Source: Candidatus Saccharimonadales bacterium (GTDB lineage Bacteria > Patescibacteriota > Saccharimonadia > Saccharimonadales > Saccharimonadaceae). Taken from it: a DNA stretch of 64,000 nucleotides. A model generated the notes under the pieces. That model saw only the letters and a list, made by a program, of their open reading frames with translations. It had not been told where the DNA came from and made no database searches. Every line of letters begins with the position of its first letter. The stretch's first letter is position 1. Positions 1-64,000 of this stretch are shown in pieces. The stretch covers positions 7,192 through 71,191 of the forward strand of contig JBKGVB010000033.1 of the NCBI GenBank assembly GCA_046462475.1. The letters are read 5' to 3'. Position numbers and translations under genes: made by a program.

Positions 1-91
1 ATCTCATTTGCACCCACTGGACCCCAAAGATGGTAATGCTTAAAATGTCAACATTATGCTACACTTGATGTAAATAGGGGAGAACACAGCA

Positions 92-2242
92 GTGAATGGG
101 TATAAAAAAAGAGATGGATTTACGCTCGTCGAAATTCTTGTAGTTGCAATAGTAATCGTCGTCCTGGCGACCATATCAGCGTTTGCCTATACAGGCTATC
201 AGGGTCGCTCGCGAGATGGCGCTCGCGATGAGCAGGCGCACATCATCGCCAATAGCCTCGAAAAATACTACGATAAGAATGGTGAATACCCGAGTGTGGC
301 AGCGCTCGTTGGCCAACCAGGATCAATCGTCCAAAATAAACTCAGCCTTCCCAGTGCAAGCGTCTTGGTATTTCCAGGGGCTGCTGCCGGCACTACAAAT
401 TCGTTAACCCAGTCAGAGTCTTCCCAGTCGGAACTTGCTTACAACGGAGACAGCTCCAACCCAGATGAGCAAGATCAATGTGAAAATAGCGTCACCGGTG
501 GGTGTGACTCATTTGACCTTCAATGGACGTCTGAAAATGGCGATACAAAAGAAATCCAGAGTAATCACCAAGATCGCAGTACGCTCGGCGGACAACAAGC
601 GGCGCTTCCTAGTGCTCCTAACGCCCCAAATATTTCAGTAGATTATGTGTCACCGAATGTCGTCGCGACAGTAGATCCTGTTACCTGCGAAGCAGGCTCA
701 ACGCCCGAATACAAGATTCTTGGAGCGACAAACACAGATGGAAGCGACCCAAACTTTTCAGACTGGTCAACCGTCTCATGGCAATCCGGCACAACCGCAA
801 CCATGAGCGCAACACAGGGCACTTACTACTACTTCAAGGCAATTGCTCATTGTGTAAATAGCGCTGGCGCAAGTGACGATTCAGATGAGAGCGATATCGC
901 AAATTACTTCTATGCAGCCACTGGCACCCCTGTAGTAACCGCTACGATTACCGGCACAACCGTATATGTGGCGATCGCTCCCGTCACTTGTCCAGCTGGA
1001 TCCACGGCTAAATACCAGCTATACGAGCGCAAGGATACGATATCGGCTACAGGATCATTTGCCGTCGTCTCCACAATGAACTTCGGCACGACAACGAATT
1101 ATACAGGAACCGCTGGCGCTACCTCGTCTCCAACAAAAAACTGGTATAAAGCCTACACCCGTTGTGATACGAGCACTACGCAGGGTACCGTTAGTCCTGC
1201 AAGCGCACCCGTATCCGTCGTGTCAGCTCCAGCCGCACCGACACTTACTAATACACCCGCTGGCACAAGCGGCTCAGCCGATTCCGTTACCTGGAACTGG
1301 TCACTACCTGCAACCGCATGTCCGGTAGGTACAGTTATTACCTATAACCGCATCTGGACTGGTGATTACACAAATAAAGGAAGTGGCGCCACGGGTACGG
1401 CTACAAGTGTGGCCCTAACGACAAGCAGTCAAGGCTACCAGTACGGTATGCAAGTCCGAGCGTCATGCGGCAATCCTGTCACAAGCCAGGTACTTCAGAG
1501 TGCGTATAGCGCGAATAATACCTACATTCGCAATGTCGACAGTGTGATATGGGTCTTCCATGGTAGTGTCCGCATACGACGCCCGGACCCAAGTGGACAC
1601 CCGAACTCTATCTACGGACAAGGTGAAATCACTTCATCACGAAATGTTGTCTACCAGGGTGGCATTAATGCCGACTCTACGTATTGGAACCAAGATTATC
1701 CTCCAGCAGGCGGTTGCGCTTCGGGACTTACGAGACAGGTACAATGGAACTGGGACGATGCGATTAATGCCGATAATAGTCAATATGCTGGAGTGGTCGG
1801 AGCATGGTCGCCATGGTACAACTGGGCCAATAGCACGTCAATGGTATTTCCATCGGGAAGCAACTTAAGTGATTACAGCTCTAAAGAGACAGACCGTGAT
1901 AATGGTGACTCTTACGAATTCATGACCCAGGCTCGCTGTATAAATGCCAGCACTGGAAGGGCTGGGCCAGTGAAGAAATCGGATAACTTCGGCAACCTGA
2001 ATGTCACCTCAGGCACTGGCGATTTCCACACAAACTGTGACGTTAACGGGGTCGTGCCATACTGCCAAGGCTGGCACACAAATCGAGGCTCAGGTAGCCA
2101 TGGCGATACTTCAAGTCACCGAGGCCGCAACACTCTCGACACCGTCACGGGAGCATGTTATGACCACACAGCAAACACAGACAATGGCGGTAACTGCTGG
2201 ACGCCGGTAAATGGGCCTAATAGCACCCCTTGGGGATGGTAA
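92..2242 (+). CDS. Giant type IV pilin-like protein (716 aa) with prepilin leader, three tandem Cys-pair modules and a W/N/G/C-rich C-terminal domain
   Basis: GTG start 9 nt after AGGGGAG. N-terminus MNGYKKRDG|FTLVEILVV is a class III (prepilin) signal with Glu at +5. Three ~100-aa repeats carry PVTC.AGST..Y ... C motifs. Confidence 0.8.
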   Translation: MNGYKKRDGFTLVEILVVAIVIVVLATISAFAYTGYQGRSRDGARDEQAHIIANSLEKYYDKNGEYPSVAALVGQPGSIVQNKLSLPSASVLVFPGAAAGTTNSLTQSESSQSELAYNGDSSNPDEQDQCENSVTGGCDSFDLQWTSENGDTKEIQSNHQDRSTLGGQQAALPSAPNAPNISVDYVSPNVVATVDPVTCEAGSTPEYKILGATNTDGSDPNFSDWSTVSWQSGTTATMSATQGTYYYFKAIAHCVNSAGASDDSDESDIANYFYAATGTPVVTATITGTTVYVAIAPVTCPAGSTAKYQLYERKDTISATGSFAVVSTMNFGTTTNYTGTAGATSSPTKNWYKAYTRCDTSTTQGTVSPASAPVSVVSAPAAPTLTNTPAGTSGSADSVTWNWSLPATACPVGTVITYNRIWTGDYTNKGSGATGTATSVALTTSSQGYQYGMQVRASCGNPVTSQVLQSAYSANNTYIRNVDSVIWVFHGSVRIRRPDPSGHPNSIYGQGEITSSRNVVYQGGINADSTYWNQDYPPAGGCASGLTRQVQWNWDDAINADNSQYAGVVGAWSPWYNWANSTSMVFPSGSNLSDYSSKETDRDNGDSYEFMTQARCINASTGRAGPVKKSDNFGNLNVTSGTGDFHTNCDVNGVVPYCQGWHTNRGSGSHGDTSSHRGRNTLDTVTGACYDHTANTDNGGNCWTPVNGPNSTPWGW

Positions 2243-2261
2243 GGAATAGAGTAATAGATAT

Positions 2262-2651
2262 ATGGAACCAGAAATCAAATTTGAACAACATAACACAAAA
2301 CGCATATGGATTATTTATGCGGCAGCGTTGGTACTTGTCGTAGCAGCTGGCAGCTACTTCATTCTCCGTTCGATTCCTCGGGTGAAGCAAGAACCTGCAA
2401 AGCCACAGACGACTCAACAAGAGGCCGATAGCTCCAAGCAGGCTGGCGTAAAAGCCGAAGCAAACGGAGATAGCACAAAGGCCCTCCAAGAGTATCAAGC
2501 TGCTTACGACGCCTACAAACGTGCGGGTAACAAGAGTGCTGCCGAAGACATGAGCTATAAGATTGAATTCATGAAGCAGGCGATCAAAGCAGATAAAGAA
2601 GCTACCGCCGAAGCCATCAAAAATGGCGATGCGCCTTCAAAAGATAATTAG
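2262..2651 (+). CDS. Small single-pass membrane-anchored Lys/Ala/Glu-rich protein
   Basis: ATG ORF directly after the pilin gene. One hydrophobic helix (IWIIYAAALVLVVAAGSYFIL) followed by a charged tail. Confidence 0.55.
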   Translation: MEPEIKFEQHNTKRIWIIYAAALVLVVAAGSYFILRSIPRVKQEPAKPQTTQQEADSSKQAGVKAEANGDSTKALQEYQAAYDAYKRAGNKSAAEDMSYKIEFMKQAIKADKEATAEAIKNGDAPSKDN

Positions 2652-2665
2652 TAGGCCTTAGCTAT

Positions 2666-3163
2666 TTAGATCGTCTTGATTCGTCGATAGGCAAATTTTG
2701 CCGCTGGTCGCCAACCCGTCGATGCATCCGTATCAAACTGGCGAATCTCGCCGTTTGTCACCTCCATTACCTGTACTAACGCAGGATTATACGGAGCCAG
2801 CGTACGGTAGTAGACGAGATCGCCTTCACTCGGATTCGTACGGCCCGGGAATACTGCGCGGAATTTCTCTGTACCTATCTCGTCAAAGTAATTTGGACGG
2901 CCTTTTGGCGGCAGATAGAGTTCGGCCACAAGACCCATACGACTAACGATTTTCTTTACGTCTGCGAGCAACAATTTCGTTTCGCCTTGAATATAAACAA
3001 ACAGCTGTTTCTTGCTAGTCAGAAACACAGTCGCCGTAGAGGTACGATTTACTGGAATATTGCGGACAACGACATGAGTAATATCGACTTGCATGCCAAA
3101 TTTATCTTTGGCAATTTGCTCAAGCGCCATATCGTCATACATTTCGCTGTTCATAACTGACAC
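2666..3163 (-). CDS. Hypothetical protein (165 aa)
   Basis: Clean ORF that fills the gap between flanking genes. No motif recognised. Confidence 0.55.
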   Translation of the reverse strand: MSVMNSEMYDDMALEQIAKDKFGMQVDITHVVVRNIPVNRTSTATVFLTSKKQLFVYIQGETKLLLADVKKIVSRMGLVAELYLPPKGRPNYFDEIGTEKFRAVFPGRTNPSEGDLVYYRTLAPYNPALVQVMEVTNGEIRQFDTDASTGWRPAAKFAYRRIKTI

Positions 3164-3216
3164 TAGTATACCACTTTACATATTGGGCATTTTGGCAAAT
3201 GTTAAGGGCATTATTT

Positions 3217-3225
3217 TGATACAAT
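3217..3225 (+). promoter_or_regulatory. Extended -10 box TGATACAAT, 6 nt upstream of the helicase ATG
   Basis: TGnTAnAAT match. The identical 9-mer recurs at 21219 and 40307 just before other start codons. Confidence 0.45.
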
Positions 3226-3231
3226 AAAGGA

Positions 3232-6200
3232 ATGGACTTTACGAAGCGTTTTAAGACGCTCAACGATCGGCAAAAAGAGGCGGTAACTGCGATTGATGGA
3301 CCAGTCATGGTTATCGCTGGGCCTGGTACAGGCAAGACCGAACTCCTCAGTATGCGTGCCGCCAATATTCTTCGAGAAACTGACACACTACCAAATAACC
3401 TATTATGTCTGACGTTTACTGAAAGCGGCGCGGCTGCCATGCGGGAGCGACTCGTAAGCATCATCGGCCAAGATGCCTATAAAGTAGCTATTCACACCTT
3501 CCACAGCTTTGGCAGCGATGTCATCGCTCGGTATGGTGAATATTTTTACCAAGGCGCCGATGTGCGTCCGGCCGACGAGATTAGTACGTATGAAATTCTC
3601 CGCGGCATTTTTGAAGAACTGCCACACTCCAGCCCGCTCGCAGGTCAATTTGGTGGTGACTTTACCTATCTCAGCGACACCGCAAAGACAATTTCCGAAT
3701 TAAAAAAGAGCGGACTAACCAGCGACGAGCTACTCGTTGTACTCGATGACAACGAGCGAGTACTCGATACCGCCGAGCCCGTCCTGACTGAGTTATTTGC
3801 AAACCGCATTAGCAAATCGATGCTCCCTCGGCTGTCGGCCATCGCCACCACCATTGCCGAGCTGGAACCTCGCTCACTTCCTTCTAGTATCACACCGCTT
3901 GCAAGCACACTCGCACTCAGCATCGCCCACGCTGTCGATGCGGCAATTGATCTTGAGTCAACCAAGCCTATCACCGCATGGCGCAATAAGTGGCTGGAAA
4001 AGAATGCCAAGGATGAATTTGTCTTCAAGGACCGCAAGCGCCAGGCTCGCCTCCGTGCTGTGAGTAATGTGTATTTCCAGTACCTGAGCCGTATGCAGGA
4101 GCGCCATCTTTATGACTTTGACGACATGGTCTTACGAGTACTGCACGCGACCGAAGTCTTTGACGATCTTCGTTATAGCCTCCAAGAGCAGTACCTCTAC
4201 ATCATGGTTGACGAGTTTCAAGACACAAACCTTGCACAGATGCGCCTGCTGAGCGCCCTCACCAGCAACCCTACAAATGAAGGTGCTCCGAACCTGATGG
4301 TTGTCGGCGATGACGACCAGGCGATTTACAGTTTTCAAGGTGCCGAGATCAGTAATATTCTCGATTTTTCAAGCCGTTACGAGTCAGTCAAGCGCATTAC
4401 GCTCGTCGACAACTATCGCTCAACCCCAGAAGTTCTCACGGCGGCCAGGGAAGTGATTACCCAAGGAAGCGAACGGCTCGAAAGCTATCTTACAGATCTC
4501 GACAAAACGCTCACAGCACATCTCCCGTCCGGCACTGCTGTACGCCTCATAGAAACTGCAACGCCAGACAGTGAACGAGCGTGGCTTGCAAGGCATATCA
4601 AAGAAATGATCAAAAGCGGAACATCTGCACAAGATATCGCCGTCCTCACGAGGCGTCATAACGAACTCGAGGCGCTACTGCCATACTTTACCGCTGAAGA
4701 GGTAACGGTTCAATACGAACGTCGCGATAATATTCTCGAGAACGAACTAATTATCCAGCTTTCTCTCCTGAGTCGCATCATCCATAGCCTTGCAGTTGGT
4801 CAGCATGAGGACGCAAACACTCTACTCCCAGAACTGCTCGCCCATCCAGCTTGGAACTTTTCTTCCGAAACACTATGGAAACTAAGCCTGAAAGCACACC
4901 ATGACCGCGCCTACTGGATGGAAGCGATGAGCGAAATGACCGAATTTCTGCCACTACGCACATGGCTACTCGACATGGCGCAGCAAAGTCTCGTATCGCC
5001 ACTCGAAGTCATGCTTGATCAGCTTGTCGGAAGCTCTGAGACAGACGGTACAGATGCATTTATCTCGCCATATCATGGCTACTTCTTCACTCGCGAAAAG
5101 CGCGACACAGCCTCATCATCGTATCTCGAATTCCTCGAAGCACTGAGAACCTTGCGTCATGAGCTTCGTACGTATAAAAATGGCAATGATATTAAGTTGG
5201 CTGATTTTCTTGACTTCCTCACCGTACACCAGCAGCTTGGCTCTACGATTTCAAGCGTCCGCGTATCAGGATCAGACAACGAGGTAGCCATCCATCTTAT
5301 GACGGCCCACAAATCAAAGGGATTGGAATTCGACCACATCTTTATCGTTGGTGCAGTCGATAGCAAGTGGGGCCGACAAGTCCGTAGTCGTTCACGGCTT
5401 ATTAGCTACCCTGAAAATCTACCACTTATGCCAGCAGGGGACACTTACGATGAGCGCCTGCGTCTTTTCTTCGTTGCGATGACTCGTGCGAAAAAGAGCC
5501 TCACCATTACTCACGCTAGCGCCGATGAATCTGGCTCCGCCTTGAGTCTGCCTGAGTTTTTGGTCGGCAACTCATGGACGGTAGAGACAGTCGAGGAAAG
5601 CTCGGTCGAGCAACAAGTACGCGATGCTAAAATCGCCTGGTACCAGCCTCTTATTACTCCGCTCGAACCGTCCATGAAGCAATTACTCACCTCAACCCTG
5701 GAGCGATACAAACTCAGCGCAACACATCTTTGCAACTTCCTCGACATTACTCATGGCGGACCTGAGCACTTTCTGCTTAGCAACTTACTGCGTTTCCCGG
5801 AAGCAATGAGTCCAGACGCAGTCTATGGATCGGCTATCCACGCCTGCCTGCAACAAGCACACGCGCACCTGATTACGACAGAGCACCAGCGACCAATCGA
5901 AGACAGTCTGCAAGATTTTGAGCATTTTTTGGCGCGCGGCTCACTCGATAAAGATACATTTTCACGTTACCTCGAGCGTGGCAGCAATGCTCTGACGACC
6001 TTCCTGGGTGCAAAAGGGGACAGCTTCACTACCACTCAAAGACCTGAGCTTGGATTCGCTGGACAACAATCGTATATAGATGACACTCATCTTACCGGCA
6101 CGCTTGATCTTGTCGATATCGACCACGAAGCCAAGACCATCATCGTTACCGACTATAAGACAGGGCGTCCGTCTCATTCGTGGAAGGGGAGAAGCGACGG

Positions 6201-6507
6201 CGAAAAGCTTAAACTTCACAAGTACCGCCACCAGTTGCTGTTTTATAAAGTTCTCGTCGAGAATTCACGCGACTGGTCGGCCTATACCGTAACTCACGGT
6301 CGTCTGCAATTTGTCGAGCCGGACGAGCAAGGTGACATCGTAGCACTGGAACTTGAATTTGACTCCGAAGAGGTCGCTTCAATAAAGCGCCTTATTCGTA
6401 CTGTCTGGAAGCATATCATAGCGCTCGATCTACCCGATGTCTCATCCTATAGCCCAACCTACCGCGGCGTACTCGACTTTGAGCGTGCACTCCTTGACGA
6501 AGAATAG
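3232..6507 (+). CDS. UvrD/PcrA-family superfamily-1 helicase fused to a C-terminal PD-(D/E)XK (RecB/Cas4-like) nuclease domain
   Basis: Helicase motifs: Walker A AGPGTGKT, DEFQDT, VGDDDQAIYSFQGA, TAHKSKGLEFDHIFIVG, VAMTRAK. C-terminal nuclease motifs: GTLDLVDID...VTDYKTG and YRHQLLFYK. Confidence 0.85.
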   Translation: MDFTKRFKTLNDRQKEAVTAIDGPVMVIAGPGTGKTELLSMRAANILRETDTLPNNLLCLTFTESGAAAMRERLVSIIGQDAYKVAIHTFHSFGSDVIARYGEYFYQGADVRPADEISTYEILRGIFEELPHSSPLAGQFGGDFTYLSDTAKTISELKKSGLTSDELLVVLDDNERVLDTAEPVLTELFANRISKSMLPRLSAIATTIAELEPRSLPSSITPLASTLALSIAHAVDAAIDLESTKPITAWRNKWLEKNAKDEFVFKDRKRQARLRAVSNVYFQYLSRMQERHLYDFDDMVLRVLHATEVFDDLRYSLQEQYLYIMVDEFQDTNLAQMRLLSALTSNPTNEGAPNLMVVGDDDQAIYSFQGAEISNILDFSSRYESVKRITLVDNYRSTPEVLTAAREVITQGSERLESYLTDLDKTLTAHLPSGTAVRLIETATPDSERAWLARHIKEMIKSGTSAQDIAVLTRRHNELEALLPYFTAEEVTVQYERRDNILENELIIQLSLLSRIIHSLAVGQHEDANTLLPELLAHPAWNFSSETLWKLSLKAHHDRAYWMEAMSEMTEFLPLRTWLLDMAQQSLVSPLEVMLDQLVGSSETDGTDAFISPYHGYFFTREKRDTASSSYLEFLEALRTLRHELRTYKNGNDIKLADFLDFLTVHQQLGSTISSVRVSGSDNEVAIHLMTAHKSKGLEFDHIFIVGAVDSKWGRQVRSRSRLISYPENLPLMPAGDTYDERLRLFFVAMTRAKKSLTITHASADESGSALSLPEFLVGNSWTVETVEESSVEQQVRDAKIAWYQPLITPLEPSMKQLLTSTLERYKLSATHLCNFLDITHGGPEHFLLSNLLRFPEAMSPDAVYGSAIHACLQQAHAHLITTEHQRPIEDSLQDFEHFLARGSLDKDTFSRYLERGSNALTTFLGAKGDSFTTTQRPELGFAGQQSYIDDTHLTGTLDLVDIDHEAKTIIVTDYKTGRPSHSWKGRSDGEKLKLHKYRHQLLFYKVLVENSRDWSAYTVTHGRLQFVEPDEQGDIVALELEFDSEEVASIKRLIRTVWKHIIALDLPDVSSYSPTYRGVLDFERALLDEE

Positions 6508-6522
6508 TAAATACCGTATAAT
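6494..6522 (+). promoter_or_regulatory. Sigma-70-type promoter TTGACG-17 nt-TATAAT reading into the non-coding region
   Basis: -35 at 6494-6499 and -10 at 6517-6522 with a 17-nt spacer. It overlaps the helicase stop codon (6505-6507). Confidence 0.55.
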
Positions 6523-6753
6523 CAAGTGTTAGCTAGTTGAGTGTGCGACTGCGGGAACAAGAGGACGTCTTTTTCGTGTCTCCACAGTCGCACCACTCCT
6601 AGTTCATTAAAAGACAGGAATAGTGCATATAGTCATCCGCAAGTCTCTGACTTTGCGGGTGGGGCATACCCATCCTACGGTGACGGCTCACGCAGCCGGC
6701 TGTTTTAGCGGCCCAGTAACCGGTCACCTACAATGGATGAGTCCCTGCCCAAA

Positions 6754-6863
6754 CGAGATGTAGCTCAGTCTGGAAGAGCACGCGATAGTTTCTCTCCCCG
6801 GTTAACCGAGAGAGAAGCTTCCTATATCGCGAGGCCGTGGGTTCAAATCCCATCATCTCGACC
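6754..6863 (+). tRNA. tRNA-like gene with a 34-nt hairpin insertion in the anticodon loop; anticodon not assignable
   Basis: - Acceptor stem: CGAGATG/CATCTCG.
- D arm: GCTC-AGTCTGGAA-GAGC.
- Anticodon stem: CGCGA (6781-6785) / TCGCG (6827-6831), enclosing 41 nt instead of 7.
- Variable loop: AGGCC.
- T arm: GTGGG-TTCAAAT-CCCAT.
- Discriminator A followed by CC. Confidence 0.6.
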
Positions 6864-7141
6864 GGAAACAAGTAACGGCACGTACCCGAGAAGCGGGCCC
6901 GACTCTTTGTCCCAGAGTCACTTGTTTCCAGGCCCAGTCGTGTGCAACTCTCGACCCCGCACCTCGAGAACACGACTGGGCCACCCCAGCCCGACGAGCA
7001 GAAGGTAGCCCCGGAGGGAGCCTCTTGCTCGTCATCAGCGAGACAAATTCTTTCGTCGCCGGGGAAGGCGATGGCAACAGGGGAATTTGTCTCGCCTAGG
7101 GTGCCGGCGCCGGGGATTCGACCCCTTCGGCGCCGGCACCC
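6864..7141 (+). other. Array of five abutting long perfect hairpins, starting immediately after the tRNA-like 3' end
   Basis: Outer stems, each with a nested inner stem:
- 6864-6873 / 6920-6929 (10 bp)
- 6931-6943 / 6970-6982 (13 bp)
- 6993-7000 / 7026-7033 (8 bp)
- 7038-7050 / 7083-7095 (13 bp)
- 7100-7111 / 7129-7140 (12 bp). Confidence 0.7.
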
Positions 7142-7189
7142 GCTTCTACTTCACACACGCCGACAACCTCGAGAGGGGGTGGAAGCAAT

Positions 7190-7354
7190 ATGGCAAGCAA
7201 GGAAGAAGTTCGTGCTTGGGCTCGCAAGTCTGCAAACGGAGAGAAGCTCGCAGATCACGAGCGAGCTGCAGTCAACCGGACCACTTCACAGGCCGGCAGC
7301 GAGGGCAAGAAGGTCACTCGTCTCCTGGGCGGAAGCAAGGAGAAGGACGACTGA
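7190..7354 (+). CDS. Possible 54-aa hydrophilic protein (MASKEEVRAWARKSANGEKLADHERAAV...)
   Basis: ATG preceded by GAGAGGGGGTGGA 7 nt upstream. GC-rich codons. Too short to appear in the ORF track. It may instead be part of the structured RNA. Confidence 0.35.
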   Translation: MASKEEVRAWARKSANGEKLADHERAAVNRTTSQAGSEGKKVTRLLGGSKEKDD

Positions 7355-7426
7355 CTTAGTCCACGAGACGCCTCCTCGGAGGATCAACGGGCTCATATGT
7401 ATCGTTGATGACGCACTATTCCTGTC

Positions 7427-7481
7427 CGTCTCACCAGACTCATGAATATGTTTCGTGACTCTAGTGAGGCGTTTTTATTTT
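7427..7481 (+). terminator. Rho-independent terminator candidate
   Basis: CGTCTCAC (7427-7434) pairs with GTGAGGCG (7464-7471), including one G-U pair. TTTTTATTTT follows. Confidence 0.5.
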
Positions 7482-7538
7482 GCCTAAAATATGCTATTAT
7501 AAAGACTCGATACAATCTAAAAGCAAAAGGAACGTGCC

Positions 7539-7727
7539 ATGACAGCAGAGTCACTTTCACCAATTCATGATGAATCAGAAGTAATAAAACTTCACGCTGT
7601 CGAGACAAACAAGGAGCTAGCAGCTCGAGCGGTACCGAAAGTCATCGAGTGGGGACCGAGTCACCACCGTAGCGACTACGAAACACCCGACACATCTAGC
7701 CCAGAGGGCCTTACCTATAGCGCATAG
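7539..7727 (+). CDS. Small hypothetical protein (62 aa) upstream of dus
   Basis: AGGAA lies 6 nt before the ATG and TACAAT sits at 7511-7516. The stop is 10 nt before the dus start. Confidence 0.5.
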   Translation: MTAESLSPIHDESEVIKLHAVETNKELAARAVPKVIEWGPSHHRSDYETPDTSSPEGLTYSA

Positions 7728-7736
7728 TTACGTCAC

Positions 7737-8681
7737 ATGACATCATTTTGGCGAGACCTACCACAACCTTTCTTTATTTTGGCCCCAATGGAGGCTGTAA
7801 CTGATGTTGTGTTTCGTCATGTAGTCGAAGAGGCGAGCGCCCCAGACCTTTATTTTACTGAGTTTACGAACGCCACGGGATGGGTTCATGCTGGCGATAA
7901 AGCTATTGGCGGACGCCTCGTAAAAACCGAGGACGAGACAAAGCTGGTCGCACAGCTGTGGGGTGCTGTACCCGAAGACATGGCAAAGCTTGCCACGCGC
8001 TGCCGCGAGCTCGGCTACCTTGGTGTTGACATCAACATGGGCTGCCCAGACTCTTCTGCCGTCAAAGCTGGCGGTGGCGCGGCAATGTGTCGCACCCCAG
8101 AACTTGCCGGAGAAATGATCGCAGCCGCAAAAACAAGCGGACTGCCAACCTCGGTAAAATGTCGACTCGGCTATAGTCAAGTTACTGAATGGCGCGAGTG
8201 GCTCACATTCTTATTCCAGCAGGATGTCGAAAATCTCACCATACACCTCCGCACAAAAAAAGAAATGAGCAAAGTTCCTGCCCATTTTGAATTAATCCCA
8301 GAAATTGTCGCCTTGCGCGATGAGATTGCTCCACAGACTTTACTTACCATTAACGGAGATATCGAAGACAGGGAACAGGGTCTTCGTCTGGTCAAAGAAA
8401 ATCCTGGTGTCAACGGTGTCATGATCGGCCGTGGAGTTTTCCATAATCCATTTTGCTTTGAAACCAACTCAACCACACACAGTCGAGAAGAGTTACTTAC
8501 CCTCCTCAAGCTTCAACTTGATTTATATGATCAGTATTCCAGCCACACCCGTCGACCATTCGAGACGCTGAAACGTTTTTTCAAAATCTATGTCAACAGC
8601 TTTGAGGGTGCCGCAGAACTGCGCGACAAGCTGATGCACACGAAAACTACTGACGAAGTGCGCGCACTTATTTCTGAGTAA
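7737..8681 (+). CDS. dus: tRNA-dihydrouridine synthase
   Basis: FILAPMEAVTDVVFR and GVDINMGCP motifs, with TIM-barrel Dus family length. Confidence 0.85.
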   Translation: MTSFWRDLPQPFFILAPMEAVTDVVFRHVVEEASAPDLYFTEFTNATGWVHAGDKAIGGRLVKTEDETKLVAQLWGAVPEDMAKLATRCRELGYLGVDINMGCPDSSAVKAGGGAAMCRTPELAGEMIAAAKTSGLPTSVKCRLGYSQVTEWREWLTFLFQQDVENLTIHLRTKKEMSKVPAHFELIPEIVALRDEIAPQTLLTINGDIEDREQGLRLVKENPGVNGVMIGRGVFHNPFCFETNSTTHSREELLTLLKLQLDLYDQYSSHTRRPFETLKRFFKIYVNSFEGAAELRDKLMHTKTTDEVRALISE

Positions 8682-9018
8682 GCTGATCAATCTTCTCGTG
8701 CAGTGCATCAACAGATGACTGCAATTGATCATGTTTCTTGTGCAGCTCTCTAATATTTTTCACATGTACCGCACCAGCGCCCGCAGCTAAACTCGCGCCC
8801 AGAGCACTCAAAACATTCGTATAATTACCAAAAATAAGCTGCAGGTCATTTGACGGCGCGAGCTGCGGATACACAAGACCAATCAAACCAAAACCCACTA
8901 GATAGACAAATAGAAAAAGGAATATAAAAATCGACGGCAACGAGCTTAGTAAGCTTGGAATTTTATTCAGTGCTTTTTTGAGGAATATCATTACCTCGAT
9001 TATACGCCGGAGGCACAA
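8668..9018 (-). CDS. Small membrane protein with a C-terminal coiled-coil tail
   Basis: Two hydrophobic helices followed by KKHDQLQSSVDALHEKIDQLTQK. Converges on dus with a 14-nt overlap. Confidence 0.5.
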   Translation of the reverse strand: MCLRRIIEVMIFLKKALNKIPSLLSSLPSIFIFLFLFVYLVGFGLIGLVYPQLAPSNDLQLIFGNYTNVLSALGASLAAGAGAVHVKNIRELHKKHDQLQSSVDALHEKIDQLTQK

Positions 9019-9039
9019 AACAAGCTACTGTAGGTGTCG

Positions 9040-9461
9040 CTAACGACGGTGTCGACGACGCAAGCCGGCTACATTTAAGCGAACCTGATGGCGATCGACT
9101 AGCTGCGTAGCTTTCTCAAGCTCAACTGCATTTGTGGCATTCTTCTGAAGTTCAAGCGCCTTCTCAAGTGCTGCTTTCGACTCGGCTTCGATAATATCAT
9201 CGCCGTGATCCGCCTCATCGACAAGCACGCGAACACGCTTCTGGTCGATTTCAATCACACCACCAGAAACGGCAAAATATTCGAGTAGATCATCTGGATC
9301 ATTCTTCTTATAGCGAACCGTGATGGCCCCTGGCACTGCAACCGAAACAAGCGGTTCGTGCCCAGGGAACACACCGATAGGACCCGCCTTCGTCGGCAGC
9401 TGAACTTCGTACACATCTTTTGAAAGCTGTACGCCCAGGAGTGTTACGAGTTCGAGTTTCA

Positions 9462-9462
<1 letters not shown>
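9040..9462 (-). CDS. atpC: F1 ATP synthase epsilon subunit
   Basis: Last gene of the atp operon. Epsilon-like N-terminus (LELVTL...GPIGVFPGHEPLV). Confidence 0.85.
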
Positions 9463-11718
<2,256 letters not shown>

Positions 11719-11883
11719 TTACGCCTTCCCCTCATCAGTGTCAACCAGGTGTCGGGCCGCCTCAGCAAGCTTAGCAATTCCTTCGGGAGAAAGGACTCGA
11801 AGCGACTCAAGGATTTCAACCCTATTTTGCTTAGACTCGATAGGACCGACCGTCCTTGATTCTGCGTTTTCGATGCCCGTCAT
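11719..11883 (-). CDS. 54-aa ORF wedged between atpA and atpG
   Basis: ATG at 11883 with GAGGA 7 nt upstream. Its TAA (11719-11721) abuts the atpG ATG (11718). Translation: MTGIENAESRTVGPIESKQNRVEILESLRVLSPEGIAKLAEAARHLVDTDEGKA. Confidence 0.5.
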   Translation of the reverse strand: MTGIENAESRTVGPIESKQNRVEILESLRVLSPEGIAKLAEAARHLVDTDEGKA

Positions 11884-11886
11884 GGC

Positions 11887-13422
11887 CTAGTCCTCAAACC
11901 CCTTTGCAGCAGATTTGGCAACTTTTTCGATAAGCTTTGCCACCTTAGAGTCTGATTCAACTTTCTCAGAGCCCTTGTTGAGTTCGCGCATCTCGGCTTT
12001 GTGATCAGTCCAGAGCTTTGTGAGAAGCGCCGCCTGCGCATCTTTAATCTTCGCAACAGGGACGTTGTCAAAGCAGCTTGCATCTACCGCGTAGATTGAC
12101 GCACATTGCTCCCAGATACTCATAGGCTGGTACTGTGACTGCTTGAGGAGTTCAGTGAGACGCTGACCGCGATCGATTTGCTTCTTTGTTTCTTCGTCTA
12201 GATCAGAACCAAACTGCGCAAATGAGGCGAGCTCACGGAATTGAGAAAGACCAAGCTTGAGGTGACCAGAGACCGATTTAACCGCCTTTGTCTGTGCGTC
12301 ACCACCGACACGAGAAACAGAGAGGCCGGCCGAGATAGCTGGACGAATACCCTGATAGAAGAGATCTGTTTCCATGAAAATCTGACCGTCGGTGATCGAG
12401 ATCACGTTGGTTGGGATGTAGGCAGAAATATCACCAGCCTGCGTCTCGATAATAGGCAAGGCAGTCAGTGAACCGCCACCGAGCTTGTCGCTCAGCTTCG
12501 CTGAACGCTCAAGAAGACGAGAGTGAAGGTAGAAGACGTCACCAGGAAAAGCTTCACGTCCCGGTGGACGACGAAGAAGGAGTGACATTTGTCGATAGGC
12601 AACAGCGTGCTTCGTCAGGTCATCATAAATCATCAATGCATGACCGCCCTTATCGCGGAAGTATTCACCCATAGCTGTACCAGCATATGGCGCAAGGTAG
12701 AGCAGGGAAGCTGGATCAGCCGGGCCAGTCGCAACGACAATAGTTTGCTCCATCACACCTTCAGCCTTGAGGCGCTCAACCAGACGAGCTACCTTTGAAA
12801 GTTTCTGTCCAATCGCTACATAGACGTTCACGATATCAGATTTCTGACGCGCTTGGTTGATCATTGTATCAACCGCGATCGCCGTCTTACCGGTCTGGCG
12901 GTCGCCAATAATAAGCTCACGCTGGCCACGACCGATAGGGAACATTGCGTCAATCGCCATAATACCGGTCATCATTGGCTCATTCACGTGCTTACGGCCA
13001 ATCACACCGACCGCTTCACGCTCTACAAGACCAGTTTGCTTCGTCTTGATCGCAGGACCACCATCGAGCGGACGACCCAGTGGGTCAACTACACGACCCA
13101 GAAGTTCTTCACCGACGGGCACTTCGAGTACTTGTCCTTTGAGGCGAACCGTATTGCCAGCGGCAACCTGGCTATCGTCACCGAGAATAACCGCACCAAT
13201 CTGATCTTCCTCAAGGTTGAGGGCAAATGCTTCAACTACGCCACTAGGAGTGTCGATCTCGAGCACTTCGCTATAACCCGCATCAGCAAGCCCGTGTACC
13301 CAAGCAACACCATCACCAACGCGGATGACAACACCAGCTGATTTTAGGCCTTCAGTCTTCTCGAGTTTTGCAATCGCCGCCTCGAGATCTTTCGATAATT
13401 CTTGTACTTTTAGTTCTGCCAT
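11887..13422 (-). CDS. atpA: F1 ATP synthase alpha subunit
   Basis: [10 protein letters not shown]-loop and alpha-subunit signature regions. Confidence 0.95.
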
Positions 13423-13438
13423 ATTATTTCCGTTCCTC

Positions 13439-13828
13439 CTAATTGACTGTCAAGCTCTCTAATTTTGTCTTTACCGTTGCATCAAGCACCGCGTTTGGCA
13501 AGGCAATTCGCACGCCACCAAGCACACTTTCATCGATTTCCTCGTGTAACTCTACATCCTGAACATTTGCATAGTGTGCTTTTATAAACTGCTCGATATC
13601 ACTTTTCGCTTCCGTAGATAATGGTCGAGCTACCATCACGGCAGCTACCGCCTTACCTCGAGAGAGCAGGGCAGTCTGAATATCGCGCACGATCAGTTCG
13701 GCCTCTTTCGTACGACCCGATTCGATCAGATACGCCGCGAGCTGTTCAAGCACTGATGTCTTATTCTCCATCAGTTGGTCGGCTGCATATTCAGCTAGTT
13801 TTCGGCGTGAGAGCTTAGCGGAAGCCAT
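13439..13828 (-). CDS. atpH: F1 ATP synthase delta (OSCP) subunit, short form (129 aa)
   Basis: Operon position between atpF and atpA. C-terminal OSCP-like motif [17 protein letters not shown]. Confidence 0.75.
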
Positions 13829-13829
13829 A

Positions 13830-14366
13830 TTATTTTTTAGCCTCCTCGACTGATTTCTTCACGATTGCTGCATCTATCTTGCTATCCGCCACACTTCCGA
13901 TCGTGAGACCGGCGGCCTTCTTTACGAGATTGAGCGTATCTTTCTCAAGCGCCTTACGCGCAGCCAACACATCTTTCTGAATACCTTCATGTGCTTCTGC
14001 AACAATCCGATCCGCTCGCTCTTTGGCTTTTGTATCTGCCGTTTCTGTAATCTGTGATGCTTCAGCCTTGGCAGTTGCCACGATATCAGCCGCTTCTTTG
14101 CGAGCTTGCTTGAGAGCATCTTCTACATTCGCTTCAGCTTTCTCAGCTTTCTCGCGAGCTTCTTCGGCAGCCTTAGCTGTCTCTTCGATTTTCTCCTGAC
14201 GATCATCGACCGCCTTCAGGAGGATTGGGAAGACGAACTTGCCAAGTAGCAAAACGAGGATAACGAAAGCGATGATCTGGAAGATAAGTAACTTCCAGTC
14301 GATGCCAAGCGCTGAAAAGAGATTCGATGATCCCGCTTCTGCAAAGTAATTACTATTAGTAAACAT
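13830..14366 (-). CDS. atpF: Fo ATP synthase b subunit
   Basis: One N-terminal TM helix followed by a long charged coiled coil. Operon position supports the call. Confidence 0.85.
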   Translation of the reverse strand: MFTNSNYFAEAGSSNLFSALGIDWKLLIFQIIAFVILVLLLGKFVFPILLKAVDDRQEKIEETAKAAEEAREKAEKAEANVEDALKQARKEAADIVATAKAEASQITETADTKAKERADRIVAEAHEGIQKDVLAARKALEKDTLNLVKKAAGLTIGSVADSKIDAAIVKKSVEEAKK

Positions 14367-14380
14367 CTAGTCGCTTGCTC

Positions 14381-14593
14381 CTAGATAAATTTCGCGATAA
14401 TCGCTACGACGATACCAATAATAGCGAGTGAGTCGGCGAAGACGATGGCTGTAATCATCAATGTACGGATGTTACCGAGCTGCTCTGGATTACGACCAAA
14501 TGCGTTCAACGCTCCCATGCCAATAAAGCCGATGCCCATAGCGGCACCAAGTGCTGGCAAACCGTATGTAAGACCAAATGCTAATGCGTCCAT
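14381..14593 (-). CDS. atpE: Fo ATP synthase c subunit
   Basis: 70-aa hairpin proteolipid with a GRNPE loop and a carboxylate in helix 2 (FADSLAI). Confidence 0.9.
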   Translation of the reverse strand: MDALAFGLTYGLPALGAAMGIGFIGMGALNAFGRNPEQLGNIRTLMITAIVFADSLAIIGIVVAIIAKFI

Positions 14594-14689
14594 ATTATTT
14601 ATTTACTCCTTTAATTTATTACCTTTATTGTATCATCCTCATATCTGATCAGGCGAGGCACCTCTATAGTCACTATCTTTATCGAGTAA

Positions 14690-15499
14690 CTACACGGGCG
14701 CGTCGCCTTCCTGTTTTTGAGCAGACTGAGAATGATCATGTGAACCACCGTGGACCTCGACAGCAAGGCCTGTGAAGATAACGGTCAGAATAAAGAAAAC
14801 GTATGACTGAATAAATCCAATAAACAGCTCGAACGCCATGAAGGCAGGAAGGAGCGCTACCGATAGCCAGCTCGTCAATACAGCAATAATCAGCAGAAGG
14901 ATTTCACCAGCAAAACAGTTTCCAAACAGACGAAGCGAGAGAGCAGTGTAGCGTGAGATCTCCCCAATAAACTCAAGAATGCCTTCAAATGAGCCGATAG
15001 GATCCTTCAATGGATTACGCAAATAACGCTTCGCGTTGCCGACTGGCCCATGCACCTTCCAAGCAAAGAACTGCACGACAACTAGCACGATAATTGCCAT
15101 TGCAAATGTAAAGTTAAGGTCTGCCGCAATCGAGCGAAGCAGCGGTACATCATGCACTCGTACTGAGTCGAGTCCTGGCAGCACACTCATCCAATAGGAG
15201 ATGAGCGTGAAAAAGAAAATAGTTAGAGCAAGAGGAGCGACCTGCCGCGCAAGTTTTTTATCTGGGATGACACTCTCTACCTGGCTCAGCATTCCTTCGA
15301 ACGTCCACTGGACCAGCCCTACGAAACGATTGTACTTTCCGCGCTTTACCATGCCGACAACATAAAAGAGGATTGCGAGTAACATAACCAACCCTACTGC
15401 GCCAGTAATCATAGCATTCGTAATTGGCACGCCAAGCACCGTAAAGACTTCTTGCGAAGCAAGGTGAATTTCGATACCAGTTGCGAAATTAGTTATCAT
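14690..15499 (-). CDS. atpB: Fo ATP synthase a subunit
   Basis: Polytopic membrane protein with LSLRLFGNCFAGE (conserved Arg motif). Operon position supports the call. Confidence 0.9.
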   Translation of the reverse strand: MITNFATGIEIHLASQEVFTVLGVPITNAMITGAVGLVMLLAILFYVVGMVKRGKYNRFVGLVQWTFEGMLSQVESVIPDKKLARQVAPLALTIFFFTLISYWMSVLPGLDSVRVHDVPLLRSIAADLNFTFAMAIIVLVVVQFFAWKVHGPVGNAKRYLRNPLKDPIGSFEGILEFIGEISRYTALSLRLFGNCFAGEILLLIIAVLTSWLSVALLPAFMAFELFIGFIQSYVFFILTVIFTGLAVEVHGGSHDHSQSAQKQEGDAPV

Positions 15500-15756
15500 T
15501 TAGAATCCCTTCCTATTTTTCGAAATTGCGCCCGGACTAATAATGCAGCTAGACCGACACCAACCACTATTCCTACGATCATTAGCCATGGCTTTGTATG
15601 CCACGCCGTATCACCCCAAAAGCCAAGACCTAAGAACAGTAGAATGGGAACAAACATCCGCCATGTAGTATCAGCAATGTCCCCAAGCAATAAAATGACC
15701 GTCGATGAAGTCGGCGGGCGTTTCGTCTCATCGCTTTTGTTACTTAGCGTACTCAT
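15496..15756 (-). CDS. AtpZ/AtpI-like small membrane protein of the atp operon
   Basis: Two TM helices (TTWRMFVPILLFLGLGFWGD...PWLMIVGIVVGVGLAALL). ATGA overlap with atpB. Start trimmed to the ATG at 15756 to avoid overlapping the upstream gene. Confidence 0.6.
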   Translation of the reverse strand: MSTLSNKSDETKRPPTSSTVILLLGDIADTTWRMFVPILLFLGLGFWGDTAWHTKPWLMIVGIVVGVGLAALLVRAQFRKIGRDSK

Positions 15757-15805
15757 ACGATACAGTGAAAGTATAGCAGTATATCGATATCCTGTACATA
15801 GTGCG

Positions 15806-17497
15806 TCAGTAAGATAATGCCGTTTGAGTACCACCGACAACCGGCGTACGAGAACCACTGTTCGTGCCATTGCCATAGTTCCCATCCGCGTTCCATCCCC
15901 AGCAATACATCTGGTTGCTAGAACTTAGAGCACATGTCGTCGATCTACCAGCCGAAGCGGATGCCAAGGTCTTGCCCGATAAGGCTCCAGAAGTATCGAC
16001 AGCAACAGGGACGAGCGAGGAGGTTATAAATGAAGAAGTACCGAGTTGGCCTGCACCATTACCCCCCCAGCATGCCATTTGATTGTCAGCTGTAATCACA
16101 CAACCATGCTGTCCGCTATGCGTAATCCCCGTTATTGTCTTGCCCGACAGCACCCCTGAAACAGACACAGCGATCGGCACGCTAGAAGAACTCGCCGTAC
16201 CGCTACCCAGCTCACCGTTCGAGCCAAAGCCCCAGCAGTACGCTTTATTATCGGAGGCGATGACACAAGTGTCACTAAACCCGGTTACGAGCTGCTTGAT
16301 TGTTTTCCCTGACAGAGCTCCCGTAGTAGTAACGGCAACTGGCGCATTAGAAGTCGTCGAGGCAACACCGTTCCCAAGTGAGCCACTACTGGTTGCTCCC
16401 CAGCAGTAGGCATTGTTGTCCGAGGCGACAACGCAACCGCCGAACTCACCTAGGCTAACTTGCTTGACGGTCTTGCCCGCTAACGCACCGCCAGTATAGA
16501 CAGGTGAGGGCACGTAGCTGCTCGTCCCGCTGTTATCACCAATCCTACCCCCATTACCGAATCCCCAGCAGTAAGCATTGTTGTCAGAGGCGACAACACA
16601 TGCACCATAAATACCGACAGCAATTTGTTTCACTGTCTTGTTTCTCAGTGCTCCGGAGTTCGTGACCGCCACTGGTACATTCGACGCAGTATTCTGACCA
16701 TCACCGAGAGAACCATAGTAGTTGTAGCCCCAACAATATGCATTATCATCGGAGGCAATCACACAGGTAATATTTCCTCCAGCGCTAATTGCCTTGATCG
16801 TTAAGTTTTTTAACACCCCTCCGGTATATACAGGCGTAGGCACATAAGCATCGGAATTAGATCCATTACCAAGCTGCCCATAATCATTCTTCCCCCAGCA
16901 ATATGCTTGAGCAGTTACTGATATACCGCATGTGTAGCTTGCATTTATCCCAAGTGTTACCTGCGTCCATCCAAATTTCACAACCCCAGTAATATTTTGA
17001 TTATAGCTCTGCCACACTGCGCCATTGCTCGACCTCAGCAGTTGCACAGTTCCGTTAACCGGAATCGTATACGATCCATCCGAATTAAATGTCGCCGTTC
17101 CCACCGAGAACGTAGTCCGTGCATTTCCATTACTGAGTACGTAGCAGCTCGGAGTATCCGTCGAGCAAGCCACACCCCCTCCACAGTCCGTATTAGGACG
17201 AAGAGGGGAAGTATTAGACCATGTCGGTGTGCTCGTACCGTTTGCGATACACGCCTTCGCCATCGTAAGCCCTGCTTCCGCAGCTTCCTTGGCAAGCTTG
17301 TTATAGTACTGGGCATTGATCGAAGCTGTAATAGAACCGACTGAAGCAAGTGTAACCGTTAAGAGAAGCATCATGACCACTGAGGCGATCAGCACCGTTG
17401 GCAGAGCAAATGCCGGGGAATAATGCTTGCGGTTTAACAACATATACCTTATAGTAGCCGCTAACTCCATTGACTGCAATATGCGTTTACTGTACAA
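15806..17497 (-). CDS. RCC1-repeat seven-bladed beta-propeller protein with a pilin/PilX-like hydrophobic N-terminal anchor
   Basis: Seven repeats of (A/M)(Y/A)CWG.N..G.LG. N-terminus ...SPAFALPTVLIASVVMMLLL. Start uncertain: TTG at 17497, ATG at 17470 or ATG at 17443. Confidence 0.75.
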   Translation of the reverse strand: MYSKRILQSMELAATIRYMLLNRKHYSPAFALPTVLIASVVMMLLLTVTLASVGSITASINAQYYNKLAKEAAEAGLTMAKACIANGTSTPTWSNTSPLRPNTDCGGGVACSTDTPSCYVLSNGNARTTFSVGTATFNSDGSYTIPVNGTVQLLRSSNGAVWQSYNQNITGVVKFGWTQVTLGINASYTCGISVTAQAYCWGKNDYGQLGNGSNSDAYVPTPVYTGGVLKNLTIKAISAGGNITCVIASDDNAYCWGYNYYGSLGDGQNTASNVPVAVTNSGALRNKTVKQIAVGIYGACVVASDNNAYCWGFGNGGRIGDNSGTSSYVPSPVYTGGALAGKTVKQVSLGEFGGCVVASDNNAYCWGATSSGSLGNGVASTTSNAPVAVTTTGALSGKTIKQLVTGFSDTCVIASDNKAYCWGFGSNGELGSGTASSSSVPIAVSVSGVLSGKTITGITHSGQHGCVITADNQMACWGGNGAGQLGTSSFITSSLVPVAVDTSGALSGKTLASASAGRSTTCALSSSNQMYCWGWNADGNYGNGTNSGSRTPVVGGTQTALSY

Positions 17498-17534
17498 TGT
17501 ATAGTAAATAGAATAACCGCAAGGGGAATTAGAG

Positions 17535-17810
17535 ATGGCAGATTCTAACGATTCAAAAAAAGTAACAATCTACACGACAAGTTGGTGCGCATTCTGTGCG
17601 ACTGAGAAGCAATGGCTCGACCGTCTTGGTGTTGCGTATGAAAGCAAGAATATCGAAGAAGATGAAGCTGCAAACGCAGAACTGCTCGAAAAAGTCGGCG
17701 GCAACTTCCAGGGAGTTCCAGTTACCGATATCGCTGGCGACGTCATTCTCGGCTTCGACCGACCAAAACTCCAAGCTGCTCTCGAGAAGAACCAGCTCGT
17801 CGCTGCCTAA
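17535..17810 (+). CDS. Glutaredoxin/NrdH-like thioredoxin-fold protein
   Basis: The N-terminal motif is VTIYTTSWCAFC (CxxC). The protein is 91 aa and has a GVPV motif. Confidence 0.8.
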   Translation: MADSNDSKKVTIYTTSWCAFCATEKQWLDRLGVAYESKNIEEDEAANAELLEKVGGNFQGVPVTDIAGDVILGFDRPKLQAALEKNQLVAA

Positions 17811-17831
17811 TTTGTTTAGTGGTTTATCTAC

Positions 17832-17865
17832 GTGCGTATCTTAACAGGATGCGCACTTTTCTTTT
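17832..17865 (+). terminator. Rho-independent terminator
   Basis: GTGCGTATC-ttaacag-GATGCGCAC followed by TTTTCTTTT. Confidence 0.65.
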
Positions 17866-17937
17866 GGCAGCAAGATCACCCAATATACCATCCCGCTGTC
17901 GCTTGCAATCGAAAAGCCCGAGTACCATACTTCTACT

Positions 17938-19476
17938 ATGGAAAAGCAATCTAATTTCTCTCAAAAAACTCAAGATGTCTTTCTTGGCCGACATACCGAT
18001 ATAGTTCTCCCGACCGACGACATCATCAATGAACGGTTAACCTCCCACCAAGAAAGCATTCAAACATATCTTCACTGCGTAGATCAGGACCAACTGCCAT
18101 ATCCGACCCAAGAGGTAAGCTTGGAGTCATGGCGACCACATGGCGACGCTGATCATAAATTCTCTGGAATTTTATCTTTTAGCCCACTATCATTCGAGAA
18201 CAACCCCGGCGCCCCGTGGCCTCAAGCCTGCATGGATCACGTCCACCAAGTGCTCACTCAGTATGATTACACTGGCCTTTATGCTCTGCTTCATGATCGC
18301 CAGTCTATATACATTCCGCTCGATGCGGCGTACGTAGCTCGTATCCATTTCACTTCCGGACCTGATGAATGCCAAATTGCGATTACGACCGAAAACGCCA
18401 TGGAGATCGAGGATAAGCTCAATGTTCCAAAGGGAGCGCTTATTAATGGTACCCGGCCTGTCCAAGCGGATGCTGTCGATAAATTACATCACATCGCAAC
18501 GATTTTAGGGATTAGCATTGAAGCTGTCCGAGAACTCTACGGAGCGCCCCCAAAGCATCACAAAAAATTTACCATTATGCCAGTTGCGGCAACACCAAGC
18601 GTCACACAGGAGTCAGAGCCTCAGATTGCTGTAGAATATCAGCCAATTCTCGATGAAGATGAGCTCCAGAGAGGACTCGACCACGTGGGCGGAGCATTTC
18701 ATGCAAAGCACGTACTCCACGAGATAGCCAGCGTGTTCCAGCACAAAGAACAGGCAAAACAGTTAGGCATTTATCCCGAACACATCCTCCTTCATGGCCC
18801 TTCTGGAACAGGCAAGACAAGTCTCGCACGAGCTTTTGCACATGAGATAAAGGCGACACTTATCGAAGTGTCGTCGACAGATATCGTCAGTAAATGGGTC
18901 GGCGATTCTGGAAAGAACCTCGCAGAAAAATTTACCGACGCAACCAGAACTCCTGGCAATGTTGTCCTTTTCTTCGATGAGTTCGATACGATCGCTAAAG
19001 CCGACATGCGCGGAACTTCCGAGCGCGATGATATTAAAAGACTGCTCAATATACATCTCGACGAACTCACGCATAAGCATCCAAACATCATCGTCATCGG
19101 TACGACAAATCTTGATATTGATGCCATCGAGCCATCCCTTACTCGCTCAGGAAGAATGCGCACAATCAATGTCCCGGCACCGACAAAAGATGAGCGACTC
19201 GATATTTGGGGATGTCTATTCACAGAGTCTCAAGCCCTCCTGGACGATACCGCCTACACGTTTCCATTCTCAGAAAACTCCAATACACCAATCTATACTG
19301 AGGGCATTAAACTTGAAGCTCTCGCCGACGCCACGCATGACATGACCGGAGCTGACATCGCAACAATCCTCAATCTTGCGAGGCGCAAGAAGTTCTTCGA
19401 ATGGACACAGACAGGAACGAGATCATCAATAACGCACGACGATCTCTTGCAGGCAATTACTACGTATCGCCGTTAG
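17938..19476 (+). CDS. Classic-clade AAA+ ATPase with an uncharacterised ~270-aa N-terminal domain
   Basis: Walker A GPSGTGKT, Walker B VLFFDEFD and second region of homology SLTRSGRM. No motif recognised in the N-terminal half. Confidence 0.8.
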   Translation: MEKQSNFSQKTQDVFLGRHTDIVLPTDDIINERLTSHQESIQTYLHCVDQDQLPYPTQEVSLESWRPHGDADHKFSGILSFSPLSFENNPGAPWPQACMDHVHQVLTQYDYTGLYALLHDRQSIYIPLDAAYVARIHFTSGPDECQIAITTENAMEIEDKLNVPKGALINGTRPVQADAVDKLHHIATILGISIEAVRELYGAPPKHHKKFTIMPVAATPSVTQESEPQIAVEYQPILDEDELQRGLDHVGGAFHAKHVLHEIASVFQHKEQAKQLGIYPEHILLHGPSGTGKTSLARAFAHEIKATLIEVSSTDIVSKWVGDSGKNLAEKFTDATRTPGNVVLFFDEFDTIAKADMRGTSERDDIKRLLNIHLDELTHKHPNIIVIGTTNLDIDAIEPSLTRSGRMRTINVPAPTKDERLDIWGCLFTESQALLDDTAYTFPFSENSNTPIYTEGIKLEALADATHDMTGADIATILNLARRKKFFEWTQTGTRSSITHDDLLQAITTYRR

Positions 19477-21197
19477 ACGCCAATCTGTACGACATCACCC
19501 TTGATAGCGTTTCGGAAATAATTGTCATGGCTTACATACAGGATCGCACCCGAGTATTTTTCAAGTGCCGTCTCGAGTTCTTCGATACTCGGAAGGTCAA
19601 GGTGATTCGTTGGTTCATCTAAAATCAGCAGCTGCGGGTCATTCGCTAACATATCGATAATCTGCAGCCGTGCTTTCTGTCCACCGGAAAGTTTGCCGAC
19701 CGGAACTTGTCCATCGCCTTCGGTAAACAAATAATCACTCATCAGTTGCCGAACTTTCGTTTCGCCAATCGCCAGCTTTCGATCCAGATACACACGCTCG
19801 ATCGCATCGTGAAGCGTCAAATCAAAGAGGGCAGGGGAAACCTCTTGCTCGTAGATGCCAACACGAACATTCGGATCAAGTGAAAGCTCACCATTAAATA
19901 GTGAGATTGCCCCGGAATCAGTCGGTGAACTTTTATCAGCCGACCTGACCTCCTCGGCACCGTTAGACACCACTGGGGAAGACGACGAATTGTTCATTGG
20001 CCGATGGCTAAGAAGTGCTTTGATAAGCGTTGACTTACCGGCACCGTTACGGCCGCGCAGCTCAAGCGCCTCGCCTTCGCGCAGATCGATGTCCACACCA
20101 CTAAATAGGGGAGTGCCGTAGCCGAGACTGAGTTCGCGCGCACTCACGAGTACGTGCTTCGAACGCGACTCATCATTCTTAAGATTCATACGAATGTTTT
20201 TTGCCTTAAACTTATCGTACTGATTCGCCACTTTGTAATTGAGATTTTGCACCGAGTCCTTGTCGATCCAAAATGTCGGCTTTTCCTTTGTCTGAAGCTC
20301 TGCGAGCTCCTTGCGGGATTGCTCCTCAAGGCGTTTAAATTTCTGAATCGTCCCCGGGTTTCGTGACTTTTCCTTCAGGCGTTGGTAGTCGATCACTTTT
20401 TGCTTGAGATTGACAATACGTTTTTCAATCATCTCAAACTCATTCATAGCCGTACCAGTAGAGTGAGCATTTTGCTTCAGATAGGCATCGTAATTTCCCT
20501 TGAAGCTCTGCGAGCCGCCGTCTTTTAATTCGACTATCCTGTCGACTTGCTGCAATACATCTCGGTCATGCGTAATCACCAACATTGCTTCACGTGCCGA
20601 CTTCATCCATTCAATAAACTGTTCTTTCGCCACATAATCCATATGGTTAGTGGGCTCGTCGATCAATGCCAAGTGCGCATCCGAATGCATCACTTTTACA
20701 ACTTCAACGAGACGCTTCTGACCACCAGAAAGGGAAGCGAACGACCGATGCGCGACCCCAGGAAGCTGGAAATTATCGAGCTCACGCTCCACTTTCTCTT
20801 CAATCTGATAAAATCCTTTTTGCTCAAAGCGCTCCAGTGCTTCTGTATATTCATTGATGAGCTTCATATTGTCACCCATAGTCTCGGGATATGTCTCGAT
20901 AATATGACTCAATTCTTTATACTCGGGCAGGCCCGCCAGAACATACTGCAACACCGTTTGGTCGCCCACATGTGCATGCTCCTGCGCAGTCGCAACGACC
21001 GTCGTGCCTTTTTTAAAAATAACGTCACCACTAAAATCAGTATCGCTACCCGCCAACATGCTAAAAAGTGTCGATTTGCCAATACCATTGCGTCCCACAA
21101 CGCCGACTTTCTCACCATCGTCCACTGAAAACTTCACATTGGTCATCAAGACCTTCGGTCCAAAAGACTTTTCAGTGATAGAAATATCAGCAATCAT
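19473..21197 (-). CDS. ABC-F family ATPase (two ABC domains, no TM domain)
   Basis: Two Walker A motifs (GRNGIGKST, GRNGAGKST), two signature motifs (LSGGQKRL, LSGGQKARL) and a charged inter-domain linker. Confidence 0.9.
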   Translation of the reverse strand: MIADISITEKSFGPKVLMTNVKFSVDDGEKVGVVGRNGIGKSTLFSMLAGSDTDFSGDVIFKKGTTVVATAQEHAHVGDQTVLQYVLAGLPEYKELSHIIETYPETMGDNMKLINEYTEALERFEQKGFYQIEEKVERELDNFQLPGVAHRSFASLSGGQKRLVEVVKVMHSDAHLALIDEPTNHMDYVAKEQFIEWMKSAREAMLVITHDRDVLQQVDRIVELKDGGSQSFKGNYDAYLKQNAHSTGTAMNEFEMIEKRIVNLKQKVIDYQRLKEKSRNPGTIQKFKRLEEQSRKELAELQTKEKPTFWIDKDSVQNLNYKVANQYDKFKAKNIRMNLKNDESRSKHVLVSARELSLGYGTPLFSGVDIDLREGEALELRGRNGAGKSTLIKALLSHRPMNNSSSSPVVSNGAEEVRSADKSSPTDSGAISLFNGELSLDPNVRVGIYEQEVSPALFDLTLHDAIERVYLDRKLAIGETKVRQLMSDYLFTEGDGQVPVGKLSGGQKARLQIIDMLANDPQLLILDEPTNHLDLPSIEELETALEKYSGAILYVSHDNYFRNAIKGDVVQIGV

Positions 21198-21218
21198 ACT
21201 AGACTATTTTAACAGAGG

Positions 21219-21227
21219 TGATACAAT
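21219..21227 (+). promoter_or_regulatory. Extended -10 box TGATACAAT
   Basis: Same 9-mer as at 3217 and 40307. It ends 8 nt before the ATG at 21236. Confidence 0.45.
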
Positions 21228-21235
21228 TTCATAAG

Positions 21236-22066
21236 ATGAAAATGCAACTCGATCAGGTACATTACTGGACATACGGCGATAAAACGAAACCAAGTATCGT
21301 CATGGTTCATGGTTTTACAGGTTCCCACGAAGGATTTCAGTATATCGTACCTAAGCTTGAAAAACATTTTTATGTAATCGTCCCTGATCTACCAGGCTTC
21401 GGAAAAAGCACATTACCTTCAAAACCCTGGACGATAGATGCTCTCGCGAAACATACGGACGATTTTGTCCGATCACTCAAGCTGAAAAGAAAGCCGCACC
21501 TTATCGCACACTCGATGGGCGGCCTTGTAGCTGCCAGTATGCTTGCGCAAGCGCCAGAACTCTTTAGTGACACGCCAGTCTTGATCAGTCCAGTCGCAAC
21601 CAAAGTTGGCGCTCTCGATAGCCGTAAGATCGGGGAGCTTGGTGGTAGGCTGCAATACGGTGTCGGTAAAATGGTGCCAATCCTTGGGCCGCGTATCGTA
21701 AAAAGTAAGCACTTGTCGAAGCTCGCCACCAATCTCATCATGACGACAAAACATCCTGACTTACAAAAAACGATTCATGGCCATCATTTTAAAAATCTTG
21801 AATATATCTCCAGTATCGACTACTACTACCAGCTTCATAAAGACATCAATAAACGAGGTGGAGTAGACTACGCGCACAAGCTCCAAGATTTTAAACCCTT
21901 GATCGTAGCCGGAGACAAAGACAATGTTACGCCACTCAAAACAGAAAAAATACTGGCGAATAAACTTAATGCGACACTAAAGGTCATCCCTGGAGTAGGG
22001 CATTTAGCACATTACGAAAAGCCTACAGAAGTCGCTGAGGCGATCGTCGCGTTTTTGAGCCGATAA
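21236..22066 (+). CDS. Alpha/beta-fold hydrolase
   Basis: VMVHGFTGS, nucleophile elbow HSMGG and GVGHLAHYEKP. The track start at 21218 is a GTG inside the -10 box, so the ATG at 21236 is preferred. Confidence 0.75.
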   Translation: MKMQLDQVHYWTYGDKTKPSIVMVHGFTGSHEGFQYIVPKLEKHFYVIVPDLPGFGKSTLPSKPWTIDALAKHTDDFVRSLKLKRKPHLIAHSMGGLVAASMLAQAPELFSDTPVLISPVATKVGALDSRKIGELGGRLQYGVGKMVPILGPRIVKSKHLSKLATNLIMTTKHPDLQKTIHGHHFKNLEYISSIDYYYQLHKDINKRGGVDYAHKLQDFKPLIVAGDKDNVTPLKTEKILANKLNATLKVIPGVGHLAHYEKPTEVAEAIVAFLSR

Positions 22067-23237
22067 GACTGTCGTAGATTGTTTCAAACTGATCAAGCGT
22101 GTAAGTAATGTCGTGCGTCTTAACAATCGCAAGGCTTTCCTTGGCATACTTCGCTCGAAGCTTTTCATCACCGACAAGAGTCTCCAAAGAATCCGTAATC
22201 TGCTCAACATTATCTTTTTCACAGAGGAAACCATTGCGATCATTTTGGCATAATTCCTTCACCGCACCGGCATCAACTGCAACCAGCGGCTTGCCACTTG
22301 CCATCGCTTCCATCGCAGCGATACATTGCAACTCAGAGGGGCTTGGCATACAGAAAATATCACCGACCTTTTGTAGCTCAACAATCTCATCATCAGTCAC
22401 GCGGCCCGTGAACGTCACATGGTCGTGCAAGTCCAGCTGGTACACCTGATTCTCGAGTCGATCGCTATCGGTACCAAATCCGACGATAAGCAAATGAAGC
22501 GGCTTGTTGGTGCGTTTGACAAGCTTACTAAATGCATCAATCAGTACCCAAATATGCTTTTCACTATCGAGCCGTCCGACATAAGAGATGACCAGCCTAT
22601 CTTTTGGTATCTCAAATTTCTTATAGATAGCAGCGCTCGGCTTGCCGGGTTTGAATCTGCTCAAATCAATACCGTTTGATACGGCCTGGATCGGAATGTC
22701 AGGCAATTTCTCGCGGCCGTTCACCAGCATATCGATAGCCGCCTGCGTTGGCATCGTCACGTAGTCTGCCTTTGAGTGAAAACGCGCGCCATATTCAGTA
22801 ATGAGATAGTTAATCGGCTTAGAAATTGGCGCCAACAAGCGAATATTGTCCATTAGATTTTCTGGGATCGCATGGTTTGTTGCCACGACTGGGATATTAA
22901 ATCGCTTACCATAGCGCATTGCCGCCTGGCCAATACCGAGCAGCATCTGGATATGGATAACATCTGGTTCGAATTCCTCAATAATGCGTCTTACCTCGCG
23001 GCGAGGAGACACTGAGATGCGAAAGTTTTGATAGAAGGGAAAAGGTACCGACATTGTTCGTTTAATGAGGTAGCTTCCGTCTTGTTCTTCACCAGCTAGT
23101 CCCGATCGGCGCTGACTCGGCGCGACTACCACAACTTCATGACCGCGTGCCGCGAGGCCCTCAGCGAGATTACGGCTGAATACCGCCACGCCATTGATAG
23201 TCGGCCAGTGCAGGTCGGCTGCAATTAGAATTTTCAT
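22023..23237 (-). CDS. GT4-family glycosyltransferase
   Basis: MKILIAADLHWPTINGVAVF N-terminus and a C-terminal E..G....EAMA motif. Start trimmed to the ATG at 23237. Confidence 0.8.
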   Translation of the reverse strand: MKILIAADLHWPTINGVAVFSRNLAEGLAARGHEVVVVAPSQRRSGLAGEEQDGSYLIKRTMSVPFPFYQNFRISVSPRREVRRIIEEFEPDVIHIQMLLGIGQAAMRYGKRFNIPVVATNHAIPENLMDNIRLLAPISKPINYLITEYGARFHSKADYVTMPTQAAIDMLVNGREKLPDIPIQAVSNGIDLSRFKPGKPSAAIYKKFEIPKDRLVISYVGRLDSEKHIWVLIDAFSKLVKRTNKPLHLLIVGFGTDSDRLENQVYQLDLHDHVTFTGRVTDDEIVELQKVGDIFCMPSPSELQCIAAMEAMASGKPLVAVDAGAVKELCQNDRNGFLCEKDNVEQITDSLETLVGDEKLRAKYAKESLAIVKTHDITYTLDQFETIYDSLIGSKTRRSPQRLL

Positions 23238-23296
23238 ATGTGCTTCATTATACCATGTCCGGTTTAGCAAGTAGGGCATGCTACACTGAGTTGAGA

Positions 23297-24385
23297 ATGA
23301 AATTCTTTTTCGACACTCGCTATATTCGCACCGATTATCCAGATGGCATCTCCCGCTATACCACTGAGCTAGCAGGTGCGCTGCACGACTTATATCCAGC
23401 CACAACCTTCATTATTTCTGATGAGAAACAGCTCAACTTTCTACCAAAAGGCTGCTCATGGATAAAAATTCATCCTGTCTCATCGCCAAAAGAACCATTC
23501 ACGGCACTCGTCCTGAATACGTTTCACCCTGATGTCGTCGCCACGCCGCTACAGTCGATGGGAAGTTTTGGACGCAAGTTCAAACTTATCCTTAACCAGC
23601 AAGACATGACCTACTATAAACACGCGACACCACCTGCATACTTTCCATGGTATGTCCGTCTCACATGGTGGCTCTACCACCTGACATACTGGCCAGGACG
23701 ACTCACGTTGAATGCTGCTGATGTCGTCGCAACTGTATCTGAAACCAGCAAAAATGAAATCGAAGTCGCCCGGCTAACAAAACGTCCGATTATCGTAGTA
23801 CCAAATGCCGCTCGTGATCTTTCAGAGCTCCTTGAAAAACCCGTCTCTCAGAAAGACACGCCACCAAGCAATCTTGTCTTTATGGGATCGCTCATACCTC
23901 ACAAAAATGTCTTGACGCTTGTCAGAGCATTGGAGTTTCTTCCCGGTCGCACATTACATCTACTGAGTCGCGGATCAGAAAGTTATATCGAGGAACTTAA
24001 ACAGGCGATACCTAAGGGCGCAAACGTACAGTTTTATAACGGCGTTAGCGATGAAAAGTACGCGAACATCTTGGCCGATGATGCCATCATGGTCAGCGCC
24101 TCAAAATCTGAAGGATTTGGACTGCCGCTCGCCGAAGCGTTAAAGCTCGGCGTGCCGTGCGTCGTCAGTGACATTCCACCATTTCATGAAGTAGCAGGGG
24201 AGGGTGCGCTTTTTGCCGACCCGACCAGCCCAAAAGACTTTGCCGACAAGATCAAGCAGCTCGACCAAAAAGCCAAGCGGGAAATGCTCATAAAATCTGG
24301 CCATGTTCATATCGACTCATTCTCATGGAAGAAATCCGCTACAATCTTGCTCGATACAGCCAAGAAACTTGCCAAAACAAGCTGA
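23297..24385 (+). CDS. GT4-family glycosyltransferase
   Basis: SEGFGLPLAEALKLGVPCVVSD motif. Divergent from the neighbouring GT gene. Start trimmed to the ATG at 23297. Confidence 0.8.
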   Translation: MKFFFDTRYIRTDYPDGISRYTTELAGALHDLYPATTFIISDEKQLNFLPKGCSWIKIHPVSSPKEPFTALVLNTFHPDVVATPLQSMGSFGRKFKLILNQQDMTYYKHATPPAYFPWYVRLTWWLYHLTYWPGRLTLNAADVVATVSETSKNEIEVARLTKRPIIVVPNAARDLSELLEKPVSQKDTPPSNLVFMGSLIPHKNVLTLVRALEFLPGRTLHLLSRGSESYIEELKQAIPKGANVQFYNGVSDEKYANILADDAIMVSASKSEGFGLPLAEALKLGVPCVVSDIPPFHEVAGEGALFADPTSPKDFADKIKQLDQKAKREMLIKSGHVHIDSFSWKKSATILLDTAKKLAKTS

Positions 24386-24411
24386 ATCTCGGCAATTTAT
24401 AACTTCTGCTA

Positions 24412-25236
24412 CTACTTTTTCAATACTGTCGCGATGAGTTCAGCAACCGGCCGCCCCATGGCATTTTTTCCGATCTTTGCCGAGGTATCAACCACTAGCA
24501 TTGGGCGATCTTCCCTCGACAATTCATGAGGCATATTTGGAAGCTGGTATGTCGGTGCTCCTACAGGAGGAATAACCGGCTGGACGGTTCGCTCGCGATC
24601 TTTCTGGTTGCGCTCATTAATCTGGCCGACCAGCGTATCAACTTGAGCCTTCTCATCAGCCGTAAGCTCTTCATATTCTTTACCGGCAAAACCCAGAGTG
24701 CGGCGAGCACCAACGACTGGATCACAAGTAAAATATAGGCCCAAAGTAAAGTCGCAAAGCCCTTCCTGTTCGAGCATAATACCGGTTTCTTCCAGTGCTC
24801 GTCCATCAAGCAGCACTACTTCATAGCCTTCTATGCGAGCATCTCGAAGCCATTTCTTGAGTAATTCATCCTTGAAAGCCTGGCTAAGTGGGCGCGCACC
24901 GACCTTGGCGCTATTTGCTCCAACTTCGTTTGTGTAGAGCAGTTCATCGCGCTCATTTTTGTCCATATGGTAGACATCCTTAACAAATTGTACGCATTTT
25001 TCAGCCTCGGCTTCGTCGCTCAGGAAAGCGTCGATCGCTTCTGGATTTTCCATATCGACGCCCACACGAGTTGCAGCGACAACTAAAACGCGGAACACTT
25101 GTCCCGCGTCAATCAACATCACTCTATAGCCCTGATCATCTCGAAGGTAATCTTTTACCGCCGAGACGATTGTACCTTTTCCACTGCGAGCCTCGCCGTC
25201 AAATGTAATCAATTTTGGCAGGCTATTGTCAGTCAT
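24412..25236 (-). CDS. cmk: Cytidylate kinase-family protein (long form)
   Basis: ITFDGEARSGKGT P-loop, D.G..FRVL, LLDGRA and ERN.KDRERTV.P motifs, laid out as in Cmk. Confidence 0.65.
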   Translation of the reverse strand: MTDNSLPKLITFDGEARSGKGTIVSAVKDYLRDDQGYRVMLIDAGQVFRVLVVAATRVGVDMENPEAIDAFLSDEAEAEKCVQFVKDVYHMDKNERDELLYTNEVGANSAKVGARPLSQAFKDELLKKWLRDARIEGYEVVLLDGRALEETGIMLEQEGLCDFTLGLYFTCDPVVGARRTLGFAGKEYEELTADEKAQVDTLVGQINERNQKDRERTVQPVIPPVGAPTYQLPNMPHELSREDRPMLVVDTSAKIGKNAMGRPVAELIATVLKK

Positions 25237-25323
25237 CTTGATAGACTATAGCAAATAGTTCCAGATATGACAAAGCCGCCCGTTCCCGCACCGCTGGCTG
25301 CGGCAGGTACTGGGCGGCATATG

Positions 25324-26028
25324 TCAGAGAGTCGTATCTGCCGTGACCGGGCAGAACTGTTCGGCGTCCCACTCCACGTGCTGATACTTCGGATCGGGCG
25401 GATCGACCGCATCCAGAAGTGTCAGTAGCAGAAACTGCAGCAGGAAGGCAAGTGCTGCCACTGTCGCCACAGACCATGCTGCGAACAGCTGGGGCAGCAA
25501 CAACCAGAGCAGCATGCCGATAGCGACCGGAAAGACGGCCCAGTCATGCCACACCTTCGTGGGGCAATCCAGCATGGTTTCGTAGCGGCTTTCGATATAC
25601 CGCCTTCCGTCCATCAAGCGGAACAAGCAAGCGCAGATAGCACCAATCCCCAGACAGCCAGCCGCAAAAGCATAGCCAGTCATCCAGTTCGATGACGGGA
25701 CCTGCCGCCAGCCATAGACTGCGAAGCCAAACACCACGGGCAGTACAGCAACGTCGCCATACATGAAGGCCTTGGAGGCCTTGCTATTGAAGAGGGAGAG
25801 GGAATCGTCCTCCCACCAGCGACGAAGGATATACATCGCCACCGGCGACAGCACTACGGCCCAGATCGGCAGCAACCACCAGTCGCCATCCCGAGTGGCG
25901 TACACGCCACCGAAAAACGCGACTACGGCAGCAACCACCGTCGCCAAGTACATGTCTTCCTGATAGCCGAAGACAGTCATGTACCAAAACTTACGGAGCA
26001 TCAACATCACCAACTTTCTCTCTGACAA
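25324..26028 (-). CDS. Polytopic membrane protein (234 aa), GC-rich
   Basis: About 6 hydrophobic helices. No family recognised. Composition is distinctly more GC-rich than the neighbours. Confidence 0.6.
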   Translation of the reverse strand: MSERKLVMLMLRKFWYMTVFGYQEDMYLATVVAAVVAFFGGVYATRDGDWWLLPIWAVVLSPVAMYILRRWWEDDSLSLFNSKASKAFMYGDVAVLPVVFGFAVYGWRQVPSSNWMTGYAFAAGCLGIGAICACLFRLMDGRRYIESRYETMLDCPTKVWHDWAVFPVAIGMLLWLLLPQLFAAWSVATVAALAFLLQFLLLTLLDAVDPPDPKYQHVEWDAEQFCPVTADTTL

Positions 26029-26118
26029 GGGGCAAGCGTATCCAATTCATGTGGAAACACTATTATTTATTTTAACATAATTTCAATATATAGCAACTTG
26101 TGTATATCATGGAACTAT

Positions 26119-26871
26119 ATGGGTCTTCATGTAATTACCTCTGGAAATGGACCGGTCATCGTTATGCTTCACGGCTTTTTAAGTTCCTCTACCTACTTCA
26201 AACGCTTCCGTAAAGAATTTGAGCACTCACACACGGTCATTACAGTCGACTTGCTAGGATCCGGTAAATCTTCACGGCCAGGTGAGCCCGTTACGTATGA
26301 ATCGCATATCGAAGCACTTCACACTATCCTGTGTGATCTACCGCGGCCATTCGTACTCCTTGGACATTCAATGGGAGCGTTAATTGCAGCGCGATATGCT
26401 ATCTTGTTTCCCGAGCACATACGATCTGTGATTCTTTTCAATCCACCCGTATTTTCGTCGACAGATCAGGCAAAGAGATCTATCGAGGCGACTGGCTTTC
26501 ATTACCGTGCGGCGCTTTCACATCCGCGAAGTCATCTTCTGTGGCGAGCATTGAAACTTCTCCCAAGAATGCCACAACAATTCACGGCGCCGCTCAATCT
26601 TACCAGCAGCCTGCAAACTCATCGTTATGCGCGAGAGGGTGGCTACAGCAATATCATCCTTCGAGCAGAACTTATTCATGACTTAGTCCGCATACCCCAA
26701 CCGACGCTACTCATAGCAGGCAAACGAGACCGCTCACTCTACCGAGAAACCCTCTCGGCACTTTCCATCCCCAGGCATGTCTCCGTACAAGAAGTAGCCA
26801 CAGGACACCATACACTTGTTCATAAGCCGCACTTCGCCAGGCAACTTGTGATGTCTCATCTGTTACAATAA
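26119..26871 (+). CDS. Alpha/beta-fold hydrolase
   Basis: VIVMLHGFLSS, GHSMGALIA and ATGHHTLVHKP. The track start at 26098 is TTG and the first ATG is at 26119. Confidence 0.7.
   Translation: MGLHVITSGNGPVIVMLHGFLSSSTYFKRFRKEFEHSHTVITVDLLGSGKSSRPGEPVTYESHIEALHTILCDLPRPFVLLGHSMGALIAARYAILFPEHIRSVILFNPPVFSSTDQAKRSIEATGFHYRAALSHPRSHLLWRALKLLPRMPQQFTAPLNLTSSLQTHRYAREGGYSNIILRAELIHDLVRIPQPTLLIAGKRDRSLYRETLSALSIPRHVSVQEVATGHHTLVHKPHFARQLVMSHLLQ
26861..26869 (+). promoter_or_regulatory. Extended -10 box TGTTACAAT (within CATCTGTTACAAT), 8 nt before the smpB ATG
   Basis: Overlaps the stop codon of the upstream hydrolase. The same 13-mer family occurs at 46445 and 56076. Confidence 0.45.
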
Positions 26872-26877
26872 ATAATT

Positions 26878-27348
26878 ATGCCAAAGGCGAAGAAACCAGC
26901 CCAGCCAAAGACCGTCCTCAACCGCAGGGCTCGCTTTGATTACGCTCTAGGCGACGAGATCGTGGCTGGTCTCGCGCTTACCGGGGCCGAAGTACGCGCC
27001 GCACGCGATGGGCATGTACAGCTAAAAGGAGCTTTTGTCTCGCTGAAGGACGACGAGCTCTGGCTCAATAACGCCAGTTTTTCACTAAAGCTCAATGAAA
27101 AAGGCCAAAACGGCCGCACCGTTGATACTCGTCCGCGCAAACTTCTTGCGAACCGCAAGCAAATCGATCACTTCAAAGCCGAAAAACAAGCCGGCATGAC
27201 CATTGTTCCAACAAAATTACTTACTCAAGGACGATTCATAAAACTCGTCACTGCGCTTGGAAAAGGAAAGAAGCGCTACGACAAACGCGAGACAATTAAA
27301 CGTCGCGATCAAGAACGCGACACGAGAAAAGCGCTTAAACACTACTAA
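26878..27348 (+). CDS. smpB: SsrA-binding protein
   Basis: NRRARFDYALGDEIVAGLALTGAEV and a basic C-terminal tail. Confidence 0.9.
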   Translation: MPKAKKPAQPKTVLNRRARFDYALGDEIVAGLALTGAEVRAARDGHVQLKGAFVSLKDDELWLNNASFSLKLNEKGQNGRTVDTRPRKLLANRKQIDHFKAEKQAGMTIVPTKLLTQGRFIKLVTALGKGKKRYDKRETIKRRDQERDTRKALKHY

Positions 27349-27354
27349 AGAACG

Positions 27355-27385
27355 TACCCCTCTCCCGGAACCCGAGAGAGGGGTA
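27355..27385. terminator. 10-bp perfect hairpin between the convergent smpB and GC-rich ORF
   Basis: TACCCCTCTC (27355-27364) pairs with GAGAGGGGTA (27376-27385). The U-tracts are weak on both strands. Confidence 0.45.
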
Positions 27386-27399
27386 TATTCGTCACTACT

Positions 27400-27846
27400 T
27401 TATGCCAGGCGGACACCACGTGTTTGGTTGCGCCGAAGCTCCACAACACGCGGCGGCTCGAGCCGGAGACGCTTGATCCTCTTGCCATCGAACGACAGCT
27501 TGAGAAGAGGTACGGAAGCATCGTCATGCGCCTGTAGCAGAAATTCATCGCCACAACGCCGCAAGCCTATCATGCCCGTCGCCTTCCACCAGGACTCATC
27601 ATCGCACATGCGCGCAAAATGCAGCCGAATTCCAGTGTAAAACCCACCGGAGAACAGCACAGGAGCCGTATAGTACCGAATGAGATCGGTAACGGCCTCG
27701 CAGTTGCCCTCAGGCAGCAGCGTTCCGTGCGGCTCCGTCTCGGCCAACTTGGCCCGAGCCCTGAACCGCTCACGGACACGCGCTCCAGCGATCGCTTGCC
27801 TGACCAGCTGCTCGTTCGATAAGTCGAGAATGGCACGCATATCCAC
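27400..27846 (-). CDS. Hypothetical protein (148 aa), GC-rich
   Basis: A sampled line has about 65% GC. No motif recognised. A competing plus-strand ORF here is only the spurious 5' extension of xth. Confidence 0.5.
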   Translation of the reverse strand: MDMRAILDLSNEQLVRQAIAGARVRERFRARAKLAETEPHGTLLPEGNCEAVTDLIRYYTAPVLFSGGFYTGIRLHFARMCDDESWWKATGMIGLRRCGDEFLLQAHDDASVPLLKLSFDGKRIKRLRLEPPRVVELRRNQTRGVRLA

Positions 27847-27934
27847 AGGTCATCACTTCCTAAATCTAGTAGGTACGAACAGTGAAACTATACCACTTTA
27901 TACCTTTTATGACAATGTCACGTATACTAGATAC

Positions 27935-28729
27935 ATGAAGTTATATTCTTGGAACGTGAACGGCATCCGTGCAGTCGTACGAAAAGGTGAATTACAAAAA
28001 TTTTTAGCACAATATCAGCCGGATATCTTCTGTCTCCAGGAGACAAAGGCCGAGCAGGGGCAGGCGGAGTTCGACGCCAGCGGCTATGAAGAATACTGGA
28101 ACTCATCGAAAGCCAAGAAAGGCTACTCTGGCACCGCAATTTTTACGAAGATCAAACCAATCGCTATTATTAATGACATCCCTCACGAAATCGCCCAGAA
28201 GCACAATCTCGAAGCTGACAAATACGGCCAGGCAAACGACGAAGGGCGAGTCATCGCTGCCGAGTTTGAAGATTTCTATGTCGTTACCGCCTACACGCCA
28301 AATGCAAAAGACGACCTGACTCGCATTCCGTTGCGCCAATGCTGGGACGAGGCAATGATTGATTACTGCAGCGAGCTCCAAAAGAATAAGCCGGTCCTGT
28401 ATTGTGGCGACATGAATGTTGCGCACACCGAAGACGATCTCGCCAATCCAAAGCCAAATCGCGGCAAAAAGGGCTTCACCGAGGAAGAGCGTACGGGCTT
28501 CGACAAATGGCTTGAGGCTGGGTTTGTCGATGTATTCCGTCGCGACCACGAGGGAAATGGCTTTTATACATGGTGGAGTCACTTTGCAAAGGCCAGGGAG
28601 CGCAATGTCGGTTGGCGTATTGACTACTGGCTTGCTTCGAAAGACTTCGCGAATCGAATCAAGAATCCGCAAATCCATGCCGAACAAATGGGGAGCGATC
28701 ACTGTCCCGTGAGTATTGAAATTCAATAA
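27935..28729 (+). CDS. xth: Exodeoxyribonuclease III
   Basis: SWNVNGIRA, CLQETK, GDMNVAH, WRIDY and GSDHCPV. Start trimmed to the ATG at 27935. Confidence 0.9.
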   Translation: MKLYSWNVNGIRAVVRKGELQKFLAQYQPDIFCLQETKAEQGQAEFDASGYEEYWNSSKAKKGYSGTAIFTKIKPIAIINDIPHEIAQKHNLEADKYGQANDEGRVIAAEFEDFYVVTAYTPNAKDDLTRIPLRQCWDEAMIDYCSELQKNKPVLYCGDMNVAHTEDDLANPKPNRGKKGFTEEERTGFDKWLEAGFVDVFRRDHEGNGFYTWWSHFAKARERNVGWRIDYWLASKDFANRIKNPQIHAEQMGSDHCPVSIEIQ

Positions 28730-28730
28730 T

Positions 28731-29357
28731 ATGGATTCGCTCCGAGACAAAACACTTATCATGCTTGTCGGCCCGAGTGCAGTAGGGAAGTCGACCTTGA
28801 TGAATAAGGTTATATATTTGCACCCGGAATTCGGCCGCGTGACAGGTTTCACAACTCGTGAGCCCCGAGCAAATGACGAGCCAGGACAGTACCGCTATCT
28901 CACAAAAGCAGAAGTGGAACAAAAAATTGAGAGCAGCGACCTCGTGCAATATGCCAGATTTCCTACCACGGGCCAGATCTACGGTACCGAAATTATCGAT
29001 TATCCCGCCACCTATAACATAAAAGACATCCTCGCTAATGCCGTAGCAGATTTTCGCACATTGCCATTTAGAAAAACGATCACTATCAGCCTCACTGCGC
29101 CAGTTGATGAGTGGCGCGAACGATTTCTCGACCGCTATCCAACCTCGAGCAAGGAAGCCGAAAAGCGACTGGAAGAAGCCAAACTTTCTATCAGCTGGTC
29201 GCTTAATGACCCGGAGACATACTGGCTCGAAAACCCCTCGGATCATATCACCAATACTGCCCAAAAACTCATCGAGATCGTACTCGACCAGCCTCCGCGC
29301 TCGACTCCTGAGACGCCCCGTGCCATACTCAAACTCCTCGACCAAGGCATCTGGTAG
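28731..29357 (+). CDS. gmk: Guanylate kinase-family protein
   Basis: GPSAVGKSTL P-loop and TTREPRANDEPGQYRYL. The ATG is 2 nt after the xth stop. Confidence 0.7.
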   Translation: MDSLRDKTLIMLVGPSAVGKSTLMNKVIYLHPEFGRVTGFTTREPRANDEPGQYRYLTKAEVEQKIESSDLVQYARFPTTGQIYGTEIIDYPATYNIKDILANAVADFRTLPFRKTITISLTAPVDEWRERFLDRYPTSSKEAEKRLEEAKLSISWSLNDPETYWLENPSDHITNTAQKLIEIVLDQPPRSTPETPRAILKLLDQGIW

Positions 29358-29378
29358 CACGACACGAACTTCTTCTGG

Positions 29379-29387
29379 TGATATACT
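29379..29387 (+). promoter_or_regulatory. Extended -10 box TGATATACT, 6 nt before the ATG at 29394
   Basis: TGnTAnAnT match and its position relative to the start codon. Confidence 0.4.
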
Positions 29388-29393
29388 ACACAT

Positions 29394-30224
29394 ATGAAAC
29401 GGTATCAGAATAATCCATTTTTTGTCGCCGTAGATGGACTGAGGTTACTCTTTAATCTTGCTACTGGCGTCGCTATTTTATTTACTGTCCTGTCTCTACT
29501 TAGTATGTATTCAGGATCGAACCAGCAGCTTCAAACTGTCGAGCAGCAGTATCAAAATAGCTCCTACTCACCAAATACGTCGGTCCAGAAGCAGTATATT
29601 GACAACTTGCGCAGCCATTACTATTTTATTCGTAACTTCGTGCACAACCTAGATGGCACTATGCTCGCACTCCTCATTGGAGCTGGTGTTTTGTTCCTTG
29701 CCGTGGCGATCTTCATAGGTGTTATGCTACGCGGCATTAGTGATTATACGGCCAGCGAACTCGCCAAGGGTAAACCAGTCGCCATCAACGATGCCATACT
29801 AGTCGTTCTTAGGAATTTCTGGGGATACCTTTGGCTGCAGATTGTTATTGGCGTTAAGATATTCCTCTGGTCGCTACTCTTTATCATTCCCGGGATCATC
29901 ATGGCGGTCCGCTATACGTTGTCTGGCGTCAGCTATTTTAGCAATGACATGGGGGCAAATGCCGCTACAAAAAAGAGCGCCGAGCTTACAAAAGGCGCAT
30001 GGCTTACGACATACGCTTCGCATTTTCTCTTTAATCTTGTGACATTCGGCTTGATTACCAGCGTACTTACTCCTGGCACAAATGCAGTACTGTATAGCCA
30101 ATACTCAACCGCCAAGAAGAAACCGAAAGCCCACATGCTGTCCTGGCTAAGCCTACTGGTACCGATCGGTATCATTGTCCTGACAATAATTACCGCTCTG
30201 ATGATTATGGCCCAGCATCGATGA
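29394..30224 (+). CDS. Polytopic membrane protein
   Basis: Several TM helices. No family recognised with confidence. Confidence 0.6.
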   Translation: MKRYQNNPFFVAVDGLRLLFNLATGVAILFTVLSLLSMYSGSNQQLQTVEQQYQNSSYSPNTSVQKQYIDNLRSHYYFIRNFVHNLDGTMLALLIGAGVLFLAVAIFIGVMLRGISDYTASELAKGKPVAINDAILVVLRNFWGYLWLQIVIGVKIFLWSLLFIIPGIIMAVRYTLSGVSYFSNDMGANAATKKSAELTKGAWLTTYASHFLFNLVTFGLITSVLTPGTNAVLYSQYSTAKKKPKAHMLSWLSLLVPIGIIVLTIITALMIMAQHR

Positions 30225-31006
30225 GACCCGACTACTGGCAACAACAAACCCCAGGCAAGCCACTGTTTCCCGGTATAGGCTGGAACAAACCAGAACGACG
30301 CGACCAAGCCGGAAGACTTGGTATTATCGGAGGCAATAAACTCGGTTTCGTCGCTGTTGCCGAAGGCTATCAGGCGGCGCTTGAGACTGGGGCAGGGCAC
30401 GTTCGCGTCCTACTGCCAGATGTATTGAAGAAGACCATTCCCGCCTCCATTACCGACGCATTATTTGCGCCTACAACACCAAGCGGCAGTTTGTCGCGAG
30501 ACGCCGTAGCAGAACTTGCAGCGCTTGAAGCCTGGGCAGATGGGATATTGCTCATTGGCGACACAGGACGCAATAGCGAAACGGCGATTCTCTACGAAGA
30601 ATTTATTTCTCACTACGAAGGCCCTCTTACGATCACTCGCGATGCTATAGATCTCGTCAAAAATAGCCCACGCTTACTCGCCGAGCGACCAAATACACTG
30701 ATCGTCGCTAGTTTTGCGCAGGTGCAGAAGCTATTTCAAGGAGTCTACTACCCAAAGATGCTTGCCTTTAGTATGCAGTTGCTTCAGCTAGTCGAGACAC
30801 TTCATAAATTCACCATCACATATCCGTGCACCATCTTAACACTCCACAAAGATACACTCATAATCGCATCCGCAGGGCGTGTAGTGACACAAGCATGGGA
30901 TCAGCCTATGGCAATCTGGCGGGGAAGCGTAGCTACTCGTGCGGCAAGCTATCTGCTATGGAATCCTGCAACACCTCTCGAAGCTGTCGCTGCATCTATT
31001 GAATAA
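30221..31006 (+). CDS. YjeF-C / NAD(P)HX dehydratase-like carbohydrate-kinase-fold protein
   Basis: LGIIGGNKLGFVAVAEGYQAALETGAGHVRVLLP resembles the GG....GA...A..AAL..GAG motif. ATGA overlap with the upstream gene. Confidence 0.5.
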   Translation: MRPDYWQQQTPGKPLFPGIGWNKPERRDQAGRLGIIGGNKLGFVAVAEGYQAALETGAGHVRVLLPDVLKKTIPASITDALFAPTTPSGSLSRDAVAELAALEAWADGILLIGDTGRNSETAILYEEFISHYEGPLTITRDAIDLVKNSPRLLAERPNTLIVASFAQVQKLFQGVYYPKMLAFSMQLLQLVETLHKFTITYPCTILTLHKDTLIIASAGRVVTQAWDQPMAIWRGSVATRAASYLLWNPATPLEAVAASIE

Positions 31007-31034
31007 TCACTATATACATTATATAATAAAGCCA

Positions 31035-31877
31035 ATGTCAGCTATAGAACAGTTACCAGTCGAGCCAACTCGTTATGAGCGGACCTCAGCATTTCAGAGT
31101 TTCGCCTCTGCTACCATGGCGCTTGATCAGCTTGGTCATCTGAAATCTTTTACGACAAACGACTACCGTGCGCTTGAAGCAGCCAAACGATCGTTGTCAG
31201 ACGCAACAGAAATCTTTGAAGCAAGCGACAACCCAGTAAATGCGCTTCGCGCTCGCACTTCCTTGGCTTTTGCCGATCTTACCGCTCGTCGCAATGAACT
31301 CATCTCCCGACGAAACGAATGGCGGCTTCCCGAAGGATTTCATGAGCTATTCATGAAAAGAGCTTTTATAAATGCCGGACAGGTGGCAATAGATGGACTC
31401 GACCTATATGAACGCGAACGTCTCAACCCAGAGCGACGCCGACATATAGCAGGCTTTTTGCACGAGCTCACAACACTTCTCGTGACACTTCGCGATGATC
31501 CTCTTCGTTTTGGTGTTCCTGCGAGCATCTATGACGATCAATTTAGCGACGGATTCCACTTCGATATTATGCTTTATGACCTCACGAAACCTCATGATAT
31601 GCGTCGCGCAGTTGATGTAAAGGCCTTTCAGAGGCGCGGCGAGGCCCCTAAGCCTAACTCTCGATTTGCGCGCGTGCTCTACGCATCAGACACTCTTCGC
31701 AACAATAAGCATACGACTTTCTGGAAGACAAGCGAGCCAGCCGCTAATCGACCGCACTTCCCAACACTCCGAGCACTAGTCGGCGAGCCAATGATCGAGT
31801 CGCCTATAGAAGTAAGAGAGAAGCTCTCGGCAATCCAGCAAGACTTATTTGAGCAAGCTTTTAGTGAGAAGTGGTAG
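31035..31877 (+). CDS. Hypothetical protein (280 aa) with a possible PD-(D/E)XK-like motif
   Basis: The motif is HFDIML...18 aa...VDVKA. Start trimmed to the ATG at 31035. Confidence 0.55.
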   Translation: MSAIEQLPVEPTRYERTSAFQSFASATMALDQLGHLKSFTTNDYRALEAAKRSLSDATEIFEASDNPVNALRARTSLAFADLTARRNELISRRNEWRLPEGFHELFMKRAFINAGQVAIDGLDLYERERLNPERRRHIAGFLHELTTLLVTLRDDPLRFGVPASIYDDQFSDGFHFDIMLYDLTKPHDMRRAVDVKAFQRRGEAPKPNSRFARVLYASDTLRNNKHTTFWKTSEPAANRPHFPTLRALVGEPMIESPIEVREKLSAIQQDLFEQAFSEKW

Positions 31878-32032
31878 GATTTATGTCATATATGTAGTCT
31901 TTTTTTCATCGGCGCGTGGAGGAAGTGGCATCTTTCGACCCAAAGAGATACATGGTATCACCGTACTCCGTTCACCTTGCTTCACTGAGAAAAGCTTGTT
32001 TCCGCTGCCGAACCGTATGAGTCGTCAGTTTA

Positions 32033-32737
32033 CTACAAATATGATATTCCTATAGATACACACCCATTGCTGTACGTCGATAGGGTATAATCGCCGCCGC
32101 CTTGGAACCACCCAGAAGTGAAAAGCTCTGGTGCATCTAACTCTTCACATGGTCCGCACGTAGCTGGCGGCTGCGGGTAGAGACTATCATCGGTGACAGT
32201 GACCGTCAGATAATTAGTGTCCGGATCATACACAGCACGAAACCCTTGCTCCGGTTTATCGAGTACATACTGGATACCTGGCTGACTCGAATCAAGATCC
32301 GCTGCTTGCCTAACGTCTTGCTCTGTATCATACCCAAATAGCTTCGCCGACCATTCATTCACCGTGTTACTATCAGCATTACACGCTACTAGACGACCTT
32401 GAGCGTCTGCGCGCACCTGCGTATCGCCACACATTTCACTGTGCGGATCACAGTCCGCAGGCCCAGGCTTCGTCGACACGGGGTCAGATGGTGCAGGAGA
32501 GGGGTTTAGCGAGGGAGATGTAGGTCTCGCTTGGGTATTACAATCCACACCATCTGCAGCAAAGACTGGAGTACTTATCGACACGACACCTCCAGCAGCG
32601 AGTATACACAACAACAGCCCAAGACTCTTCCGAAGGGGCGGGCAGAAAAACATTGCGAGCCCACACAGCAGCACTACGATAGCGACGAGCACTACCATCC
32701 ACATATTCATTCCTGTCTGAGCTAAACACACTTCCAT
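32033..32737 (-). CDS. Secreted or membrane-anchored Cys-containing protein
   Basis: Two N-terminal hydrophobic segments ending in VFA|ADG, then a Pro/Ser-rich linker. Start uncertain (several Met within the first 14 codons). Confidence 0.55.
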   Translation of the reverse strand: MEVCLAQTGMNMWMVVLVAIVVLLCGLAMFFCPPLRKSLGLLLCILAAGGVVSISTPVFAADGVDCNTQARPTSPSLNPSPAPSDPVSTKPGPADCDPHSEMCGDTQVRADAQGRLVACNADSNTVNEWSAKLFGYDTEQDVRQAADLDSSQPGIQYVLDKPEQGFRAVYDPDTNYLTVTVTDDSLYPQPPATCGPCEELDAPELFTSGWFQGGGDYTLSTYSNGCVSIGISYL

Positions 32738-32833
32738 GGGTTGATCCTGTTTTAATTACTATTATTGTATTTATGCATAGATCGCATTAATTTCATTGTA
32801 GCATGAGAATCCGCGTTTGCAACATACTTTTTA

Positions 32834-33427
32834 CTACCTATATGATTGAGGTATAGCAACAATCACGTCACGGCCGTCATTCGCGCCACCAAGCGTACAT
32901 GAATAGAGAGTGAGACGAGGAGCAGATGTTCGAGCTTCTATAGAGATAGCGTTTGGCTGTACTGCAAATTTCTGTGACACTTTATAGACATATCTCACAT
33001 GCTGATAGTCGACGATGATTTTTTTACCCACCGTTAACTCACCGATACGATAAAAAGGGGAACGCTTGTTTGTCCCACCTGGTGTAAAGTCCATATAGAA
33101 ACGATGTGCGGCTAGCACAAAATTGCCCCCGTCTCGCGGATTGCCATTCTCGGAATGCCGCCACCAGGCGCCTTTTTCGAGTGCTGCTTCACCTCTGCCA
33201 AATGGTACCTTTACGTCGATAGACGGGATGTAGAGCATCGCTGTGGCAGGTCGCCGAGTGGATTTTTTCAGGACTTGGACCGTTTGGTTGTTCGTAGGAC
33301 TCGAAGTAATACGTTTCATTTCCGGCGAGCTCGCAAGCAGTAGCACATATATGCCGAGCACGACGAAACCACAGGCAACTATCTTGAGTAGCCAGCGTCT
33401 TGTGTATGCTCTATGGAGTCGTAGCAT
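32834..33427 (-). CDS. Sortase-family transpeptidase
   Basis: N-terminal TM helix, LAAHR His motif, TLYSCT Cys motif, and an Arg 9 residues downstream. Confidence 0.75.
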   Translation of the reverse strand: MLRLHRAYTRRWLLKIVACGFVVLGIYVLLLASSPEMKRITSSPTNNQTVQVLKKSTRRPATAMLYIPSIDVKVPFGRGEAALEKGAWWRHSENGNPRDGGNFVLAAHRFYMDFTPGGTNKRSPFYRIGELTVGKKIIVDYQHVRYVYKVSQKFAVQPNAISIEARTSAPRLTLYSCTLGGANDGRDVIVAIPQSYR

Positions 33428-33487
33428 GGGTATATTTTAGCTTGTTTTATGCATAAAAGGTAATAATGCACTGAATATATTTTTCTA

Positions 33488-33496
33488 TGGTATACT
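33488..33496 (+). promoter_or_regulatory. Extended -10 box TGGTATACT, 6 nt before the pilin ATG (implies a leaderless mRNA)
   Basis: The same 9-mer occurs at 34178 before the TetR gene. Confidence 0.45.
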
Positions 33497-33502
33497 TCCC
33501 AT

Positions 33503-34087
33503 ATGTCACGAAGCACAAGCGGCTTTACACTCGTAGAACTTCTCATAGTTTGTGCTGTTATCGTCTTACTGGCAATCATCACGGGCATGACCTATAGGGG
33601 ATATGTAAAACAGACACGAGATACCGAGCGTCAATCAGATATTCAAGCCATACGATCGGCCCTCGAAAAATATTACGATAAAAATGGCGAATATCCTGAT
33701 ATGTCCAATCCTGCTATGCAGAACTGCGACCCGATGAGCCAAAGCGCACGCGACTCGTTACTCACACTTCTTCCTGGATTAGCCGCAGCAACAATGATTG
33801 CGCCAAATGCCAAAGCAGGAACAGTAACCTCTGTCTGCACCAGCAACGCCATACCGTCGAACACGACAACATATAGATACATGACCGTTGTCTACACTTC
33901 CACATACTGCAAATTCAAAATTGCAAGAGAAACGATAAGAAATGACATCGGTAGCGGATACTACATCTTGATGTACCGGGATGAATCCACCGGACTCGTG
34001 CATTTTTACCGAAGTAAACGAGGTGGACTTACGGTCGACCCTTCCAGCACACCTACGCCTCCTCAAACATGCAATTTCTCAAGCTAG
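33503..34087 (+). CDS. Type IV pilin-like protein (194 aa)
   Basis: MSRSTSG|FTLVELLIV prepilin signal. The EKYYDKNGEYP motif is shared with the 716-aa pilin. Confidence 0.85.
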   Translation: MSRSTSGFTLVELLIVCAVIVLLAIITGMTYRGYVKQTRDTERQSDIQAIRSALEKYYDKNGEYPDMSNPAMQNCDPMSQSARDSLLTLLPGLAAATMIAPNAKAGTVTSVCTSNAIPSNTTTYRYMTVVYTSTYCKFKIARETIRNDIGSGYYILMYRDESTGLVHFYRSKRGGLTVDPSSTPTPPQTCNFSS

Positions 34088-34177
34088 TCCGCAAAAAGTC
34101 ACTAAGTCCCTAATCCGTCAACCTTACATTTTTACTAAAGGCATTATATTAATGCATCTTGTAAATTAATAGTGCAG

Positions 34178-34186
34178 TGGTATACT
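34178..34186 (+). promoter_or_regulatory. Extended -10 box TGGTATACT
   Basis: Lies 10 nt before the ATG at 34197. Confidence 0.4.
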
Positions 34187-34196
34187 TTAACTAATT

Positions 34197-34793
34197 ATGA
34201 CTAAACCGACTGGACTAAGGGAACGAAAAAAACAGCAAACAAAAGATGCTATCTTAAAGAGCGCCTATTATCTTTTCAAGAAAAAGGGGTATGAAGACAC
34301 TTCGATCGAAGAGATCACCGCACGGGCCGAATTTGCGCCACGAACATTCTTCCTCCATTTTTCATCGAAAGAGGACCTAGTATTTCCATATCTCGACGAG
34401 ATCATGCAGTCGCTAAAAGCGATGTTTGAGCAGCGTGGTGACACACCAACGCTTATCGCTTTCAAGCAGTGGCAGCTCGATATTGCCACGGAGATCAAAT
34501 CGCTCAAAGACGAGGACCACGATGCCATCCGCCGCGAGCTACTCGCATCAAGTCGCCACTTGCAGGCACGACTCAGCAACATGCTCGACGACATCGAAGC
34601 GATTCTCGCCGTCGAACTAGCAAAAGACCGCCACCTCACAAAACCAGACCTCTCAGCCCGTGTGGCCGCCGCAGCCGCTCTCGCAATCTTTACTGCACTA
34701 TACGAGTACGGCATCGAACGTCTTTCTCGCAAAGAGATCACCGAAGCTGTTGATTTAGCTGCCACTTGCCTCAAAGACACACTCGAAGTGTAG
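34197..34793 (+). CDS. TetR-family transcriptional regulator
   Basis: N-terminal HTH region RERKKQQTKDAILKSAYYLFKKKGYEDTSIEEITARAEFAPRTFFLHF. Confidence 0.85.
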   Translation: MTKPTGLRERKKQQTKDAILKSAYYLFKKKGYEDTSIEEITARAEFAPRTFFLHFSSKEDLVFPYLDEIMQSLKAMFEQRGDTPTLIAFKQWQLDIATEIKSLKDEDHDAIRRELLASSRHLQARLSNMLDDIEAILAVELAKDRHLTKPDLSARVAAAAALAIFTALYEYGIERLSRKEITEAVDLAATCLKDTLEV

Positions 34794-35094
34794 AGGCCAG
34801 CGTATAGCAAACCAGTTTGTAGGACTCCACTTATTCTGATCCCTGCGCGCGGTAAGGACCAACTTTTTCGCAAAGAGATCATATAATCAATCAACGCCTC
34901 TATCGATTTCCTTAGAAAAACCATCAAACTTTCCGAGCTCTAGTAGGAGACATTTTGGCTCAAAAATCGCTTTACAATCTCCCACATAGTGCCATATAAT
35001 GCAACTACTGTATGAATAACATTTGTGCAACAATCTGTCACATAAGCCCCTCTCTCGCACTACGAAGGGCAGTATCTAAGCCTTAAATGCTGCT

Positions 35095-35688
35095 ATGACC
35101 GACACAACCGGACTACGACATCGCAAGAAACAGCAGACGAGAAGAGCCCTCCTCCAGAGCGCATATGACTTATTCGAAGAAAAAGGATTTCGTGAGACCT
35201 CCATCGAAGATATTACGACACGAGCAAACTTCGCGCCGCGAACCTTTTTCCTGCATTTTACCTCCAAAGAAGAATTACTTTTCATAGACTCAGACTGGAT
35301 GGCAGCGCAACTTGTAGAAATATTCAAGCATCGAGGCAGCATGACCGCCCTAGCAGCCTTTAAGAAGTGGCAAGACGATATCATCATACCCACACTCTCG
35401 AAAAACCGCGAGTATGAAGATATCCGACGACGCCTTATAATGAGCTGTCCTCAGGGCCAGGCAAGAGTCGCTAGCTACGTCAATGACGCAAAGACTCGAC
35501 TTGCAGACGAACTGGCAAAGGACCGCGACCTCACGACGCCTGACTTATCAACGCTTGTCACTGCCGCTGCCGCGGTAGCAATCTTTGTTGTCTTTTACGA
35601 ACAGGGAATCCAGCATATCTCTCGCGCAGAAATCGCCCGAGCAATCCACGATGCCACCGAACAGCTCACAGGCTCTCTTGAGACTTAG
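35095..35688 (+). CDS. TetR-family transcriptional regulator (paralogue of 34197-34793)
   Basis: RHRKKQQTRRALLQSAYDLFEEKGFRETSIEDITTRANFAPRTFFLHF. Collinear similarity to the neighbouring TetR along the full length. Confidence 0.85.
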   Translation: MTDTTGLRHRKKQQTRRALLQSAYDLFEEKGFRETSIEDITTRANFAPRTFFLHFTSKEELLFIDSDWMAAQLVEIFKHRGSMTALAAFKKWQDDIIIPTLSKNREYEDIRRRLIMSCPQGQARVASYVNDAKTRLADELAKDRDLTTPDLSTLVTAAAAVAIFVVFYEQGIQHISRAEIARAIHDATEQLTGSLET

Positions 35689-35754
35689 CCGGGAATGCAG
35701 CAGTCATCCCTCCGATAGAGCAAATAAAATGGGATGCGAAGCTGTATGCTGTTT

Positions 35755-36294
35755 TCAGGAAGCAGTAGCGTCGCTATCTCTAGTAATAACCAATGGACTG
35801 ACTTGTTCGACATAATAGCGCACATTCCAATTCATAGTGTCTACTGGCATATTTATACCTTTTGTCACCGTACATATCGTCGCTCCCAGGGTCGGATTCC
35901 GCATTTCATGCTTCGTCCCACTCATATCAATCCATACTAGAAGATTGTATTTCGGATTATACAAGACGAGACAATATGCAGGACGCGGACTAGCATCACT
36001 CTGCCGCGGAGTACTTGTATAGGCATACTTATTTCCGCCACTAAGCGCAAAGCCTTTGCCGTCATTTACAGACGAGGGGTCCTCTGGATACATCGACGAG
36101 TCGAAGTCTTTTGTCAGTTCAAGCTGTTGAGATCCGTTGTTTAAGTCACTATCCAAGGTAGTCTTAATAGCTCGAGATTGTATGCCGCTATACGATACAG
36201 TAGCTATCGACGCAAGGATCGCTATCACTACGATAACAACCACGAGCTCCACGATCGTGAAGCCAGCTGTCTGATTCTTTCGGTATATGCCCAT
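35755..36294 (-). CDS. Type IV pilin-like protein (179 aa)
   Basis: MGIYRKNQTAG|FTIVELVVV prepilin signal. Confidence 0.85.
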   Translation of the reverse strand: MGIYRKNQTAGFTIVELVVVIVVIAILASIATVSYSGIQSRAIKTTLDSDLNNGSQQLELTKDFDSSMYPEDPSSVNDGKGFALSGGNKYAYTSTPRQSDASPRPAYCLVLYNPKYNLLVWIDMSGTKHEMRNPTLGATICTVTKGINMPVDTMNWNVRYYVEQVSPLVITRDSDATAS

Positions 36295-36370
36295 GTGTTA
36301 TTATTTTACTGCATTGATACTAAAGATACATCAACTGCACTATATAATATCACAGGCCCCACTGCCAAAG

Positions 36371-36395
36371 AAAAAAGAGTGCGACCTGCACTCTC
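36371..36395 (-). terminator. Rho-independent terminator after tRNA-Leu
   Basis: Minus strand reads GAGAGTGC-aggtc-GCACTCT followed by TTTTTT. Confidence 0.65.
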
Positions 36396-36406
36396 AACTT
36401 CCTACT

Positions 36407-36494
36407 TGGTACCGCGGGCCGGACTTGAACCGGCACGTCCGTATTGGACATCAGATTTTGAGTCTAACGTGTCTACCAATTCCACCACCGCGGC
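36407..36494 (-). tRNA. tRNA-Leu (anticodon CAA), class II with a long variable arm and encoded CCA
   Basis: Minus strand: GCCGCGG-TG-...GGAATTGGTAG..., anticodon loop CTCAAAA, T arm CCGGTTCAAGTCCGG, 3' end CCGCGGTACCA. Confidence 0.9.
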
Positions 36495-36552
36495 TTACTC
36501 AAAATAACCTATCGTATTGTACAATAGATAGTAATAGGAATCTACAGCAAGC

Positions 36553-37755
36553 ATGCAACCAAAAGACACTAACGCACCGGTTCCAGACGACAATTCACGT
36601 GGGCAAGTTATACCTCCAGCCCGCGATTATTCAAAATCTCACGATGCAGTAGCAAATATGACACGTGAACAGATCAATCAAGTATACGCCCAGCAGACGA
36701 CGAACGAGCAGCAGGCGAACGAGACAGCCGGGACTACTCAAGGAAATCCTTACCAGCGCACACTTACAGACAATCCTCACGAACGCACTACCTCCGACTG
36801 GCAGCGCTATCATAGCGCATGGCAAGATTACTACCAAAAATATTATGAGCGCTACTACGTCAATGCAGCACATACAACCCATCAAGCCTACCAAGCTCAT
36901 GCCGCCAAGCTAGAGGAAGAGGCTAAAAGGACCAAAGAAGAGCTCGCCTCGCATGATGATGAGCCAATGACTCAAGATGAGGCACTGTACGACCTACGCT
37001 CGCAGCTACTCACGAAGGTGCAAGATGGGGCAAAGAAAGTACGCCACTCGAGACACTTTATTCCACTTATCTCAGCGGCATGCGTATTGCTTGTATTTGT
37101 CTTCTTGCAGTACAACGCGATCATCTTTGCGACGGTCGCAGCATATACAAGTCCCGGCAATATCGATCCAGCAAATCTCATCGTTAATCCAGATCTGTCT
37201 GTAAAGGTAGGGAAGGAGCCTCGCATTATCATTCCAAAGCTCAATATCGATATTGGAGTAAGCTACGACGCAAAACCAGACTATAACTCACAGATGGCTG
37301 CAATGGCCAGTGGTACGGCATATTTTGGCATTGCCGGAGCAAATAGCCTGCCAGGGCAGCGTGGCAACGTACCGATTGCCGGGCACTCATCAAGTGAGTT
37401 CTATGATACCGGTAAGGCAAAATTCATCTTTGCCAGGCTCGACCAATTGACCAAGGGTGATATCTTTTATCTCAATTACAACGGCACCCGCTACACCTAT
37501 AGCGTGACCACCAAGAAGGTAGTCGCACCAAATGACGTAGCGTCCTTGCAGATTGGCGCAGACAAACCATACGCCACGCTCATTACCTGTACGCCTGTCG
37601 GTACAGCACAGAGCCGCCTCCTTGTCTTCGCCGAGCAAATCAGCCCCGATCCTTCGACTGCAAAGCCAGCACCAAATGCAGATACTGGCACACAAGATGT
37701 TCAGATGGCCGGCACTTCACCTACATTGCTCGAGCGAGCATTTGGTGCACGATAA
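36553..37755 (+). CDS. Sortase-domain protein with a long Gln/Tyr/Thr-rich cytoplasmic N-terminal extension
   Basis: TM helix near aa 175. IAGHSSS His motif, TLITCTP Cys motif and a downstream Arg (SRLLVFA). Confidence 0.8.
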   Translation: MQPKDTNAPVPDDNSRGQVIPPARDYSKSHDAVANMTREQINQVYAQQTTNEQQANETAGTTQGNPYQRTLTDNPHERTTSDWQRYHSAWQDYYQKYYERYYVNAAHTTHQAYQAHAAKLEEEAKRTKEELASHDDEPMTQDEALYDLRSQLLTKVQDGAKKVRHSRHFIPLISAACVLLVFVFLQYNAIIFATVAAYTSPGNIDPANLIVNPDLSVKVGKEPRIIIPKLNIDIGVSYDAKPDYNSQMAAMASGTAYFGIAGANSLPGQRGNVPIAGHSSSEFYDTGKAKFIFARLDQLTKGDIFYLNYNGTRYTYSVTTKKVVAPNDVASLQIGADKPYATLITCTPVGTAQSRLLVFAEQISPDPSTAKPAPNADTGTQDVQMAGTSPTLLERAFGAR

Positions 37756-37756
37756 A

Positions 37757-39208
37757 TTAATTTAAGATCATTTTCGTCTGTTGCAGACTAAAGCCCGTGG
37801 CGCTTTTACCAATTGTATAGAGATACTTTCCGTTCGAGCTGTAATCGGCCGCAAATCCAGGCGCTACTGCTACAATGTCGACTTGATTCGTACCATCAAA
37901 CTCATACTGCCGCATATATCCATTTGCATCTGACCAAAAATGAAATTGGTCGAGCCATTTAAGCTGCGAAGAAAGATGCTCTACTCCCACGATCGGAGTA
38001 TCTGACTGCTTCATCAATTCGATATCGAATGTTGTGAGGCCGTCTTTCTGCTGCAGTATCACGAAGCGGCCGCTTGCCTTGAAACCCGAGAACAGTACGC
38101 CCGATGGGGTAGTGATAGTCTTGAGCGGCGTTGCCTCAACTGCTGGAGACTGATCATCACTGGATGGCAACGACTCTATCTGATCGATATACGTTGTCGT
38201 ACCGACCGATGTCGCGATATAGCGCGTCGAAAAATACTCGCCCGATGAGATCTGTACAGTCTTGTCTGTTTCATACGTCCTGAGGGTTCGCGCTCGTGTG
38301 CTTCCAAGCGTCAAATAACCCGATGAAACCTGACCGGCGTGTGGCGTTGTGACATAGAACAATGTATCGTTATCGCTCATCATCGTTGCAACATTCTCAA
38401 GTGGCAACTTTGTAACATTCTGTGACGAAATCACTTCTTGAGCAACTGTGCCATCGCTATACCGAACTAGTAGGGCGCCAGAGCTGCGCGGATCGCTTAC
38501 CACTTCGAGCGGCAGATGATTTTTTGAAGCACCGATCATAATGCTTTGGTCGGGTGAATCTGTATCCACAACAATCCAATCACTCACACCCGCAACCGTT
38601 CGCTCAAGCAAGACATAGCGATTACTTAGCCAATCGCCGAGCTTATACGCTGGGGTGGTCTTTGTCTTTACTTGAGGAAGAAGTGAGCTTGGTACCGTAA
38701 CATCCTCTGTCTTTATGGTGTCGCCGCTAATATTGACGAGAGTAATCGTAGGCGTAGTCTTTGCCTGAAGTAGCGCCATCATATTGCCGCGCGCACTCAT
38801 AGAATCAAGTGTCTTCATATCCAGTACGGAGGTTGTTTTTGGATTATTAGGCACAAATCGCGCCGAATTAAGCCACAAGACTGCACCAGCCTTTACGACT
38901 ACGTTCTTCTTCCAGTCCTGGTAGCCAGCTTTTTGCATCGTCACCAGATAATCGCCAGGTGTTAAGGTAATCTTTGCTCGCGTTTTTTTCGCCAGTATAA
39001 TGTCACCGACCTTTATTGAGGCGCCCGATGGCTGAGAAATAAACTGTACCAGTCCACCTTGCTGGATCGTTCCATTATACCGATTGAATCGGTATCCGAG
39101 CATCAGAAAGATCAATACCGTAGCAATACCTATCACTGCTACAACCATCAATGTGTAGGATACTATTCGACGAATAAGAGCACTTCGAGTTAAGCCTGTT
39201 CCTTGCAT
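37757..39208 (-). CDS. PEGA-domain membrane-anchored protein with a large extracytoplasmic domain
   Basis: N-terminal TM helix, then SQPSGASIKVGD...TLTPGDYLVTMQKAGYQDW (PEGA-like). Confidence 0.7.
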   Translation of the reverse strand: MQGTGLTRSALIRRIVSYTLMVVAVIGIATVLIFLMLGYRFNRYNGTIQQGGLVQFISQPSGASIKVGDIILAKKTRAKITLTPGDYLVTMQKAGYQDWKKNVVVKAGAVLWLNSARFVPNNPKTTSVLDMKTLDSMSARGNMMALLQAKTTPTITLVNISGDTIKTEDVTVPSSLLPQVKTKTTPAYKLGDWLSNRYVLLERTVAGVSDWIVVDTDSPDQSIMIGASKNHLPLEVVSDPRSSGALLVRYSDGTVAQEVISSQNVTKLPLENVATMMSDNDTLFYVTTPHAGQVSSGYLTLGSTRARTLRTYETDKTVQISSGEYFSTRYIATSVGTTTYIDQIESLPSSDDQSPAVEATPLKTITTPSGVLFSGFKASGRFVILQQKDGLTTFDIELMKQSDTPIVGVEHLSSQLKWLDQFHFWSDANGYMRQYEFDGTNQVDIVAVAPGFAADYSSNGKYLYTIGKSATGFSLQQTKMILN

Positions 39209-39298
39209 ACATAATAGTATACAACGTACTCGCCGATATTCTACTTGACTCGACGTGGCGCTAATGATTATTATTGTAGATAAGTTAGGGATATAAGG

Positions 39299-40282
39299 AT
39301 GTCAACACAAAACACAGTCACAATCAACGGAGTTCATTACGATCCAGTAACAGGCATGCGACTTGATGATGCACCTGCTGCTATTAAGCAGCACCCGACA
39401 CATCAAGCGGCAAAACCAGCCAAGACGCTTCATAAGAATACCGATCGCACACGAACTTTGAGTCGTGCGCATGTAAAGGCGCCAGCCAATCATATCGATG
39501 CAATTCGCCGCGGTGCGCCAAAGGCGCCAATCACAAAGAGCCCTATGATTCGTAAGTTTGCTGATGTTGCGCCTGCCTCAAAAGCACAAGCGCTCCACAA
39601 AGCACCACGCGCTGCCGACATCGCTCCAGTTCGTCATCCCATCCAGGCAAAGCCTCACACTGCTCCAGCACCACGAAGGGCAATGGAACCTGTCGCAAAG
39701 GCAGCAGTTGCCGCACCGGCAGCTCCTGCGCCACGCCCTGCGAGAGAAATCAAAAAGCAGGCAATCGAGAAAGCACTTCACAATGCCAAGCCTGCAAAAG
39801 TAAAAAAGCAATCTTTCCTCAAGCGCCATCCGCGTACCATGAGCATCTCCACAGCAGCACTCGCACTCGTCTTGTTAGCTGGTTACCTGACGTATATCAA
39901 TCTTCCAAGCATTTCCGTGCGCGTCGCGGCAGCTCAAGCAGGTATTGCAGCTACATATCCTTCATATCAGCCATCGGGCTACAGCCTTCATGGACCGGTC
40001 GCATACGCCAACGGTCAAGTCAGCATGAAGTTTGCCGCAAACGTCGGTACACAAAACTACAAGGTCACACAGGTAAAAAGCAGCTGGGACTCATCCGCAC
40101 TACTCGACAACTATGTCGACCAAGCATCGAGTGGCGACTACACAACATTTAACAATAGCGGCCTGACTATCTACGTCTACGGCACGAATGCAGCCTGGGT
40201 AAGTGGCGGTATCTTGCATACCATCCAAGGCAATGCGGCACTTACGACTGAGCAAATCCAGCGTATCGCTACAAGCATGTAA
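39299..40282 (+). CDS. Hypothetical protein: Ala/Pro/Lys-rich N-terminal region, one TM helix and a C-terminal globular domain
   Basis: ORF with AGGGATATAAGG upstream of the ATG. The TM helix is ISTAALALVLLAGYLTYI. Confidence 0.6.
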   Translation: MSTQNTVTINGVHYDPVTGMRLDDAPAAIKQHPTHQAAKPAKTLHKNTDRTRTLSRAHVKAPANHIDAIRRGAPKAPITKSPMIRKFADVAPASKAQALHKAPRAADIAPVRHPIQAKPHTAPAPRRAMEPVAKAAVAAPAAPAPRPAREIKKQAIEKALHNAKPAKVKKQSFLKRHPRTMSISTAALALVLLAGYLTYINLPSISVRVAAAQAGIAATYPSYQPSGYSLHGPVAYANGQVSMKFAANVGTQNYKVTQVKSSWDSSALLDNYVDQASSGDYTTFNNSGLTIYVYGTNAAWVSGGILHTIQGNAALTTEQIQRIATSM

Positions 40283-40306
40283 TAGCGCCCACCTCAACCT
40301 CTGTTG

Positions 40307-40315
40307 TGATACAAT
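40307..40315 (+). promoter_or_regulatory. Extended -10 box TGATACAAT, 7 nt before the gltX ATG
   Basis: Identical 9-mer to those at 3217 and 21219. Confidence 0.45.
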
Positions 40316-40322
40316 ATACTAG

Positions 40323-41759
40323 ATGACAGTTCGTACTCGTTTTGCACCAAGCCCAACTGGCTATTTGCATGTTGGTGGTATTCGTACCGCTCTTTTTGCG
40401 TTTCTCGTAGCGCGCCAGCATGATGGTACTTTTGTGCTGCGACTGGAAGATACCGACAAAGTACGTGAAGTACAGGGAAGTGCTGAACATCTCATTGCCA
40501 GCCTAAAATCACTCGGCCTAGAGTACGATGAAGGTCCGGATATCGGTGGCGACTTCGGACCATACAAACAATCCGAGCGCCTTGATATTTATAAAAACTG
40601 GGCACAAAAACTGATCGATCAGGGCAGGGCATATGCCGACCCTTACACCCCAGAAGAAATCCAGACATTCCGCGAACAAGCCCAGGCCGAGAAGCGAGCT
40701 TTTCGCTACCGTGACCACCGGCCAGAAAATCCACCTATCTGGGATGGTACGACGCCACTTCGCTTCAAATCAGAGCCAAAAAGCTACTCATACCATGATG
40801 AAATCTTTGGCGATGTTACGACCAGCCCAGAGGTAGTTGACGATTTTATCCTCATCAAGTCCGATGGCTACCCAACCTATAATTTCGCTCATATCGTGGA
40901 TGACGCTGAGATGCAGATTAGCCATGTCATTCGCGGCCAGGAATTCATCTCAAGCATGCCAAACTACCTGGCACTCTACGAAGCGCTCGGTCTTGAACAT
41001 CCTATTTTTGCTCATATGCCACACATCATGAACGAGCAGGGGAATAAGAAACTCGGCAAGCGCGACGGCGCCAAAGACGTGCTCGACTACATCCGCGATG
41101 GCTACCTGCCAGAAGCACTCGACAGCTTTATCGCAACCCTCGGCTGGAACGACGGCACCGAACAGGAAGTCTTTACGATGAGAGAGCTGATCGACAAATT
41201 CAGTCTCGCACGCGTGCAAAAATCTGGCGCTCGCTTCGACGAAAAACGTTTACTTTGGGTGAATGGTCACTTTATTCGCGAGCTCAGTCTGGACGAACTG
41301 TACGCACGCGTTGAATTTTTCTGGCCTGAATCTGCCAAGAAAGCGCCAGATGAATACAAAAAACAAGTACTCACTCTCGCCCAAGACCGCCTAAAAACAC
41401 TCCGAGATCTGCCAGAGCTTACCAGCTACTTCTTCGAGGAGCCGAAAGCAAATCTTGAATTAGTCGATGGCAACAAACAACTTAAAAAACTCACCAGGGA
41501 AGAGCAGGCGACCTTGCTTCAGACGGCACATGACGAACTCGCCAAACTCGAAAGCTGGACAAGCAACGCAATTCAAGATTCACTCAACACTCTGCTCGAG
41601 ATTACTGGCCAAAAACCGGGCATTCTCTTCAGTCTGATCCGTATTGCCACAACCTGGGCGCCATTTAGCCCGCAGCTCAACGACACCCTCGAACTGGTTG
41701 GCAAAGAAAAAACACTCCGGCGCCTCCAAAGAAGTATTGACGAAATAGCAAAATTATAG
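40323..41759 (+). CDS. gltX: Glutamate--tRNA ligase
   Basis: RTRFAPSPTGYLHVGGIRTALF (HIGH-type motif) and KLGKRDG (KMSKS-type motif). Confidence 0.9.
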   Translation: MTVRTRFAPSPTGYLHVGGIRTALFAFLVARQHDGTFVLRLEDTDKVREVQGSAEHLIASLKSLGLEYDEGPDIGGDFGPYKQSERLDIYKNWAQKLIDQGRAYADPYTPEEIQTFREQAQAEKRAFRYRDHRPENPPIWDGTTPLRFKSEPKSYSYHDEIFGDVTTSPEVVDDFILIKSDGYPTYNFAHIVDDAEMQISHVIRGQEFISSMPNYLALYEALGLEHPIFAHMPHIMNEQGNKKLGKRDGAKDVLDYIRDGYLPEALDSFIATLGWNDGTEQEVFTMRELIDKFSLARVQKSGARFDEKRLLWVNGHFIRELSLDELYARVEFFWPESAKKAPDEYKKQVLTLAQDRLKTLRDLPELTSYFFEEPKANLELVDGNKQLKKLTREEQATLLQTAHDELAKLESWTSNAIQDSLNTLLEITGQKPGILFSLIRIATTWAPFSPQLNDTLELVGKEKTLRRLQRSIDEIAKL

Positions 41760-41813
41760 TACAATAGAAATAGTTTTCACATCTCCCAACCTCTATTGAA
41801 AGAAGGTGAGAAA

Positions 41814-42563
41814 ATGTTCGTTACAATCGAGGAAAGCCCGTGCTCTATCACTATGTGGTGGACGATCGGTAATGCCAGCCAGCGCGAGATACAGGCAATC
41901 AATAATGAGCATCCGGAGATGCTCCATCGGCTTTACGAAACTAGCCCGCAGCTTTATAAGGATTTCAACGAGGATCGACTTCGTATCCTAAATCTCGCAG
42001 GAGGGGGCATCAGCCTCGTCCTTCTTGTTATCCTGTGCGGTCACCATGCCCTTAAACTACCCGTATACATTGGCGCCATCCCGGGAACGATCTGGTTTAT
42101 CATACTCGTGAGCTACGCCACTGGAATGCACGCAGTATCACGGACCAATAAACGCCTAGAAGCAGCGCGCAACTCGCTGAAAGAATCAGGGAAGCTGATC
42201 AGTCAGAATTCTTCTAGCCTAAAGGCGCTCATGGCTGCAGTTCAAGGCAACCGAGAGTTACTGGAACGCCATAAGAATGACGTAGATCATTTCCTCCTCG
42301 ATCCCAACATTCGTCGGGCCGAGGAATTGATTGATGAGAATAACCTCTCACCAGAGAAGATCACTGACCTTCTTAACGGCATCAATGCGAAAGCAGCTAC
42401 GTTCGCCAAGCAGATCCAGGAGCTAGATCACCCGTATCACAAGCTCGAAGCTCAGCGTAGAGTAGACGAGCAGCTATCGACTGAACTTGATCAGGAAGCC
42501 CGGCGGCAAGCCGCCGATCAAGAAGCTGAGCAGCTTACGCATTTACTCGATAATGAACAGTGA
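41814..42563 (+). CDS. Membrane protein with a C-terminal coiled coil
   Basis: ATG at 41814 with GGTGAG 4 nt upstream (the track start at 41796 is TTG). Two TM helices followed by charged heptad-like sequence. Confidence 0.55.
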   Translation: MFVTIEESPCSITMWWTIGNASQREIQAINNEHPEMLHRLYETSPQLYKDFNEDRLRILNLAGGGISLVLLVILCGHHALKLPVYIGAIPGTIWFIILVSYATGMHAVSRTNKRLEAARNSLKESGKLISQNSSSLKALMAAVQGNRELLERHKNDVDHFLLDPNIRRAEELIDENNLSPEKITDLLNGINAKAATFAKQIQELDHPYHKLEAQRRVDEQLSTELDQEARRQAADQEAEQLTHLLDNEQ

Positions 42564-42574
42564 AAACACTCAAG

Positions 42575-42605
42575 CCCCCGGTCCATAGGACCGGGGCGTT
42601 TTCTT
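42575..42605 (+). terminator. Rho-independent terminator
   Basis: CCCCGGTCC-ata-GGACCGGGG followed by CGTTTTCTT. Confidence 0.65.
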
Positions 42606-42711
42606 GCCCATAATGCGAAAGTCAGGCTTTAGGGGGTGGAGTGAGATTTCGAAATCGACACAGAGGAGTAAACCCCTCCTGTAAAATTATGCTACAATAA
42701 CGCTAGCGCTT

Positions 42712-43797
42712 ATGGATGAAACTCAAAAGAAACCATCACGGCTGAACCGAGGGCGAGCCTTCATAGATCGCCATCGCCTCACTGCCTTAATACTCGCTGG
42801 TGCTATCGGCATTGCAGCAATAGCAAACATCGCGCTTGCGCTGCTCGGTCCGGAGCCAGCACCATTTGTACCCGATATTTACGTTAAGCCTCGGCCAAAA
42901 GAATATTTTGCACCACTCACGGGACTAAAAGTTGGCACTGAGGATGATCTGACCAAGCCAGTGTACGCAATCATGATCGAAAATAACCTCGAAGGGCGAC
43001 CACAATCCGGCCTCAAAGATGCAGAAGTTGTCTACGAGGCTATTGCCGAAGGCGGCATCACGCGTTTTATGGCATTTTACCAGCAAAACCGCCCGTCACT
43101 GATTGGCCCCGTGCGCAGTATCCGTCCATATGACATCAACTGGGCAGTGCCATACCAAGCCTCACTCGTACATGTCGGCGGCAGCAAGAAAGCACTTGAT
43201 CAATTAAAGAACAGCAAGTACCGCAATCTTGATCAATTCTTCAATCCTGGTGCTTATTGGCGTACAGCCGATCGCTATCCGCCAGACAATATGTATACAA
43301 ACTATTCACGCCTCTCAAAACTGAATGCTTCAAAAGGCTACAAAACAGCTCATCCAAAAGGATTTGTCCGTGGCGACGACAAGCCAGCCGCTACTCCTTT
43401 AGCGACAAAGATTAATATCCATATTTCATCGTACGACTACGACAGCAGCTATACGTACGACGCCAAGCACAACAACTACGTCCGCTCCATGGGTGGCTCT
43501 CTTCATAAAGATCGCGAAAGGGGTGTCATTTCACCAACTGTCGTCATCGCAATGTATGTCAACGAAAAAACCGTCCTGCAATATGGCACACACCGTGAAG
43601 AACTAGGTGAAACCGGCAACGGCAAGCTAGTCGTCTTCCAGAACGGAGAGGTGATTAAAGGCACTTGGCATCGAGCACCTATCAACGATCAATACAGCTT
43701 TACGGACAGCAGTGGTAAAGAGATCAAACTAGCACGCGGCCAAACATGGCTCACAGCACTACCGAACGGCAGAGGCAGCGCGACATGGACGAAGTAG
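42712..43797 (+). CDS. DUF3048-family (YerB-like) exported protein
   Basis: N-terminal TM helix. VYAIMIENNLEGRPQSGLKDAEVVYEAIAEGGITRFMAFY matches my recollection of the DUF3048 core. Confidence 0.7.
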   Translation: MDETQKKPSRLNRGRAFIDRHRLTALILAGAIGIAAIANIALALLGPEPAPFVPDIYVKPRPKEYFAPLTGLKVGTEDDLTKPVYAIMIENNLEGRPQSGLKDAEVVYEAIAEGGITRFMAFYQQNRPSLIGPVRSIRPYDINWAVPYQASLVHVGGSKKALDQLKNSKYRNLDQFFNPGAYWRTADRYPPDNMYTNYSRLSKLNASKGYKTAHPKGFVRGDDKPAATPLATKINIHISSYDYDSSYTYDAKHNNYVRSMGGSLHKDRERGVISPTVVIAMYVNEKTVLQYGTHREELGETGNGKLVVFQNGEVIKGTWHRAPINDQYSFTDSSGKEIKLARGQTWLTALPNGRGSATWTK

Positions 43798-45380
43798 ACA
43801 AAAAAAGAAAACAAGCAATCCATAGCAAGCAATCGACAAAAAACAATATCGCTCCAACAATCCACGAATATTGGCCAAAATACCGGAGTCGAATGCTTTT
43901 TACACTTGTATCGATGCAGATTATCGGTGTACTCGTCGTCGCTCTCGCACTGCTCATTACTGATATTGCCGACCCTAACGAACTCGGGTTTTGGATTATC
44001 CTTGTCGCGATGCTTCTCACTATGATCGGTATCAATAGCCTCCTGTTTGGCATCATCACCGAGCCTCTCAAGCAACTCACGGCAGCTCTAGCCAAAACAG
44101 AAGGCGAGACCTCACCACTTCTGCCCCCAAATCCAAACACACCACGGTATCAGAAAAGTGGTCTTCGGCCGCTGCTCCTAAAGATTTATGAGCTGAGTGT
44201 CTCGAGCAACGAGGCAGCCGATACGTCCGCCAGTGCCGCGTCTAGTCCCGATACAGCTATTATGGCAGCTCTCGACGAGGCGAATGCGGGTATTGTAATG
44301 TTTGATGCAGCCCACAAGATTATCTATAAAAATGCGGCAGCTCCTATTAAAGAAGACAGCGAAAGCGATAGTCGCTTGCAGCTTGAGTTTTATACCGATC
44401 AATCACTCGATGCCTGGATAAAAGAATGTGAAGTCTCAGCTGTGCATGCACAGAAAACCTGGTCGCGTATCGCTTCAAAGCCAACAGGAGAAGATGACCG
44501 GCATATTTACGATATCGTCGCCACCTACGAAAAGGGAAGTACTATTCCAGTCGTCGTCGTGCTGATGGAAAAGACAAAAGAGTATGCGCCAGAAGATGAG
44601 GATCTCAACTTTATCGCGTTTGCCGCTCATGAGCTACGTGGTCCGATTACAGTGATCCGGGGCTATCTCGATACTCTTGGCGATGAACTCGACAGCACGC
44701 TCTCTGGCGAACAAAAAGAGTTATTGCAGCGCCTGGTCGTATCGGCAAATCGTCTCTCGGGTTATATTAATAACATCCTGAACTCTTCTCGCTATGACCG
44801 TAGGCATCTAAGTGTTCATCTCGTAGAAACAACGCTGAGTAATATCTATGGCATGATCGCTGACGACATGCAGCTACGAGCTTCATCACAGGCACGTATA
44901 CTGTCTGTCGATATTCCTACCAACTTGCCAACTATTGCAGCCGACCCGACAAGCACATCGGAAGTACTCGGCAACCTTATCGACAACGCAATTAAATACT
45001 CAAATGAGGGGGGCACCATACAGGTGAGTGCCGAGCCGCAAGGAAATTTCGTGGAAGTCATCGTAGTCGACCACGGCATTGGTATGCCACCAAACGTCGT
45101 GTCAAATCTCTTTCACAAGTTCTATCGCTCACACCGATCGCGCGAGACGGTCGCCGGTACGGGAATAGGTCTATATATTTCAAAAGCTATTGTAGAAAGT
45201 CACGGAGGCACCATGGAAGTGCGCAGCGTGGAGGGAAGTGGCTCTACATTTAGCTTCACATTGCCGACCTATGCTAGTGTGGCTGACAAGTTGGCAGCAG
45301 CTGGGGGCAACAATCATCCGCTCATCAAGACTCACGGTAGTGCTGGCTGGATTAAAAATCACGGCGAAATCAGAGGATAA
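43785..45380 (+). CDS. Sensor histidine kinase
   Basis: Two TM helices, H-box FAAHELRGPIT, N-box DNAIKYS and G-boxes DHGIGM / GTGIGL. Start is 43746 or 43785. Confidence 0.85.
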   Translation: MDEVDKKRKQAIHSKQSTKNNIAPTIHEYWPKYRSRMLFTLVSMQIIGVLVVALALLITDIADPNELGFWIILVAMLLTMIGINSLLFGIITEPLKQLTAALAKTEGETSPLLPPNPNTPRYQKSGLRPLLLKIYELSVSSNEAADTSASAASSPDTAIMAALDEANAGIVMFDAAHKIIYKNAAAPIKEDSESDSRLQLEFYTDQSLDAWIKECEVSAVHAQKTWSRIASKPTGEDDRHIYDIVATYEKGSTIPVVVVLMEKTKEYAPEDEDLNFIAFAAHELRGPITVIRGYLDTLGDELDSTLSGEQKELLQRLVVSANRLSGYINNILNSSRYDRRHLSVHLVETTLSNIYGMIADDMQLRASSQARILSVDIPTNLPTIAADPTSTSEVLGNLIDNAIKYSNEGGTIQVSAEPQGNFVEVIVVDHGIGMPPNVVSNLFHKFYRSHRSRETVAGTGIGLYISKAIVESHGGTMEVRSVEGSGSTFSFTLPTYASVADKLAAAGGNNHPLIKTHGSAGWIKNHGEIRG

Positions 45381-45394
45381 GGTATAATTCTCTT

Positions 45395-45778
45395 ATGGCT
45401 ATCCATTCAATCCTTGTTATCGAAGACGACCGCTTCATCGGCGAGATGTATGTTCGCGCGCTGCGCAAAGTCGGCTATGAAGTCGACTGGATGGTCGACG
45501 GCAACGACGGTCTTGTCGCCGCACGCAATAAGCCCTACGACGTCATCTTGCTCGATGTCATGCTCCCAGAGCGACGAGGGTCGGAGATTCTCGATGCGCT
45601 GCGTGGCGGAAAAGAAGACTTGATCCCAAATACCAAAGTTGTCGTCCTGACTAATTTTGAGCAAGACGATGAGTCGCGCATGGCAATGGAAAAAAATGCC
45701 GACGGATATTTGATCAAGGCGGAAATAACGCCAAAGAAGTTACTCGAAATTATCGAAGAGCTTGATCAGCCGGCATAA
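45395..45778 (+). CDS. Single-domain (CheY-like) response regulator
   Basis: ILVIEDD...DVILLDVMLP...TNF...KA receiver motifs. 127 aa with no output domain. Confidence 0.85.
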   Translation: MAIHSILVIEDDRFIGEMYVRALRKVGYEVDWMVDGNDGLVAARNKPYDVILLDVMLPERRGSEILDALRGGKEDLIPNTKVVVLTNFEQDDESRMAMEKNADGYLIKAEITPKKLLEIIEELDQPA

Positions 45779-45835
45779 CAAGCGAATTTACATCGTCTAA
45801 CAGATATGCTAGAGTAGAAAAAGTCATCACGCCAC

Positions 45836-45910
45836 GGTCCCTTCGTCTAGTGGTTAGGACACTGGGTTCTCATCCCAGCAACACGGGTTCGACTCCCGTA
45901 GGGATCACCA
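45836..45910 (+). tRNA. tRNA-Glu (anticodon CUC), CCA encoded
   Basis: GGTCCCTTCGTCTAGTGGTTAGGAC..., anticodon arm CTGGG-TTCTCAT-CCCAG, T arm CGGGTTCGACTCCCG, 3' end AGGGATCACCA. Confidence 0.9.
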
Positions 45911-45926
45911 CATTGAATAATAGAAA

Positions 45927-45960
45927 ATAGACTTACCTCGAACGGTAAGTCTATTTTTAT
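45927..45960. terminator. Bidirectional rho-independent terminator (tRNA-Glu and the SMR gene)
   Basis: ATAGACTTACC-tcgaac-GGTAAGTCTAT with an A-run upstream and a T-run downstream. Confidence 0.7.
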
Positions 45961-45981
45961 AATATTTGCACCCTTATGAGC

Positions 45982-46299
45982 TTAGCGATGGAGCGCCTTT
46001 AGCCCAATGATCCCTACAACTATCATCATCAGAAATAGGATCTTAAGTAATGAAACCGGCTCAACGCCCGTAATCATTGCGTACAAGATCGTTAGCGTTG
46101 CTCCGATACCTACCCAAATAGCATAAGACGTTCCGACAGGTAAAGTACGCATTGCATACGCTAGGCCGATCATGCTCAATACTATTGCTATGAAGAAAAT
46201 TAATGTCGGCGTTAGTTTTGTAAGTCCCGCTGATTTTCCGAGAGCTGTCGCCCAGACTGCTTCAAGTACGCCTGAGAGTATTAAGATAACCCATGCCAT
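45982..46299 (-). CDS. sugE: SMR-family small multidrug-resistance/guanidinium exporter (SugE/Gdx-like)
   Basis: MAWVILILSGVLEAVWATALGKS and four TM helices in about 105 aa. The ATG at 46299 is preferred, with GAAAGG 7 nt upstream. Confidence 0.8.
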   Translation of the reverse strand: MAWVILILSGVLEAVWATALGKSAGLTKLTPTLIFFIAIVLSMIGLAYAMRTLPVGTSYAIWVGIGATLTILYAMITGVEPVSLLKILFLMMIVVGIIGLKALHR

Positions 46300-46314
46300 A
46301 TATAAACCTTTCAT

Positions 46315-46358
46315 GGGACGTCTTTTCGATTTGCCTGGTACGTCCGCACTCGTCAGGG
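46315..46358 (-). promoter_or_regulatory. Guanidine-III (ykkC-III)-like pseudoknot riboswitch candidate
   Basis: Minus-strand RNA: CCCUGACGAGUGCGGACGUACCAGGCAAAUCGAAAAGACGUCCC.
- P1: CCUG/CAGG.
- Loop: ACGAG.
- P2: GGACGU pairs with 3' ACGUCC.
- Location: immediately 5' of the SD and start of an SMR gene. Confidence 0.6.
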
Positions 46359-46448
46359 ATTTATACTCTTCATGTATGATTATCGCATATTTCGCAGGCC
46401 GCTACGCTTCATGTGTCTACCGATGCACTTTCTTCGTCCCTTTACATC

Positions 46449-46457
46449 TGTTATAAT
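46449..46457 (+). promoter_or_regulatory. Extended -10 box TGTTATAAT (within CATCTGTTATAAT), 8 nt before the pyk ATG
   Basis: The identical 13-mer occurs at 56076-56088. Confidence 0.5.
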
Positions 46458-46465
46458 ATGTTGTA

Positions 46466-47869
46466 ATGAAGTACAAACGCACCAAAATGCTGGCGACGCT
46501 CGGACCAGCGACTAATTCACGTGAGCTCGTATATCAGCTCATCGAGCGAGGCGTCAATGGTTTTCGCCTTAATTTTAGCCATGGCAGCTACGAAGAGCGC
46601 GACCAGCAGATCACTTGGATTCGCGAGTGCTCCAAGGAACTGCAAAAGCCAGTGGCGATTCTGCAAGATTTGCAGGGACCAAAAATTCGCCTCGGCGCAT
46701 TCGATGGCACACATCCTGTCAAAAAAGACGAGGAATGGACACTTGTCTTTGACCAGCCAACCGACATCGATGCCAAGCGCGTCGAAGTACAGTACGATCT
46801 GAGCGAGAAGATGCAGTCAGGCGAGCGCCTCTATATCTTTGACGGAAAAATCCGCACCGAAGTCACTCATGTAACCTCGCGCGAAGTAACGATTCGCATT
46901 CTCAACGACGGTGTCATTATGCAAAAGAAAGGTATTAATGTACCAGACACCAACTTTGGTGGCGATATTTTAACTCCAAAAGATCTACGCGACATCGACT
47001 ATGGGGCGGGACAGGACATCGACTATGTCGCCCTCAGCTTTGTGCAGTCGGCAGAAGACATCACAACCTTGCGTCAACTGCTTGTAGAAAAAGGCTCGAC
47101 TGCGCAGATCATCGCCAAAGTTGAGACAAAAGCAGCGATCGAAGATATCGAGCTGAAGAAGATTGTCGAACAATCTGACGGCGTCATGGTAGCACGCGGC
47201 GACCTCGCCGTAGAAGTCAGCCCCGAAGTCGTGCCGGTCATCCAGCGCAAGATCATCTCACTATGCCAGGAGTATGGCAAACTTAGCATCGTCGCCACAC
47301 AAATGATGGCCAGCATGGTTGACGCGCCAGAACCAACTCGTGCAGAAGTAAGCGACGTCGCGACTGCCGTAATTTCTGGTGCAGACTGTGTCATGCTGAG
47401 CGATGAAACGGCAAATGGTAGCTATCCACTCGAGACAGTCACCCACATGAAAAAGGTGATTATGTACACCCAGGAAGCGCTTCCGGTCGACGTGACAAAA
47501 TCCCACGATGAATCAACCAAGCAAACAGCCATCAGTGCCGCAGCTGTTAGTCTCGCTGGACATATTCATGCTACGGCGATTGTCGCTGAGACAAAGAGCG
47601 GCAATACAGCCGTCAGTATTGCATCGCAGCGTCCAGCCATGCCAATCATCTCCGTCACAAGCAATCCGCGCGTCTCACAGCAACTTGCACTTATGTATGC
47701 AAACAAAAGCTTCTGCAGGCCAGATGGAGAAAAAGCCGGCTGGGAACTTGCCAAAAATCTTCGCGAATCAGGCTATCTTTCAGAAGGAGATACAATCGTT
47801 CTTGTCTCTGGTAAACAACCGGGTCTCATCGGCGGCACCGACACAATTCGTGTCCGTGTCCTAAATTAG
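46466..47869 (+). CDS. pyk: Pyruvate kinase
   Basis: KMLATLGPA, FRLNFSHG, MVARGDLAVE and MLSDETANG. Confidence 0.9.
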   Translation: MKYKRTKMLATLGPATNSRELVYQLIERGVNGFRLNFSHGSYEERDQQITWIRECSKELQKPVAILQDLQGPKIRLGAFDGTHPVKKDEEWTLVFDQPTDIDAKRVEVQYDLSEKMQSGERLYIFDGKIRTEVTHVTSREVTIRILNDGVIMQKKGINVPDTNFGGDILTPKDLRDIDYGAGQDIDYVALSFVQSAEDITTLRQLLVEKGSTAQIIAKVETKAAIEDIELKKIVEQSDGVMVARGDLAVEVSPEVVPVIQRKIISLCQEYGKLSIVATQMMASMVDAPEPTRAEVSDVATAVISGADCVMLSDETANGSYPLETVTHMKKVIMYTQEALPVDVTKSHDESTKQTAISAAAVSLAGHIHATAIVAETKSGNTAVSIASQRPAMPIISVTSNPRVSQQLALMYANKSFCRPDGEKAGWELAKNLRESGYLSEGDTIVLVSGKQPGLIGGTDTIRVRVLN

Positions 47870-47944
47870 CCCGACGCATTTCAGCCTTCGTTCAGTAAAT
47901 CTTCGTACAGTTACGTTCATATCAATCTAAACAAGGAACAATGA

Positions 47945-49366
47945 ATGAACGTCTTTTCACGAGGAGTCCGAAATGCTTTCAGAAATGGCATCAGGACGTT
48001 TTCAATCGTCATCATTTTAGGCATTAGCGTAGGACTAGCACTGGTCATGCTAGTCGCACGCTCGGCCGTTGAAGCAAAAATAAGCTCTGTCAAAAGCAGT
48101 ATCGGCACGACAATCAGTATCTCGCCAGCTGGCTTTACTCCTGGCAGTAGCGCCAATAACGCGCTCACGACTAATGAACTGGCGAAAGTAACATCACTCG
48201 CACATGTTTCGAGCGTCACAGAAAACCTCACTGATCGGCTATCGACCACCGGATCATCAACCCCAAGCTTTGGCTTCGGGCGTAACGGTTCATCCAGCAC
48301 AGAAAACTCAACCACTAGTCTCAAGTCACCAGTGACACTCGATAGCAATAGCTCAGGACGCCGCATCTTTGTTTCTGGAGGCGAGGGAACAACGGCACCA
48401 GCAAACTTTAGTCTGCCGATTTCTTTCCTCGGAACGACCACTCCAAATACGATTAACGGCAGCCCGATTACTATCAAAAGTGGCAAAACTATCGATGGTA
48501 GCTCAGACACAAATAACGCACTGATCAGTTCTAGTATGGCTAGTAAAAATAGCCTAAAAGTCGGCTCAACATTCACTGCCTATAAAACAACCCTCACCGT
48601 TGCCGGCATTTTTACAAGTGATAGTCAAAGCACAAATGACACGGTAGTTCTTGCACTGCCAAGCCTCCAACGTTTAAGCGGACAGTCTGGTGTTATCACT
48701 AGTGCAACGGCGACAGTCGATTCGCTCGATAATCTCTCCTCTGCAACAGCTGCCACAAAAAATGCCCTTGACTCGAGCGCGGATGTCACAAGCTCAGAAG
48801 AGCAAGCCAACAATACCGTTGCGCCGCTCAATGGTGTCAAAACCGTCACGCTTTACAGTATGATCGGTGCGCTCATTGCCGGCTCTGTCATTATCCTTCT
48901 GACGATGATGATGATCGTTCGCGAGCGTCGTCGCGAGATTGGTGTCATGAAAGCAATTGGCAGCTCAAACCTCAAAACGATGGTGCAGTTTATGACCGAA
49001 TCAGTGACCCTAACAGCGCTTGGACTGGTCGTTGGCTTAGCCATCGCGGTCACATGCGCCTCACCAATCACTAGCGCGCTTGTCTCAAATAGCACCTCGT
49101 CGTCAAGTCAATCATCAGCAGTACCCGGCCAGCCTTCACAGGGCATGCGAGGAGAAGCTGGCACGGGCGGCAGAGGATTCGGTGGCGACTTTGGACGTTT
49201 CGCCGGACAAGGTGCAACAAATCTCAAAAATATCCAAGCAACTGTTGGTTGGAGCACACTTGGCTACGGTATCCTAGTCGCACTAGTGATTGCCGTTATC
49301 GGTAGTGCCGTCCCGGCATACTTTATCAGCAGAATTCGTCCATCGGACGTTATTAGGGCAGAATAG
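47945..49366 (+). CDS. MacB/FtsX-type ABC transporter permease
   Basis: N-terminal TM helix, a large Ser/Thr-rich extracytoplasmic domain, and a C-terminal FtsX-like 3-TM module. Confidence 0.75.
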   Translation: MNVFSRGVRNAFRNGIRTFSIVIILGISVGLALVMLVARSAVEAKISSVKSSIGTTISISPAGFTPGSSANNALTTNELAKVTSLAHVSSVTENLTDRLSTTGSSTPSFGFGRNGSSSTENSTTSLKSPVTLDSNSSGRRIFVSGGEGTTAPANFSLPISFLGTTTPNTINGSPITIKSGKTIDGSSDTNNALISSSMASKNSLKVGSTFTAYKTTLTVAGIFTSDSQSTNDTVVLALPSLQRLSGQSGVITSATATVDSLDNLSSATAATKNALDSSADVTSSEEQANNTVAPLNGVKTVTLYSMIGALIAGSVIILLTMMMIVRERRREIGVMKAIGSSNLKTMVQFMTESVTLTALGLVVGLAIAVTCASPITSALVSNSTSSSSQSSAVPGQPSQGMRGEAGTGGRGFGGDFGRFAGQGATNLKNIQATVGWSTLGYGILVALVIAVIGSAVPAYFISRIRPSDVIRAE

Positions 49367-49375
49367 GAGACCATT

Positions 49376-50059
49376 ATGTTACAAGTTACGAATCTACAAA
49401 GAACTTTCGGCAGTGGCGACACAAAGGTTGAAGCAGTCAAAGATATCTCATTTACAGTTGGTGATGGTGAGTTTGTATCGATCATAGGCAAGAGTGGCAG
49501 CGGGAAGTCGACCTTACTAGGCCTCCTTGGCGCGCTCGATAAACCGACCGATGGCTCCATCATCGTAGGAGAAAAAGACATCACAAAGCTACACGACAGT
49601 GCACTGATTCGCTACCGCTCAAAAAAGATTGGCTTCGTATTCCAAAACTATAATTTAATTCCAAATCTCACCGCACTCGAAAACGTCATGCTATCTATGG
49701 AGTTTGCTGGAGTTAGCAAGCAAGAACGCAAAAGTCGAGCAGGCGAATTACTCGATCAGGTTGGCATCGAAGGAATCAAGCAAGATAGAAAGCCAGGCAA
49801 ACTAAGTGGCGGAGAGCAGCAGCGTGTCTCAATCGCTCGCGCACTCGCCAACAAGCCTTCACTCATCCTTGCCGATGAACCGACAGGCAACCTCGACAGT
49901 CAAACTGGAGAAATGATCTTCAATCTTCTGCACGATCTTTCACGAAGCGAAAATACAACCATTGTCGTCGTCACACACGACCTCGACATCGCAGGACGGA
50001 CCGACGCAACTTTCCGCCTTGCTGATGGTAAGCTCAAAAACAAAAATAAGCGGCGCTAA
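49376..50059 (+). CDS. ABC transporter ATP-binding protein (MacB/LolD-like)
   Basis: [26 protein letters not shown] and [11 protein letters not shown]. Confidence 0.9.
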
Positions 50060-51204
50060 GAAACTAGTCGTAGCGGTAGAGAAGTAGCGGTCTGGTTCTT
50101 CCACACATAAGCCTCTTCATCCGCAGTCATATTCACAGATCGGCCGCCATCAGTTACTTCCAAGTAGCGCTCGATACGGCCGATTTGGAGCATATGCGAG
50201 GCAGGATTCAATAGACTGGCGTGAATACCCCCGCGCACATGCTTCGTCAATATATGTGGATGTCCTTCAAATCGCTGCTTCCAAACTTCAGGCCACGACA
50301 TACCATCATGCCCATACAAGACCACATGCCCGCGAGCATCACGCGGCAACAGCTGATTTGCCTCAGCCCCAGCAGCAAGTGCTGGCATTGCGCCAACAAT
50401 CGAACCCAGCACAAAATTAGGTTCGCCCGATAGGGTTGATACGATACTGCCACCATGTCCTTGGCGTATCATACTCAGTAGTGCAAGTGAGCCAAGCCCA
50501 ACCTCGGTACCCATCCATGTCAAGAACCGTGGAATATCTTTAACCTCTAGTTTGTCCGGTACACACGGTGCTTTTATATCCATATAGGCAAGCTCAAGTC
50601 CATATGCCTTAGCGTAGATATGCTGGCGCAAGGCCTTCATCGCCGCCCGTGAGTCACCGATCACATATTGCCTACGAGGAAGTTCATAGTTCTTTGTTAG
50701 TTGATCAATAATTAGCTCCTCAGATTGTGCAGTCTTCGCAAGTGAAGTCTTTTGCGCCGTCAAGAATGTCTCTGGAAGCGACAGTAATCTGTCGACGTAT
50801 GGTAAATGTTGATTGCCCGAATGTTCAGCACCAATCCGTATTACAGGCGTACCGGTCCGTTCGACAACCCTATGAGCGCGCGGGCGCACATAGCCATCAT
50901 TATCTGTCGTCCAGGCCGCCCCATCAGTAACAACAAGATCTACATCCGTTTCATCAGGCAAGTCCAATCGAATATCACGCCAGATACTATCGTTTGTCCG
51001 AACTACCAGCACAACTTCACGACCAAATTTTGTTGCACGCTCATCGACGACTCGTATTTCATCGACATCAAGTCCATCGAAGAAGGGAGCTTCTTCATAT
51101 CGTCCATCATCCACTTCGACATCGCGCCATACAGCACCGGCACGCCGCTCTAAAACCTCATTTGAGGGAAGTACCTTTTCAAACGTGTCACGAATCTGTT
51201 TCAT
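50056..51204 (-). CDS. Hypothetical protein (382 aa), possibly alpha/beta-hydrolase-like
   Basis: Long clean ORF. The only hints of a family are GDSRAA and GGIHAS segments. Confidence 0.55.
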   Translation of the reverse strand: MKQIRDTFEKVLPSNEVLERRAGAVWRDVEVDDGRYEEAPFFDGLDVDEIRVVDERATKFGREVVLVVRTNDSIWRDIRLDLPDETDVDLVVTDGAAWTTDNDGYVRPRAHRVVERTGTPVIRIGAEHSGNQHLPYVDRLLSLPETFLTAQKTSLAKTAQSEELIIDQLTKNYELPRRQYVIGDSRAAMKALRQHIYAKAYGLELAYMDIKAPCVPDKLEVKDIPRFLTWMGTEVGLGSLALLSMIRQGHGGSIVSTLSGEPNFVLGSIVGAMPALAAGAEANQLLPRDARGHVVLYGHDGMSWPEVWKQRFEGHPHILTKHVRGGIHASLLNPASHMLQIGRIERYLEVTDGGRSVNMTADEEAYVWKNQTATSLPLRLVS

Positions 51205-51372
51205 GTTTGTCCCTTGGTAGTCCTTAGTGTCCTCAGCATACGCCCGCCGCTGCAGAAAAACAATAGCTTTTTAGATACATTTCGGGCATAATGAAGAAAA
51301 AGTGAAATAGGGGGCAATATCTCACCATTACCACTGACACGGTTTTGGCACCGACGTATTACCGAAGCGGCC

Positions 51373-53394
51373 ATGGTCGTTGCGGCGATTGTTGTTGTAC
51401 TTTATTTTTTGCCATACCTTGATAGCCTTGGACCGATCTCAAAATCGCTCATCATACCTGATTGGGGGGCGATCCTTGCGGCCGTAACTTTTAGCTTCGG
51501 ATTTCTCAGTTATTTATTTGCCCCACGAAAGTACATCTTTCCGACAGCCTTGAGTGTCTATTTATTGCTTGGCGCTACCACCGCAGAGCTCATCTTTGCC
51601 ACGGGTGGTACACACTCATCATTTGTAGGCTTGTGGCTTGCTGTTGCAGTATTTGCCAGTGTATTTGGCTGGTGGGGAGTTGCACCTCTCGCGCTGATTA
51701 CGCTTGGGTACGATGCCTATCTCTTTATAGAGAAACATCCGTCACTTGTCAGCCTACTCCTTGCGCTCATCATTGGCTTGGCTCCTCTCGTTGTTAGCTA
51801 TATCATTTTTCACATCAAGGCCAAAGGGCCAAACGAAGACAAAGCCTTCAACGACCTTGCAAGCGAGCTAAGCCAGGTCAGCAACAAGTCAGATGTCGTT
51901 ATTAACGCCATTGGAGACGGGGTAATCGCGCTCAATTCCAAGGGTGTGATCGAGCTCATTAATCCAGCAGCGCAACATATCATTGGATGGGGCACCTCCG
52001 ATGCGGTCGGCCTTGACTACAAATCCGTACTCAAACTCAGCGACAAAGAAGATAAGCCACTCACTACAGCTAACGATCCTATAGAACACGTACTGGGCGT
52101 CAATAGCGAAATCCACACAAAAGAGTTTTTCGTCACAACGGGGGGCGGGAAGCGGCTATTACTCTCACTCGTAGTGTCACCGATCGGGCAGCCGGGCGAG
52201 GGTGTTATTGTGGTATTCCAAGATATTACGCGTGAATCAGCCGAAGAACGCGAGCAGGCTGAATTTATATCGACAGCCAGCCATGAGATGCGCACGCCAG
52301 TCGCAAGTATCGAAGGCTACTTGGGTCTAGCCCTTAATCCAAACACCGCTCAGATAGACGAGAAAGCGCGCGACTTCATAGAGAAGGCGCACGCCTCCGC
52401 CCAGCACCTTGGCCGACTCTTCCAGGACCTGCTCGATGTGTCAAAAGCAGAAGATGGCCGCCTGTCGAATCACCCTGGCGTCGTAGACGTTGTTGATTAT
52501 ATCGGAGACATCGCTGAAGGCCTAAGGCCAAAAGCACAAGAAAAGGGCCTTACGCTTCTCTATAAGCCCGCTCCGGACGGCAATGACAAAGGTGACAGCC
52601 GTATCATCTCGCCAGTGTATTATGCCAATGTTGACAACGACCACTTGCGCGAAGTAGTCGCCAATCTCGTTGAAAATGCCATCAAATACACGCTAAAGGG
52701 CGATGTAGTCGTGGACGTGACAGGCGACGAAGAGCATGTCACGATAAGCATCAAGGACAGTGGTATTGGCATCGCCCCTGAAGACATGCCTCACTTGTTC
52801 CAAAAGTTCTACCGTGTCGACAACTCTGCTACACGTGAAATCGGCGGCACCGGCCTCGGCCTCTATCTATGCCGTCGACTAGCGGAAGTAATGGGTGGAC
52901 GCATCTGGCTTGATAGCGAATTTGGAAAGGGAAGTACGTTCTATCTGGAACTCCCACGCCTTGCTCAAGAAGAAGCAATGCATATGATTGATGCCCAGGG
53001 TGACATCTCGCCTGAATCAATGATCACTAACGAACACGGAACTATACTTGCAGACCCAACTCAAGGAATAACCGATACTGCCGACTCTGTCACGGAAGAT
53101 ATCAGCTCGATGCCACCAGTTCAAGTGGCGCAGGCAGCTCCCGCACAAGCACCGCCCGTCCAGATACCTATTTCTGTGCCTGAAATTACCATCCCCACGC
53201 CCGTCGCACCACAGCCACCTATGGCAGCACCTGTCGTCCAACAGCCAGCACCGGCACCTGTAGCCCCACCGACACTTGCGGCTATTGAGCAAAATCCCGC
53301 GTCATATCTTCCGCCAACACCAGCTGCACGATCAGCGAGTATCCAAATTCCAACTCGCCAAAATCCACAGAATCAAGATCAACCAAAAATCTAG
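51373..53394 (+). CDS. Sensor histidine kinase (multi-TM, PAS-like, HisKA/HATPase) with a ~130-aa Pro/Ala/Gln-rich C-terminal tail
   Basis: H-box STASHEMRTPVASI, N-box ENAIKYT and G-boxes DSGIGI / GTGLGL. The tail reads PPVQVAQAAPAQAPPVQIP... Confidence 0.85.
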   Translation: MVVAAIVVVLYFLPYLDSLGPISKSLIIPDWGAILAAVTFSFGFLSYLFAPRKYIFPTALSVYLLLGATTAELIFATGGTHSSFVGLWLAVAVFASVFGWWGVAPLALITLGYDAYLFIEKHPSLVSLLLALIIGLAPLVVSYIIFHIKAKGPNEDKAFNDLASELSQVSNKSDVVINAIGDGVIALNSKGVIELINPAAQHIIGWGTSDAVGLDYKSVLKLSDKEDKPLTTANDPIEHVLGVNSEIHTKEFFVTTGGGKRLLLSLVVSPIGQPGEGVIVVFQDITRESAEEREQAEFISTASHEMRTPVASIEGYLGLALNPNTAQIDEKARDFIEKAHASAQHLGRLFQDLLDVSKAEDGRLSNHPGVVDVVDYIGDIAEGLRPKAQEKGLTLLYKPAPDGNDKGDSRIISPVYYANVDNDHLREVVANLVENAIKYTLKGDVVVDVTGDEEHVTISIKDSGIGIAPEDMPHLFQKFYRVDNSATREIGGTGLGLYLCRRLAEVMGGRIWLDSEFGKGSTFYLELPRLAQEEAMHMIDAQGDISPESMITNEHGTILADPTQGITDTADSVTEDISSMPPVQVAQAAPAQAPPVQIPISVPEITIPTPVAPQPPMAAPVVQQPAPAPVAPPTLAAIEQNPASYLPPTPAARSASIQIPTRQNPQNQDQPKI

Positions 53395-53430
53395 TATTTT
53401 TAAAAGTGCTTATGGTACACTAGGGGTAAC

Positions 53431-54339
53431 ATGACTAAAATATTACTGGTCGAAGATGATAAAAGTCTTCGTGAGATTTACGGAGTTCGATTGCTTGCTG
53501 AAGGCTACGATATTGTATCGGCGGGCGATGGGGAAGAAGCGCTGGCTATGGCTATCAAGGACCGTCCTGCTCTCATCGTCTCAGATGTTATGATGCCAAA
53601 GATTTCCGGCTTCGATATGCTCGATATCTTGCGTTCGACCACCGAGACAAAAGACATTAAAGTCATTATGATGACCGCTCTTTCGTCTGAAGACCAACGA
53701 AAACGAGGCGAGCAGCTCGGCGCCGATCGTTATCTCGTAAAGTCTCAGGTAGGCATCGAGGATGTCGTTCGTGCTGTTCACGAAGTACTTGGTGATTCAC
53801 CGGTTCCAAGCTCTACACCATTTGGATCATCATCTCCAGTACCAGCTACACCTGCTCCGGCACCACAAGCATCAGGCATTGCCGCTGGCGCTCGTCCAGC
53901 AGCACCGACAGCACCAGCACCGCGTCCAGCAGCTCCCGCAAGCCCTGCTGCCGCACAACCTCAGCCAACCACAGGGTTGCCACAGCCGACTGCGCCATTC
54001 TCGACCCCACGTCCAGGGAGCGGCAATAGTCTTGCCGATCGCGTCATTCAGCCGATATCTCAATCAGATCCGGATGCAACACCAGTTGCAGACCTTATTG
54101 CAAAAGAACTTTCCGGTGACACTAACCCACCAGCGCCTTTTGCGGCACCTGCAGCTCCGGTCCCATCGATGCCTCAGACTCAGACTCCGGTCGCCCCACA
54201 ACAGCCAGCACCAGCACCGGCTCCAACCCCTACACCTATAGCGACTCCACCTCAGACACCCGCGCCGACTCCATCACCACAGCCAAGCAATCCTAATCCG
54301 CTTCCACCACTCACGCCTCCGCAACCACCAGCGGCCTAA
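53431..54339 (+). CDS. Response regulator receiver domain fused to a ~180-aa Pro/Ala/Gln-rich low-complexity tail, with no recognisable output domain
   Basis: Receiver motifs ILLVEDD...ALIVSDVMMP...TAL...KS. The tail reads PATPAPAPQ...PPLTPPQPPAA. Confidence 0.85.
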   Translation: MTKILLVEDDKSLREIYGVRLLAEGYDIVSAGDGEEALAMAIKDRPALIVSDVMMPKISGFDMLDILRSTTETKDIKVIMMTALSSEDQRKRGEQLGADRYLVKSQVGIEDVVRAVHEVLGDSPVPSSTPFGSSSPVPATPAPAPQASGIAAGARPAAPTAPAPRPAAPASPAAAQPQPTTGLPQPTAPFSTPRPGSGNSLADRVIQPISQSDPDATPVADLIAKELSGDTNPPAPFAAPAAPVPSMPQTQTPVAPQQPAPAPAPTPTPIATPPQTPAPTPSPQPSNPNPLPPLTPPQPPAA

Positions 54340-54355
54340 TTCTTTTAGCTTGCTC

Positions 54356-54364
54356 TGTTATACT
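54356..54364 (+). promoter_or_regulatory. Extended -10 box TGTTATACT, 9 nt before the ATG at 54374
   Basis: TGnTAnAnT match and its position relative to the start codon. Confidence 0.4.
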
Positions 54365-54373
54365 CGTATCTAG

Positions 54374-55063
54374 ATGACCGATACTGAATCTACTCGACTC
54401 AATAAATTCCTCGCACTTGAGCTTGGCATTTCTCGCCGCGCCGCCGACGAACTCATTGAGAAGGGGAAAGTTACCATTGATGACGCCATCGCCACCTTGG
54501 GTGCCCGCATCGCCCCCGATACAGTTGTCAAAGTAAATGGCAACATCGTAAAAAAAGATGCGGCTTTCGTCTATTTGGTACTCAACAAACCTGCAGGTTA
54601 CGTCTGCTCACGTCGTGCCCAAGGTGATAGCCCGACAATCTACACATTACTGCCAAACAAATACCATGCCCTTAAACCTGTCGGACGTCTCGACAAGGAT
54701 TCTTCAGGCCTTATTCTCCTCACAAATGATGGTGATTTCGCTCATCAGATGACTCATCCCAGCTTCCATAAAACGAAACTTTACGAGGTACGTGTCGACA
54801 AGCCGATTGAACCACTCCACCAACAGATGATCTCAGACTACGGCGTAGCTCTTGAAGATGGCGTCAGTAAGTTTGAGCTAGAGCGTCTCGACGACTCCCG
54901 CACCTCATGGCGCATTACCATGTCGGAAGGCCGCAATCGCCAGATTCGCCGTACCTTTGCTGCGCTTGGCTACACAGTTACCGCTCTTCATCGTACGAAC
55001 TTTGGATATTATTCACTTGGTGATATAAAGCGCGGAGAATATACTGAAGTCAATATTCAGTAG
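54374..55063 (+). CDS. RsuA/RluB-family pseudouridine synthase with an S4 domain
   Basis: S4-like LNKFLALELGISRRAADELIEKGKV and catalytic GRLDKDSSGLILLTNDG. Confidence 0.85.
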   Translation: MTDTESTRLNKFLALELGISRRAADELIEKGKVTIDDAIATLGARIAPDTVVKVNGNIVKKDAAFVYLVLNKPAGYVCSRRAQGDSPTIYTLLPNKYHALKPVGRLDKDSSGLILLTNDGDFAHQMTHPSFHKTKLYEVRVDKPIEPLHQQMISDYGVALEDGVSKFELERLDDSRTSWRITMSEGRNRQIRRTFAALGYTVTALHRTNFGYYSLGDIKRGEYTEVNIQ

Positions 55064-55081
55064 GTGATATAGAAATGAAAG

Positions 55082-55119
55082 AGGCGCCGAGTCCCTGGAA
55101 TCCCAGGAATTCGGCGCCT
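55082..55119. terminator. 9-bp GC-rich hairpin with a nested 5-bp stem, between convergent genes
   Basis: AGGCGCCGA (55082-55090) pairs with TCGGCGCCT (55111-55119). The inner stem is CCTGG/CCAGG. Confidence 0.55.
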
Positions 55120-55127
55120 TCTGCCTT

Positions 55128-56066
55128 TCACTCGACAATCGCTCTGATGCCCCAGTGGTCACTTGGACCGGAGCGAACGATCGTAAACTCATCGACTATT
55201 GTAGCCGACTCGTCATACAGCAGGTGATCCAGCTGAGCACCGAGCTTGACGCCGGTCTTCATCATGAGCGGCCGAGTCATTCGATGCTTTTCATCAGCAT
55301 CGACATAGCCCCCGACCGTAGTCAAATAGCCGAGCACTGGGTTGTCCGGCGACGTCATGTCGCGCAAACGCCTCGCCAGACTCACCAGACGACCGACCTT
55401 GCGCCGTACCTTCTGAAGAAAGCTCGTCGACTCGGGAAACTGCCGCAGTACATCCGGATCGATCTCCAGCCTCGACACCATCGAGATGAGGAAGCTAATC
55501 GGCCAGAAGTTCAGAGCACGGCCAAGCAGGCCGTCGTGATGGTCAGAGTTGAAGTCTCCGACCATCACAGGGCGACGATCATGTTGCGCATCCAGCAAGC
55601 CAAACAGCTCCTGGATCTGCAGCGTCCGGCGTTCGATCGTACGGTCATCAAGATGAACGCACAGAATCGTACGCTCCGGCGTAACTACCAGTGGAAAGTT
55701 ACGACCACCAGCACGAAGTACATCGACGTACGCTTCGAGTTCGGTACGTACGAGCACAATGTAGCCGTGCGTGTCACCGCGCCCGTCTTCGTCCTCATAG
55801 GGAACGATCCACCAGTGATATTCATTGCCGAATGCTCGCTCGATCGTTTCCTTGAGCCGAACTTCATCGGCCGAAGCCGAATAGCCTTCGATCAGAAAAA
55901 CGACGCCGGCATCCTGAGCAAGGACCACGTCCTGCATGTCCTGGTCGAAGATACGATCTTCGATGTTGTGCGAATAAATCGCATAGCCGGCCATGTGCTG
56001 GCTCCTGTCTGTAGAGTGATGTGAAAGAACTTTGGATATTTTAATATTTTCAATATAGTTTGTCAA
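55128..56066 (-). CDS. Endonuclease/exonuclease/phosphatase (EEP)-family protein, GC-rich
   Basis: MVGDFNSDHH and C-terminal GPSDHWGIRA motifs. TTG start. The 289-aa antisense ORF is Arg-rich noise. Confidence 0.65.
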   Translation of the reverse strand: MTNYIENIKISKVLSHHSTDRSQHMAGYAIYSHNIEDRIFDQDMQDVVLAQDAGVVFLIEGYSASADEVRLKETIERAFGNEYHWWIVPYEDEDGRGDTHGYIVLVRTELEAYVDVLRAGGRNFPLVVTPERTILCVHLDDRTIERRTLQIQELFGLLDAQHDRRPVMVGDFNSDHHDGLLGRALNFWPISFLISMVSRLEIDPDVLRQFPESTSFLQKVRRKVGRLVSLARRLRDMTSPDNPVLGYLTTVGGYVDADEKHRMTRPLMMKTGVKLGAQLDHLLYDESATIVDEFTIVRSGPSDHWGIRAIVE

Positions 56067-56079
56067 TACACCCTACATC

Positions 56080-56088
56080 TGTTATAAT
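56080..56088 (+). promoter_or_regulatory. Extended -10 box TGTTATAAT (within CATCTGTTATAAT), 10 nt before the der ATG
   Basis: Identical 13-mer to the pyk promoter at 46445-46457. Confidence 0.5.
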
Positions 56089-56098
56089 GTATTGAAAT

Positions 56099-57517
56099 AT
56101 GGCATCAAAACTACCTACCGTTGCTATCATTGGTCAAGCGAACGTCGGCAAGAGTTCGCTTTTTAATCGTATGGTCCGAGCTCAGCAGGCTATTGTGGCT
56201 CGCGAAGCCGGCACGACACGAGACAATGTCCTTGGGAAGGTAGAGTTCCATGGCAAGCAATTTTGGCTTGTCGATACGGCCGGTCTCAAAGATCCAAATG
56301 ACGAATTTGAAGCCTCAATCCAAGAGCAAATCACCGAAGCCGCCGATGCAGCCGATATCATTCTTGTCGTTGTCGATAGTTCGCAATACGTTTCCGACGA
56401 CGACCGATTTGTCGCTAAGAAAGCCTTAAAGAGCAAGAAGCCAGTCATCCTAGTCACCAACAAGGCCGACTTAAAGGGCGCATTGCCAGACGATGAATTC
56501 CGCCGTCTCGGTGTAAAGACAATTATCCGCACTTCAGCCGAGCACAATTCTGGCGTTGTCGATGTCCTCAATGAAATCGTAGAGATTATTCCAAAAGCGA
56601 CTGAGACAGAAGACGACGATATACTCAGAATTGCCCTGATTGGTCGTCCGAATGTCGGCAAAAGCCATCTCTTCAATACGCTCGCTGGTAAGCAACAGGC
56701 AATCGTGGCCAATATCGCCGGTACCACCCGTGACGTAAACCGTGTACCGCTCAAGTATCATGGCCGATCAATCGAACTACTCGACACCGCAGGCATTCGC
56801 CGCCAAGGCAAGCAAGAAGTTGGCATTGAAAAATTCAGCGTACTTCGTACCCTCCAGGCCATTGAAGAATCTGATATCTGTCTGCTTCTGATGGATGTCA
56901 ACGAACTAAGCACACAGCTTGATCAACGGCTTGCCGGGATTATTTCCGAGGCAGGGAAGGGCATGATTATCGTTGTCAGCAAGTGGGACAGCCTGGAAAA
57001 TAAAGAAGACGAAGATGGCAAAGCCACTTCTGATTACATTGCCCGCAAAATCAGCTACGATTTCAAGTTTACCCCATGGGCTCCGCTTATCTTCACAAGC
57101 TCAGTCACCGGACAGAACGTCAGCAAAATCTTTGAACTTGTGACCTCAATCGACAAACGTCGGAAACAAGAGACAAAGACCCGTGTCCTCAATGACCTCC
57201 TGCAAAAAGCCCTCATTAAACACCCGCCAGCTGGTCTGAAAAACACCTATCCAAAGTTGCGCTATATGGTACACACGGACACCAATCCACCATGGTTTGT
57301 CATCTATGGTTCAAACCTAAAGTTCCTTCACTGGAGCTACAAACGCTACCTCGAGCGTATCCTGCGCGAAACCTACGACTACAGTGGTACGCCGATCAAA
57401 TTCAGCTACCGCGACGAGAAACAGATCAAAGCGAATAAAGAACGTGTCGCCAAAGGCCTCGAGCCAGTTACAAAAGCTTACAAAAAAGCAAAAGACGCCG
57501 AAGCGTCCGAAAAGTAA
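56099..57517 (+). CDS. der: Ribosome-associated GTPase Der/EngA
   Basis: Two G domains (GQANVGKSSLFN, GRPNVGKSHLFN; DTAG twice; NKAD / SKWD) plus a KH-like C-terminus. Confidence 0.9.
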   Translation: MASKLPTVAIIGQANVGKSSLFNRMVRAQQAIVAREAGTTRDNVLGKVEFHGKQFWLVDTAGLKDPNDEFEASIQEQITEAADAADIILVVVDSSQYVSDDDRFVAKKALKSKKPVILVTNKADLKGALPDDEFRRLGVKTIIRTSAEHNSGVVDVLNEIVEIIPKATETEDDDILRIALIGRPNVGKSHLFNTLAGKQQAIVANIAGTTRDVNRVPLKYHGRSIELLDTAGIRRQGKQEVGIEKFSVLRTLQAIEESDICLLLMDVNELSTQLDQRLAGIISEAGKGMIIVVSKWDSLENKEDEDGKATSDYIARKISYDFKFTPWAPLIFTSSVTGQNVSKIFELVTSIDKRRKQETKTRVLNDLLQKALIKHPPAGLKNTYPKLRYMVHTDTNPPWFVIYGSNLKFLHWSYKRYLERILRETYDYSGTPIKFSYRDEKQIKANKERVAKGLEPVTKAYKKAKDAEASEK

Positions 57518-57533
57518 GTAATCCTCAAAAAAG

Positions 57534-57572
57534 GAAGAACCCCGTGCCTCGACCGAGAACACGGGGTTCTTC
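57534..57572. terminator. 13-bp perfect hairpin between the convergent der and GC-rich ORF
   Basis: GAAGAACCCCGTG (57534-57546) pairs with CACGGGGTTCTTC (57560-57572). Confidence 0.6.
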
Positions 57573-57588
57573 TAGGTCGAGACCGGGG

Positions 57589-58029
57589 TTATGCAGCACC
57601 ATCGGGATCCGACGGGTTGTTGAAGATGCTGAGTCCAGCATCTTGAGTATGCGACGGCTGCGGCGCCTCGTCTCCCTTCAGGAAGTCGGGAACGTCGAGG
57701 TCATCGTTTACCTCCACTTTACCGGGCATGCCGGGTTCAGCCATGAGCTCATCCCAGCCCGGGACTGCGACAGGCATCGCCAGATGCGCCTTGATGTTAC
57801 GCGATCCATCGATCACCATGTCACCGAGCTTGCCGACCGCGTGGCCGGTGAAGCTAATGGCGTGGCCTGATGCCTGAGTGCCGGTGAAGAACACCTTCCA
57901 GGTAGTCGCCAGCGTCAGCAGTGCGATGATGCCCGCCGCCAGTGCCAGCTTCAGCAGCTGATCCTGCAGCAGGTACGCCACCACCAGTACCGCGGCTACA
58001 CCGAAGGCCATTCTCTGATACTTGTTCAT
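57589..58029 (-). CDS. Hypothetical two-TM protein (146 aa), GC-rich
   Basis: ATG at 58029 with AAGGAGAG 5 nt upstream. Two hydrophobic helices followed by an acidic tail. Confidence 0.6.
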   Translation of the reverse strand: MNKYQRMAFGVAAVLVVAYLLQDQLLKLALAAGIIALLTLATTWKVFFTGTQASGHAISFTGHAVGKLGDMVIDGSRNIKAHLAMPVAVPGWDELMAEPGMPGKVEVNDDLDVPDFLKGDEAPQPSHTQDAGLSIFNNPSDPDGAA

Positions 58030-58141
58030 GATCTCTCCTTTGGGGAAGGAGCTCCCAGACTCTCTGGAAGCAAAAGGCACGAACGTTTATATATTAACAT
58101 ATTTCGCTATAAAAAGCAATAGTTTATACTATTTAACAGAT

Positions 58142-58696
58142 ATGAAACTAATCGTTGGACTGGGAAACCCAGAAACTCGCTACGACAACACTCGCCACAA
58201 CATCGGCTTTATGGCGCTTGATTCGTTTACCCAGAAACATGGCATATCGTTTAGCCTGCAAAAGAAATTCAAAGCAGAGATTGCCGAAACAAGCATCCAG
58301 GGAGAAAAGGTGCTGCTACTCAAGCCGCATACCTACTACAATCTCAGCGGTGAATCAGTACGTGCAGCAGCAGACTTCTACAAGATAGCTCCAGAAGACA
58401 TATTGCTTATTCACGATGAGCTCATGCTGCCATTTGGCACGATCCGTACTCGACTGGGCGGTCGGGACGCAGGAAACAATGGCATTAAGTCAATCAATCA
58501 ACACATGGGCGAACAGACAGCCCGGATTCGATTTGGCGTCTCTAATAGCACACGCGAACATATTGATGACGTAAATTTCGTACTTGGCAAGCTAAGCAAA
58601 GAAGAGCAGGCGGCCGTGCCAGAGCTTCTCGATCTTGTAGGGACACTTATCGAACGTTTTGCCGCGGGCGACTTCGAGACCACAACCCACCGCTAG
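58142..58696 (+). CDS. pth: Peptidyl-tRNA hydrolase
   Basis: MKLIVGLGNPETRYDNTRHNIGF and GGRDAGNNGIKS. Start trimmed to the ATG at 58142. Confidence 0.9.
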   Translation: MKLIVGLGNPETRYDNTRHNIGFMALDSFTQKHGISFSLQKKFKAEIAETSIQGEKVLLLKPHTYYNLSGESVRAAADFYKIAPEDILLIHDELMLPFGTIRTRLGGRDAGNNGIKSINQHMGEQTARIRFGVSNSTREHIDDVNFVLGKLSKEEQAAVPELLDLVGTLIERFAAGDFETTTHR

Positions 58697-58730
58697 TACG
58701 CGTGCTTCAGTACTGCTTTAATCAATCCGA

Positions 58731-59456
58731 TTAGGCTACACGAGTGACGAAGAACATGGTGATGAGACCCAGAATAGTCAGTGCGATCGTCACATACGAC
58801 GAATGCTTCGAATGTGCCTCTGGCAGAATCTCGCTTGCTGCTATATAGAGCAAGAATCCGGCAAAGAATCCGAGGTAGAGTACGAGCAAATTATCAGGAA
58901 GATGGAAGAGAAGCGTCGAAGCCGCACCGAGCACCGGCGCTAATGCATCAAGTACCAGCATGATCCTCGAATGCTTTTTGCTATTCTTGTTCATCAGCAT
59001 GAGATTGACGGTATTGAGGCCGTCTGAGAAATCATGAGCTACCACGGCAATCGCTACCGCAACACCAATCGTTTCGCCAGCCTGAAAACCAAGACCGATC
59101 GCCACGCCATCGAGAAAGCTATGACCAATCAATGCAAGCGCCGAAACGATACCAACACTTGGATGATGATGCACCTCATACTCAGATTCTTGCGAATAGT
59201 GGATCAATATTGATTTTTCGACGATATGAAACAACATAAAGCCAGCAACCAGCGCCAGCATAGTCCAAATTGTTTCGACATGCGTTTTCTCGACAAGCTC
59301 GATAATCTCTGGCAGCAAATCAAACGCTACCACGCCTAGTAATACGCCGGCGGTGTAACCCAGGAAGCGATGCAATTTATCGCGAAACCGCAGCGCTGTT
59401 AGTCCACCAAAAAGAGTAGAGATAAATGTCGCGATAGATACAAGAACGGGAACCAT
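58731..59456 (-). CDS. ZIP-family metal (zinc) transporter
   Basis: HSFLDGVAIGLGFQ and VVAHDFSDGL motifs, with about 8 TM helices. Confidence 0.8.
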   Translation of the reverse strand: MVPVLVSIATFISTLFGGLTALRFRDKLHRFLGYTAGVLLGVVAFDLLPEIIELVEKTHVETIWTMLALVAGFMLFHIVEKSILIHYSQESEYEVHHHPSVGIVSALALIGHSFLDGVAIGLGFQAGETIGVAVAIAVVAHDFSDGLNTVNLMLMNKNSKKHSRIMLVLDALAPVLGAASTLLFHLPDNLLVLYLGFFAGFLLYIAASEILPEAHSKHSSYVTIALTILGLITMFFVTRVA

Positions 59457-59514
59457 TACATCTATTGTAGCAAAGACTTGACGCTAGCGGACGAAAGCGT
59501 ATGCTAAAAATACA

Positions 59515-59856
59515 ATGAATAGACATCCATTTGAAGCAGCTCAGCGCGGCAGAACAGAATTTTGGGAAAGTCTCAGAGATAAGAACCTTGCAGAGCATGA
59601 CAAAACAACGGCTCAGATAACACTCTTTCGACCAATCGATGCACTTCGTAAACAACGCGAACTACGCCGCATCAGGAGATTCCTTACCCGTGCTGCCGTT
59701 ATCATCGACGAAAGTCGCAACCATGATAAAGAAATTGCGGATTTTCATGACACTGAATCCGAGCGCCAGTCTACACGGCACATCACGATTATTCCCGAGC
59801 CGGGTTTCATAGCAGCTCGCCAGCCTGAGACTTCTGCATTCGATACGACCTTCTAG
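59515..59856 (+). CDS. Hypothetical basic protein (113 aa)
   Basis: ORF only. No motif recognised. Confidence 0.45.
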   Translation: MNRHPFEAAQRGRTEFWESLRDKNLAEHDKTTAQITLFRPIDALRKQRELRRIRRFLTRAAVIIDESRNHDKEIADFHDTESERQSTRHITIIPEPGFIAARQPETSAFDTTF

Positions 59857-59972
59857 GATTGTAAGATGTTGTTATTGATGGTATCGTAGTATAAATTTCG
59901 TCGAGCGGCGAAAGCCGTGAGATACTTCCAGCCGACCGCTCCGAAATCGGAGCTTGAGAGACAGGAAAGACC

Positions 59973-60431
59973 ATGAGCGTTGATGAAGAGCTGCTTGCGC
60001 GCGAGATCGTCGCGCAAAAACAACGAGAGGCTGACTACGTCGCCGCAGTGAAGGGCGGAAGGCGAGCCATCAGGCTCGTCTCCGCCGAACAGCGTGCCGC
60101 CACTGAGCGCATGAACAAGCTCAACTGGCCCGACAGTGAGATCGAGCGCGTCGAAGTCTGGAGATTTCTCCGGCGTTCGACCTCAAAACACATCCGGCTC
60201 ATCCAGCTGCTCGGCGATCCCTTTACGGGCAACCTGCGTGATGCCTGGCAGTCTGATGCAGGAACGCCGCGATGGCTCGGAGAAGATGGCAGACTCTACG
60301 GAGTAAACCTAATGCTCTTCGATAGGTGGGCAAAGCCCGGCATGGCGCCGCTCGCCCCGCTCAACGGATTGCGCTTCGAGCACCACCATGGTCAGGAGCT
60401 TCTGGAAGCTCTGCGCAAGCTGGGCACCTGA
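59973..60431 (+). CDS. Hypothetical protein (152 aa), GC-rich
   Basis: AGGAAAG lies 4 nt before the ATG, and a strong terminator follows the ORF. Confidence 0.55.
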   Translation: MSVDEELLAREIVAQKQREADYVAAVKGGRRAIRLVSAEQRAATERMNKLNWPDSEIERVEVWRFLRRSTSKHIRLIQLLGDPFTGNLRDAWQSDAGTPRWLGEDGRLYGVNLMLFDRWAKPGMAPLAPLNGLRFEHHHGQELLEALRKLGT

Positions 60432-60446
60432 CCTTTCAAGCTCCGA

Positions 60447-60482
60447 AGCCCCGACAGCAATGTCGGGGCTCGGTTCTTTTTT
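60447..60482 (+). terminator. Rho-independent terminator
   Basis: AGCCCCGACA-gcaa-TGTCGGGGCT followed by CGGTTCTTTTTT. Confidence 0.75.
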
Positions 60483-60486
60483 AGAC

Positions 60487-60848
60487 AAATAAAAAAGCGC
60501 TAGGTAAGGGTGGGCATCACCTAGCGCCATTTTACCCTTCAACCCACACCACGGGGTCCCCGAAAATCGTAAGATTTTAAGGGGTCTCGCTGAGAACGAA
60601 GCGTCATGCGGTAACTCCACGAGACCGTGCGCCTGAGCGAATCACTACTGGATAGTCGTTCTTTGAAATGGTATCCTCGACTCCGAAGAGCCGGGGGTTA
60701 AAGGGGTTAGTATGCAAGCAATGCTGTCTAGCGGCTCTGCAGTGGAGGGTAGAATACTGCGAGAGCACATTGCTCACAATCTAACATAAGTTAGAATAGG
60801 GGGTATAAGGTGCGTTTGGTTAAGTCTCGCAGAGTTCTCAACCAATCG
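60487..60848 (-). ncRNA. Orphan structured ncRNA candidate (~355 nt) bounded by its own promoter and terminator
   Basis: - Terminator (minus strand): GCGCTAGGT-13 nt-ACCTAGCGC followed by TTTTTTATTT (60487-60527).
- Internal stems: GGTCTCG/CGAGACC, AGCAATG/CATTGCT, AAAATC-ttac-GATTTT, CTC-UUCG-GAG.
- Coding: no credible ORF on either strand. Confidence 0.5.
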
Positions 60849-60854
60849 TTCACC

Positions 60855-60883
60855 ATATTAGCACGGATTTGACATTAAGTCAA
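60855..60883 (-). promoter_or_regulatory. Sigma-70-type promoter TTGACT-17 nt-TAATAT (minus strand)
   Basis: -35 at 60878-60883 and -10 at 60855-60860. The -35 box sits inside the palindrome TTGACattaaGTCAA. Confidence 0.55.
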
Positions 60884-60903
60884 TACTTTTCGACAGGTTT
60901 TTT

Positions 60904-61764
60904 ATGAAAATCAATACAATTTCCCCAGATAGTGCTGAGTTTCTCCAGATACTGGAAGCTATTGCAAAACCACCGGAAATATTACGCTATATAGGAATTC
61001 TTCCCCAACAGAGGCGACCCACTGTTGCCATCGTTGGTACACGCAAGCCAACAGCTTATGGAAAAGAGGTGACGACGCGCCTCGCCCAAGAACTTGCGCT
61101 CAAGGGTGTCGCGATCGTCTCTGGGCTTGCGCTCGGCGTTGACGCGCTTGCTCACCGAGCAACGCTAGAGGCCGGCGGCACGACCATTGCCGTGCTCGGT
61201 AATGGCTTGCCGCGCATTTATCCGGCCAGCCACCAGGCACTTGCGCAGCAAATCGTAGAGAGCGGAGGCGCCATCCTAAGTGAATACGAGAAGAACGAGG
61301 CAGCTCGCCCTCACTATTTTCTCGAGAGAAATCGCCTTGTGGCTGGCTTGGCCGACGCAGTTATCATTACTGAAGCTGCCGCACGTAGCGGCACATTAAA
61401 TACCGCTATGCATGCTATGGAGCAGGGCAAAGAAATTTTTGTCGTACCGGGCAATATTACAAGTCCCATGAGTATTGGCTGCAATCAGCTCATCAAGCAG
61501 GGCGCAACACCGCTCATACATAGTGATGAGGTACTCCAAGTAATCGCCCCAGAACTCCTCAATGCGCCCAGTCATACACATATTGCCGTGCAAGATCCCC
61601 TGCAAGCAGCGATTCTCAAGCATATCACCGACGGAATGCGCGATGGTGACACCTTGCAGCAGATAATCGGCTGCTCAGCAACTGACCTATCAACAGCCCT
61701 CACTATGCTCGAAATCGCCGGCGCTATCCGGTCGCTCGGTGCAAATCAGTGGACATTACGCTAA
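60904..61764 (+). CDS. dprA: DNA-processing protein DprA (Smf)
   Basis: VAIVGTRKPTAYG and VSGLALGVDALAHRATLEAGGTTIAVLGNGL. Confidence 0.9.
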   Translation: MKINTISPDSAEFLQILEAIAKPPEILRYIGILPQQRRPTVAIVGTRKPTAYGKEVTTRLAQELALKGVAIVSGLALGVDALAHRATLEAGGTTIAVLGNGLPRIYPASHQALAQQIVESGGAILSEYEKNEAARPHYFLERNRLVAGLADAVIITEAAARSGTLNTAMHAMEQGKEIFVVPGNITSPMSIGCNQLIKQGATPLIHSDEVLQVIAPELLNAPSHTHIAVQDPLQAAILKHITDGMRDGDTLQQIIGCSATDLSTALTMLEIAGAIRSLGANQWTLR

Positions 61765-61829
61765 TATTATGTTTTTATAAATATGCCTGATGCGGACCGT
61801 CCGTGTGGCAAAGAGTTTCAGGAGAACCC

Positions 61830-62321
61830 ATGAAAACCGATTCCGACGGCAAGATCTGTCCGTTCTGTCTCGAGAACGGTATGGTGGAGGTGATTGCTGA
61901 GACCAGGGATGCGTACCTGATCCAAGCGATCAAGGATGGAAACATCGCACCTGGTCGCTACTTCATCATCCCAAAGGAGCACATCGAGTCGCTCACCAGT
62001 CGTCCCGACGACTGGACCCGGCAGGAAAACGAGCTCATTCGATGCGCCTTCACCCATGCACAGGTCGATCCTCAACTGTCCGAACTTATGGGTGTGCGCA
62101 GCCCCTGGGATGCGCTCAACACAAGCTGGAATCAGGGCGAGTATGCCGGCCAGCGGGTGTGGCACATCCACCAGTGGATCGTCTTCCGCTACGACAACCT
62201 CGGAATCGGCCTTGATGGGCTGATCGAGCAGAAAGGTCATGACAGGAGGCGCATCGCCGAGCTCGAAGCCGAGCTCGTGGAGGTCCGGCGAGGTGCTGGA
62301 CTTCAGCTCAACGGTCTCTAG
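61830..62321 (+). CDS. HIT-like (histidine triad) protein with a coiled-coil C-terminal extension, GC-rich
   Basis: CPFC, YFIIPKEHIESL and VWHIHQWIV (degenerate H.H.H motif). GGAGA lies 4 nt before the ATG at 61830. Confidence 0.55.
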   Translation: MKTDSDGKICPFCLENGMVEVIAETRDAYLIQAIKDGNIAPGRYFIIPKEHIESLTSRPDDWTRQENELIRCAFTHAQVDPQLSELMGVRSPWDALNTSWNQGEYAGQRVWHIHQWIVFRYDNLGIGLDGLIEQKGHDRRRIAELEAELVEVRRGAGLQLNGL

Positions 62322-62335
62322 CTTTCAAGCATCAG

Positions 62336-62380
62336 GCGAAGCCCTCTCGTGCAAAGCACGAGAGGGCATTTCGCTTTTTA
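62336..62380 (+). terminator. Rho-independent terminator
   Basis: GCCCTCTCGTGC-aaa-GCACGAGAGGGC (12 bp) extended by GCGAA/TTCGC, followed by TTTTT. Confidence 0.75.
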
Positions 62381-62385
62381 TATGA

Positions 62386-62646
62386 CTAAAGCGTTGGGCG
62401 ACGAGGAATTGGTGTATGCCGCGTCACAACTCGCTCGGCAACTTCAGCACCGAGGTGCTCTATTTGCTCTTGGCGAGTCATGCTACTCTGCGCCAAGATA
62501 TCGTAGCTTGGAGCTTTATGTACATAGCCAGGAATAACCATGCTGTCGAGCGCCTTGCGAATTACTGCAATATCTTCCGGAACAAAAGGCTGCTCGCGGG
62601 GAATAGGCTTATTAGATTGTTCTTGGGGCATGTCAAATTTATTCAT
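62386..62646 (-). CDS. Small hypothetical protein (86 aa)
   Basis: ATG lies 13 nt downstream of a TATAAT box and no SD is present. The terminator at 62336-62380 can serve both strands. Confidence 0.45.
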   Translation of the reverse strand: MNKFDMPQEQSNKPIPREQPFVPEDIAVIRKALDSMVIPGYVHKAPSYDILAQSSMTRQEQIEHLGAEVAERVVTRHTPIPRRPTL

Positions 62647-62833
62647 AACAAACTGCGTTATTATAGCTTAAAATTTATATTTTGTCAATACGAGACGATC
62701 CGGAGTCGGAATCATATTGAGTAAAGCAATGTCTAGTATGGGCGGCCTATAGCCTCGCGTCAATAGAGAAAATGTTGCATTTTTTTCAAAGTTGCGTAGT
62801 ATGGACAGTTGTGTTTAGCTATAGGTCGTAACC

Positions 62834-64000
62834 ATGAGCAAGAATCTAGTAATCGTCGAGTCACCAGCCAAAGCCAAGACTATCGAGAAGTACCTCGGTA
62901 AGGATTTTCATGTGCTTTCGAGTGTTGGACATATCCGGTCTATTGTGAAAAAAACAAAGGATGGCACGCCACCGATCAATGTAAAAGACGGCTTTAAAAC
63001 CCAGTACGAAATCGACCCTGAAAAGAAAAAGGTTATTGCCGAGCTCAAAAAAGCAGTAAAAGCTGCAGAAACTGTCTGGCTCGCAACTGATGAAGACCGC
63101 GAAGGAGAGGCTATTGCTTGGCATCTTTGTGAAGTTTTGAAACTCGATCCGAAAACAACGAATCGTATCGTATTTCATGAAATCACTAAAGACGCGATTA
63201 CCGAGGCCATTAAACAGCCTCGTACCGTAGATATGCATGTTGTCGAAGCGCAACAAGCTCGCCAGATTCTCGACCGTATTGTTGGGTTTGAACTTAGCCC
63301 GGTCGTCTGGCAGAAAGTCCCAGGCGGCAAAAGTGCCGGACGTGTCCAGAGTCCAGCTGTGCGCTTGCTTGTAGAGCGAGAGCAAGAGATTCAGAAATTT
63401 GCAGGCTCGAGCCAATTTAAAGTAATAGCGATCTTCCCGCATGAAGGAAAAGAGATCAAAGCTGAACTCAATCAGCGCTTTGATACTGAAGAAGAAGCTA
63501 AGACATTCCTCGAAAGCCTAAAGGATGCCTCGTTTGCTGTTTCAAATGTCAAAAAATCTCCAAGTACGCGCAACCCAAGCGCGCCGTTCACCACATCGAC
63601 CCTCCAGCAAGAAGCCAATTCGAAGCTCGGCTTTAGCTCACGCGCGACCATGACTGCCGCTCAAAAACTCTACCAAGACGGAAAGATCACCTATATGCGT
63701 ACCGACAGCGTCAATCTGTCTGGCCAGGCGATCGCCGCTGCAAAAGACTTCATTACCCGCCTATACGGACATGATTACTCGCATGTACGTAAATTTAAGA
63801 CCAAGAATGCCAGCGCCCAAGAAGCCCACGAAGCAATTCGCCCTACGGATATCACTCGCGAGCAGGTAAGTGGCAACGAATACGACCAGAAGCTGTACGA
63901 TCTTATCCGCCGCCGAACTCTCGCTAGCCAGATGGCGCCAGCAAAACTTGAAAATACGACCATCACAATCACTATCTCGACTCGCGATGAAGTATTTGAA
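62834..64000 (+). CDS. topA: DNA topoisomerase I, 5' part (runs off the window end)
   Basis: Translation from the ATG at 62834 reads MSKNLVIVESPAKAKTIEKYLGKDFHVLSSVGHIRS... (TOPRIM), then ...LATDEDREGEAIAWH... The frame is open to 64000. The gene is absent from the ORF track because no stop lies in the window. Confidence 0.9.
   Translation, partial: MSKNLVIVESPAKAKTIEKYLGKDFHVLSSVGHIRSIVKKTKDGTPPINVKDGFKTQYEIDPEKKKVIAELKKAVKAAETVWLATDEDREGEAIAWHLCEVLKLDPKTTNRIVFHEITKDAITEAIKQPRTVDMHVVEAQQARQILDRIVGFELSPVVWQKVPGGKSAGRVQSPAVRLLVEREQEIQKFAGSSQFKVIAIFPHEGKEIKAELNQRFDTEEEAKTFLESLKDASFAVSNVKKSPSTRNPSAPFTTSTLQQEANSKLGFSSRATMTAAQKLYQDGKITYMRTDSVNLSGQAIAAAKDFITRLYGHDYSHVRKFKTKNASAQEAHEAIRPTDITREQVSGNEYDQKLYDLIRRRTLASQMAPAKLENTTITITISTRDEVFE

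Follow-up and report, generated by a model that had tools for sequence, protein, structure and literature searches.

A conserved Saccharimonadales transcription unit with a small protein gene inside a structured RNA frame closed by a predicted end-to-end helix

Introduction

GOLLD and ROOL are large, hairpin-rich, tRNA-associated non-coding RNAs, and RNAIII of Staphylococcus aureus is a hairpin-rich RNA of ~0.5-1 kb in which long-range helices close domains and which encodes a small protein. Cloverleaf modules are found in longer RNAs such as mascRNA (MALAT1) and the tRNA-like domain of tmRNA, where they are cut by RNase P/Z or bound by tRNA-recognising factors. Phage morons and accessory cassettes each bring one small gene, along with a promoter and terminator for it and an atypical GC content; morons lie inside a prophage. 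Some Saccharibacteria are now grown with their hosts and can be genetically manipulated through natural competence. To our knowledge, next to nothing is known of regulation by RNA in Saccharibacteria and the other Patescibacteria, and a search of the literature on tRNA-like, structured or noncoding RNA in these groups found nothing relevant.

Among mRNAs, that of hok (hok/Sok type I toxin-antitoxin) combines a long-distance helix between 5' UTR and 3' UTR, tac/fbi, with a sequestered ribosome-binding site, and once closed it stays stable and inert until processing (PMC9841398). In the icaR mRNA of Staphylococcus aureus the 3' UTR pairs with the mRNA's own 5' UTR, at the ribosome-binding site itself, which creates an RNase III target and controls translation (PMC3868564).

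Here we describe a unit at positions 6494-7481 of a 64-kb stretch of Candidatus Saccharimonadales DNA (the window, meaning the whole stretch analyzed). A first-pass annotation had taken it for a self-contained non-coding transcription unit. Its self-contained character stood, as did the strong structure of its predicted RNA; its non-coding character did not, as the unit holds a conserved gene of 54 aa.

Results

The unit and its related loci

The unit sits between a gene for an AddA-like helicase-nuclease and dus. The upstream ORF (3232-6507; 1091 aa, UvrD/PD-(D/E)XK) ends in a stop codon at 6505-6507, and the genes around the unit encode a pilin-like protein, AddA, Dus and ATP synthase. A predicted sigma-70-type promoter on the + strand (TTGACG-17 nt-TATAAT, 6494-6522) matches the consensus at 11 of 12 positions and overlaps the helicase stop codon. 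At the other end, folding placed a predicted intrinsic terminator on the + strand (7427-7481), consisting of a long stem (7427-7471) followed by TTTTTATTTT. The first-pass annotation had proposed both elements, the near-consensus promoter over the helicase stop and the stem-type terminator, and both were confirmed at these positions.

The same unit was found in 13 further Saccharimonadales loci, all syntenic, and always between the AddA-like helicase-nuclease gene and dus. Our comparison set is a small sample of 14 distinct loci, including that of the window, across which the neighboring genes span roughly 60-83% protein identity. Every related locus has its promoter across the helicase stop, followed by a 5' hairpin; a closing helix of 12-15 bp then encloses a small ORF whose ribosome-binding site is occluded, and a terminator abuts this helix. 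A promoter counterpart (TTGACN-17/18-TAnnAT) was present at the equivalent place in 13/13 related loci, and the terminator lay 0 nt from the closing helix in all 13 loci that reach that point. The comparison shows the conservation of the unit, of its frame and of its gene, and we lean towards regarding 6494-7481 as a conserved, autonomous, monocistronic Saccharimonadales transcription unit bounded by its predicted promoter and terminator.

GC content and folding

The annotation had described a GC-rich island, with 68% GC in the line 6961-7020 against ~38-48% in the flanking genes. The line indeed measured 68.3%, but the flanks were not as low as stated, with 50.8% for the helicase gene and 49.4% for dus, the latter equal to the whole window (49.4%); only the short AT-rich spacer 3' of the terminator is at ~38%. 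The interior (6627-7412) has 58.9% GC, and across the 14 loci interiors lie at 55-62% compared with 45-51% for the flanks. Measured against shuffles, the fold z-score of the unit was -13.1 on the + strand and -10.0 on the - strand.

A closing helix and a 5' hairpin

The annotation had reported a 14-nt long-range pairing of the unit's ends, and this was upheld: the 5' strand of the helix, which we call P1 (GACAGGAATAGTGC, 6613-6626, + strand), is the exact reverse complement of the 3' strand (GCACTATTCCTGTC, 7413-7426, + strand), which directly precedes the terminator with a 0-nt spacer. None of 300 shuffles of the region gave a 14-nt long-range inverted repeat. The two arms form the longest long-range inverted repeat of the 64-kb window, in which the remaining 12-13-nt long-range inverted repeats occur at chance frequency. 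Copies of an arm with ≤3 mismatches elsewhere in the window were at chance level (8 found, 4.65 expected, with 8/100 shuffles reaching 8), and the exact 14-mer was found in 111 IMG/VR contigs, as a single chance match in each and without the inverted pair.

Compensatory variants of the 5' strand occur in L001, L006, L008, L010 and L128. In the alignment 90% of cells are paired and double-sided changes affect 13/16 pairs, which 0/500 shuffles equalled; in slid registers the paired fraction dropped to 28-45%. Folding the whole unit for minimum free energy (MFE) recovered P1 independently in 8 of the 9 loci folded. On this small sample the end pairing is both conserved and covarying. In its core, the 13 sequences have Watson-Crick pairs only, with one A.C mismatch and no G.U; an inverted repeat acting at the level of DNA would equally give such a pattern.

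A few nucleotides past the predicted transcription start lies H0, a long 5'-terminal hairpin (6531-6604, + strand) found as an inverted repeat and in MFE/centroid folds, with a counterpart in every related locus. The local hairpin noted earlier at 6543-6551/6585-6593 was recovered as part of this structure, around 6543-6593.

The leader and its tRNA mimic

Downstream of the 5' strand of P1, folding of the + strand predicted a hairpin, Ha (6634-6661; MFE/centroid folds), and a branched three-way domain, Hb (6662-6750), the latter in common with L128 at 79% identity (blastn 6665-6783). The pairs of Hb are kept in comparison with L128, with G.U wobbles that are valid on the + strand only.

The tRNA-like module of the first-pass annotation proved sound: positions 6754-6861 (+ strand) scored 53.2 bits with the Rfam tRNA model RF00005 (gathering score 29). 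It keeps intact acceptor, D and T arms and an intact elbow, with G18G19 and a TTCAAAT T-loop; there is no encoded CCA, and a ~40-nt insert forming an extended hairpin replaces the anticodon loop, so that the module has no 7-nt anticodon loop, U33 or readable anticodon. We therefore refer to it as a tRNA mimic. ARAGORN made no call on 6754-6861, and a true tRNA with an intron was rejected, since no excision yields U33 or a 7-nt loop. The MFE z-score of the cloverleaf was -4.1.

Analogous mimics were found in L014, L016, L128 and L130, and are confined to this closest clade. Rfam tRNA scores were 48.5 bits for L128 and 43.5/43.3 bits for L016/L130, the last two being labelled 'tRNA-???' by ARAGORN, and the L014 cloverleaf had a z-score of -4.3. 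The L016 unit also contains a genuine tRNA-Met. Compared with L128, the mimic shows compensatory changes in the acceptor and T stems, and Hb and mimic together comprise 55 pairs with 8 compensatory double changes, several switches between G.U and Watson-Crick pairs, and 0 broken pairs. The cloverleaf, like P1, has thus been kept by compensatory changes, as the aligned pairs demonstrate.

The five long hairpins claimed earlier were all recovered on the + strand as inverted repeats or folds. H3 (6864-6929), H4 (6931-6982) and H5 (6993-7033) occur in the source genome only, and because they have no homologues in the related loci a function for them is without comparative support. H6 (7038-7095) and H7, a GC-rich hairpin of ~17 bp (7099-7141), are common to L014, H7 with one compensatory change. 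The unit can do without the mimic and H3-H5, since most family members lack them. The interior modules have no further copies in the window; a 13-nt match to the D arm at 41281 falls within a coding region.

Next to the small ORF, MFE/centroid folds predicted a stem (7142-7186, + strand) masking the ribosome-binding site (GAGAGGGGGTGG, 7172-7183), with a local anti-Shine-Dalgarno (anti-SD) sequence, CAACCTC (7164-7170), just 5' of it. In relatives, an anti-SD/SD hairpin of the form CCTC(N4-5)GAGG precedes every cargo ORF. Two 3'-UTR hairpins on the + strand (7371-7409), CCTC-N4-GAGG at 7371-7382 followed by one at 7383-7409, are common to L016, L128 and L130.

A small protein gene

The annotation had seen no credible protein gene in the unit, which does not hold for the mini-ORF at 7190-7354 (+ strand), a conserved and selected gene for a hydrophilic protein of 54 aa (MASKEEVRAWARKSANGEKLADHERAAVNRTTSQAGSEGKKVTRLLGGSKEKDD). 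It was right to treat the large overlapping ORFs at 6728-7445 as spurious, none of them being conserved in relatives. Homologues of the 54-aa ORF in the same synteny have 57-68% identity and keep the frame, the start codon and the ribosome-binding site. HMMER found ~13 homologous clusters of 51-63 aa, a small Patescibacteria family whose named contexts are all Patescibacteria-type; two other matches, P0006 (4385 aa) and P0016 (207 aa), were repeat or low-complexity artefacts. Within the family pN/pS is 0.17-0.84 and pN is lower than pS in 45/45 pairs, with pS near saturation. On these substitution counts, the ORF family is under purifying selection.

The protein is charged and without a membrane helix, and AlphaFold2 modelled it as a soluble three-helix bundle (mean pLDDT 87.5). 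Pfam, PHROGs and PADLOC gave no match, a PDB sequence-profile search gave chance matches only, and the best E-value of a Foldseek comparison of the model with PDB and BFVD was >2. A likeness to alpha/beta-type SASPs seen by eye (TTSQAGSEG...VTRLL) was not upheld by Pfam or the PDB profile search.

A mosaic interior

Conservation within the unit is lowest in the leader, from P1 to the ribosome-binding site. The window has different modules in common with L128, L014 and L012, and the leaders of the window, L012 and L001 show no similarity to one another. Unrelated ORFs stand in for the small ORF in L128/L130 and in L016. L016 and L130 are 96% identical in nucleotide sequence up to the start codon, then carry unrelated cargo, and then are 89% identical again. 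Such alignments make the interior a recombination mosaic, in which close relatives exchange leader modules and even the small ORF.

Searches for known elements

With all 4227 Rfam families at the gathering threshold, the window and the 14 loci gave tRNA only, with three tRNA matches in the window. A permissive scan of 6400-7600 (E ≤ 10) gave tRNA and otherwise chance miRNA/sRNA matches far below threshold, no other family reaching E < 0.09. On this ground GOLLD, ROOL, OLE, HEARO, tmRNA, RNase P, 6S, SRP and riboswitches were rejected. The annotation's suggestion of a giant non-coding RNA of the GOLLD/ROOL type, for which it had recommended such a search with OLE and HEARO included, is thus not sustained. 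Blastn of 6500-7500 against phage and plasmid collections found no match, and a tblastn search of phages with cargo A and cargo B as queries was likewise negative.

A retron was rejected because there is no reverse-transcriptase gene on either side and the 786-nt interior holds an ORF. We also rejected a DGR and an IS/MITE with terminal inverted repeats, given the lack of a reverse transcriptase or transposase, the fixed syntenic site, and a promoter and terminator that lie outside the arms.

Discussion

Comparison with described systems

The predicted RNA resembles hok mRNA in being a small-ORF mRNA of several hundred nucleotides closed by a long-range 5'-3' fold-back helix, here P1 (6613-6626/7413-7426). 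It differs in that its protein is hydrophilic and no small hydrophobic membrane toxin, a consensus scan of the minus strand across 6522-7481 turned up nothing promoter-like, an overlapping frame like mok is lacking, P1 makes no contact with the ribosome-binding site, and the RNA carries a tRNA mimic and many extra hairpins. The locus is, moreover, chromosomal, syntenic and in Saccharibacteria. With icaR it shares pairing of the 5' and 3' UTRs, and its 3' UTR also has a CCUCC motif (7371-7375). Unlike in icaR, the ribosome-binding site lies ~560 nt downstream of the conserved pairing, which is beside the terminator, and the CCUCC, a motif found in the closest clade only, is predicted to fold into a separate local hairpin.

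In its large size, its many hairpins and its tRNA-like sequence the RNA recalls GOLLD and ROOL, but here a selected protein gene lies inside, the leader is not conserved family-wide and there is no prophage context. Like RNAIII, the unit is hairpin-rich, has a domain-closing long-range helix and encodes a small protein; there is no homology in sequence or structure, and no sign of base-pairing regulatory targets in the unit. The mimic shares with mascRNA and tmRNA an acceptor, T arm and elbow without a functional anticodon loop, embedded in a longer RNA. Unlike these, it is placed in a bacterial mRNA leader and its processing is only predicted; its anticodon arm is a closed hairpin of 35-46 nt, whereas in tmRNA the interior RNA emerges there. 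Phage morons show a similar module architecture, GC deviation and swapping of cargo among close relatives, but the present unit occupies a fixed chromosomal site among housekeeping genes, has no phage matches and keeps a conserved RNA frame round its cargo.

A closed mRNA and its alternatives

We give somewhat better than even credence to the view that the unit makes a stable small-protein mRNA whose 5' and 3' ends pair and whose translation is gated. What this mRNA does, and what the tRNA mimic does in it, we infer as follows. The product would be an mRNA for the 54-aa three-helix protein inside an unusually elaborate RNA frame, ordered as promoter, H0, P1 5' strand, a lineage-variable modular leader, an anti-SD-masked ribosome-binding site, the small ORF, 3'-UTR hairpins, P1 3' strand and an intrinsic terminator that would stack on P1. 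The leader of the source genome would comprise one hairpin, the branched domain, the tRNA mimic and five long GC-rich hairpins. P1, flanked by H0 and the terminator, would bury both ends of the mRNA and turn it into a closed loop, which may make it long-lived and/or provide a double-stranded site for RNase III-type processing. (Classical RNase III sites are longer than the 14 bp of P1, which counts against the closed-mRNA reading.) Masking of the ribosome-binding site could keep translation low until refolding or processing, following a logic as in the hok and icaR mRNAs. The mimic would most likely be an RNase P/RNase Z processing module or a stabilising one, freeing the coding part of its long leader. 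Selection favoring stable structures may account for the high GC content, as may biased gene conversion in a recombination hotspot, singly or together; recent foreign origin probably does not.

The RNA frame itself might instead be what functions, as a large structured or dual-function RNA of a new kind akin to RNAIII or GOLLD/ROOL, with the tRNA mimic and the hairpins acting as RNA and the small ORF as secondary or interchangeable cargo. H0, P1, the terminator and the anti-SD hairpin are kept while the ORF is swapped (L128/L130, L016), the cloverleaf covaries, GC is high in all lineages with the ORF included, and the fold z-score is extreme. Yet conservation is lowest in the stretch of leader from P1 to the ribosome-binding site, to the point of dissimilarity among the window, L012 and L001, no version lacks a strong ribosome-binding site or an intact small ORF, the ORF family is under purifying selection, and no Rfam large-RNA model matches; we consider this reading unlikely. 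We are more skeptical still of the frame as a Saccharibacteria-specific RNA chassis, a new large modular RNA class with a functional RNA product that is not merely an mRNA. Equally doubtful is the accompanying idea that recombination through natural competence shuffles tRNA mimics, long hairpins, tRNA-Met and small-ORF cassettes into it; the stable RNA might then be a processed tRNA-like RNP or be destined for the epibionts' high-GC actinobacterial host.

Two further readings take the unit as DNA. The 14-bp arms could be inverted repeats of an invertible segment whose gene is read from the outside promoter one way only, and the arms are indeed perfectly Watson-Crick, change together, lack G.U in the core and are highly conserved in sequence, around an interior that is variable and recombinogenic. 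We nevertheless hold this to be very improbable: a single orientation was seen in 19/19 contigs (14 lineages, many samples; at contig level), the neighboring genes have no recombinase domain, neither strand has a promoter-like site within the arms, and the L016/L130 swap boundaries lie inside the arms and not at them. The 3' arm abutting the terminator in 13/13 loci and the 5' arm following H0 point to an RNA architecture for which an inversion site has no need. The annotation had offered the relic of a high-GC mobile element or phage fragment at a tRNA; taken more widely, the unit would be decaying high-GC debris from horizontal transfer, be it of a host actinobacterium, a phage, a mobile element or a moron, that entered at or together with a tRNA gene. 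The GC of 59% against 49%, a promoter and terminator of its own as in a phage moron, the degenerate tRNA of the window unit beside the real tRNA-Met of L016, and the restriction of H3-H5 to the source genome all fit that description. We find it hardly credible, as the 14 loci are orthologous and share their synteny, with promoter, frame and terminator kept in a fixed position, and structure and ORF are both under selection. Phage and plasmid matches are lacking in blastn and tblastn, as are PHROG matches for the protein; its family, where named, is confined to Patescibacteria-type contexts, the modules are not repeated elsewhere in the window, and no integrase or transposase gene is nearby.

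Implications

As a closed small-protein mRNA, the locus would be a rare bacterial case of 5'-3' closure supported by covariation. Its mix of features, a tRNA mimic in an mRNA leader and a fixed RNA frame with exchangeable contents, is not known to have been described together before. Leader modules and small-protein genes would be exchanged between near-identical genomes while the RNA frame stays fixed. The locus also defines a new family of predicted three-helix small proteins of about 51-57 aa, plus two alternative cargos, and it serves as a warning for annotation that the GC-rich 'non-coding' islands of these genomes can conceal real small genes.

Organization and conservation of the unit

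The GC-rich unit at 6494-7481 begins with a predicted promoter on the + strand (TTGACG-17-TATAAT, 6494-6522; 11/12 matches in a consensus scan) that overlaps the TAG stop codon (6505-6507) of ORF 3232-6507, identified through Pfam as encoding a UvrD-type helicase with a C-terminal PD-(D/E)XK nuclease, i.e., AddA-like. It ends at a predicted terminator in which a long stem (7427-7471) is followed by TTTTTATTTT. Within these limits, GACAGGAATAGTGC at 6613-6626 has a perfect reverse complement at 7413-7426, the two arms of the long-range helix P1. An inverted repeat of 14 nt was reached in 0/300 shuffles of the region, and this one was the longest of the 64-kb window at 150-1500 nt separation, other repeats of 12-13 nt occurring at about the chance rate. 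An inverted-repeat scan located five long leader hairpins, H3 to H7 (6864-6929, 6931-6982, 6993-7033, 7038-7095, and 7099-7141), and the 953-nt RNA had a predicted fold of -442.6 kcal/mol (z = -13.1 for the + strand, -10.0 for the - strand).

Nearly all features reported by the first-pass annotation (promoter, 14-nt repeat, tRNA-like module, five hairpins and terminator) were reproduced by reading 6200-7800 and by scans, and its 68% GC for the line 6961-7020 was 68.3% by count. Its figure of 38–48% GC for the flanking genes was too low, as the genes on either side measured approximately 50%. The unit interior is 58.9% GC compared to 49.4% for the whole window. A second GC island (>60%) at 57540-58080 bears no resemblance to the unit; it has a hairpin at about 57540-57575 and an apparent minus-strand ORF of 163 aa (57589-58080) whose product is hydrophobic at its N-terminus. 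Upstream of the helicase gene, 92-2242 (+) encodes a type IV pilin-like protein of 716 aa that bears a prepilin-type methylation motif at its N-terminus, which fits the pilus and competence machinery of Saccharibacteria.

Retrieval of contigs encoding homologues or the closest Dus proteins added 13 distinct loci to that of the window (L001, L002, L006, L007-L012, L014, L016, L128, and L130; L006 is a Candidatus Saccharibacteria MAG), 19 contigs in all once replicates are counted. In every contig extending far enough, the unit had the AddA-like gene on one side and dus on the other. Each of the 14 loci had a TTGACN-17/18-TAnnAT promoter over or just past the helicase stop, a long hairpin at the 5' terminus (H0), a 12-15-nt arm with its reverse complement 375-786 nt downstream, a GC-rich interior (55–62% vs. 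45–51% in the flanks), and a short anti-SD sequence ahead of the ribosome-binding site, followed by a small ORF. The terminator stem started exactly 0 nt past the 3' arm in 13/13 loci that reach it. The comparison shows the unit to be conserved and monocistronic. Between the terminator and dus, the window also holds an ORF of 62 aa (7539-7727, +), which has its own ribosome-binding site and gave no match in Pfam, PHROG or PADLOC; a small ORF of 49-103 aa occupies the same pre-dus position in L009, L012, L014, L016, L128, and L130.

Compensatory change in the closing helix

The P1 arm reads GACAGGAATAGTGC in the window, L009, L012, L016, and L130, ...AATAACGC in L128 (partner GCGTTATT...), ACAGAGATAGTGA in L001, ACAGAGTTAGTGAT in L006, GACACAGATAGTA in L008, CAGAGACGGTGA in L010 and CAGAGATAGTGAAAT in L007, and every variant has its own matching reverse complement. 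In a 13-sequence alignment 90% of cells were paired, with double-sided changes in 13/16 pairs; this covariation was equalled in 0/500 shuffles, and slid registers fell to 28–45% paired. Independent whole-unit MFE folding recovered P1 in 8/9 loci. Its core contains Watson-Crick pairs only, with no G.U and a single A.C mismatch (in L014). These alignments and predicted folds show the ends of the unit to be joined by a helix kept through compensatory change.

In the window (6575-6612 compared with 6613-6626) and at the corresponding place in 12 loci, the 3' strand of H0 resembles the P1 3' arm (e.g., CTATTCCTAG in L014 and L016, ATCTCTCTGCA in L007) and varies with it from one lineage to the next, so that the P1 5' arm could form a local pairing with H0 as an alternative to P1. 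The predicted H0/P1 5' arm duplex was -10.3 kcal/mol with the arm of the same locus, -7.3 with arms of other lineages and -6.9 with shuffled sequence. Such local pairing may represent an alternative conformation, or an intermediate that arises as the RNA folds co-transcriptionally.

A tRNA mimic in the leader

The Rfam tRNA model matched 6754-6861 with 53.2 bits (gathering score 29), with a 40-nt insert replacing the anticodon loop; ARAGORN made no call there. Such tRNA mimics were found only in the closest clade of the window (Dus 82–83% identical), scoring 48.5 bits in L128 (insert 46 nt) and 43.5 and 43.3 bits in L016 and L130, whilst in L014 the cloverleaf came from folding (z = -4.3). All retain the 7-bp acceptor stem, the T-loop and the elbow nucleotides, and carry a closed hairpin of variable sequence instead of the anticodon loop; CCA is encoded in none. 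Across the mimic and the branched leader domain Hb (6662-6750), the window and L128 share 55 predicted pairs, of which eight have compensatory double changes and none is broken, with several switches between G.U and Watson-Crick pairs valid on the + strand only. Judged by these compensatory changes, strand-specific switches and the lack of any broken pair, Hb and the mimic are under RNA-level selection, and the leader is shown to carry a selected tRNA mimic.

Within Hb, a short GC hairpin followed by GCTGTTTTAG (6684-6708), conserved in L128, was flagged as terminator-like by the scan; it may be either a weak attenuator within the unit or no more than a piece of the three-way junction. Eight loci without a mimic (L001, L002, L006, L007, L009-L012) have in common a leader hairpin whose stem covaries and whose hexaloop, AAUGGC, is conserved and repeats the AUGGC found around the start codon (L001 6234-6249, L012 2986-2999; loop variants AAAGGC, AAUGAC, and AACGAU). 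This hairpin is missing from the window, where the H6 loop is GGGGAA. Two ordinary tRNAs were called in the window by both Rfam and ARAGORN, tRNA-Leu(CAA) at 36407-36494 (-) and tRNA-Glu(CTC) at 45836-45910 (+).

The unit encodes a small protein under selection

The first-pass annotation had seen no credible protein gene here, a view overturned by the 54-aa ORF at 7190-7354, preceded by the ribosome-binding site GAGAGGGGGTGG. Its homologues share 57–68% identity, and approximately 13 genuine clusters of 51-63 aa were recovered when 1.84 billion representative proteins were searched with a profile, with named sources, where given, in Patescibacteria; two further matches were discarded as repeat artefacts. 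Ten loci compared all retain the frame and length of the ORF together with its start codon and ribosome-binding site, differences cluster at third codon positions, and pN was below pS in 45/45 pairs (pS 0.45-0.81, near saturation). AlphaFold2 run on the family alignment gave a confident three-helix bundle (mean pLDDT 87.5), and no relative was found in Pfam, PDB sequences, PDB folds, BFVD, PHROG or PADLOC. ORF 7190-7354 encodes a real protein that is under selection.

Shared modules and replaced cargo

Pairwise blastn matched Hb and the tRNA mimic of the window to L128 (79–82%) and its ORF to L012 (67%), and found no counterpart of H3-H5 in any related locus. H6-H7 are common to the window and L014 (79%, with one compensatory change in H7), and the 3'-UTR hairpins recur in L016, L128, and L130. 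These matches show the interior, at the level of sequence, to be a modular mosaic.

The small ORF, or cargo, differs as well. L014 carries a diverged 45-aa homologue, and L128 (1999-2157) and L130 (1914-2072) encode proteins of approximately 52 aa that contain a CxxCxGxG zinc-finger motif and show a similarity to DnaJ and Anti-TRAP that stays below threshold. L016 has a 46-aa Cys-rich ORF (1800-1940) and then, still inside the arms, a canonical tRNA-Met(CAT) at 1964-2035. Between L016 and L130, identity is 96% over the stretch running from the helicase gene across the leader as far as the start codon; their cargo is unrelated, and from the 3'-UTR hairpin on they match again at 89%. As aligned, this difference is a clean cassette replacement with its boundaries inside the arms rather than at them.

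Discussion

Because its core is purely Watson-Crick, the covariation of P1 alone fits an RNA helix and a DNA inverted repeat alike, and arms so perfectly paired would also suit a DNA segment that inverts between them. We read P1 as an RNA helix because in every locus the arms lie within the transcription unit, directly after H0 and stacked on the terminator, because no promoter-like site was found inside them, because neighbouring genes and locus gene tables hold no recombinase, and because one orientation was seen in 19/19 contigs. Taken with the RNA-type architecture, the single orientation and the lack of a nearby recombinase make an invertible segment very unlikely. That the unit is debris of foreign DNA is likewise very unlikely, as it is syntenic across loci, under selection and without phage or plasmid matches.

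A frame retained while its cargo changes would be expected if the RNA frame itself were the functional product and the ORF exchangeable; we think this rather unlikely, given the poor conservation of the leader and the fact that no version lacks an intact ORF or ribosome-binding site. A modular RNA chassis, with the RNA itself as the product, we consider quite improbable.

Read as a conserved mRNA for a small protein, the unit may work as follows. RNase P, RNase Z and the CCA-adding enzyme use the determinants that are present in the tRNA mimic, which would most simply be a processing or stabilising module able to detach the upstream leader of approximately 230 nt from the rest. H0, P1 and the terminator would form a junction burying both RNA ends, which would make the mRNA closed and long-lived and/or provide a processing site of the RNase III type. 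In the window the ribosome-binding site is predicted to be masked by 7142-7154 or a local CAACCTC, and in relatives by a CCTC-N4-5-GAGG hairpin, so that refolding or processing would have to precede translation. The same logic is seen in the tac/fbi fold-back of hok (PMC9841398) and in the icaR 5'-3' UTR pairing with RNase III (PMC3868564). That GC stays raised in all lineages despite saturated synonymous sites points to structure being selected for, or to a recombination hotspot with biased gene conversion, and not to recent import.

An Rfam scan placed the unit outside GOLLD, ROOL, OLE, HEARO and the other Rfam families; giant RNAs of GOLLD/ROOL type had been the first-pass precedent for one of two readings. 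Membership tests also rejected it as a tRNA, a hok-type toxin locus, a retron or a prophage moron, and we found no literature on such RNAs in Saccharibacteria. The systems working most like it are the 5'-3' closed mRNAs of hok and icaR, from which it differs in its embedded tRNA mimic, in a frame that stays fixed while modules are shuffled and small ORFs can be swapped, and in its host lineage, the Saccharibacteria.

Follow-up and report, generated by a model that had tools for sequence, protein, structure and literature searches.

The stretch of DNA analysed here (the window, 64,000 nt in length) is chromosomal and belongs to a member of the Candidatus Saccharibacteria (TM7, CPR). A gene for an AddA-like protein (3232-6507) is followed by a non-coding stretch of ~680 nt, an open reading frame (ORF) of 54 amino acids (7190-7354), a second small ORF of 62 amino acids, and dus (7737-8681); the ATP synthase operon lies after dus on the opposite strand. 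The AddA-like protein is a helicase-nuclease of 1091 amino acids (UvrD/PD-(D/E)XK) with homologues at 55-71% identity, and those homologues with a named source are labelled Saccharibacteria, Saccharimonadales or Patescibacteria. An exact-protein look-up of the window's Dus returned no record. The order of AddA-like gene, spacer, small ORFs, dus and ATP synthase is conserved across Saccharibacteria, and relatives of the locus were collected from genomes (28 Saccharibacteria loci) and from metagenomes (80). A phage origin of the spacer was considered and rejected: the window is chromosomal, and blastn of positions 6450-7250 against 50,697 phage records gave no match.

The spacer is predicted to be transcribed as a structured RNA. 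A sigma-70 promoter at the end of the AddA-like gene (Table 1) is presumed to be the start of the transcript; the same promoter lies at the AddA stop codon in L001, L002, and L107 and just downstream of the stop in L016, L019, L096, and L155, and a consensus promoter at or just past the stop was found in 8 of the 11 loci examined. The 5' leader shares sequence blocks with L001, and its terminal motif recurs in L001, L002, L016, L019, and L155. Positions 6525-7190 fold as a chain of long hairpins (z = -10.3), of which those at 7038-7097 and 7101-7143 are conserved in L001, with compensatory changes. A weak hairpin followed by a U-run (6684-6708), upstream of the element described below, could end part of the transcription ahead of it; between that element and the 54-aa ORF no terminator was found, and the two are presumed to be co-transcribed. 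Homologous small ORFs occupy the equivalent position in L001, L155, L026, and L008, and Pfam gave nothing but noise for the small ORFs at E values up to 10. Rfam searches of the spacer, at the gathering thresholds and at E values up to 10, returned only tRNA and chance matches to miRNA hairpins; searches of 17 related loci returned tRNA only.

Table 1. Features of the spacer between the AddA-like gene and the small ORFs, with the parts of the tRNA-shaped element
Feature	Position	Strand	Description
Sigma-70 promoter	6494-6522	+	Near-consensus TTGACG-17-TATAAT; 11/12 match; overlaps the AddA-like stop codon
5' leader domain	6531-6630	+	Long hairpin (6531-6604), then conserved motif AAAGACAGGAATAGTGC
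Acceptor stem	6754-6760 / 6854-6860	+	CGAGATG / CATCTCG; 7 bp
D stem	6763-6766 / 6776-6779	+	GCTC / GAGC; D loop AGTCTGGAA, holding G18 G19
Extended "anticodon" arm	6781-6831	+	51 nt; 7 bp (CGCGATA/TATCGCG), then 9 bp, then CGG/CCG; TTAA tip
Anticodon stem	6781-6785 / 6827-6831	+	CGCGA / TCGCG; encloses 41 nt (6786-6826)
Variable loop	6832-6836	+	AGGCC; 5 nt
T arm	6837-6853	+	GTGGG-TTCAAAT-CCCAT
Discriminator	6861	+	A
Start of 3' trailer	6862-6863	+	CC, then G; reads ACCG with the discriminator; CCA not encoded
Branched stem-loop	6864-6929	+	Starts 3 nt past the discriminator; -24.1 kcal/mol; no U-tract
Four further long hairpins	6932-7143	+	6932-6981, 6992-7033, 7038-7097, 7101-7143
Shine-Dalgarno sequence and 54-aa small ORF	7172-7354	+	GAGAGGGGGTGG; ORF 7190-7354

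A cloverleaf with an extended anticodon arm

Positions 6754-6861 of the forward strand form a perfect cloverleaf in which the anticodon stem closes on 41 nt that fold as a long bulged hairpin. Two extra pairs (TA/TA) stack coaxially on the anticodon stem, below a 9-bp helix (6788-6796 with 6810-6818) that contains one G-U pair; the CGG/CCG pairs of the tip lie inside a perfect palindrome, GGTTAACC (6800-6807), and a 6-nt bulge (TTCCTA, 6819-6824) is found on the 3' side of the arm only. The core nucleotides of tRNA are present (U8, A14, G18G19, G53 T54 Psi55 C56, and the 15:48 pair), and the third acceptor pair is A3-U70. The Rfam tRNA model scores the element at 53.2 bits (gathering threshold 29; E = 1.3e-8 when the entire window is searched with all families) and places a 40-nt insertion in its anticodon loop; our own covariance model (R1) gives 69.5 bits. 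The minimum-free-energy fold is exactly the cloverleaf with its hairpin arm (-42.7 kcal/mol, z = -3.96), and 0 of 200 shuffled sequences folded as well. Such a cloverleaf is well beyond what chance would give. A 7-nt anticodon loop, with its U33 and purine 37, is missing: the anticodon stem encloses 41 nt that fold into a helix, and ARAGORN in its default mode did not call the element as a tRNA; nor did ARAGORN make a tmRNA call.

The original prediction had described the canonical acceptor, D, variable, and T elements at this site and an anticodon stem around 41 nt instead of 7; every one of these structural statements holds at the stated coordinates. The 9-bp helix, palindromic cap, and bulge proposed there match the minimum-free-energy fold. 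The prediction had also denied a bulge-helix-bulge (BHB) fold, correctly, since the fold has a single one-sided bulge, and it had found no register with a canonical loop, and CCU or UCC anticodons only with shifted stems.

The 3' end differs from that of tRNA genes in the same organisms. The genuine tRNAs of these genomes encode CCA in eight of eight cases, including the window's tRNA-Leu and tRNA-Glu; among 55 elements found in the spacers, C74 is present in 54 and CCA in only nine. Cleavage by RNase Z offers no specific explanation for so nearly universal a C74. All ten loci of the window's group have a stem-loop whose start lies 1-5 nt past the discriminator, and since no U-tract follows, these trailer stem-loops are not terminators. 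In most relatives a Shine-Dalgarno sequence and small ORF lie ~54-130 nt past the element, and in L019 dus itself lies 57 nt past it; in the window the distance to the small ORF is 329 nt, with five extra hairpins between.

Related elements at the same locus

In the 101 related loci with enough downstream sequence, a scan was made for 7-bp acceptor stems directly adjoining a canonical T arm. The 154 kb of spacer yielded 60 matches, every one of them on the gene (+) strand, from 45 of the 101 loci; a positive locus holds one to five elements (five in L008). The same scan elsewhere gave four matches in 1,347 kb, both strands included, and all four are genuine tRNA-Gln. By this strict scan no element was detected in the other 56 loci, L002 (60% AddA identity) among them, which suggests that the module is dispensable or replaceable. 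The content and length of the spacer vary between lineages, and the L008 array holds an apparently genuine tRNA-Cys beside odd tRNA-like elements.

The closest relative, L001 (71% AddA amino-acid identity), has a 116-nt cloverleaf at the same position, whose acceptor and T stems differ in sequence at most pairs, yet remain completely paired. Same-site elements of L087, L155, L016, L158, L019, L107, and L011 score 43-65 bits with the Rfam tRNA model, and elements across the related loci score 31-65 bits. The window's group shares the signature C1-G72, A73 and a D arm reading UAGCUCAG...GAGCA; A20 is not conserved in it. Other Saccharibacteria carry further classes: GGACAUA...UGUGUCCG (88-95 nt), UGGGAUG...CAUCCCAG (~100 nt), GGAGAUA...UAUCUCCG (59-76 nt), and GGGUGUG...CACAUCCA (55-76 nt). 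The signature of the acceptor stem depends on the class: C1-G72/A73 in the window's group, U1-A72/G73 in another, and G3:U70 together with A73 in the GGGUGUG class. Spacer elements also occur in cultured Saccharibacteria such as Nanosynbacter strains (L010-, L011- and L030-type loci). The D arm is wholly missing from many family members, and minimal members of 55-62 nt retain nothing but the acceptor and T arms and some generic hairpins.

The covariance model R1, built on seven edited seeds, recovers the spacer elements. In the model-based alignment of 22 of them, 98.9% of the cells are standard pairs, a percentage that leans towards structure because the alignment is fitted to the model, and 17 of the 21 pairs change on both sides. 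None of 500 shuffles reached the observed values, and alignments slid out of register were 41-47% paired. The raw sequences themselves also show compensatory changes in both the acceptor and the T stem, and the tertiary 15:48 (Levitt) pair alternates between G15:C48 and A15:U48 in 20 of the 22 elements. Conservation covers the acceptor stem, T arm, and 15:48 pair, and in most cases the D arm, but not the anticodon arm.

No conserved sequence was found among the anticodon arms, which in the relatives can be as short as a stub of 13 nt or as long as a branched hairpin of 86 nt. L001 has 60 nt in three helices, unrelated in sequence to the window's arm; L016 has 9 bp with an ACAG tetraloop; L019 and L155 have covarying stems of 7-8 bp with the loop AGAAAGA; L096 has 6 bp with ACCCCCC, and L107 a bulged stem with GAAGGG. 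The arm comprises 13 nt in total in L158, 43 nt in L088, and 86 nt in L008. Within the window's group only L087 has a tRNA-shaped loop (GUUUAGA), and the isotypes that ARAGORN forces on the elements vary by locus (Phe, Ser, Gly, Val, "Stop", or undetermined).

These comparisons of sequence indicate that selection maintains an L-shaped core, in which a 7-bp acceptor stem is stacked on a canonical T arm; G18G19 and the 15:48 pair belong to it, and so, usually, does the D arm. Any stable hairpin can take the place of the anticodon arm, which in this genome is bulged and 51 nt long. Very probably, then, 6754-6861 is a non-decoding tRNA mimic that is under selection and belongs to a conserved family. 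A role of its arm as an anti-Shine-Dalgarno or antisense regulator of the small ORF was considered and rejected; the complementarity GCUUCC/GGAAGC is suggestive, but duplex energies between arm and start region were no better than those of shuffles (p about 0.29 in the window and about 0.05 in L001), and cognate pairs of arm and start region failed to rank first across nine loci.

A proposed role in transcript processing, and the alternatives

tRNA-like processing modules are well known from organelles, eukaryotic nuclei, and viruses; in bacteria, to our knowledge, maturation of mRNA by RNase P and RNase Z at mimics other than tRNA is limited to scattered cases. Three enzymes, RNase P, RNase Z (acting where the 3' end lacks CCA), and the CCA-adding enzyme, recognise the part of a tRNA formed by its acceptor and T arms. 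Our analysis favours, with a probability of roughly 0.55, a conserved non-decoding mimic that would act as RNase P/Z punctuation in the manner of a t-element. The spacer would be transcribed from the promoter at the AddA stop as one long structured RNA running into the small-protein mRNA, and the mimic would present the top half of a tRNA to these three enzymes. RNase P would cut at the 5' end of the mimic, and RNase Z or an equivalent 3' pathway after A6861, so that the two cuts would separate a 5' leader RNA from a downstream RNA. A tRNA-sized by-product of ~108 nt would be freed and may gain CCA. The downstream RNA, carrying the Shine-Dalgarno sequence and small ORF, would start at the stem-loop 6864-6929, which may be protective; a stem-loop that buries the 5' end shields bacterial mRNAs from 5'-end-dependent decay. 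The anticodon arm would be able to drift in length and sequence because it lies outside the surface recognised by the enzymes, and the 41-nt insert of the window would be one state of that drift. The spacing between mimic and small ORF, far longer here than in most relatives, fits this processing less readily. The original prediction had listed a tRNA-like module of the surrounding RNA among its options, and the promoter-driven structured spacer and the tRNA-like elements at the same place in relatives support this reading.

A broader form of the proposal is more tentative, and we hold it at somewhat below even odds: that Saccharibacteria keep a dedicated locus of anticodon-less mimics derived from several tRNA types (C1-G72/A73, U1-A72/G73, and G3:U70/A73) that would act as a bacterial form of tRNA punctuation, in which cleavage by RNase P and RNase Z would determine the termini of leader RNAs and small-protein mRNAs, and with them the stability of these RNAs. 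In a bolder version still, the excised tRNA-shaped RNAs could themselves be functional, the G3:U70 class being alanylated and the variable arm serving as a lineage-specific effector surface.

The closest known parallel is found in plant mitochondria, where t-elements, which carry the motif GGTTCRANYCC, direct cleavage by RNase P and RNase Z and thereby form the 5' and 3' ends of mRNAs (Forner et al. 2007, PMC1920247); excised t-elements can receive a non-encoded C or CA (PMC1920247). The window's element is likewise a non-canonical cloverleaf with an acceptor stem and a GGTTCRANYCC T arm (GGGTTCAAATCCC, and similarly in the 60 related-locus elements). It too is a non-decoder placed by an mRNA in what the promoter, the lack of a terminator, the trailer stem-loop, and the Shine-Dalgarno sequence and ORF predict to be a longer transcript, and it would likewise set the 5' end of that mRNA through RNase Z and the 3' end of the upstream RNA through RNase P. 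Unlike t-elements, it occurs in a free-living or epibiotic bacterial lineage (CPR) and not in an organelle, and the mimics lie at one syntenic spacer and fall into several acceptor-signature classes. The window's group moreover keeps a complete D arm and tertiary core and has an anticodon arm that is lengthened rather than degenerate. Cleavage, established for t-elements, is for the saccharibacterial mimic an inference.

Other tRNA-like modules share parts of this design. In MALAT1 (the mascRNA module), MEN-beta, and MHV68, RNase P and/or RNase Z cut a longer RNA at a tRNA-like module and so mature the neighbouring RNA; these modules have a non-canonical anticodon arm, are not aminoacylated, and belong to eukaryotic nuclear or viral Pol II/III transcripts. 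The MHV68 chimeras of tRNA-like unit and pre-miRNA resemble the window in having hairpins directly after the tRNA-like unit, but there is no sequence relationship with any of the three systems, and the downstream cargo in the window is apparently a small-protein mRNA. The tRNA-like domain of tmRNA is also an anticodon-less mimic built on an acceptor stem and T arm; the window's copy, in contrast, has a complete D arm and lacks G3:U70, a tag reading frame, and pseudoknots between the halves. Identity with tmRNA was rejected on the A3-U70 pair, the contiguous 108-nt cloverleaf, and the missing tmRNA call.

The bacterial Y RNA YrlA mimics the D arm, T arm, and acceptor stem of tRNA, and is circularly permuted, its termini forming the Ro-binding helix on the anticodon side while a loop caps its acceptor stem (Chen et al. 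2014, PMC4201824). A long helix occupies the anticodon-arm position in both RNAs; in the window, however, it is the acceptor stem that is open and the long arm that is closed. Identity with YrlA was rejected, as the topology is not permuted, Rfam gave no Y-RNA match, and rsr is not a neighbour: the neighbouring genes encode the AddA-like helicase, small proteins, Dus, and ATP synthase, and no TROVE/Rsr (Ro60) gene was found among the window ORFs scanned.

Tertiary contacts retained by the mimic bear on the main alternative, namely a stand-alone tRNA-shaped RNA with a function in trans, whose excision from the transcript would be merely its maturation. Such an RNA might serve a tRNA-binding protein as ligand or decoy, the candidates being a tRNA-modifying enzyme such as the downstream Dus, an aminoacyl-tRNA synthetase, EF-Tu, and a toxin; it might also be a substrate for anticodon-independent charging, or a scaffold for displaying a hairpin specific to the lineage. 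The window's group does keep the full L-shape, with D arm, G18G19, and a 15:48 pair that covaries, and as the D arm and tertiary pair are superfluous for a bare cleavage signal, they hint at an extra partner. Synteny with dus holds across Saccharibacteria, and the class-specific acceptor signatures include G3:U70 with A73, the identity set for alanine. On the other side, with so many members lacking the D arm, recognition specific to Dus or to the elbow cannot be general; the arms have no common sequence, the window's element carries A3-U70 and not G3:U70, and the pairing test between arm and small-ORF start was negative. The AddA-dus-ATP synthase synteny spans the whole region and need not be functional. 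On this evidence we regard a stand-alone RNA as unlikely, if the most substantial of the competing explanations.

That the element is a decaying pseudogene, the now functionless relic of an old tRNA cluster into which a palindromic hairpin was inserted, would fit the differences in spacer content and length between lineages, the mixture of an apparently genuine tRNA-Cys with odd elements in L008, the absence of the element from over half of the loci, and the perfect palindrome in the insert. Decay is nevertheless improbable. The four helices are all perfect, no invariant tertiary nucleotide has been lost, L001 is still fully paired although it differs at most acceptor and T-stem pairs, compensatory changes extend across the family, and variation is confined to the anticodon arm, where random decay would not have spared the rest. 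An origin of the insert from a repeat or MITE was likewise rejected, no second copy being present in the window with up to three mismatches allowed; no target-site duplication would give back a 7-nt loop on removal of the insert, and with TA as the duplication the remaining loop has 4 nt, so that a clean duplication is lacking. The disabled tRNA suggested in the original prediction therefore stands insofar as the element does not decode, whereas any decay that the term might imply is at odds with clear purifying selection on the scaffold.

A third possibility is a tRNA-Arg(CCU) from which a 32-nt intervening hairpin (6787-6818) is removed by an unknown bacterial activity, leaving the loop UUCCUAU on a 6-bp stem. 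A20 and a discriminator A are arginine identity features, and both are present here, A20 in the D loop; the resulting loop would have U33 and A37. Group I introns are self-splicing and longer than 200 nt, and BHB introns usually lie at 37/38. An intron search with ARAGORN, proposed along with the original prediction, does call tRNA-Arg(CCT) with a 32-nt intron, the only reading it can force, but the intron then sits at the extreme 5' side of the loop (reported insertion position 33-34) instead of at 37/38, and the stem must shift by one (GCGAU/AUCGC) or be 6 bp. With 32-41 nt the insert falls short of a group I intron by an order of magnitude, no Rfam intron family was matched even at E values up to 10, and the BHB fold is lacking; the mimic is in these respects unlike intron-containing tRNAs. 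The same-site relatives give inconsistent forced anticodons (Phe, Ser, Gly, Val), some of their arms undercut the length of a normal anticodon arm or end in tetraloops, A20 varies within the group, and the element lacks the encoded CCA of the genuine tRNAs. A Pfam scan of window ORFs turned up neither RtcB nor EndA, which for a window of only 64 kb is weak evidence. A small intron, one of the readings first offered, thus fails on the absence of BHB and encoded CCA and on relatives' arms that are unable to give an anticodon loop, and we consider it very improbable. An insertion created by assembly or sequencing has almost no likelihood, as the insert extends the anticodon stem coaxially and comparably long arms occur at the same site in independent assemblies (60 nt in L001, 43 nt in L088, and 86 nt in L008); nothing was found in favour of such an artefact, the source being a metagenome-type assembly, in which chimeras can occur.

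Processing elements that mimic tRNA are of a known kind, and what would be new here is the lineage and the distinctive architecture. The family is apparently undescribed: the searchable literature yielded no description of such elements in Saccharibacteria, Patescibacteria, or CPR, the one paper that mentions TM7 being on tobacco mosaic virus and unrelated, and, on tRNA introns together with CPR, only papers on rRNA introns and megaphages were found. A conserved family of such mimics, in several classes and at one syntenic site throughout a CPR lineage, would offer a clean natural system for asking how large a part of a tRNA is required by processing enzymes in bacteria with reduced genomes, for following the exaptation of tRNA genes into regulatory RNA, and for studying the expression of small-protein genes in Saccharibacteria.

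The likeness to canonical tRNA (RF00005) has a practical consequence. The window's mimic has the cloverleaf, the invariant core nucleotides, and a score above the gathering threshold, and differs in having neither a 7-nt anticodon loop nor an encoded CCA. Because such mimics exceed the Rfam tRNA threshold and receive arbitrary ARAGORN isotypes, they can contaminate tRNA inventories and codon-reassignment calls for CPR; among the 55 spacer elements, ARAGORN gave arbitrary or undetermined isotypes to 26, including one "tRNA-Stop".

tRNA-like elements of the spacer

The spacer that follows the AddA-like helicase-nuclease gene carries tRNA-like elements in which a C directly 3' of the discriminator (position 74; window 6862) is present in 54 of 55 cases. 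Despite this near-constant C74, only nine of the 55 have an encoded CCA; the trailer is frequently CUGRGG. The conservation might reflect partial pairing of the RCCA type with RNase P RNA, or else a requirement that the CCA-adding enzyme places on its substrates.

A minimal class of 55-76 nt (see table) has the acceptor stem GGGUGUG/CACAUCC, which provides a G3:U70 pair, plus A73. G3:U70 and A73 form the alanine identity set; these elements might be charged by AlaRS, though they lack an anticodon arm.

Two further cases come from related Saccharibacteria loci. The L087 element belongs to the window's group (acceptor signature C1-G72, A73) and has a normal 5-bp stem and 7-nt loop, GUUUAGA, with U33, anticodon UUA and G37; ARAGORN labels it 'tRNA-Stop'. 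Either the variable arm has taken this form by chance, or the element is a tRNA resembling an ochre suppressor. A single spacer in L008 contains a tandem array of five or six tRNA or tRNA-like units: one of 142 nt with an 86-nt arm, three with non-U33 loops, one that is weak and minimal, and what looks like a genuine tRNA-Cys(GCA), likewise without an encoded CCA.

Coordinates of spacer features in the window and related loci
Feature	Locus	Positions
Minimal G3:U70 element	L147	4388-4442
Minimal G3:U70 element	L026	8881-8956
Minimal G3:U70 element	L034	8859-8927
Minimal G3:U70 element	L143	4396-4465
Minimal G3:U70 element	L011	9035-9105
Minimal G3:U70 element	L014	9028-9097
Minimal G3:U70 element	L134	4651-4720
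tRNA-like element, window's group	L087	4133-4206
Tandem array	L008	8582-9238
5' leader	window	6531-6630
5' leader	L001	7300-7395
5' leader	L016	8340-8440
5' leader	L155	3930-4015
Two hairpins	window	7038-7143
Two hairpins	L001	7600-7700
Small ORFs	window	7190-7354, 7539-7727
Small ORF	L030	8443-8595
Small ORF	L104	4103-4255
Small ORF	L149	4345-4524

Structured RNA around the mimic

Immediately 3' of the sigma-70 promoter lies a conserved 5' leader, common to lineages at 45-71% AddA identity, in which a long hairpin is followed by a second, short one together with the motif ACAG(N)A(R)AUAGUG. The leader matches no Rfam family; it is a candidate sRNA that RNase P would free by cutting at the tRNA-like mimic.

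Two hairpins close upstream of a small ORF are kept, with compensatory changes, in the closest relative (L001). A GGGGAA loop sits on a CGUCGCC/GGCGAUG stem in one of them, where L001 has ACCGCC/GGCGGU; in the other, GGGUGCCGGCGCC...GGCGCCGGCACCC encloses GGAUUCGACCCC. Neither has an Rfam match, and the pair could be a cis-regulatory leader.

Coding potential

The small ORFs of the spacer are lineage-specific. One conserved family of ~55 aa has the pattern …KQAGS.G…, a second, helical family of ~55 aa occurs in L016 and L107, and oral-type TM7 has proteins of 50-59 aa with DnaJ-like CxxCxGxG zinc-finger repeats; no Pfam assignment was obtained for any of the three. The public call of a 138-aa gene at L001 7410-7826, which spans the tRNA-like element and structured spacer, is probably spurious, and mechanical ORFs at window 6733-7008 and 6942-7445 are likewise unsupported.

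Elsewhere in the window, a 563-aa protein with RCC1-like repeats (15806-17497, minus strand; WD40_RLD, 260 bits) adjoins the ATP synthase operon; RCC1-repeat proteins are uncommon among bacteria with such small genomes.

Follow-up and report, generated by a model that had tools for sequence, protein, structure and literature searches.

A five-hairpin array in a predicted, highly structured small-protein transcription unit of Saccharimonadales

The locus and its relatives

The five palindromes at positions 6864-7141 of the window (the whole 64-kb stretch of DNA that was analysed) do not stand alone. They are embedded in a single promoter-to-terminator unit on the plus strand of this Candidatus Saccharimonadales (CPR) genome, 6494-7481, placed between a gene for a UvrD/PD-(D/E)XK helicase and dus. 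Reading from the 5′ end, the unit comprises a promoter, a hairpin, one strand of a long-range helix, an 87-nt element, a tRNA-like cloverleaf, the five hairpins (hp1 to hp5), a Shine-Dalgarno (SD) site and a small open reading frame (Table 1). The TTGAC...TATAAT layout of the promoter is also present at L001, L085, L081, L084, L086, L087 and L079, loci of related genomes. A consensus scan revealed neither a minus-strand promoter-like site inside the unit nor a separate promoter for the downstream SD site and ORF. At the other end, the base of the terminator stem is conserved in sequence, with approximately 80% identity to L004, L082, L083 and L084.

Table 1. Features of the transcription unit (positions in the window)
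Feature	Position	Strand	Description
Sigma-70 type promoter	6494..6522	+	TTGACG-17-TATAAT, 11/12 matches; right behind the helicase stop codon
Long 5′ hairpin	6531..6604	+	From MFE folds; a hairpin lies here in every family member, sequence varies
Closing helix, 5′ strand	6613..6626	+	GACAGGAATAGTGC; 14 bp, pairs with 7413-7426
Variable hairpin	6634..6661	+	Between closing helix and conserved element; sequence differs in L081, L084, L085
Conserved 87-nt multi-helix element	6663..6749	+	Four helices; common to L085, L081, L084
tRNA-like cloverleaf	6754..6862	+	C1-G72, A73, intact D and T arms
hp1	6864-6929	+	10-bp perfect outer stem (13 nt at 92%), three nested stems; lineage-specific
hp2	6931-6982	+	13-bp perfect outer stem and 6-bp inner stem; lineage-specific
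hp3	6993-7033	+	8-bp perfect outer stem (13 nt at 85%) and inner stems; lineage-specific
hp4	7038-7095	+	13-15-bp outer stem (13 bp perfect) and 8-bp inner stem, conserved GGGGAA loop
hp5	7099-7141	+	14-bp perfect stem and GGGG/CCCC inner stem; common to L085, L001
Shine-Dalgarno region	7142..7186	+	GAGGGGGTGG; predicted to be sequestered by upstream anti-SD (CCTC / GCTTCTACTTC)
54-aa small-protein gene	7190..7354	+	Hydrophilic, MASKEEVRAWA...TTSQAGSEG...; homologues P0122, P0123
Closing helix, 3′ strand	7413..7426	+	GCACTATTCCTGTC; abuts terminator
Intrinsic terminator	7427..7481	+	CGTCTCAC...GTGAGGCG then TTTTTATTTT; directly adjoins closing helix

The 54-aa ORF displays dN/dS values of 0.07-0.39, indicative of purifying selection, and its product matches no Pfam family. 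A frame that includes the long-range helix recurs in at least 30 related genomes, and different species carry different small ORFs between the inverted repeats that form this helix. The products of these ORFs are hydrophilic or Cys-rich, and no Pfam family was assigned to nine of them or to the neighbouring 62-aa ORF. A CACCTC...GAGGTG theme at the SD site recurs throughout the family.

The genomic position and orientation of the unit are fixed in all relatives examined, with the helicase gene and dus always as flanks, and the interior has the same orientation in 22/22 loci with an identified ORF. The interiors vary between genomes, yet they are always extremely folded and GC-enriched. All 21 family leaders fold far better than their shuffled counterparts, with z values from -4.6 to -11.4, compared with -2.0 to +1.1 for coding sequence of the same length. 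Interior GC content exceeds that of the flanks in each of 32 loci, by a mean of 8.7 percentage points. Saccharibacteria (TM7, part of the CPR), which live as ultrasmall episymbionts, have genomes of about 1 Mb that leave little room for noncoding DNA. Despite such compactness, the locus spends up to approximately 1 kb on a predicted transcript that has a near-consensus promoter and consists mostly of hairpins.

Across positions 6300-7700 only tRNA passes the Rfam 15 thresholds, the other matches scoring 17-22 bits against gathering scores of 40-90, and the same holds for 16 related loci. With the cut-off relaxed to E ≤ 10 there is still no Rfam match to GOLLD, ROOL, OLE, tmRNA, RNase P, 6S, SRP or Y RNA. 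In addition, ARAGORN detects no tmRNA, and rsr, beside which a bacterial Y RNA or YrlA (a tRNA-like module joined to a Ro60-binding stem) would be expected, is absent from the flanking genes scanned with Pfam. The searched literature held nothing relevant on tRNA-like elements, tRNA introns or hairpin RNAs of Saccharibacteria or the CPR. Nothing like the unit is described in Rfam or in that literature and the unit is previously undescribed. A phage, plasmid or viral origin was also considered and rejected; blastn gave no match in phages or plasmids and the frame motif does not occur in viral contigs.

The closing helix and the tRNA-like element

The two strands of the long-range helix pair in 94.8% of cells over 29 loci, a percentage that is inflated because the arms were located by complementarity search. 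Compensatory double changes are seen at 11 of the 14 pairs, the observed score being reached by none of 500 shuffles, and U-G pairs are included. A 14-bp helix between the 5′ leader and the 3′ UTR would make the RNA a closed loop, as proposed here.

Within this predicted loop the 87-nt element, for which Rfam holds no match, displays compensatory and G-U pairs. Taken together with the tRNA-like element, 18 of 60 pairs are compensatory. In the latter the covariation involves the acceptor, T and extension stems across four loci. The Rfam tRNA model (RF00005) matches at 6754-6861 with 53.2 bits, well above the gathering score of 29, and hp1 starts 2 nt 3′ of the discriminator base; the description of the array in the earlier note as abutting a tRNA-like 3′ end is therefore accurate. 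The cloverleaf lacks a normal anticodon loop because a hairpin of approximately 32 nt is inserted 5′ of the 7-nt UUCCUAU loop in the anticodon arm, such that 40 nt rather than a contiguous 7-nt loop separate the strands of the anticodon stem. ARAGORN calls the element only with its intron option, placing the 32-nt insert 5′ of the loop, and the anticodon called varies among orthologues: CCU in the window, GAA in L001, L081 and L084, and ATC in L004.

The insert does not resemble known tRNA introns. At about 32 nt it is far from a group I core, which requires at least 200 nt, and its predicted structure has one bulge of 6-7 nt, on one side only, instead of the pair of 3-nt bulges flanking a 4-bp helix that defines the archaeal bulge-helix-bulge motif. 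An archaeal intron, like an archaeal origin of the DNA, is further contradicted by the flanking genes, which are bacterial (F-type ATP synthase and homologues of Saccharimonadales Dus).

In seven of eight loci inspected by eye (the window, L001, L004, L057, L062, L081, L084 and L085), a strong hairpin begins approximately 0-4 nt past the tRNA or tRNA-like 3′ end, with L082 named as the exception; L005, L008 and L083, which also carry tRNA or tRNA-like sequences, were left out of this inspection. In L057 the place of the tRNA-like element is taken by a canonical tRNA-Pro(CGG). If functional, this tRNA must be processed out of the transcript. The tRNA-like module is missing from some loci and leader hairpins from one family member, L030, so the frame can exist without either.

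The hairpin array

The five units fill 278 nt and are separated by 1, 10, 4 and 3 nt. Each has a perfect outer stem, of 8-14 bp, and inner stems within it in the minimum free energy (MFE) fold. The geometry reported in the earlier note, namely back-to-back palindromes with mismatch-free outer stems, nested stems and spacers of 0-10 nt, is thus reproduced. The units are mutually unrelated in sequence, in agreement with the view that this is neither a repeat family nor a CRISPR array. The MFE of the array is -156 kcal/mol, compared with -104.8 ± 5.6 kcal/mol for 200 dinucleotide shuffles of the 278 nt, none of which folds as well (z = -9.2). With GC content regressed out, the array ranks first of 911 sliding windows of 280 nt (z = -4.65). 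Four of the nine spaced inverted repeats reported over the 64-kb window (arms of at least 11 nt without overlap) fall within it, and the structure scan found no comparable intergenic region elsewhere in the window. The runner-up in that scan, at 62.1-62.5 kb, consists of coding sequence and a bidirectional terminator and is not a similar array.

Nearly all pairs in the stems are Watson-Crick and both strands fold equally well, so that the RNA strand of the hairpins is deduced from context alone. A strand-asymmetry test that combines MFE and G-U pairs favours each strand in 15 of 30 loci, with hp4 and hp5 symmetric.

A location directly after the tRNA-like gene might indicate stacked factor-independent terminators, or roadblocks, that end its transcription. 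GC-rich perfect stems without U-tails do terminate transcription in some high-GC bacteria, and the consensus scan places two weak terminator-like sites inside the array, on stems other than the five. However, a run of at least five T follows none of the five outer stems, in line with the earlier statement that they are unlike ordinary terminators. The unit has its true terminator, with a U-tract, at 7427-7481; the conserved SD site and the ORF under purifying selection lie downstream of the array without a promoter of their own; and the long-range helix needs a transcript that spans the array. We regard termination as a most improbable function.

Searches with blastn-short for each hairpin, over the window and 90 related loci, returned only chance matches of up to 12 nt apart from the orthologues of hp4 and hp5, and thus no dispersed copies. 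This bears on the suggestion in the earlier note that the palindromes are DNA substrates of the attC or REP type. In its wider form, the proposal would make the 14-bp inverted repeats the recombination sites of an invertible or cassette segment, and the palindromes substrates of a single-strand recombinase, or cruciforms. The repeats do bracket a hypervariable segment with small ORFs that differ by species, the palindromes are strand-symmetric, and the covariation of the repeats is equally expected of paired protein-binding sites. Clustered, GC-rich intergenic palindromes are also typical of REP/BIME elements and MITEs, and palindromes of 40-70 nt in series, imperfect to perfect, of integron attC sites. 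Several observations count against the suggestion. REP elements and MITEs are dispersed multi-copy families, but the hairpins here are unique in the sequences searched, and inspection of the one lineage-specific indel in the array (described below) revealed neither terminal inverted repeats nor a target-site duplication at its edges. No intI integrase gene with an attI site, RAYT transposase gene or other recombinase gene adjoins the unit, nor does an integrase or RAYT gene occur among the downstream genes scanned. There are no attC-type core sites and no cassette ORFs between hairpins, the only ORFs in the array being overlapping ones made by the palindromes themselves, most of which cross hp1-hp3, a part absent from L085. 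The single orientation of the interior in the 22 loci and the fixed chromosomal position across Saccharimonadales do not point to an inverton or cassette. The U-G pairs of the long-range helix, and the placing of its 5′ repeat after the promoter and its 3′ repeat against the terminator, make sense for RNA. A role at the level of DNA is accordingly very unlikely.

The hairpins differ in their conservation. hp4 and hp5 are shared with two relatives, L085 and L001, with pairing kept, and a scan of one metagenome added a single further carrier. In the two relatives the outer stem of hp4 contains mismatches and G-U pairs. The outer helix of hp5 is 100% paired in all three sequences and includes one compensatory change, G-C to A-U. 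For both hairpins in L085 and L001, 90% of cells are paired as opposed to 39-53% in slid controls, although with three sequences only the covariation does not reach significance (75 of 500 shuffles are as good). Homologues of hp1-hp3 do not occur in the 90 loci, which makes such a test impossible for them. These three hairpins constitute a lineage-specific addition of 174 nt, an exact indel between the 3′ end of the tRNA-like element and hp4; L085, the closest relative, lacks them and L001 has unrelated hairpins in their place. Other loci encoding the same small protein have entirely different hairpins. The differences between the hp4 5′ arm of the window and those of L085 and L001 are clustered, and each raises complementarity to the 3′ arm.

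The earlier note had proposed a strongly selected multi-helix scaffold. An RNA architecture fits the context, since the array lies on the sense strand of a promoter-to-terminator unit beside covarying elements, and hp4 and hp5 are retained with their pairing in two other lineages. The idea of one strongly conserved scaffold does not survive the absence or replacement of hp1-hp3 in these lineages, or the existence of the hairpin-free L030. The turnover of hairpins around the same protein, together with L030, suggests that selection acts on the presence of stable hairpins and, it appears, not on these individual ones.

Are the hairpins under selection at all? They might be largely neutral products of template-switch or snap-back replication errors in a noncoding spacer that tolerates insertions, with no individual function. 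The absence of hp1-hp3 from the closest relative, the different hairpins in other lineages and the fact that L030 functions without leader hairpins are all consistent with this, and perfect, strand-symmetric Watson-Crick stems are expected of young palindromes formed in DNA. Perfect hairpins can arise by template switching and the pattern in the hp4 5′ arm is a signature of that process (PMC8794818). However, neutrality does not readily account for the extreme structure of 21/21 leaders, for GC enrichment of the interior at 32/32 loci contrary to the AT bias of these genomes, or for the persistence of hp4 and hp5 across lineages that share only about 83% identity in Dus (the figure for L001). 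Nor do other intergenic regions of the window show such a build-up of hairpins. We consider it unlikely that the hairpins are largely neutral by-products.

Possible roles of the array

The best reading is one of fast-evolving stem-loops that stabilise and insulate the RNA in which they lie. We assign a probability of roughly 0.45 to the five hairpins being RNA stem-loops that act in cis, in an untranslated leader of approximately 560 nt, on a small-protein mRNA. This mRNA most likely belongs to a transcription unit (6494-7481) that is conserved in Saccharimonadales and very highly structured. The transcript would run from the near-consensus promoter to the intrinsic terminator, with the closing helix stacked against the latter, and the interior of the loop would consist of interchangeable modules: the 87-nt element, the tRNA-like cloverleaf, the hairpin array, the anti-SD/SD hairpin and the ORF. 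Within the array hp4 and hp5 would be inherited modules, and hp1-hp3 an added, lineage-specific one.

5′ Stem-loops are known to stabilise bacterial mRNAs, as in the ompA, aprE and ermC leaders, and tRNA-like structures can serve as processing signals for RNase P and RNase Z, as in mascRNA/MALAT1. In the mechanism we propose, these two enzymes would recognise the acceptor/T-arm core, which is intact, and cut the tRNA-like element out of the transcript. The downstream RNA would then start 1-2 nt 5′ of hp1 and its 5′-terminal stem-loop would stop decay that depends on the 5′ end. The remaining hairpins would hold the long leader double-stranded, leaving poor access for endonucleases and Rho, and would keep the folding of the adjoining modules, namely the tRNA-like cloverleaf and the SD hairpin, independent. 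If only stability matters, as this proposal has it, fast turnover of individual hairpins follows. The perfect stems were probably made and repaired by mutations of the template-switch type and kept by selection for stability.

The leaders of ompA in E. coli and of aprE and ermC in B. subtilis likewise place a strong hairpin a few nucleotides from the 5′ end, an end that is predicted in the present case. In those leaders a single hairpin sits at a primary 5′ end, whereas here the end would be created by excision of the tRNA-like element and four more hairpins follow. The mascRNA of the MALAT1 3′ end and tRNA punctuation share with our element a cloverleaf in which the acceptor, D and T arms are intact but the anticodon loop is not functional, set in a longer transcript and bounded on both sides by other structures. 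These examples are eukaryotic or organellar; the present element is bacterial, lies upstream of an ORF and is replaced by a genuine tRNA in some relatives.

Alternatively, the array itself might be the functional product, either a trans-acting RNA (a sponge or scaffold of the CsrB/RsmZ or RNAIII type) or a source of small RNAs released from its long perfect stems by RNase III. A putatively highly expressed transcript with a near-consensus promoter and many stable hairpins would suit this. The architecture does recall S. aureus RNAIII, which is also an RNA of about 0.5-1 kb with consecutive stem-loops, domains closed by long-range helices and an embedded small ORF, in that case for delta-haemolysin. 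The hp4 loop, GGGGAAGG, is invariant in three lineages and is complementary to a CUUCC motif that these three loci expose in their tRNA-like arm. However, the unit has no sequence or Rfam relationship to RNAIII, which lacks a tRNA-like module, and RNAIII has conserved hairpins with C-rich loops that pair with target mRNAs. Here the hairpins vary between species, which is unexpected for specific targets in trans, and inspection revealed no loop motif common to hairpins or loci, whether GGA, as a CsrA sponge would display, or C-rich. A partner protein was not identified. That the array is itself the functional product is, on this evidence, decidedly unlikely.

A broader interpretation, which we offer tentatively, is that the unit represents an undescribed class of large, modular, closed-loop RNA specific to Saccharibacteria, in which excision of a tRNA mimic gives the translated form. 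Such RNAs would be transcripts of 0.5-1 kb with the 5′ leader paired to the 3′ UTR beside the terminator, tRNA mimics with deliberately disabled anticodon arms, rapidly exchanged hairpins and swappable ORFs with a masked ribosome-binding site. Excision by RNase P and RNase Z would open the loop and convert an inert, stored RNA into a translated one. In this respect the unit may be compared with hok/sok-type mRNAs, which also have an ORF of about 50 codons, an SD site sequestered by an anti-SD sequence and a helix between the 5′ leader and the 3′ end in a compact, stable mRNA; activation by processing is plausible in both. Of these features the 5′-3′ helix and the sequestered SD site are predicted here. 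On the other hand, hok/sok toxins are hydrophobic membrane proteins, unlike the hydrophilic or Cys-rich products of this family, there is no sign of a cis antisense RNA or of a promoter for one, and the leader is much longer, with tRNA-like and hairpin modules.

The frame, with its long-range helix, tRNA mimics, masked SD site and diverse small proteins, provides a concrete new candidate for a CPR RNA family with a testable mechanism of processing and activation. Since frame and protein are conserved and the hairpins change rapidly, being gained, lost and perfected over short times, the locus offers a natural experiment in RNA evolution and a good system in which to study whether RNA stems originate by template switching. 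With their disabled anticodon arms, the tRNA-like elements extend a short list of bacterial tRNA mimics. These mimics and the hairpins may have additional roles in trans, for example by acting as decoys for enzymes that work on tRNA, the adjacent Dus among them, and within the RNA the CUUCC of the pseudo-anticodon loop might form a kissing contact in cis with the GGAAG of the hp4 loop.

Organization of the hairpin array

Five palindromic units (hp1 to hp5) with perfect outer stems, listed in an earlier note, are present at 6864-7141 and are separated successively by 1, 10, 4 and 3 nt. The folding that the note had called for gives a minimum free energy structure of five separate hairpins, each with nested inner stems. 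The energy of the 278-nt array is -156 kcal/mol, against -104.8 ± 5.6 kcal/mol for dinucleotide shuffles (z = -9.2, 0/200). With GC content regressed out the array ranks first for structure among 911 sliding windows, the second being coding sequence plus a bidirectional terminator, and four of the nine spaced inverted repeats (≥11 nt, non-overlapping arms) of the 64-kb window fall inside it. The GC content of the hairpins is 0.64 compared with 0.49 for the window. The reverse strand folds almost equally well (-154.7 kcal/mol). Since the stems are almost wholly Watson-Crick, strand asymmetry is uninformative and the functional strand was taken from the promoter, terminator, Shine-Dalgarno (SD) region and ORF.

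The five sequences are indeed unrelated to each other; apart from hp4/hp5 orthologues, neither the rest of the window nor any of 90 related loci (designated L001, L085 and so on) holds a further copy. As the note had maintained, they form neither a repeat family nor a CRISPR array; REP/BIME, MITE and CRISPR membership were each tested and none applies. Its suggestion of an attC- or REP-like DNA substrate found no support, attC membership also being negative. A DNA-level inversion or cassette site is very improbable given a fixed position, an orientation fixed in 22/22 loci and no recombinase gene next to the unit. Tests for tRNA introns, invertons and every Rfam family except tRNA were likewise negative.

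Features of the window, and aberrant tRNA-like cloverleaves at related loci (positions are those of the window unless a locus is named)
Feature	Position	Remark
UvrD-type helicase with PD-(D/E)XK nuclease domain	3232-6507	flanking gene
Promoter TTGACG-17-TATAAT	6494-6522	near-consensus, just after helicase stop codon
Long hairpin	6531-6604	downstream of promoter
5' arm GACAGGAATAGTGC	6613-6626	
Variable hairpin		between 5' arm and 87-nt element
Conserved 87-nt element	6663-6749	precedes tRNA-like element
tRNA-like element	6754-6862	directly 5' of hp1
hp1	6864-6929	perfect outer stem 10 bp
hp2	6931-6982	perfect outer stem 13 bp
hp3	6993-7033	perfect outer stem 8 bp
hp4	7038-7095	perfect outer stem 13 bp
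hp5	7099-7141	perfect outer stem 14 bp
SD region		3' of the five hairpins; predicted pairing with upstream anti-SD sequence
54-aa ORF	7190-7354	3' of SD region
Two small hairpins		between 54-aa ORF and 3' arm
3' arm GCACTATTCCTGTC	7413-7426	exact complement of GACAGGAATAGTGC
Intrinsic terminator with U-tract	7427-7481	abuts 3' arm, zero spacer
Dihydrouridine synthase (Dus)	7737-8681	flanking gene
Aberrant cloverleaves	L019 3366-3586; L048 3439-3589	upstream of dus, arms not found
Aberrant cloverleaves	L005 3357-3430, 3676-3749; L062 2548-2621; L008 3346-3420	between arms

A conserved frame with a slot for small ORFs

The hairpins are interior components of a larger unit spanning 6494-7481, between the helicase gene and dus, which is followed by F-type ATP synthase genes. 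The Dus homologues belong to Candidatus Saccharimonadales/Saccharibacteria, that is CPR bacteria; 80 loci were fetched around them and ten more were added via protein look-ups and one DNA-pattern scan. The same frame recurs in at least 30 loci: a promoter, a 5' hairpin, two complementary arms separated by 270-800 nt, and a terminator directly against the 3' arm. In a 29-locus alignment 94.8% of cells in the 14-bp long-range helix that the arms form between leader and 3' UTR are paired (slid controls, 31-46%), a value biased upward in that the arms were found through complementarity. That bias does not touch the variety of compensated variants, all of them at one set position with respect to promoter and terminator; examples are GGAA/TTCC to GAGA/TCTC, AATAGT/ACTATT to AATTGT/ACAATT and GAATAGTG to GAGTGAAG. 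Both-sided changes affect 11 of the 14 pairs, a covariation matched by 0/500 shuffles, and a few U-G pairs also occur. The frame motif is absent from viral contigs, and the unit region matches no phages or plasmids.

Clear homologues of the window's small protein occur in L086 and L087 (62-68% identity, dN/dS 0.07-0.39), where the same frame encloses wholly different hairpins and no tRNA-like element. ORFs occupy the equivalent slot at L002, L004, L006, L007, L009, L049, L072 and L081-L087; outside the homologues just named they are different small ORFs, each time with a strong GGAGGTGA SD after a CACC(T)C anti-SD. The slot proteins (42-84 aa, many with TTG or GTG starts) are dissimilar in sequence between species, include Cys-rich CxxC (CxxCxGxG-like) and several hydrophilic types (KEE...QAGSEG), and, in the nine products scanned, give no Pfam matches.

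That the array might be a stack of terminators is scarcely credible: an ORF under selection follows it, and the long-range helix needs a transcript that crosses the array. The earlier note had called several mismatch-free stems in a row unusual for ordinary terminators, and this stands, the hairpins having no U-tracts and failing to qualify as intrinsic terminators.

The unit's own terminator hairpin (7427-7471) is unusually conserved in sequence, with a base CGTCTC...GAGACG/GAGGCG and interior TCATGAA...TTCGTGA. In L087 it has no U-tract and the dus ATG lies 4 nt downstream; taken with the conservation, this points to a possible link to dus by read-through or attenuation. A 62-aa ORF (7539-7727) separates terminator and dus. 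It shows about 80% DNA identity in L004, L082, L083 and L084, has no Pfam family match, and is missing in L086 and L087, where dus directly follows the terminator.

Turnover of hairpins and conservation of structure

Between its arms the unit is a mosaic. Only the window, L001 and the closest relative, L085, possess hp4 and hp5; in L085 hp4 directly follows the tRNA-like 3' end, and in L001 two unrelated hairpins fill that junction. On the covariation check proposed earlier, hp1-hp3 have no counterparts at any related locus, and hp4/hp5 pairing is kept in the three carriers (90% of cells against 39-53% in slid controls) with three compensatory pairs, a covariation not statistically significant at n = 3. 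A perfect hp4 outer stem is confined to the window, where the 5' arm carries clustered differences each raising complementarity to the 3' arm. Template switching generates clustered changes of this kind (PMC8794818) and may, judging from the pattern, have produced them.

The conserved property is structure itself. At 21 loci the leader between 5' arm and SD has z = -4.6 to -11.4 against dinucleotide shuffles, compared with -2.0 to +1.1 for coding controls of the same length from the same loci, and interiors are GC-richer than flanks in 32/32 loci (0.58 versus 0.49). The frame is present in L030 together with an 84-aa ORF, yet this locus has no leader hairpins. Neutral build-up of palindromes in a tolerant spacer would fit the turnover and the perfect stems; it is unlikely, given that the z-scores are uniform, the interiors enriched in GC and the locus unique.

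We favour, at a probability of roughly 0.45, a role for the hairpins as cis-acting structural elements, and infer every mechanistic step. RNase P and RNase Z recognise an intact acceptor/T-arm core, and a stem-loop placed at the 5' terminus, leaving a very short single-stranded overhang, is a classic block to 5'-end-dependent decay (ompA, aprE and ermC leaders). The two enzymes could excise the tRNA-like element through its intact core, as must happen where the unit holds a genuine tRNA. The downstream RNA would then begin 1-2 nt ahead of the first hairpin and be protected from such decay. The other hairpins would hold a leader of several hundred nucleotides double-stranded and compact, limiting access for endonucleases and Rho, and may allow the tRNA-like element and SD hairpin to fold independently. 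Cleavage at the tRNA-like element would introduce a nick into the closed loop, which could switch on translation.

tRNA-like modules and analogues

The tRNA-like element scores 53 bits against Rfam tRNA (6754-6861) and has C1-G72, A73 and intact D and T arms. Default ARAGORN misses it because 40 nt part its anticodon-stem strands; the intron option reports tRNA-Arg(CCU) with a 32-nt insert 5' of the loop. This insert is a hairpin of about 32 nt, conserved and covarying, that precedes a 7-nt UUCCUAU loop; it belongs to neither the group I nor the BHB introns. Anticodon calls differ between orthologues (CCU in the window, GAA in L001, L081 and L084, ATC in L004). C1-G72 and A73 are shared with the canonical tRNA-Pro(CGG) of L057 as well as the orthologues, which suggests descent from a tRNA-Pro gene.

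The window, L085, L081 and L084 have both this element and the 87-nt element, and RNAalifold assigns them 60 pairs, 18 with compensatory changes, among them the acceptor stem, T stem and the hairpin extending the anticodon arm. The 87-nt element comprises four helices, with compensatory and G-U pairs in the three relatives, and has no Rfam match.

Within the loop, tRNA or tRNA-like modules occur at 12 or more of 32 framed loci; L082 has a canonical tRNA-Met(CAU). Modules also lie upstream of dus where arms were not found, as with the canonical tRNA-Gly(GCC) of L019; in L019 and L048 aberrant tRNA-likes directly abut each other. Several modules have a good cloverleaf, yet a 6- or 8-nt anticodon loop, no U33 or an inserted hairpin. 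The aberrant cloverleaves tabulated, with 6-/8-nt loops, missing U33 or A34 anticodons, resemble tRNA mimics more than decoding tRNAs. In seven of eight loci inspected by eye a strong hairpin starts about 0-4 nt past the tRNA(-like) 3' end; in L082, the eighth, the gap is about 15 nt.

The pseudo-anticodon loop (6820-6826) exposes CUUCC, complementary to GGAAG in the invariant hp4 loop GGGGAAGG (7060-7069). The motifs co-occur, invariant, in the window, L085 and L001; in L001 the insert carries CUUCC in its apical loop. hp4 is absent from L081 and L084, and their tRNA-like loops have no CUUCC. On complementarity, the two motifs could make a kissing contact.

The nearest analogues are functional and non-homologous: RNAIII, a dual-function RNA with many hairpins; hok-type mRNAs, whose 5'-3' pairing and SD masking, a fold-back inhibition, the long-range helix and masked SD resemble; 5' stem-loop stabilisers; and mascRNA, with its tRNA-like processing signal. 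It is quite unlikely that the array acts in trans as a multi-hairpin RNA or a source of RNase III-derived small RNAs. We regard the hairpins themselves as a variant of stabilising or insulating leader stem-loops. The enclosing unit is the more interesting result: it seems to be an RNA family not described before, and our literature searches yielded nothing on elements of this kind in Saccharibacteria or CPR bacteria.

Elsewhere in the window, a perfect 12-bp hairpin with flanking complementarity and then a T-run lies between convergent ORFs (62334-62377) and resembles an ordinary bidirectional terminator. At 27343-27397 there is an imperfect palindrome of 26 nt (77% complementary), and a perfect 14-bp hairpin at 45924-45957, just past tRNA-Glu(CUC) (45836-45910), is probably the terminator of that gene.
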